From Candidatus Margulisiibacteriota bacterium (GTDB lineage: Bacteria > Margulisbacteria > WOR-1 > O2-12-FULL-45-9): DNA of 18,255 nucleotides. Each line of letters opens with the position of its first letter. Position 1 is the stretch's first letter. This document shows positions 1 to 18,255 of this stretch, piece after piece. The notes below the pieces were generated by a model. The model was not told the origin of the DNA, did no database searches, and was given only the letters and a program-made list of their open reading frames with translations. Position numbers and translations under genes: made by a program. The stretch lies in contig JAYEOW010000011.1 of assembly GCA_034723395.1 (NCBI GenBank), forward strand, positions 1 through 18,255, written 5' to 3'.

Positions 1-2
1 AT

Positions 3-71
3 TATCCCCTACCTAAAAGCCACCCTTGGAGAAGATTCAGCGTATCAAGAAGGAGGTTTGTTCATGCTTAA
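3..71 (+). CDS. C-terminal end of an IS1202/ISNCY-family transposase (5'-truncated by the window)
   Basis: Frame from position 3 reads YPLPKSHPWRRFSVSRRRFVHA*. The P-x-x-x-HPWR tail is typical of these transposases. TAA at 69-71. Confidence 0.75.
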   Translation, partial: YPLPKSHPWRRFSVSRRRFVHA

Positions 72-72
72 A

Positions 73-119
73 AACCGGACATTTTCATTTTGCTAAGAAC
101 CGGACATTTTTACTTTGCC
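73..119 (+). repeat. Two imperfect 22-bp direct repeats in the IS end (putative transposase-binding sites)
   Basis: AACCGGACATTTTCATTTTGCT (73-94) and AACCGGACATTTTTACTTTGCC (98-119). Confidence 0.85.
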
Positions 120-144
120 TTGACAGGTAAAGGTATGTTATAAT
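115..144 (+). promoter_or_regulatory. Sigma70-type promoter with extended -10 and a possible IS-supplied -35
   Basis: TGtTATAAT at 136-144. TTGCCT at 115-120 lies 18 bp upstream of the hexamer, inside the IS end. Confidence 0.55.
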
Positions 145-156
145 GGTTTTAATCTC

Positions 157-573
157 ATGAAATATCGGTCCGGTTATAACTTATTTGTATTCCTTCGCCA
201 TGCCCTCTCTGTCCCAATAATTTGGTCGCTTATTATTCCTTTTCTCATTCTTGATCTATGGCTTGAAATATATCATCGCACATGTTTCCCCCTTTACCGG
301 ATTCCGTATGTCCCGCGCAGAAAATATATAAAGATCGACCGCCACAAGCTGCAGTATTTAAGCTGGCTCGAAAAAACATTCTGCATGTACTGCGGATACG
401 TAAATGAAGTTATCCATTACGTAACTGAAGTTGCCGCCCGTACCGAAGAATACTGGTGTGGAGTCATGCATAAAAAAGATGACCAGTTTATCCCTCCACC
501 ACACCATCTGGAAAAGGGTTTTGTTGATTATGGCGAAGAAAAGGCGCTGTTGGAGAGATTTAAAAGGAAATAA
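157..573 (+). CDS. Conserved hypothetical membrane protein with Cys/His motifs
   Basis: N-terminal hydrophobic segments. FPLYxIP...IDRHKLxYL...CxYCxY...AARTEEYWC...H pattern resembles a widespread uncharacterised family. Confidence 0.8.
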   Translation: MKYRSGYNLFVFLRHALSVPIIWSLIIPFLILDLWLEIYHRTCFPLYRIPYVPRRKYIKIDRHKLQYLSWLEKTFCMYCGYVNEVIHYVTEVAARTEEYWCGVMHKKDDQFIPPPHHLEKGFVDYGEEKALLERFKRK

Positions 574-578
574 CGATC

Positions 579-1265
579 ATGTTAAAAAGGGTTTCAATTT
601 TTACCTTGTTTGTCATTTTGGTTTCTCCCGCTTTTTGCATTGAAAAACCAGATGATGCCGCCAAAATAATCGTGTCCGGCCATGGCAGTATAAAGGTTGA
701 AGCAGACCTTTCCTATGTGAACCTGGCTATTGAGGAGCTCAAAGACAGCGCCAGCCAGGCGCAAAAGCAAGCCGCGCAAAAAATGCAAAGCGTACTTTCT
801 GCCTTGCAAAAAATTGGGATTAAGAAGAAAGACATTCAAACCACCAGTTTTCGCCTTAACCCTAAATATAAATATGAAAAAGGCCGAAAGAACCTGATCG
901 GCTACACGGCAACCAATCAGATTCGAGTCACCCTTAACGACCTGAGCAAGGTCGGAGAGGTTATCGATACCGCAATCTCCGCCGGAGCCAACAATGTGAG
1001 CAATGTGGCTTTTACTGTAGAGGATAATGCCCCGCACAAACGAGCAGCGCTTAAAAATGCTTTTAATAATGCAAAAGAAAAAGCTAAAGCGATTGCCGCC
1101 GCTGCAGATCTAAGGCTCAAGAAAATTTTAAATATTTCAGAATCTGGAGCAAGAGTTATTACTCCATATACGGGAGTTCGCGCCATGAAAGCCGAAACCC
1201 CGATCGTTCCGGGCAAGGTTGAGGTGCGCGGGCACCTGACCGTTACATATGAATGTATAAAGTAG
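579..1265 (+). CDS. SIMPL domain (DUF541, YggE/BP26-like) exported protein
   Basis: Signal peptide. IxVSGxGxxKVxAD, DIQTxxFxLxP, GYxATNQIxV, GANxVxNVxF and PIxPGxVEV motifs. Confidence 0.92.
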   Translation: MLKRVSIFTLFVILVSPAFCIEKPDDAAKIIVSGHGSIKVEADLSYVNLAIEELKDSASQAQKQAAQKMQSVLSALQKIGIKKKDIQTTSFRLNPKYKYEKGRKNLIGYTATNQIRVTLNDLSKVGEVIDTAISAGANNVSNVAFTVEDNAPHKRAALKNAFNNAKEKAKAIAAAADLRLKKILNISESGARVITPYTGVRAMKAETPIVPGKVEVRGHLTVTYECIK

Positions 1266-1279
1266 ATTGTAGTTGATTT

Positions 1280-4200
1280 ATGAGAAAATCATTGTTTCTT
1301 ATCGCTGTGTGTCTGATCATATCTTCCCCACTTTGGGCAGCTACTCAGACCGTTACCAATTGTGCTGACAGCGGCAACGGATCTCTCAGGCAGGCCATAA
1401 CGGATGCAGGCAGCGGAGATATTATTGATTTTAATATCACGACCATTGAAGCCGGCATTTCTACCGGCGAAACTTATTCGGGGTGGGTAACCAATGAAGC
1501 CGCTGACGCACAATGGTTCAGGATCGTTTTAGACACCACCTTAACTGTGAACACCGATAACATTACAATTGAGGGCTCTTCACAACCCACGGACGAAGCA
1601 AATAACCCCTATGGCCCGGAAGTTGAAATAAGATCCCCCGGCAATATAGCCATTGCCGTCTCGGGAAGCGGCGTCAAAATCGATAGCCTGGTTGTCAACA
1701 ATAGTCAAACCGGCATTAATATCAATGGAAACAATAATAAAGTCACCGGCTGTTTCATTGGCACATGTGCCACCGGCGAATCTGATAAAGGAAATTCCAT
1801 CTATGGGATTTTTATATTTAGTGACAACAACCGGATTGGCGGCCTGGCTCCTTCAGAGCGCAATATAATATCCGGAAATAACAGCTACGGCATTAAAATA
1901 AGCGACAACAGCTCCAATGAGGTTCTTGGAAACTACATCGGCTTTGGCATAGATGGAGAAACCGTAATAGCGAACGGACTAAACGGGATTTTATTAGAAG
2001 GCAGTTCTTCGCATAACTTGATAGGGACTTCGGAAAGCGGCGGAAAAAATATTATCATAGCAGGTACTACCACAAATGCTTCAGGCATAGCTTTTTCCGG
2101 GTCAGATGTTACCGGTAACTATGTTTATAATAATACAATCGGTTTAACAAGCAATGGGTCCCTTCCTGCCACACGGGGGAAATATGGGATCCTTTTCCAA
2201 GACGCTTCCCATCACAATTATATTGGCGGAACAAATACCGGGGAGGCAAACATTATCTCCGGAAATTCATCTGACGGCATTTATATTACAGGCAGCGGCA
2301 CCAGCAGTAACGAGGTCCTGGGCAATTACATTGGCACCGACTCATCCGGAGCCCTTGATTGCGGTAATGGGTTAAATGGCATCACTATTTCTAACGGCGC
2401 CTCGCAAAATAAAATCGGCAACGGGACCAGCAACGGAAGGAATATTATCTCCGGAAACGACAGACGCGGTGTAGAGATTAACGGCACAGGCACTGATCAC
2501 AACCAGATTCTGGGAAATTATATCGGCACTGACGTAAACGGAACTTCATCTTTAACAAACGAGTCCAGCGCAGTTTACATTGAAGGGGGAGCAAAATATA
2601 ACAAAATCGGCAATGGGGCCTCTGGAGGCAGAAATATATGCAGCGGAAACGCTTACGGCATTTACATGAGGGGAACAGGAACCAACAGCAACGAAGTCCT
2701 GGGTAATTATATCGGGACGGATAAAACCGGCACCACAGCCCTTCCAAACACAGTCCAGGGTGTGACTTTTTTTCTCGGCGCCTCCTATAACATGCTCGGA
2801 GGAGCTACCCCCGCCCCGGGAACCGGAAATGGCAATGTGATATCAGGAAATAAATCCTATGGTGTTTATATGGGCGGCTCAGCAACAATTGGCAATCGCG
2901 TTTTGGGAAATCTGATCGGTACAAATTACAACGGCGCCTCTGCAATTCCAAACGGCTCATCTGCTTCAACAGATGGAGTTCATATTAATGGGTCGCCCCA
3001 TAACCAGATCGGAGACGGTACTGCCGACGGAAGAAATATTATTTCCGGCAATGCCGGGAGCGGTATTTGTATCAAGAGCACTTCTGCCTGCAGCAACGAG
3101 ATTTCGGAAAATTACATCGGCACCGACATAAACGGAACATCCGATTTGGGAAATGCTGTCCACGGCATATATATTTATAACAGCTCTTCATTTAACCAAA
3201 TCGGCCCCGGAAACACGATTGCCTTTAATACAGATGGTGTTCGGGTAGATGGCGCAAGCACAACCAAAGAAGTCATCACCCAGAACTCGATCTTTTCCAA
3301 CAGCGGCAAGGGAATTGCCATCGTAAACAGCGCCAATCCGGGCGCCAGCATTCCCTTGATTTTTTCCGCCATCCGCGACCCATCCTCCGGCCAGAACCAG
3401 ATAACCGGAGAGGGCGCTCCCGCTTTGGGAACGGTCGAGTTATTCAAGGCCGAAGGAGATCAGGGAAAAACATATCTGGGATCAACCACCGCGGATATCT
3501 CCGGAAAATGGAGCATAACCATGAGCAGCCTGGCGACCGGCGATGCGGTAGTGACGACCGGCACTACCGCCAATCCCGAGACCTCAGAATTCTCTTCCCC
3601 CGAAGTGGTGGTGGAAGGCATCATCCCCACTCCCTCCGACCTCGATAGTTTTAACGCAAATGCCCCCTCCTCTGCCATACAGGGAAGCTCTTTCAGTACA
3701 ACGGTGACCGCGCTGAATTCTCAGGGAAGTGTTGAAACAAACGTCATCGGCACAACTCAACTCCTGGTTGACAACGGGACCATCACTCCCGAAAGCATTG
3801 CCGAATCATCCTTTACCAATGGCGTCTGGACCGGAGATATTTCGCTTGGCGAGATCGGAGCAAGGACGATTACCGTCTCAAACGAAGGATCGATTGGCGC
3901 CGCCTCGGTGCTTGTCCTGAACGCAACTATCGAACTTACCTCCACCGACCTGGGCATCGCCGGTATGTCGATCACGATCCCTGCCGGCGCGGCTTCGGCT
4001 GAAGTAAATATCACCGCCAGTGAAGTAGCTTCGCCGGGCAGCCCGCGCCCCGGTTTTTCCATCGGCGGGACTATCGTTGATATTGACTCAACCGTGACAA
4101 ACTTCCTTCTCCCGGTAACGGTTACCATGCCGATTAATGGTCCCCTGGCCGATCCGAGGGTCTATTATTGGAACGGGACAGAATGGAGCAGTGACGGAAT

Positions 4201-4582
4201 TACCATTGTAGAGACAACTGATACTTATATTACATTTACGACCACACATTTCACCATCTTCGCTCCTATGGGAGCTATCGCCAGCAACCTGGTGCGCTTT
4301 GGCCCCAATCCATATAATCCGAACTCCGGCACGCCTGCCAAAATATGGTATTGGCTGACCGCGGACACGGCTACCAGCATCTATATCGTCGATATGTCCG
4401 GAACGCTGGTCTGGAAGAATAGCTACGCAGCCGGATCAAACGGCGGCCGCGCTGACTCCAACGATATCGACTTTAACGGCAAAGACCGCTGGGGCAACAT
4501 TTTAGGTGACGGCGTTTACATATATAAGATCGTGCAGGGCGGCAAATCAATTGGCGGAGGCAAGATCGCGATAATTAAATGA
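1280..4582 (+). CDS. Large secreted parallel beta-helix repeat protein with Ig-like, ZU5-like and T9SS-like (FlgD-Ig) C-terminal domains
   Basis: Signal peptide (PLWA|A); VTNxxDSGxGSLRQAI N-terminal motif; about 8 repeats of ~60-68 aa (NEVLGNYIGTD...NIISGN); C-terminal GPNPYNP...FNGKDxxGxxLxDGVYIYKI...GKIAIIK. Confidence 0.88.
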   Translation: MRKSLFLIAVCLIISSPLWAATQTVTNCADSGNGSLRQAITDAGSGDIIDFNITTIEAGISTGETYSGWVTNEAADAQWFRIVLDTTLTVNTDNITIEGSSQPTDEANNPYGPEVEIRSPGNIAIAVSGSGVKIDSLVVNNSQTGININGNNNKVTGCFIGTCATGESDKGNSIYGIFIFSDNNRIGGLAPSERNIISGNNSYGIKISDNSSNEVLGNYIGFGIDGETVIANGLNGILLEGSSSHNLIGTSESGGKNIIIAGTTTNASGIAFSGSDVTGNYVYNNTIGLTSNGSLPATRGKYGILFQDASHHNYIGGTNTGEANIISGNSSDGIYITGSGTSSNEVLGNYIGTDSSGALDCGNGLNGITISNGASQNKIGNGTSNGRNIISGNDRRGVEINGTGTDHNQILGNYIGTDVNGTSSLTNESSAVYIEGGAKYNKIGNGASGGRNICSGNAYGIYMRGTGTNSNEVLGNYIGTDKTGTTALPNTVQGVTFFLGASYNMLGGATPAPGTGNGNVISGNKSYGVYMGGSATIGNRVLGNLIGTNYNGASAIPNGSSASTDGVHINGSPHNQIGDGTADGRNIISGNAGSGICIKSTSACSNEISENYIGTDINGTSDLGNAVHGIYIYNSSSFNQIGPGNTIAFNTDGVRVDGASTTKEVITQNSIFSNSGKGIAIVNSANPGASIPLIFSAIRDPSSGQNQITGEGAPALGTVELFKAEGDQGKTYLGSTTADISGKWSITMSSLATGDAVVTTGTTANPETSEFSSPEVVVEGIIPTPSDLDSFNANAPSSAIQGSSFSTTVTALNSQGSVETNVIGTTQLLVDNGTITPESIAESSFTNGVWTGDISLGEIGARTITVSNEGSIGAASVLVLNATIELTSTDLGIAGMSITIPAGAASAEVNITASEVASPGSPRPGFSIGGTIVDIDSTVTNFLLPVTVTMPINGPLADPRVYYWNGTEWSSDGITIVETTDTYITFTTTHFTIFAPMGAIASNLVRFGPNPYNPNSGTPAKIWYWLTADTATSIYIVDMSGTLVWKNSYAAGSNGGRADSNDIDFNGKDRWGNILGDGVYIYKIVQGGKSIGGGKIAIIK

Positions 4583-5634
4583 GAATGAACAAAAAGCCCT
4601 CACCCAGGCATTCACTAACAAACGGTTTTTCATCCACTCCCTCTCCCGGAGGGAGAGGGACGCTATGGATAATTGGACAACAGGGAATACCTTGGGTGAG
4701 GGTTTGGATTTTAATATTTATTCTGGTTTCATTATTCGGATTTTCAGCAAACGCTTCTAGCTTTGTTGATCTTACTGAGATCGGCGTCGGCGCTCGCCCT
4801 CTAGGTATGGGTAAAGCTTTCAGCTCGATCGTTAACGATGGCAGCGCGATCTTTATCAATCCGGCAGGATTAACCTCGATTGATCGATATAATTTAATAA
4901 GCATGAGTGGAAACCTCTTAAATGAGATCCCCTACATGGTCTTAGGCGGCGCCTGGAAAACCAGATACGGCTATTGGGGAGTTGGTTATGTCAGTGCTGC
5001 TGCTGGGGGGATCAAAGAGACCCTATTGATCAACGGCACCCCAGAAATAACCGGTAACGAAGCAAATTTCAGCACATCGTCAATCATATTGAGCTATGCA
5101 AACGATGCCAAAGAGATGGAGTTGATCAACCGGATCGGATTCTTGACCGATCGGGATGCAACTGTCGGCTTCAACTTAAAGCTTGTAAGTTACGGCTTTA
5201 ACGGAGCACCCAGTTTTGAAGGGCAAGATGCCAACGGTTTTGACCTTGATGTCGGCACCATCTTCCCGATCAGAGAAAATACGCATGGATCAGTAACAAT
5301 TAAAAACTTCCTCCCGGGAAATAATATTAAGAGTGACGAGATGCCAATGACAATTGTTGGCGGCGTCGCCAACGAAACCCCGGAAAAGAATTTACTAACT
5401 GCGGTTGATGCAGAATATGGAAGCGCTGGCTTTTTATTCCGCCTTGGTGCAGAGTGGAATCCTAAAGAGCCATTATTTATTCGTGGTGGATTAGACCAGA
5501 CTGCAGATGGATTTGACCTGGCCTTTGGTGTCGGAACAAAGATCCGGGGATTTACTTTCGATTATGCTTACCACACCTATACCAACCTATCGGAATTTTC
5601 GACCCACTACTTCTCCTTCGGCTACAACAGGTAA
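4579..5634 (+). CDS. PorV/PorQ-like outer-membrane beta-barrel protein
   Basis: GVGARPLGMGKAF...AIFINPAGL N-terminal signature, GFDLDVG, RLGAEW, FDYAY and HYFSFGY beta-strand motifs. ATGA overlap with the upstream gene. Confidence 0.82.
   Translation: MRMNKKPSPRHSLTNGFSSTPSPGGRGTLWIIGQQGIPWVRVWILIFILVSLFGFSANASSFVDLTEIGVGARPLGMGKAFSSIVNDGSAIFINPAGLTSIDRYNLISMSGNLLNEIPYMVLGGAWKTRYGYWGVGYVSAAAGGIKETLLINGTPEITGNEANFSTSSIILSYANDAKEMELINRIGFLTDRDATVGFNLKLVSYGFNGAPSFEGQDANGFDLDVGTIFPIRENTHGSVTIKNFLPGNNIKSDEMPMTIVGGVANETPEKNLLTAVDAEYGSAGFLFRLGAEWNPKEPLFIRGGLDQTADGFDLAFGVGTKIRGFTFDYAYHTYTNLSEFSTHYFSFGYNR
4594..4705. repeat. Palindromic REP-like element within the coding sequence
   Basis: Outer inverted repeat CCCTCACCCA (4597-4606) / TGGGTGAGGG (4693-4702). 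Inner perfect stem TCCCTCTCCC-GGA-GGGAGAGGGA (4638-4660). Confidence 0.8.
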
Positions 5635-5967
5635 TTAGGAAACCTTCGAACCGTTCGCGATCTCCTTTTCAACCGTAGCGCAGACCAGTTGTGAGCGGTC
5701 TTCAGCATGGGCGCATAAGATCATCCCATGGCTCTCTACTCCGCGAATGACCTTTGGCTCAAGGTTTACTAAGACCAGAACTTTTTTACCGGGAACATCT
5801 TCCACAGGATAATACTGTTTTATCCCGGCAACCAAAATTCGCTCCTCGTCCCCAATATCAACAATTATCTTATATAACCTATCCGCCCCTTCTACCGGCT
5901 CCGCACTCTTTATCTCCCCCACCCTGATATCCATTTTTTTAAACTCGTCAAAACTTATATTCTCCAT
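5635..5967 (-). CDS. tRNA-binding OB-fold protein (MetRS C-terminal domain / Trbp111 / CsaA-like)
   Basis: ISFDEFKKMDIRVG...ADRLY...VAGI...VNLEPKxIRGVESxGMIL. ATG at 5967 with GGAGG RBS at 5975-5979. Confidence 0.92.
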   Translation of the reverse strand: MENISFDEFKKMDIRVGEIKSAEPVEGADRLYKIIVDIGDEERILVAGIKQYYPVEDVPGKKVLVLVNLEPKVIRGVESHGMILCAHAEDRSQLVCATVEKEIANGSKVS

Positions 5968-5971
5968 AATT

Positions 5972-6085
5972 TTACCTCCCAAACTTCGGATAATTCGGCG
6001 GCTTATACCGGCCTCTATAGATCAAAATAAAAACCACTACGACCACTAAGATCAGAAAAATTAATATTATCTGAGAAAAGCTCAT
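5972..6085 (-). CDS. 37-aa single-pass membrane peptide (not in ORF track)
   Basis: [41 protein letters not shown] overlap with the uvrA stop; fills the intergenic gap almost exactly. Confidence 0.65.
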
Positions 6086-8895
6086 AAGACCTTCTTTAAA
6101 TATTTACCGGTATAACTTTTGGCAACCTTGGAAACTTCCTCCGGCGTCCCCTGCGCGACGATATAGCCACCCTCATCCCCGCCCCCCGGCCCAAGATCGA
6201 TAACATGGTCGGCCGTTTTGATCACATCCAGGTTATGCTCGATAACAATCACCGAATTCCCGCTATCGACCAATCGATGCAAGACGTTCAACAATTTCTT
6301 AATATCATCAAAATGAAGCCCGGTAGTAGGTTCATCCAGCAGATAAAGGGTCTTCCCGGTCGATCTGGTCGCCAAATGGTTGGCAAGCTTGATCCTTTGC
6401 GCCTCACCGCCGGATAAGGTCGTCGCCGACTGGCCAAGTTTTATATAACCGAGCCCGACATCGATCAAGGTCGAAAGCTTTCGTTTTATCTGCGGGATAT
6501 TTTCGAATAGCGAAAGCGCCTCTTCAATGGTCATGTCTAAAACATCATAGACACTTTTTCCCTTGTAATGGACCTCCAGGGTTTCCCGGTTATAACGTTT
6601 ACCCTTACAGACATCGCATGGGACATAAACGTCGGGTAGAAAGTGCATCTCGATCTTTACCAGACCGTCTCCGCGGCACGCTTCGCACCTTCCGCCTTTG
6701 ACGTTAAAAGAAAACCTTCCCGGCTTATATCCTCTAATTCTGGCCTCTTGAGTAATACTAAACAGGTCTCGAATATGGTTAAATACCCCGGTATAGGTCG
6801 CAGGATTCGACCGCGGAGTCCGCCCGATCGGCCGCTGGTCAATAATTATCACCTTATCGATATTTTCGATCCCGTCGATCCGCTCATGGGTACCTGCCTT
6901 TTCGATCGACCGGTAAAACTTCTTGGCCAGTGCACGGTAAAGAATATCATTAACCAGCGAACTCTTACCCGAACCGGAAACTCCAGTTACACAGGTAAGT
7001 ACTCCTAGAGGGAAAGAGACGTTGATGTTTTTAAGGTTATGGCATTTTGCCTTAATAACTTCAAGATTCTTCCCGTTCCCTTTTTTACGCATGGCCGGAA
7101 CCTCGATCTTCGCTTTCCCCGAAAGATATTTACCGGTGATCGAATCTTTTTCGTTTATCAGCGCGGAAACTTTACCGGTAGCGACGATCTTTCCGCCAAA
7201 CCTCCCCGCCCCCGGCCCGATATCGACCAGGTGGTCCGAAGATCGCATCGTCTCCTCGTCGTGCTCAACCACAATGATCGTGTTGCCAAGGTCCCTTAAC
7301 CGTCGCAGGGTTTCGATCAAACGCTTATTGTCACGCTGGTGAAGACCAATCGATGGCTCATCTAATATATAAAGGACCCCGACCAACCCCGACCCCACCT
7401 GCGTAGCCAATCTGGTCCTTTGCGCCTCCCCGCCGGAGAGGGTCGACGATTCCCGGTCTAGAGTGACGTAATCCAGCCCTACATTTGTTAAAAATATCAG
7501 ACGGCTTCTGATCTCTTTTATTATCTGTTTTGCGATATGCGCTTCGCGTTCGTTAAGGGTTAATCCATCAATAAATTCTAAAGTCCCATTAATTGACAAT
7601 GCCGAAACATGAGCGATCGATTTTCCACCTACAGTTACCCCCAAACTTTCCGGCCGCAGACGCTGCCCATTACATTTTGGACATTTGGTCGAGCTCATGT
7701 AACGATACAGGTAAGAACGAACATTTTCAGATTTTGTTTCCAGATAGCGCCGCTTCAGCCAGTTCATTACCCCCTCGAATTTACCTTCATGCTCCCAGCA
7801 GCCGCGGTCCATCTCATACTTAAATTTGATCATCTTTTCCGATCCGTGTAAAATAACGTTCTGCTGTTTCCTGGTCATTTTATAGATCGGAGTATCAAGG
7901 TCGAAGCCATATTCCTCTCCCACGGCAGATAACTTTTGTTTATAGTAGTTCGTCGCCTCACCCCAGGGGGCGATCGCCCCTTCATCCACAGAGAGGTTCC
8001 TATCGGGAATAACCATGTCGACATCAAATTCTAATCGGTCACCTAATCCACTGCAGGTTGGACAAGCACCGTAAGGGCTGTTGAACGAAAATATCCGCGG
8101 AGTGATCTCGTCCAAAGATATTCCGCAGTTAGCACAAGCAAATTTCTCACTATAGATCTTTGGTTTTGCTTTTGGTTTATTGGTTAAGATCTCAACCATC
8201 CCATTCCCATAGCGAAGCGCGGTCTCAACTGATTCATTTAGTCGCTTACGATTGCTCTGTTTTGCTGATAAGCGATCGACCACGATCTCTATATCATGTT
8301 TTATTTTTTTATTCAGCTCGGGGACTTCATCTATCTCACATACTTTAGAATCTACCCGGACTCTGACAAAACCATCCTTTCGAATATCAGCAAAAATCCC
8401 CTTATACTCCCCTTTTCGTCCACGAATCATCGGAGCAAGAACAGATATCTTTTCTCCCTCAGGAAATTCCAGGATCTGATCTACAATCTGTTGTGCGGTC
8501 TGCCGTTCGATCTTTCGACCGCATTTTGGGCAGTGAGGGATACCAATGTTTGCGAACAAAAGACGGAGATAATCGTAAATTTCGGTTACCGTCCCAACCG
8601 TGGAACGGGGATTTCGGGAAGGCGCTTTCTGGTCGATCGATATGGCCGGAGATAATCCTTCGATATAATCGACATCCGGCTTCTGCATCTGTTCAAGGAA
8701 TTGTCGGGCGTAAGCGGAAAGTGATTCGACATAGCGGCGCTGCCCTTCGGCATAGATCGTATCAAAAGCAAGGGAAGATTTTCCGGAACCGGAAATGCCT
8801 GTAAAAACAATGAATTTGCCGCGCGGGAGTTCGAGCTTTACATTCTTCAGGTTGTGCTCCCGGGCGCCTTTGATAATGATTTTTTCCGAACTCAT
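6082..8895 (-). CDS. uvrA: Excinuclease ABC subunit A
   Basis: [13 protein letters not shown] start, two Walker A motifs ([18 protein letters not shown]), two LSGGEAQR signatures, CxxC zinc fingers. Start moved to ATG 8895 (MSSEKIII). Confidence 0.98.
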
Positions 8896-8905
8896 CGAAT
8901 CTTTA

Positions 8906-8914
8906 ATTCTAGCA
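8906..8914 (-). promoter_or_regulatory. Extended -10 promoter element for uvrA
   Basis: TGcTAGAAT on the minus strand, 10 nt upstream of the ATG. Confidence 0.5.
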
Positions 8915-8971
8915 TAAAAACTGAAATTTAGAAACGAAGGGGCAGATAAATGTTTAGAGGAATAATATTTC

Positions 8972-10009
8972 ATGATCTCTATTCAAAACCCAGGACACAA
9001 TAGTGGGATTACAAGAAGAACTTTATTACAACTTTCTTTACGCACAGGAGCTGCACTGGTGGGCAGTGGACTGGTACACTCATGCAAAAGAAAGGGAAGA
9101 ATTAAAGCACTAGCCATAACTCCCAAGGAAACAACCCTAAAACTGCTGGAAGAGATCAAGCACAAGAGCCTTATGTCCCCCAGATACGGGTTTTTTATCA
9201 AAAAAATGATCGAGTTAATCAAAACCAACAGACTGCACGTTAAATATCTGGACACCGCAGACCCGCAAAGACCCGATAGATATAATTCTAAGACCGACAC
9301 CATCGAGATCAATCCTGTAACTCTTGAACTGCGCGCAAAATCATCCTTCATTCACGAGCTCTTTCACGCTTATCAGGATTGGCAAAGGAAAGCGGGCCCA
9401 AACTCATTTGTAGAAGCCGAGGCCTACCTGGCTGAAAACGACTATCTCTTCCATTGCCACGATGCTCCCGGATTAGAAGCCTGGCTAAGCATTGAAACTG
9501 ATCCCAAAGAAAAGAAAGATTTCCTCTTTGGATTTAACGCTCCCGCTTCGTTAATAAAAAGGATTTCCAATGCGGATTTTCATTCGCACGGATATCATCA
9601 AGCGGTCAAATTAACTGCCTACAATTATATATGGGCAACTACTTTCTTCACTGTATCTAAACGGGTTTTGGGCGTTCTTTCATTCCTAAAGCGATCGGCA
9701 ATGGACGACAATACAGTCCTGCGTTATCGGGCATTCCACTTGCATAGAATGCAATCCCTGAGCAACAGCCAGACTTTGCAGGTCCGGATAATTGGGGCGG
9801 AAGTAAGTTGGAAGGTATCAGATGCTATCATGCAGTTTGTAGGGAGCAGCCGTTATTTAATAAGAAAACTATGGGGATCCGGGAAAAAGGCCGAAGCCCA
9901 GGCACTTTTAAGCAGAACTTTTGAAGAATTTAAGCACGCGCTCCAATCCTCCGCCCGGATCTATACGCTCGACCAGCTCAAGCCGGAGATTTTTGACGGG
10001 ATAAAGTAA
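8972..10009 (+). CDS. Hypothetical HExxH zinc-metallopeptidase-like protein with twin-arginine-like N-terminus
   Basis: TRRTLL plus hydrophobic stretch ending in Cys. [10 protein letters not shown] followed by EAEAY. AGAGG RBS upstream. Confidence 0.72.
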
Positions 10010-10128
10010 AATGATTATTTTTAAAAACGTAAGAACCGCCATGCAAAAATGCCGAGATTGGAGGACGCATAGAAAAAAGGAATCGGAGACCTTAATTAGT
10101 TGATGAAATAAAAAAGAGCGGTAAAAGT

Positions 10129-10350
10129 TTGCGTGCGATCAGCAAATTATGGAAAAAACTAGGAAAGAGATTGGCCTCCGTTCCAAAAAGCTCAAGACGG
10201 ACTAACCTCATTAATAAATCTATCCAAACGATTGGCAAGAAGCCACTTCCCGATCAGATCATGATTTCAACTAAGGCATTAAAATACATCCTGGGTCCAG
10301 CCGACCTTTCCCATTTTGATGTTACTTATCAATTTGACGGAATTAATTAA
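10129..10350 (+). pseudogene. Possible remnant of a paralog of the 8972-10009 gene
   Basis: Ends in FDGIN* versus FDGIK* upstream. TTG start only; the frame is open from about 10096 and blocked by stops before that. Confidence 0.35.
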
Positions 10351-10667
10351 ATAAACTTATTAAAAAAGCAACTCCGCGCCCCGGTATGGCAGGCAATATC
10401 CCCTACCTGCTCGATCTTAGCCAAGATCGCGTCCGCGTCGCAGTCGTAATACATTTCCTTTACTTTTTGAATGTGGCCTGAAGTATCCCCCTTGTGCCAC
10501 AAAACCCTGCGCGAGCGGCTCCAATAAGTCATTTCCTTGATTTCTAAAGTTTTTTGCAAAGATTCTTTGTTCATATAAGCGAGCATTAGAACGGTCCCAT
10601 CTTTATAATCCTGAGCGATGACCGGAACTAATCCATCTTTATTAAATTTGATCTTATCGATATCCAT
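10347..10667 (-). CDS. hisI: Phosphoribosyl-AMP cyclohydrolase
   Basis: GLVPVIAQD...VLMLAYMN...YWSRSR...KGDTSGH...DCDADA...[10 protein letters not shown]. Confidence 0.97.
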
Positions 10668-13600
10668 TAGAAACTTACCTCCTCAGTTTTCTTTTCGATC
10701 TTAACCGACTTGAACTCCACCTTTACCGCTCCGGTACCCAATAATTTCTCCAACTCGGCAACCAGGTCGGGATTGATCTCGACATTGTATTCCGGTCCAA
10801 GCTCGATCCTTTTCCCATCCATCCGGATCAATACCGGATCGGTCCCATTAGATGATAATAACATATCTTTCAACTTAGCAAGGATATTTTTATCTTTCAC
10901 CCCCACTAGCTCAACATGCAGGGAACGTTTTTTCTCCATTGCCGCCATCGGATCGACGCCTTCGGCAACAACATTATGTTCATCGGTTCGCATGTCGCGG
11001 TTAACCTTCCCCCTTACTATAACCACTTGGTCGTTATTACATAGCTCCGAACACTTTTTATACGTTTTCGGGAAGACGATCAACTGGATATCTCCCGAAA
11101 GGTCTTCGATGCTTCCGATCATCATCAGGTCGCCCTTCTTGGTTGTGATCCGCCGGCAAGATGACAAAAGCCCGCCGATCGTAATCACGTTCCCTTCCCG
11201 CATCTCCGGAATATCAGCGATCTTTGTACTCGTTTGTCCCTCTAAAGAATCAGCGACAAACTGGAGCGGATGGGACGAGATATACATTCCCAGCATATCT
11301 TTCTCCATCTTAAGCAGCTCTTCGGGAGAGAACTCTTCTACCACGACATTATTATCAACCGGCGCATGATGGGAGACCTCAGACGATTGGAAAAGAACCG
11401 CTTGTCCGTTCGCCCTCTCCTTCTGCTCCACACTCGCCCGGCTCAAGACCTTGGCCAGCGCCCCCAGCTGATAAGCCCGGCTCGACCCGAAAGAGTCAAA
11501 GGCTCCCGACTTGACCAAGCTTTCAATAACCTTTTTATTTACCGCCCGGGTATCGACCCGCTGGCAAAAATCGGTCAGCGATTTAAAATATCCATCACTT
11601 TTCTTACGTTCGATAATGCAGTCGATCGCCGCCACCCCTACGTTCCGCACCGCCGATAGACCAAAACGAATCCCCTCCTTGGTGACCGTAAAATTCCGAT
11701 AACTCTCGTTAATATCGGGAGCGAAGACCTTAATCCCCAATCTCCTGGTCTCATTAATATACATGGTAACCTTATCGGTATTCCCCATTACCGAGGTTAA
11801 CAGGGCTGCCATAAATTCTTCTGGATAGTTCGCCTTTAAATATGCGGTTTGGTAAGAAATTACTCCATAAGCGGTCGAGTGCGATTTATTAAAACCGTAA
11901 CCGGCAAATTTAGCGACCAGGTTAAAGAGTTCGGTAGCTTTATGCCTGGATACCCCGCGTTTTACCGCCCCCTCAACAAAAAACTCTTTCTGCTGATGCA
12001 TCTCCTTGCTTTTCTTTTTCCCCATGGCGCGGCGCAGAAGGTCAGCTTGTCCCATACTAAAACCGCCTACCTTGCTTGCGATCTCCATGACCTGTTCCTG
12101 GTAAAGGATCGTCCCGTGGGTTTCGCGTAAGATCGGCTGGAGTTCGGGAAGCATGTATTTGACCGGGATCTTGCGATGTTTCCTTTTTACATAGTCATCG
12201 ACCATTCCACTCTCCAGCGGTCCCGGACGATAGAGCGCCAGCAGCGCGACAATCTCTTCAAAATTATTCGGCTGGAGATCTTTGATCAACCCCCTCATCC
12301 CCCGGCTCTCTAGCTGAAAGACCCCTACCGTCTCACCACTGCTGAAAAGATTATAAGTTGCCTGGTCATCCAGGGGTATTTCATTAAGATCGATATCCTC
12401 ACCCCGCGCCTGTTTGATAATCTGCAGTGAATGCGCAATCATGGTAAGGTTTCGCAATCCAAGAAAGTCCATCTTGAGCAGGCCGATTTTCTCCAGGTCC
12501 CCCATCGGATACTGGGTGACGATTACATTTTCATCTAATTTCTGGAGCGGCGCGTAATCATTTATGGGATTCTCCGAAATAACAACTCCTGCAGCGTGTA
12601 CCGAAGCATGACGGGAAAGCCCTTCGAGCTTCCTGGCGGTATCCAGCAAGGTCTTTATTATCTCATCTTTATCATAACGCTCTTTTAACTCCTTAACTGT
12701 CTCCAGCGCTTTATCTAAATCCATATCCGGGCCAAAAGGGATCATCTTGGCAAGCTTATCTACTTCGGAGAGTGGGACACGCTGCACGCGACCTACATCC
12801 CTAATTGCCGCCCGCGCCGCCATCGTCCCGAAGGTGACGATTTGGGCAACGTGGTCCTGGCCGTATTTTTTCGCTACATACTCGATAACTTCGTTTCGGC
12901 GTTCGATGCAGAAATCGATATCAATATCGGGCATCGATATTCGTTCGATATTTAAAAATCTCTCAAAGATCAACCCGTACTTTAAAGGATCGACATTGGT
13001 AATCCCTAAAGCATAGGAAACGATACTTCCCGCAGCCGATCCCCTTCCCGGCCCCACCTGGATCCCCTGTCTTTTAGCATAGTTAATAAAATCTTGAACG
13101 ATCAAAAAGTAAGCGGCATACTCCATTTTTTCGATCGTATACAATTCATACTTTACCCGGTCGATAATTTCGGGAGGAAGGAGAGTTTTATCTTCATCTG
13201 CCTTCCCGTATATCTTCTTTACCCCTTCCCAAACCAGATTCTCCAAAAATGTTTCTGGAGTCTCTCCCTCCGGGACCGGGAAATGAGGCAGGTGGAGCTT
13301 ACCGATCTCGATCTCGAGGTTACACTTATCAGCGATTTCGATCGTACTTTTTATCGCCTCGGGGTAATCCTTAAAGAGTTCCTTCATCTCTTCTGGAGAT
13401 TTAAGGTAGAAGTCCTCGGTTTCTAACTTCATCCTTTTAACGTCGTCCAGGAAAGAGGCAGTTTGGATACATAAGAGAACATCTTGCGAATAAGCATCCT
13501 CTTTACGCACATAATGAACATCGTTAGTAGCGACAACCTTGATCGACAACTCTTTCCCTAATTTGACCAGTTGCGGGACTACATCCTTAAAATCATTTAA

Positions 13601-14143
13601 CCCGAGATCCTGCAGTTCGAGATAGTAATCATCCCCAAACAAGCTCTTATACCAGAAGGCCGCTTTTTTTGCCTTGTCATACTCACCTTTAACGATTAAA
13701 GATGGGACTTCCCCCTTTGGGCATCCGGAGAGGATAATCAGCCCACGATGGTATTTTTGCAGGAGCTCCCGGTCGATCCGCGGCCGAGAGTAGAATCCTT
13801 CAATTGAGGCCAAAGATACCAACCTCATCAGGTTCCTATATCCCTGCTGATCCCTGGCCAGTACGGTCAGATGATAAGGAGAACGGTCTTCTTTGGTCTC
13901 TTTATTGAACCGGGAGCGGGGAGCGACATAAACTTCACAGCCGATAATCGGCTTTATCCCGGCCGCTTTCGCTGCCTGATAGAATTTAATGGTCCCATAC
14001 ATCGCCCCATGGTCGGTCAGGGCCAAAGCGGGCATCCCCTCTTTCTTAGCAGTCTCAATTAGATTGGGTATACGACCGGCGCCGTCTAAAAGACTAAACT
14101 GTGAGTGACAATGGAGATGTACAAATTTACCTTTGTGAGGCAT
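10667..14143 (-). CDS. dnaE: DNA polymerase III alpha subunit
   Basis: PHP domain [46 protein letters not shown]-terminal OB fold. Likely start ATG 14143 (MPHKGKF). Confidence 0.98.
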
Positions 14144-14151
14144 AACAAGCC

Positions 14152-14180
14152 ATTCTAACAAAAAAGGCTATAAGCCGCAA
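14152..14180 (-). promoter_or_regulatory. Sigma70 promoter for dnaE
   Basis: TTGCGG-N17-TAGAAT with TG extension, 8 nt upstream of the ATG. Confidence 0.6.
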
Positions 14181-14200
14181 GATTGCGCCTATAGCCTTTT
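14162..14200. terminator. Intrinsic terminator (probably bidirectional) downstream of the DUF5679-like gene
   Basis: AAAAGGCTATA (14162-14172) / TATAGCCTTTT (14190-14200) inverted repeat, with a T-run on the minus strand. Confidence 0.7.
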
Positions 14201-14224
14201 AGTTTGGGAAACCGAGACGTTTAG

Positions 14225-14244
14225 CCTGCCTGCCGGCAGGCAGG
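14225..14244. repeat. 20-bp perfect palindrome CCTGCCTGCCGGCAGGCAGG (REP-like)
   Basis: Self-complementary, nested inside a larger hairpin at 14203-14265. Confidence 0.85.
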
Positions 14245-14265
14245 TCTCATCAGGTTTCCGACAAA

Positions 14266-14406
14266 TTATCCGCCGATCTTAAACATCTTGGTACCACATA
14301 CAGGACAGGTCCCCTTGGTAGCTTTTCTCCCATTCTTCATGGTGACTGCTTTAGGATCTTTCATCTCCTGCTTCTTTTTGCATTTTACACAGTATCCTGA
14401 AGTCAT
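14266..14406 (-). CDS. 46-aa basic zinc-ribbon protein, DUF5679-like (not in ORF track)
   Basis: MTSGYCVKCKKKQEMKDPKAVTMKNGRKATKGTCPVCGTKMFKIGG*. Two CxxC pairs; AAGGAGGTG RBS at 14411-14419. Confidence 0.92.
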   Translation of the reverse strand: MTSGYCVKCKKKQEMKDPKAVTMKNGRKATKGTCPVCGTKMFKIGG

Positions 14407-14448
14407 CTCGCACCTCCTTTAAAGTGGTTTTGCTTAACTTCTAAAAAG

Positions 14449-14477
14449 ATTGTAGAATTATACCAGGGGTTTGTCAA
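14449..14477 (-). promoter_or_regulatory. Near-consensus sigma70 promoter for the DUF5679-like gene
   Basis: TTGACA (14472-14477)-N17-TACAAT (14449-14454). An additional TGgTATAAT lies within the spacer. Confidence 0.75.
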
Positions 14478-14496
14478 GGCGCTTTATCGCAGCATA

Positions 14497-14523
14497 CAAG
14501 TTTTTCCCTCTAAACCCCGATAA
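14497..14523 (+). promoter_or_regulatory. Sigma28 (FliA/SigD)-like promoter
   Basis: CAAG-N15-CCCGATAA, 11 nt before ATG 14535. Confidence 0.5.
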
Positions 14524-14534
14524 ATACTATAGAT

Positions 14535-15314
14535 ATGGCAGAACAAGGAATACAAGGAATAAACCCGAATATCAGTGCGCAGGCCGAAGGGATCGCCGGA
14601 TCGGCAGCGGTCAACTTTACCGGCACCGAGCGTAAGATTATTGAAGAGCTGGGCGGCAAGCTCGATCCCAAAACCTCTTTTATGGAACTCTTTAAAAATA
14701 AACCTTTGAATGCCAAGGTCGAGAATCAAGAAACTACCGTTAAGCGGCATCAGGATATCAATAAGATGGAACGGCAAGTCGTTGACCATCGGAAGATGTT
14801 GAAAGAGTCTCCTCACCTTGTACCGCGTGAACGGGTGGAGATCAAAAAAGATCTGCCGGATAAATTTGAAGAATCAGAAAAACCGATAGTTAGTGTTTCA
14901 GATGAAGACTCTGCTTCGATCAAAAATAAGAAAGATAATAAATTGCACGAAAATACGGTCGCGATCGTTAAAGAATTAAACCTTAATCCTTCTGAGATCA
15001 TGGACAAGTTCAATCTCGAACAGAAAGGGCTGCTTAGCCTGGTCAGCCGCATTAAAGATCTCCACTTAAAGCGCCTATTAACCGAGAGCGAAGTAGAATT
15101 TAAATCGGTCTCAGATACAATCAAAAAAACCTCCCTCTCTTCGGCAAAACCAGAAGCCAGGGAGTGGCTATCATCCCAATTAGACAAACTTACCAAAGAG
15201 GCCGCGATCTACAAATTGAAACTTTCAAAATCACTCCAAGCGATCGAATATACCGAAAAAAGAGAAGAAAATATTAATTGGCTGACAAAGTCTATCGCAC
15301 TGCTATCGGCCTAA
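14535..15314 (+). CDS. Hypothetical protein, K/E-rich, predicted helical C-terminal half
   Basis: 259-aa ORF filling the gap between divergent and convergent genes. No family recognised. Confidence 0.75.
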   Translation: MAEQGIQGINPNISAQAEGIAGSAAVNFTGTERKIIEELGGKLDPKTSFMELFKNKPLNAKVENQETTVKRHQDINKMERQVVDHRKMLKESPHLVPRERVEIKKDLPDKFEESEKPIVSVSDEDSASIKNKKDNKLHENTVAIVKELNLNPSEIMDKFNLEQKGLLSLVSRIKDLHLKRLLTESEVEFKSVSDTIKKTSLSSAKPEAREWLSSQLDKLTKEAAIYKLKLSKSLQAIEYTEKREENINWLTKSIALLSA

Positions 15315-16060
15315 AGCGCTCCAAAAACTTTGTGTACCTGAGGAATTACCCGCACATTTTTTAACCTCCGCTTTGAAATAGCATGCAGCGCCATGATCTG
15401 GTCAGGATTCGGACCGTGCCTGATCGGCCCATGAGGTGTTACAGGCTGAAGGACTAACGGAATGTTTTCATCAACTTCTGCAATCAAAGAAGTTGCCTCA
15501 TCGATCTCCCTTACCTTCGTCTCCCGGCTAAAGACCATCTTAACAAATACTTCTTTCATAAAGGCGATCTCGAGCGCCTTCTTATGCTCCTTCCAGTATG
15601 GGGAAAGGCCGGTGGCACTCGGCAGTTTAATATCAAAGGCGATAATATCCACCAGATCGACCACCTCGGCCAAATGGTCGGGAAGAACACCATTTGTCTC
15701 CAAATAAATCTTTGATTTGATCTCGGGGAGAAAAATCTTTAAAAAATCGATCTGCAGGAGCGGCTCCCCGCCGGTTAGGCTAATAGAATGGTTTACATCA
15801 CGCGGTTTATCGAAGGCGTTGACCAGCTCGACCAGCTGTGGAACAGTGGCTGGATTATTAAACTTCTCAAAATTCTTTTTCCCGGGGGTAACTTCGACCT
15901 TAAACTCTTTAGGGATAACTAATGCTTGCGGTGAATCACAATACTGGCAAGCTAAATTACAACCGGCAAAGCGGACGAAGGTCTGGCGCTCACCGAGGTA
16001 GAGCCCCTCACCCTGGATCGAATTGAAGACCTCACATATCTGTGCTTGGTTCTGGCTCAT
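15311..16060 (-). CDS. queE: 7-carboxy-7-deazaguanine synthase (radical SAM)
   Basis: EVFNSIQGEG...FVRFAGCNLACQYCDS, SLTGGEPLLQ, YLETNG, RVIPQVHK. ATG at 16060. Confidence 0.92.
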   Translation of the reverse strand: MSQNQAQICEVFNSIQGEGLYLGERQTFVRFAGCNLACQYCDSPQALVIPKEFKVEVTPGKKNFEKFNNPATVPQLVELVNAFDKPRDVNHSISLTGGEPLLQIDFLKIFLPEIKSKIYLETNGVLPDHLAEVVDLVDIIAFDIKLPSATGLSPYWKEHKKALEIAFMKEVFVKMVFSRETKVREIDEATSLIAEVDENIPLVLQPVTPHGPIRHGPNPDQIMALHAISKRRLKNVRVIPQVHKVFGAL

Positions 16061-16577
16061 GTACAAGCTCGTCTAAGCTATGGATTCCAAATTGCCGCAT
16101 AAAGTGCTCGGTTGTTCCGTATAAATAAGGACAGCCAACCGCGTCGCTCCTGCCAACCTCCTTGATCAATCCCTTGGCTAAAAGGGTATCGATCGGCCCG
16201 TCACTGTTTACACCACGGATCCGTTCGATTTCCGCGCGAGTCGCCGGTTGTTTGTAGGCAATAATTGCTAAGGTAACTAACGACTGTGGCGAAAGGGTGA
16301 TCGAAACTTTTTGATGTAAAAGGTTGTTAACATAATCAGCATTCGCGGCATTGGTCCCCATTAAATATCCGCCCGCAACTTTTACGATATTTATCCCCCG
16401 CCCCTGATAAACCAGCAACAGCTCTTCCAAACAAGCGGTTACGTTCTCTTTGGTTACCGGATGGCTGTGTTCGGACCCGACCTCATTTACCACCTTGATG
16501 ACCTCCTCTGGCCCAAGTGGTTTCCGTGCCACGAATAACAGTGACTCGATCACACTTTTAAGCTTGTCCAATTTCAA
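16032..16577 (-). CDS. scpB: SMC-Scp complex subunit ScpB
   Basis: IESLLF...VAGGY...TLAIIAYKQPATRAEIERIRGVNS...LYGTT...F. The true start may be the TTG at 16571, based on RBS spacing. Confidence 0.95.
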   Translation of the reverse strand: MKLDKLKSVIESLLFVARKPLGPEEVIKVVNEVGSEHSHPVTKENVTACLEELLLVYQGRGINIVKVAGGYLMGTNAANADYVNNLLHQKVSITLSPQSLVTLAIIAYKQPATRAEIERIRGVNSDGPIDTLLAKGLIKEVGRSDAVGCPYLYGTTEHFMRQFGIHSLDELVHEPEPSTDM

Positions 16578-17325
16578 CTTCCTCCTTTTGAGTTTTCGGC
16601 ATGATCATGATCGATCCAAATCGTCCGCCCTGGGTAATTCGGATAGAATTCAACTTAGCCAGTTCAAGGATCGCCAGGAAGGTGACCACAATCTCGATCC
16701 TGGTCTTTCGGATAAATATATCTTCGAAAGCGACCCCTCGGCTCTTGCAAGCTAGCATTTGCCTGATTTCGGCGACACGGTCTTCAAGGGTGACTTCCTC
16801 GGCCGCGATATGGAAAACATTTTCCCGCTCGGTCGCTTCATTGTATACACGCTGGAAAGCGGAGACAAGATCTCTCAGCGAAACATCCTTAAGTTCAAAC
16901 TCCCGCTCCTGCCGCTCCCCTTCGTGGCGTCCATAGACACGGCTAAATACATTTTTTCGCTCCTTCAGGGTCTGGGCCAGGTTTTTAAAGGCTTCGTACT
17001 CCTGGATATGGGAGACAAGAGAATCTTCAACGCCATCCAGCAGTTCATCGCCCAATATATCTTCGCGTTTGGGCAGGATCGATTTTGTCTTTAGCTCCAA
17101 CAGATAAGCGGCCATAAAGATAAAATCGGAAGCGGCAACCAGAGGGGGCGCCTCTCTTTTCCAGTATTCAAAATAACTCTTTACGATCTGAGATAAAGAA
17201 ACCTGGTGGACATTGATCTCCCCATCATCGATCGCTTTTAAAAGAAGATCAAAAGGTCCTTTGTAAACATCAAGTTCCACATTGTAATTATCTTCTACAT
17301 TAATTTGACATTTGTCATTTGTCAT
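16558..17325 (-). CDS. scpA: Segregation and condensation protein A (kleisin)
   Basis: YKGPFDLLL...FIFMAAYLLELKTKSILP...IVVTFLAILEL...Q...FG. Exact start uncertain. Confidence 0.93.
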   Translation of the reverse strand: MTNDKCQINVEDNYNVELDVYKGPFDLLLKAIDDGEINVHQVSLSQIVKSYFEYWKREAPPLVAASDFIFMAAYLLELKTKSILPKREDILGDELLDGVEDSLVSHIQEYEAFKNLAQTLKERKNVFSRVYGRHEGERQEREFELKDVSLRDLVSAFQRVYNEATERENVFHIAAEEVTLEDRVAEIRQMLACKSRGVAFEDIFIRKTRIEIVVTFLAILELAKLNSIRITQGGRFGSIMIMPKTQKEEVEIGQA

Positions 17326-17330
17326 TTGAA
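17303..17330. repeat. Heptamer tandem repeat (ATTTGWM x4)
   Basis: ATTTGAC ATTTGTC ATTTGTC ATTTGAA across the trpS-scpA junction. Confidence 0.75.
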
Positions 17331-17331
17331 A

Positions 17332-18255
17332 TTAAATTATCCCCATCGCCGTCTTGGCTTCGGCCAGCGTTTTAGCCGCGATCTTTTTCGCCCGTTTTTC
17401 ACCTTCGACCAGGACTGCTTCGAGTTTTTTTGGATCCTTCCCGAGTTCTCTTCTCTTTTTATGGATCGGTTCGAGATAATCGACTAAAACAGCGGCCAAT
17501 TCGTTCTTGCAGGCAACGCATCCCCGTTTTGCCGCCCGGCACTCCTGGGCAACCGTATCGGTCCGGTTTTTACCAAAGACCTTATAGAATTCGTATACTG
17601 AGCAAACCTCGGGATGCCCTTTATCCTCTTTTTTTACCCGCGCCGGATCGGTGATCATAGTCGACACTTTTTTCCGGATACTCTCCGTAGAGTCCGAAAT
17701 ATCGATCGTATTATGATAGGACTTGCTCATCTTTCTCCCATCCAATCCGGGAAGGACCGAAAAATCGGTCAGCATCTCTTTTGGTTCGGAAAAAACGTTA
17801 CCGTAAAAATGGTTGAAACGGCGGGCAATCTCCCGGGTCAATTCGATATGCGGCAGCTGATCCTGCCCTACCGGCACTCCGTCCGCTTTGTACATTAAAA
17901 TATCAGCCGCTTGCAGGACAGGATAGCCTAGAAAACCATAAGTGCCCAGATCTTTCTGCTTTAGCTCGGCAATTTTACTTTTATAGGTTGGAACTCTTTC
18001 TAGCCAGGGGATTGGAGTAATCATAGAGAACATTAAGTGAAGTTCCGCATGCTCAGGTAAATACGATTGCCTAAAAAGGACCGATTTTTTTGGGTCGATC
18101 CCCGCGGCAAGCAGGTCGAGAACCACATTTTTAACGATATTTTTTAACATTTTGGTCTCATCATAGGAAGAGGTCAAGGCATGAAGGTCGGCAATAAAGA
18201 AAAAGCATTCATGCTTATCCTGGAGCTTTACCCAGTTCTCGATCGCCCCAATTAA
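17332..18255 (-). CDS. trpS: Tryptophan--tRNA ligase (5'-truncated by the window)
   Basis: IADLHALT, YPVLQAADIL, VPVGQDQLPHIELTREIARRFN, KMSKS. Frame is open to the window edge. Confidence 0.97.
   Translation of the reverse strand, partial: LIGAIENWVKLQDKHECFFFIADLHALTSSYDETKMLKNIVKNVVLDLLAAGIDPKKSVLFRQSYLPEHAELHLMFSMITPIPWLERVPTYKSKIAELKQKDLGTYGFLGYPVLQAADILMYKADGVPVGQDQLPHIELTREIARRFNHFYGNVFSEPKEMLTDFSVLPGLDGRKMSKSYHNTIDISDSTESIRKKVSTMITDPARVKKEDKGHPEVCSVYEFYKVFGKNRTDTVAQECRAAKRGCVACKNELAAVLVDYLEPIHKKRRELGKDPKKLEAVLVEGEKRAKKIAAKTLAEAKTAMGII

Follow-up and report, generated by a model that had tools for sequence, protein, structure and literature searches.

Organization of the cargo locus

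The window analyzed here, a stretch of 18,255 nt from an uncultured Candidatus Margulisiibacteriota bacterium (contig JAYEOW010000011.1), carries a gene for a secreted surface protein of 1100 amino acids, hereafter the cargo protein, followed on the same strand by a gene for an outer-membrane beta-barrel of the PorV/PorQ family (Table 1). The parts of the cargo protein are arranged in the order signal peptide, beta-helix repeats, Ig-like domain, ZU5/GAIN_B-like domain and C-terminal domain (CTD). The match of Pfam Beta_helix to the cargo protein itself is weak (E 0.25), and Beta_helix/NosD is present on its close homologs. An HMM search of all the ORFs of at least 80 aa in the genome (E≤1) for a second copy of the ZU5/GAIN_B-like domain returned the cargo gene only.

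The longest ORF of the barrel gene starts at ATG 4579, but translation is more likely to begin at GTG 4696, from which the product has a clean signal peptide that ends in ANA|SS; the barrel orthologs align from approximately residue 41 onward only. The predicted intergenic stem-loop has a folding energy of -46 kcal/mol (z -4.82), and none of 200 shuffled sequences was equally stable.

Table 1. Positions of the cargo gene, its parts and the adjoining features in the window
Feature	Position	Strand	Basis
Whole cargo gene, secreted surface protein of 1100 aa	1280..4582	+	ORF translation
Probable Sec signal peptide, aa 1-20, MRKSLFLIAVCLIISSPLWA	1280..1339	+	Reading of the translation
ZU5/GAIN_B-like (MAIN-like) beta-sandwich, aa 880-1001	3917..4282	+	AF2 model, VIA-align, PDB profile matches
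H990-F991-T992, predicted autoproteolytic triad	4247..4255	+	Translation, homolog conservation, model turn, phmmer alignment
Last beta-strand of the domain and short linker, T992-N1003	4253..4288	+	Model strand 123-129
T9SS-type (type A / FlgD-Ig-like) CTD, aa 1004-1100	4289..4579	+	TIGR04183, VIA-align
Intergenic stem-loop, cargo gene to likely GTG start (4696) of barrel gene	4583..4700	+	RNA fold
PorV/PorQ-family outer-membrane beta-barrel gene	4579..5634	+	NF033709 PorV_fam match

Position and conservation of the HFT motif

The first-pass annotation had reported an HFT motif at 4247-4255, and the codons CAT TTC ACC found there read in frame as H990-F991-T992. The strings ITIPAGA, PVTVTMP, VYYWNGTEW and TTTHFTIFA, from which a ZU5/GPS-like domain had been proposed, were likewise all found in frame, within aa 899-995. 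The predicted scissile bond, F991|T992, falls between nucleotides 4252 and 4253. The motif does lie close to the CTD, as had been claimed, at a distance that needs correction: instead of approximately 16 residues, up to G1008, there are 12 residues after T992, with the CTD starting at approximately aa 1004 (residue 134 of our AF2 model). In this model, the last two strands (113-120 and 123-129) are joined by a turn that holds F991 and T992.

Using aa 880-1010 as a phmmer query against 1.84 billion representatives, we obtained 164 matches at E≤1e-3. The motif was counted in the best 150 of these 164 homologs; its column was covered by 136 and missed by 14, which are mostly repeat-type partial matches. 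H-x-[ST] is present in 125 of the 136 (HFT 56, HFS 33, HLS 22, HLT 12, HIS 1 and HMT 1). The +1 position is occupied by T in 70 homologs and by S in 60, an interchange as expected for a nucleophile, and H990 is the sole invariant column of A1, an alignment of 64 rows. In the remaining 11 homologs, the motif is degenerate (e.g., YLG, TLG, SFS); thus, the domain scaffold can persist without the catalytic residues. Three of these 11 have CTD-type tails, with YLG, TLG and KFS at the site, the KFS protein being encoded in a Bacteroidota locus. Conservation of HF[ST] upstream of CTDs had been named in the earlier annotation as a check of the proposal, and H-[FL]-[ST] was found in all 11 relatives' loci inspected. 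Judged by these comparisons, the conservation of the HFT motif exceeds what chance would give.

The tails that follow the domain vary among the 136 homologs. A CTD-like tail that begins with P[NS]P[FYLA] and extends 80-109 residues from the S/T of the motif is present in 46; the others include dockerin (3), poly-Gly (12), a YLPxxxK end (9) and LPTTG (1). Our sampling comprised 301 genomes, with 12 loci read. The domain is paired with a CTD at locus L042, from Bacteroidota with a full T9SS, while the Bacteroidota loci L049 and L053 show a toxin-type arrangement. A related-locus search with the single cargo protein turned up no close relatives, the 10 loci obtained being either distant or partial (Thermoplasmatota, Pseudomonas, Bergeyella).

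Fold and homology of the domain

The AF2 model, built from alignment A1, has a pLDDT of 95.2 and a pTM of 0.77. Based on VIA-align, the domain part is most similar to the ankyrin ZU5 domain 3f59_A (Z 11.8, rmsd 2.4, 112 of 149 residues aligned), followed by the GAIN domains of CD97 (9mqr_A; Z 11.4, rmsd 2.8, 117 aligned) and BAI3 (4dlo_A; Z 10.2) and by 8oek (Z 9.8), in agreement with the ZU5/GAIN-like fold predicted in the first-pass annotation. A single-sequence AF2 run on aa 800-1100 reached a pLDDT of 40 and is unusable as a fold model.

Against the PDB, the domain-only profile A2 matched the ZU5 domain of ankyrin-3 (E 9e-11), ADGRF1 (E 2.4e-5) and ADGRG1 (E 6.5e-5); the ankyrin matches mainly involve the N-terminal two thirds of the profile, and the C-terminal part that bears the motif matches GPS regions. 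The same profile matches SLH proteins of Bacillota at approximately 1e-14 to 1e-10, one of its 38 members matches the YfkN-type family NF006937 (E 1.2e-4), and a search of genome G061 with it gave no match. Among the members of A1, Pfam ZU5 is found in 14 of 64 and Pfam GPS in 10 of 64. On the cargo domain, Pfam GPS scores 16.1-18.2 bits (E 0.0036 on a fragment), under the cut-off of 22.5. With phmmer, the C-terminal 260 aa had no significant match in the PDB, where ZU5 and GPS were reached by profiles only. From the cargo domain, phmmer reaches the adhesion GPCR P0068 (7tm_2 + GPS; E 5.2e-6), with the cargo HFT aligned opposite the HLS of P0068. Fold, profile and motif together place the domain in the ZU5/GAIN_B superfamily in the sense of Zhang et al. 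2012, which also takes in the Nup98-type autoproteolytic beta-sandwich.

The CTD and its PorV/PorQ-like barrel

The sorting-domain model TIGR04183 is borderline on the cargo CTD, with 19 bits by hmmscan (cut-off 23) and 25 bits when the genome was searched. VIA-align matches the CTD to those of PorU (6za2_A; Z 12.0, rmsd 1.8, 88 aligned), PorZ (5m11; Z 9.8) and mirolase (8qb1_A; Z 9.7). As modelled, the cargo CTD thus qualifies as a T9SS type A CTD.

The downstream barrel is matched by NF033709 PorV_fam over positions 7-325 of 326 (E 6e-17), with 62 bits against a cut-off of 90. No SLH domain was found on this barrel, and seven of the barrels in the genome have SLH tails. The pairing of CTD and barrel recurs: in 8 of the 16 CTD ORFs of the genome, a same-strand barrel lies directly downstream, and in 2 more directly upstream; at the relatives' loci, the cargo-barrel pairing is kept in 5 of 11.

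We modelled the complex of the CTD fragment (aa 992-1100) and the barrel (aa 60-351), which scored 0.82, against 0.00 for the best of three controls; at least 95% of the contacts were shared among the runs, and the partner pLDDT was at least 85. In calibration, 116 of 157 solved complexes attained this mark, as did 2 of 215 mismatched pairs, counts that hold just roughly here because custom alignments were used for the complex model. The model supports CTD-barrel binding, with the caveat that its pass may reflect likeness to solved structures, since PorV-substrate complexes may be among them. Residues T992-N1003, which would remain on the CTD side after the predicted cleavage, lie outside the predicted interface.

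PorU and SprA in the lineage

PorU and full-length SprA are absent from this lineage, as searched in this genome (G000, 97% complete) and two relatives (G016, a single contig, 98%, and G020). PorU gave CTD-part matches only, of at most 54 bits against 420, and SprA gave short local matches of at most 35 bits against 200. The positive controls G169 and G105 gave 1016 and 1003 bits for PorU and 1490 and 1475 bits for SprA. The translocon and sortase (SprA/Sov and PorU) that go with type A cargo were thus not found in the three genomes. Peptidase_C25 had no match in any genome and GldM none either, even in Bacteroidota with PorU and SprA; these blanks do not show absence, because the control genomes are also blank for GldM. 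An outer-membrane protein of 1367 aa with local similarity to SprA falls into generic outer-membrane clusters in the ESM Atlas, with SprA at rank 16 (score 0.85), and is a lead at most.

The first-pass annotation had suggested that the domain acts in place of the PorU protease. The lack of PorU in this genome and its two relatives is circumstantial support for that suggestion; nevertheless, two Bacteroidota genomes with complete PorU and SprA share the domain-CTD architecture, so self-cleavage is not simply a substitute for PorU.

Proposed mechanism and alternative explanations

We propose that aa 880-1001 form a cis-autoproteolytic beta-sandwich of the ZU5/GAIN_B (or MAIN) type. After export and folding, H990 would activate the hydroxyl of T992, which would attack the carbonyl of F991; an N-to-O acyl shift and subsequent hydrolysis would then cut the chain at F991|T992, in the tight turn that leads into the last beta-strand. 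The beta-helix ectodomain of approximately 970 aa would afterwards be retained only non-covalently, through the strand T992-A999, still inserted in the sandwich and joined by a linker of 4-5 residues to the CTD. The CTD itself would dock on the PorV/PorQ-like barrel encoded directly downstream, and the ectodomain would be displayed on the cell surface until shed by force or unfolding, with no need for a protease. Since the domain is of the kind by which animal adhesion receptors cut themselves, a single removable strand probably keeps the protein on the cell, and such a hold would agree with the experimental results for related bacterial MAIN domains. We infer each of the four functions in this account, namely cleavage, non-covalent retention, anchoring on the barrel and shedding; taken as a whole, we regard the account as fairly probable.

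The alternative that survives best, although we consider it unlikely, is that of a ZU5-like scaffold that does not cleave, comparable with the ZU5 domains of ankyrin, ZO-1 and UNC5. The domain would then link ectodomain and CTD as a structural spacer or a binding module, and the triad would be conserved because the last hairpin needs it to fold. The possession of the motif gives no guarantee of cleavage, because the ZU5 domain of ankyrin is a non-cleaving scaffold and 8oek is, by its title, a crystal structure in which a GAIN domain is uncleaved. Moreover, non-catalytic ankyrin ZU5 domains are the best structural matches and ankyrins the strongest PDB profile matches, and the 11 homologs with a degenerate motif have retained the domain. 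Nevertheless, the likeness to ankyrin mostly concerns the N-terminal two thirds, whereas the part with the motif resembles GPS; H is invariant in A1, H-x-[ST] persists across very different architectures, and the S/T swap at +1 fits a nucleophile. Cleavage was also found in nearly all the related MAIN domains tested, according to the preprint of Brogan and Rudner.

A slightly less probable alternative is constitutive maturation that replaces PorU, in which the cut would release the ectodomain to the medium after CTD-signalled export, with no lasting retention or anchoring. It is in line with the result that neither the PorU catalytic part nor a full SprA was found in this genome or in two relatives, of which one is a single contig, and with the short distance between motif and CTD. 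Against it, the cleavage products of GAIN and MAIN domains remain associated (Brogan and Rudner), the cut strand is integral to a confidently modelled sandwich, and Bacteroidota genomes that encode full PorU and SprA have the domain-CTD architecture as well. Furthermore, the domain is present on only one of the 16 CTD ORFs of this genome and therefore cannot be a general route of CTD removal there.

The self-cleaving tether could also be extended to a force sensor, a reading that we consider improbable. The CTD would then be no removable export tag, but a permanent plug-in anchor in its dedicated PorV-like barrel; once the ectodomain had been stripped by pulling, the exposed T992-IFAPMGA strand, tethered to the CTD, would gate or signal through the barrel as a tethered ligand. 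This would be an analogue of an adhesion GPCR in a diderm lineage that lacks PorU, sensing attachment force across the outer membrane. Finally, tripeptides recur randomly and Pfam GPS stays under its cut-off on the single protein, but HFT as a chance tripeptide in an ordinary Ig-like spacer is ruled out for practical purposes by its conservation in 125 of 136 homologs, the ZU5/GAIN_B fold and the profiles.

Comparison with known systems

The closest described relatives of the cargo domain appear to be the Microbial Autoproteolysis INducing (MAIN) domains of B. subtilis YfkN and other proteins, the tie to the YfkN type being indirect, through profile matches. As described in the preprint (Brogan and Rudner, bioRxiv 10.64898/2026.05.12.724683), MAIN domains are defined operationally by PSI-BLAST retrieval from the YfkN MAIN domain and cut HFS between F and S, with an S-to-A change abolishing cleavage and S-to-T restoring it. 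The fragments co-purify, and the domains lie between ectodomain and anchor. For anchors, the preprint names sortase signals, wall-binding domains and SLH, and it presents MAIN as a possible Gram-positive counterpart of autotransporters (bioRxiv 10.64898/2026.05.12.724683). The cargo domain shares the GAIN_B-like beta-sandwich, the H-F-[ST] in the last beta-turn and an architecture in which a signal peptide, a large ectodomain, the domain and a surface anchor follow one another; non-covalent retention and release by shear are proposed in both cases. The difference is the anchor: in this diderm, it is a T9SS-type CTD that has its own PorV-like barrel for the outer membrane. The terms 'T9SS' and 'type IX' are absent from the main text of the preprint, whose supplementary partner tables may include Por_Secre_tail or FlgD_ig.

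With the GAIN/GPS domains of adhesion GPCRs and polycystin-1 (CD97 9mqr, BAI3 4dlo), the cargo domain shares the GAIN_B fold (Z 10-11) and H-Phi-[ST] at the equivalent turn, and by phmmer its site falls opposite the HLS of the 7TM adhesion GPCR P0068. Unlike in those domains, the CxC cysteines that flank the motif are missing, there being no Cys in ...ITFTTTHFTIFA..., and an Ig-like CTD follows in place of a 7TM domain. The helical GAIN_A was not seen upstream, a difference that is weakly supported because the all-beta aa 800-880 come from the model with pLDDT 40. With neither these cysteines nor a GPS score above the cut-off, and with no multi-pass region downstream and no GAIN_A seen upstream, the cargo domain falls outside GAIN sensu stricto as known from adhesion GPCRs and PKD1.

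ZU5 domains provide the best structural and profile matches (3f59_A and ankyrin-3). They are autoproteolytic in PIDD1 and in the FIIND of NLRP1/CARD8, and non-catalytic in ankyrin, ZO-1 and UNC5; the cleavage site of PIDD1, cited in Zhang et al. 2012, is of the HF|S type, like the cargo motif. However, these are cytosolic eukaryotic scaffolds or death-fold platforms, while no UPA or death domain follows the cargo domain. In bacteria, the ZU5 autopeptidase domains of polymorphic toxins, as presented in Zhang et al. 2012 (PMC3482391), belong to the same superfamily; they are N-terminal, before SpvB/RHS, whereas the cargo domain is C-terminal and directly precedes the anchoring CTD.

Compared with the type A cargo of the Bacteroidota T9SS (PorV, PorU, PorZ), the CTD fold and the PorV/PorQ-family partner are alike. 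The differences are that this genome lacks PorU and full-length SprA and that each cargo protein here tends to have its own adjacent barrel.

Implications

A self-cleaving surface domain in bacteria is an already known class: ZU5 autoprocessing was suggested in 2012 as a general trait among the surface proteins of bacteria (Zhang et al., PMC3482391), and cleavage was demonstrated in the MAIN preprint. For bacteria, the description of this kind of domain is only recent, and what is distinct here is the type of anchor. If the cut occurs, releasable tethers of the GAIN/MAIN type would extend beyond the wall-anchored proteins of Gram-positive bacteria and would also be wired to the outer membrane by T9SS-type CTDs and PorV-like barrels. 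The combination of domain-CTD and barrel bears on how bacteria without PorU hold and shed their CTD proteins, and the pairing at L042 suggests that, even in Bacteroidota with a full T9SS, some T9SS cargo can come off the cell surface with no protease involved. The finding also supplies a data point on the prokaryotic ancestry of the cleavage module of adhesion GPCRs.

The ZU5/GAIN_B-like domain and the CTD

The cargo, an 1100-aa surface protein, has what looks from its sequence like a Sec signal peptide at its N-terminus, a body of beta-helix repeats (Pfam matches are weak on the cargo itself, whereas close homologues match Beta_helix and NosD clearly) and, in its final ~97 residues, a T9SS-type C-terminal domain (CTD), matched by TIGR04183 at 19 bits (hmmscan) and 25 bits (genome search) against a cut-off of 23. 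The peptide strings quoted in the first-pass annotation and its HFT site were all found in frame in the translated ORF. One homologue, with 55% identity, is labelled 'Candidatus Margulisbacteria bacterium' (P0018). Three other ORFs of the window sit amid the housekeeping genes uvrA, hisI, dnaE, scpA/B and tyrS or trpS.

Features of the window and related loci (G000, the window's own genome; G105, a Bacteroidota genome)
Feature	Location	Strand	Remark
Cargo ORF	1280..4582	+	1100 aa
H990-F991-T992	4247-4255	+	codons CAT-TTC-ACC
PorV/PorQ-family barrel gene	4579/4696..5634		directly downstream of cargo; NF033709
Stem-loop region	4583-4700		113-nt gap from cargo stop to likely GTG start (4696) of barrel gene
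ORF, 138 aa	157-573	+	no Pfam or NCBIfam match
ORF, 345 aa	8972-10009	+	no Pfam or NCBIfam match
ORF, 259 aa	14535-15314	+	no Pfam or NCBIfam match
CTD gene and barrel pair	G000:C4:24190-28931		example
CTD gene and barrel pair	G000:C46:55621-58180		example
CTD gene and barrel pair	G000:C29:120950-125324		example
CTD gene and barrel pair	G000:C33:21437-26528		example
Outer-membrane protein L015	G000:C29:2833-6933		~1400 aa
Outer-membrane protein L017	G000:C43:25152-29450		~1400 aa
Domain-CTD locus L043	G105:C22:72547-75876		KFS

Using AlphaFold with a 64-row homologue alignment (A1), we obtained a model of aa 871-1100 with pLDDT 95.2 and pTM 0.77 (single-sequence input gave pLDDT 40), comprising two beta domains. 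The first, aa 880-1001 (model 10-131), has the ZU5/GAIN_B fold that the first-pass annotation had proposed, matching ankyrin ZU5 (3f59_A; Z 11.8, rmsd 2.4, 112 aligned) and the GAIN domains of CD97 (9mqr_A, GAIN_B; Z 11.4, rmsd 2.8, 117 aligned), BAI3 (4dlo_A; Z 10.2, rmsd 3.2, 124 aligned) and ADGRB2 (8oek; Z 9.8, rmsd 3.0, 123 aligned). The second, aa 1004-1100 (model 134-230), matches the CTDs of PorU (6za2_A; Z 12.0, rmsd 1.8, 88 aligned), PorZ (5m11; Z 9.8, rmsd 2.5, 85 aligned) and mirolase (8qb1_A; Z 9.7, rmsd 1.9, 76 aligned). Foldseek returned the same families. Model strand 113-120 ends in H990, F991 and T992 form a turn, and strand 123-129 follows; GAIN domains are cut at this same position, in the GPS region.

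The A1 profile and a 38-row domain-only profile (A2) matched ankyrin ZU5 in the PDB (E 4e-9 and 9e-11, respectively), as well as ZO-1 ZU5 and the GPS regions of ADGRF1 (2.4e-5), ADGRG1 (6.5e-5), ADGRG3 and ADGRL3. Pfam ZU5 is present in 14 and Pfam GPS in 10 of the 64 A1 members. Plain phmmer, queried with 131 residues of the cargo, found three proteins bearing a GPS, among them one with a secretin-type 7TM domain (P0068), and aligned the cargo HFT with their HL[ST]. The domain genuinely belongs to the ZU5/GAIN_B superfamily.

Conservation of the motif and C-terminal context

An exhaustive homologue search yielded 164 matches at E<=1e-3, and motif counts were taken from the best 150. The motif column lies outside the coverage of 14 of these, mostly FG-GAP-like repeat matches or truncated proteins; among the 136 covering it, H-x-[ST] is present in 125 and degenerate in 11. 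CTD matches occur in 60/60 relatives of the window's genome, at least 20 of which, among the matches listed (150 of ~593), also have a match spanning the domain. H-[FL]-[ST] is kept at all 11 relatives' loci inspected, and the proposed conservation of HF[ST] in homologues was thus borne out. In the window's own genome the domain occurs once, in the cargo gene.

Degenerate motifs with both domain and CTD kept were observed as KFS (L043), YLG and TLG (P0041, P0054). Some adhesion GPCRs are non-cleaving derivatives, and by analogy these variants are probably such derivatives too. That the cargo's own domain, with its HFT, is a non-cleaving scaffold seems fairly unlikely.

In 46 of the 136 homologues, the domain is followed by a CTD-type tail with P[NS]P[FYLA] at its start, extending 80-109 residues from the motif S/T, or about 70-95 residues beyond the domain itself; 2 further homologues have 111-112-residue tails of like appearance. 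Others have poly-Gly stretches (12), an immediate end with YLPxxx[KR] (9), dockerins (3) or LPTTG (1), and many of the remainder have long tails. Profile A2 also matched Bacillota proteins with SLH domains. Taken together, these contexts show that the domain typically adjoins an anchoring device. The YLP(L/I/V/A)xx[KR] sequence, found at the extreme C-terminus a few residues past the motif (P0062, P0069, P0071, P0081, P0085, P0097, P0120, P0142, P0148), might serve as an as yet undescribed signal for C-terminal sorting or anchoring.

The predicted barrel partner

The barrel matches NF033709 over its full length (E 6e-17; 62 bits, cut-off 90). In the window's own genome this CTD occurs in 16 ORFs, and 27 ORFs are PorV-like. 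Of the CTD ORFs, 8 are immediately followed on the same strand by a barrel gene, and 2 more are immediately preceded by one. Pairing of a CTD gene with a PorV/PorQ-like barrel gene of its own is systematic. A barrel also follows the cargo homologue at 5 of 11 relatives' loci. SLH domains end seven long barrels of the genome; none was found in the window's barrel.

Modelled as a complex, cargo aa 992-1100 and barrel aa 60-351 scored 0.82 (best of 3 controls, 0.00), with at least 95% of contacts agreeing between runs and partner pLDDT of at least 85. The benchmark mark was attained by 116/157 solved complexes and 2/215 mismatches, counts that are only rough here since our own alignments were used, and the pass may owe to likeness to solved PorV complexes. 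The predicted interface involves only cargo aa 1003-1100 and leaves the domain's last strand free.

The gap between the two genes folds into a single long stem-loop (-46 kcal/mol, z -4.82; 0/200 shuffles equally stable) with a perfect 10-bp G+C core, whose pairs involve the GTG together with the sequence leading up to it; the stem-loop may control barrel translation.

T9SS machinery

Canonical PorU and SprA (profile cut-offs 420 and 200 bits) were not found in the window's own genome (97% complete) or in two relatives, G016 (1 contig, 98%) and G020, where the PorU model matched the CTD part only (<=54 bits) and SprA locally (<=35 bits); the Bacteroidota controls G169 and G105 gave 1016 and 1003 bits for PorU and 1490 and 1475 bits for SprA. 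The absence of PorU from these three genomes agrees with the first-pass proposal that self-cleavage may act in its place. Nevertheless, both PorU-bearing controls also have the domain, immediately followed by a clear type A CTD (TIGR04183 46.7 and 46.5 bits), with the motif HFS at one locus (L042) and degenerate KFS at the other (L043); self-cleavage is therefore not merely a PorU stand-in, and constitutive release replacing PorU is unlikely. The domain was matched in 38/301 genomes of the Bacteroidota sample; of 12 loci read, two have the CTD arrangement and two a toxin-type arrangement in which this domain is N-terminal.

The outer-membrane proteins L015 and L017 show short local SprA similarity (positions 585-674, E about 1e-11, far under the cut-off), and both genes are convergent to CTD genes. 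ESM Atlas returned only generic outer-membrane clusters for the one of 1367 aa. The two proteins could be a reduced translocon.

Relation to known self-cleaving domains

ZU5, GPS and Nup98 domains were united by Zhang et al. 2012 (PMC3482391). Bacterial GAIN_B-like MAIN domains, according to the available text of Brogan and Rudner (bioRxiv 10.64898/2026.05.12.724683), are cleaved at the F-S bond of HFS, the cleavage being abolished by S-to-A and restored by S-to-T; the fragments remain associated, and the proteins are generally built as signal peptide, ectodomain, MAIN and anchor. The cargo domain is likely of this type. The anchors named in that text are sortase signals, wall-binding domains and SLH, whereas that of the cargo is a T9SS-type CTD; 'T9SS' and 'type IX' are absent from the preprint's main text. 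Our full-text literature search found no paper joining ZU5/GAIN autoproteolysis with type IX secretion (a co-mention of Por_Secre_tail and ZU5 was incidental), nor one on Margulisbacteria with type IX secretion.

Archaeal MAGs, Thermoplasmatota among them, gave partial matches to the cargo domain (L020, L021, L022, L025, L026; 38-96 residues at 30-47% identity), consistent with the report that MAIN domains also occur in archaea. In L042 (aa 570-613, E 3e-3) and in 1 of the 38 A2 members (E 4.6e-5), the end of the domain that contains the motif has a weak match to TIGR04213, the archaeal 'PGF-pre-PGF' model; the domain preceding archaeal PGF-CTERM anchors may therefore share the fold.

H990 is the sole invariant column of A1, and a chance HFT is scarcely credible. 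We consider it probable that the cargo cleaves itself at the predicted site F991|T992, and the whole model, in which cleavage would be combined with a barrel-anchored, releasable tether, is favoured on balance. In the window's lineage, the predicted self-cleavage would be the only evident way to part the cargo from its CTD. The class of domain is already known; here it is coupled to a type of anchor not named in the literature searched.
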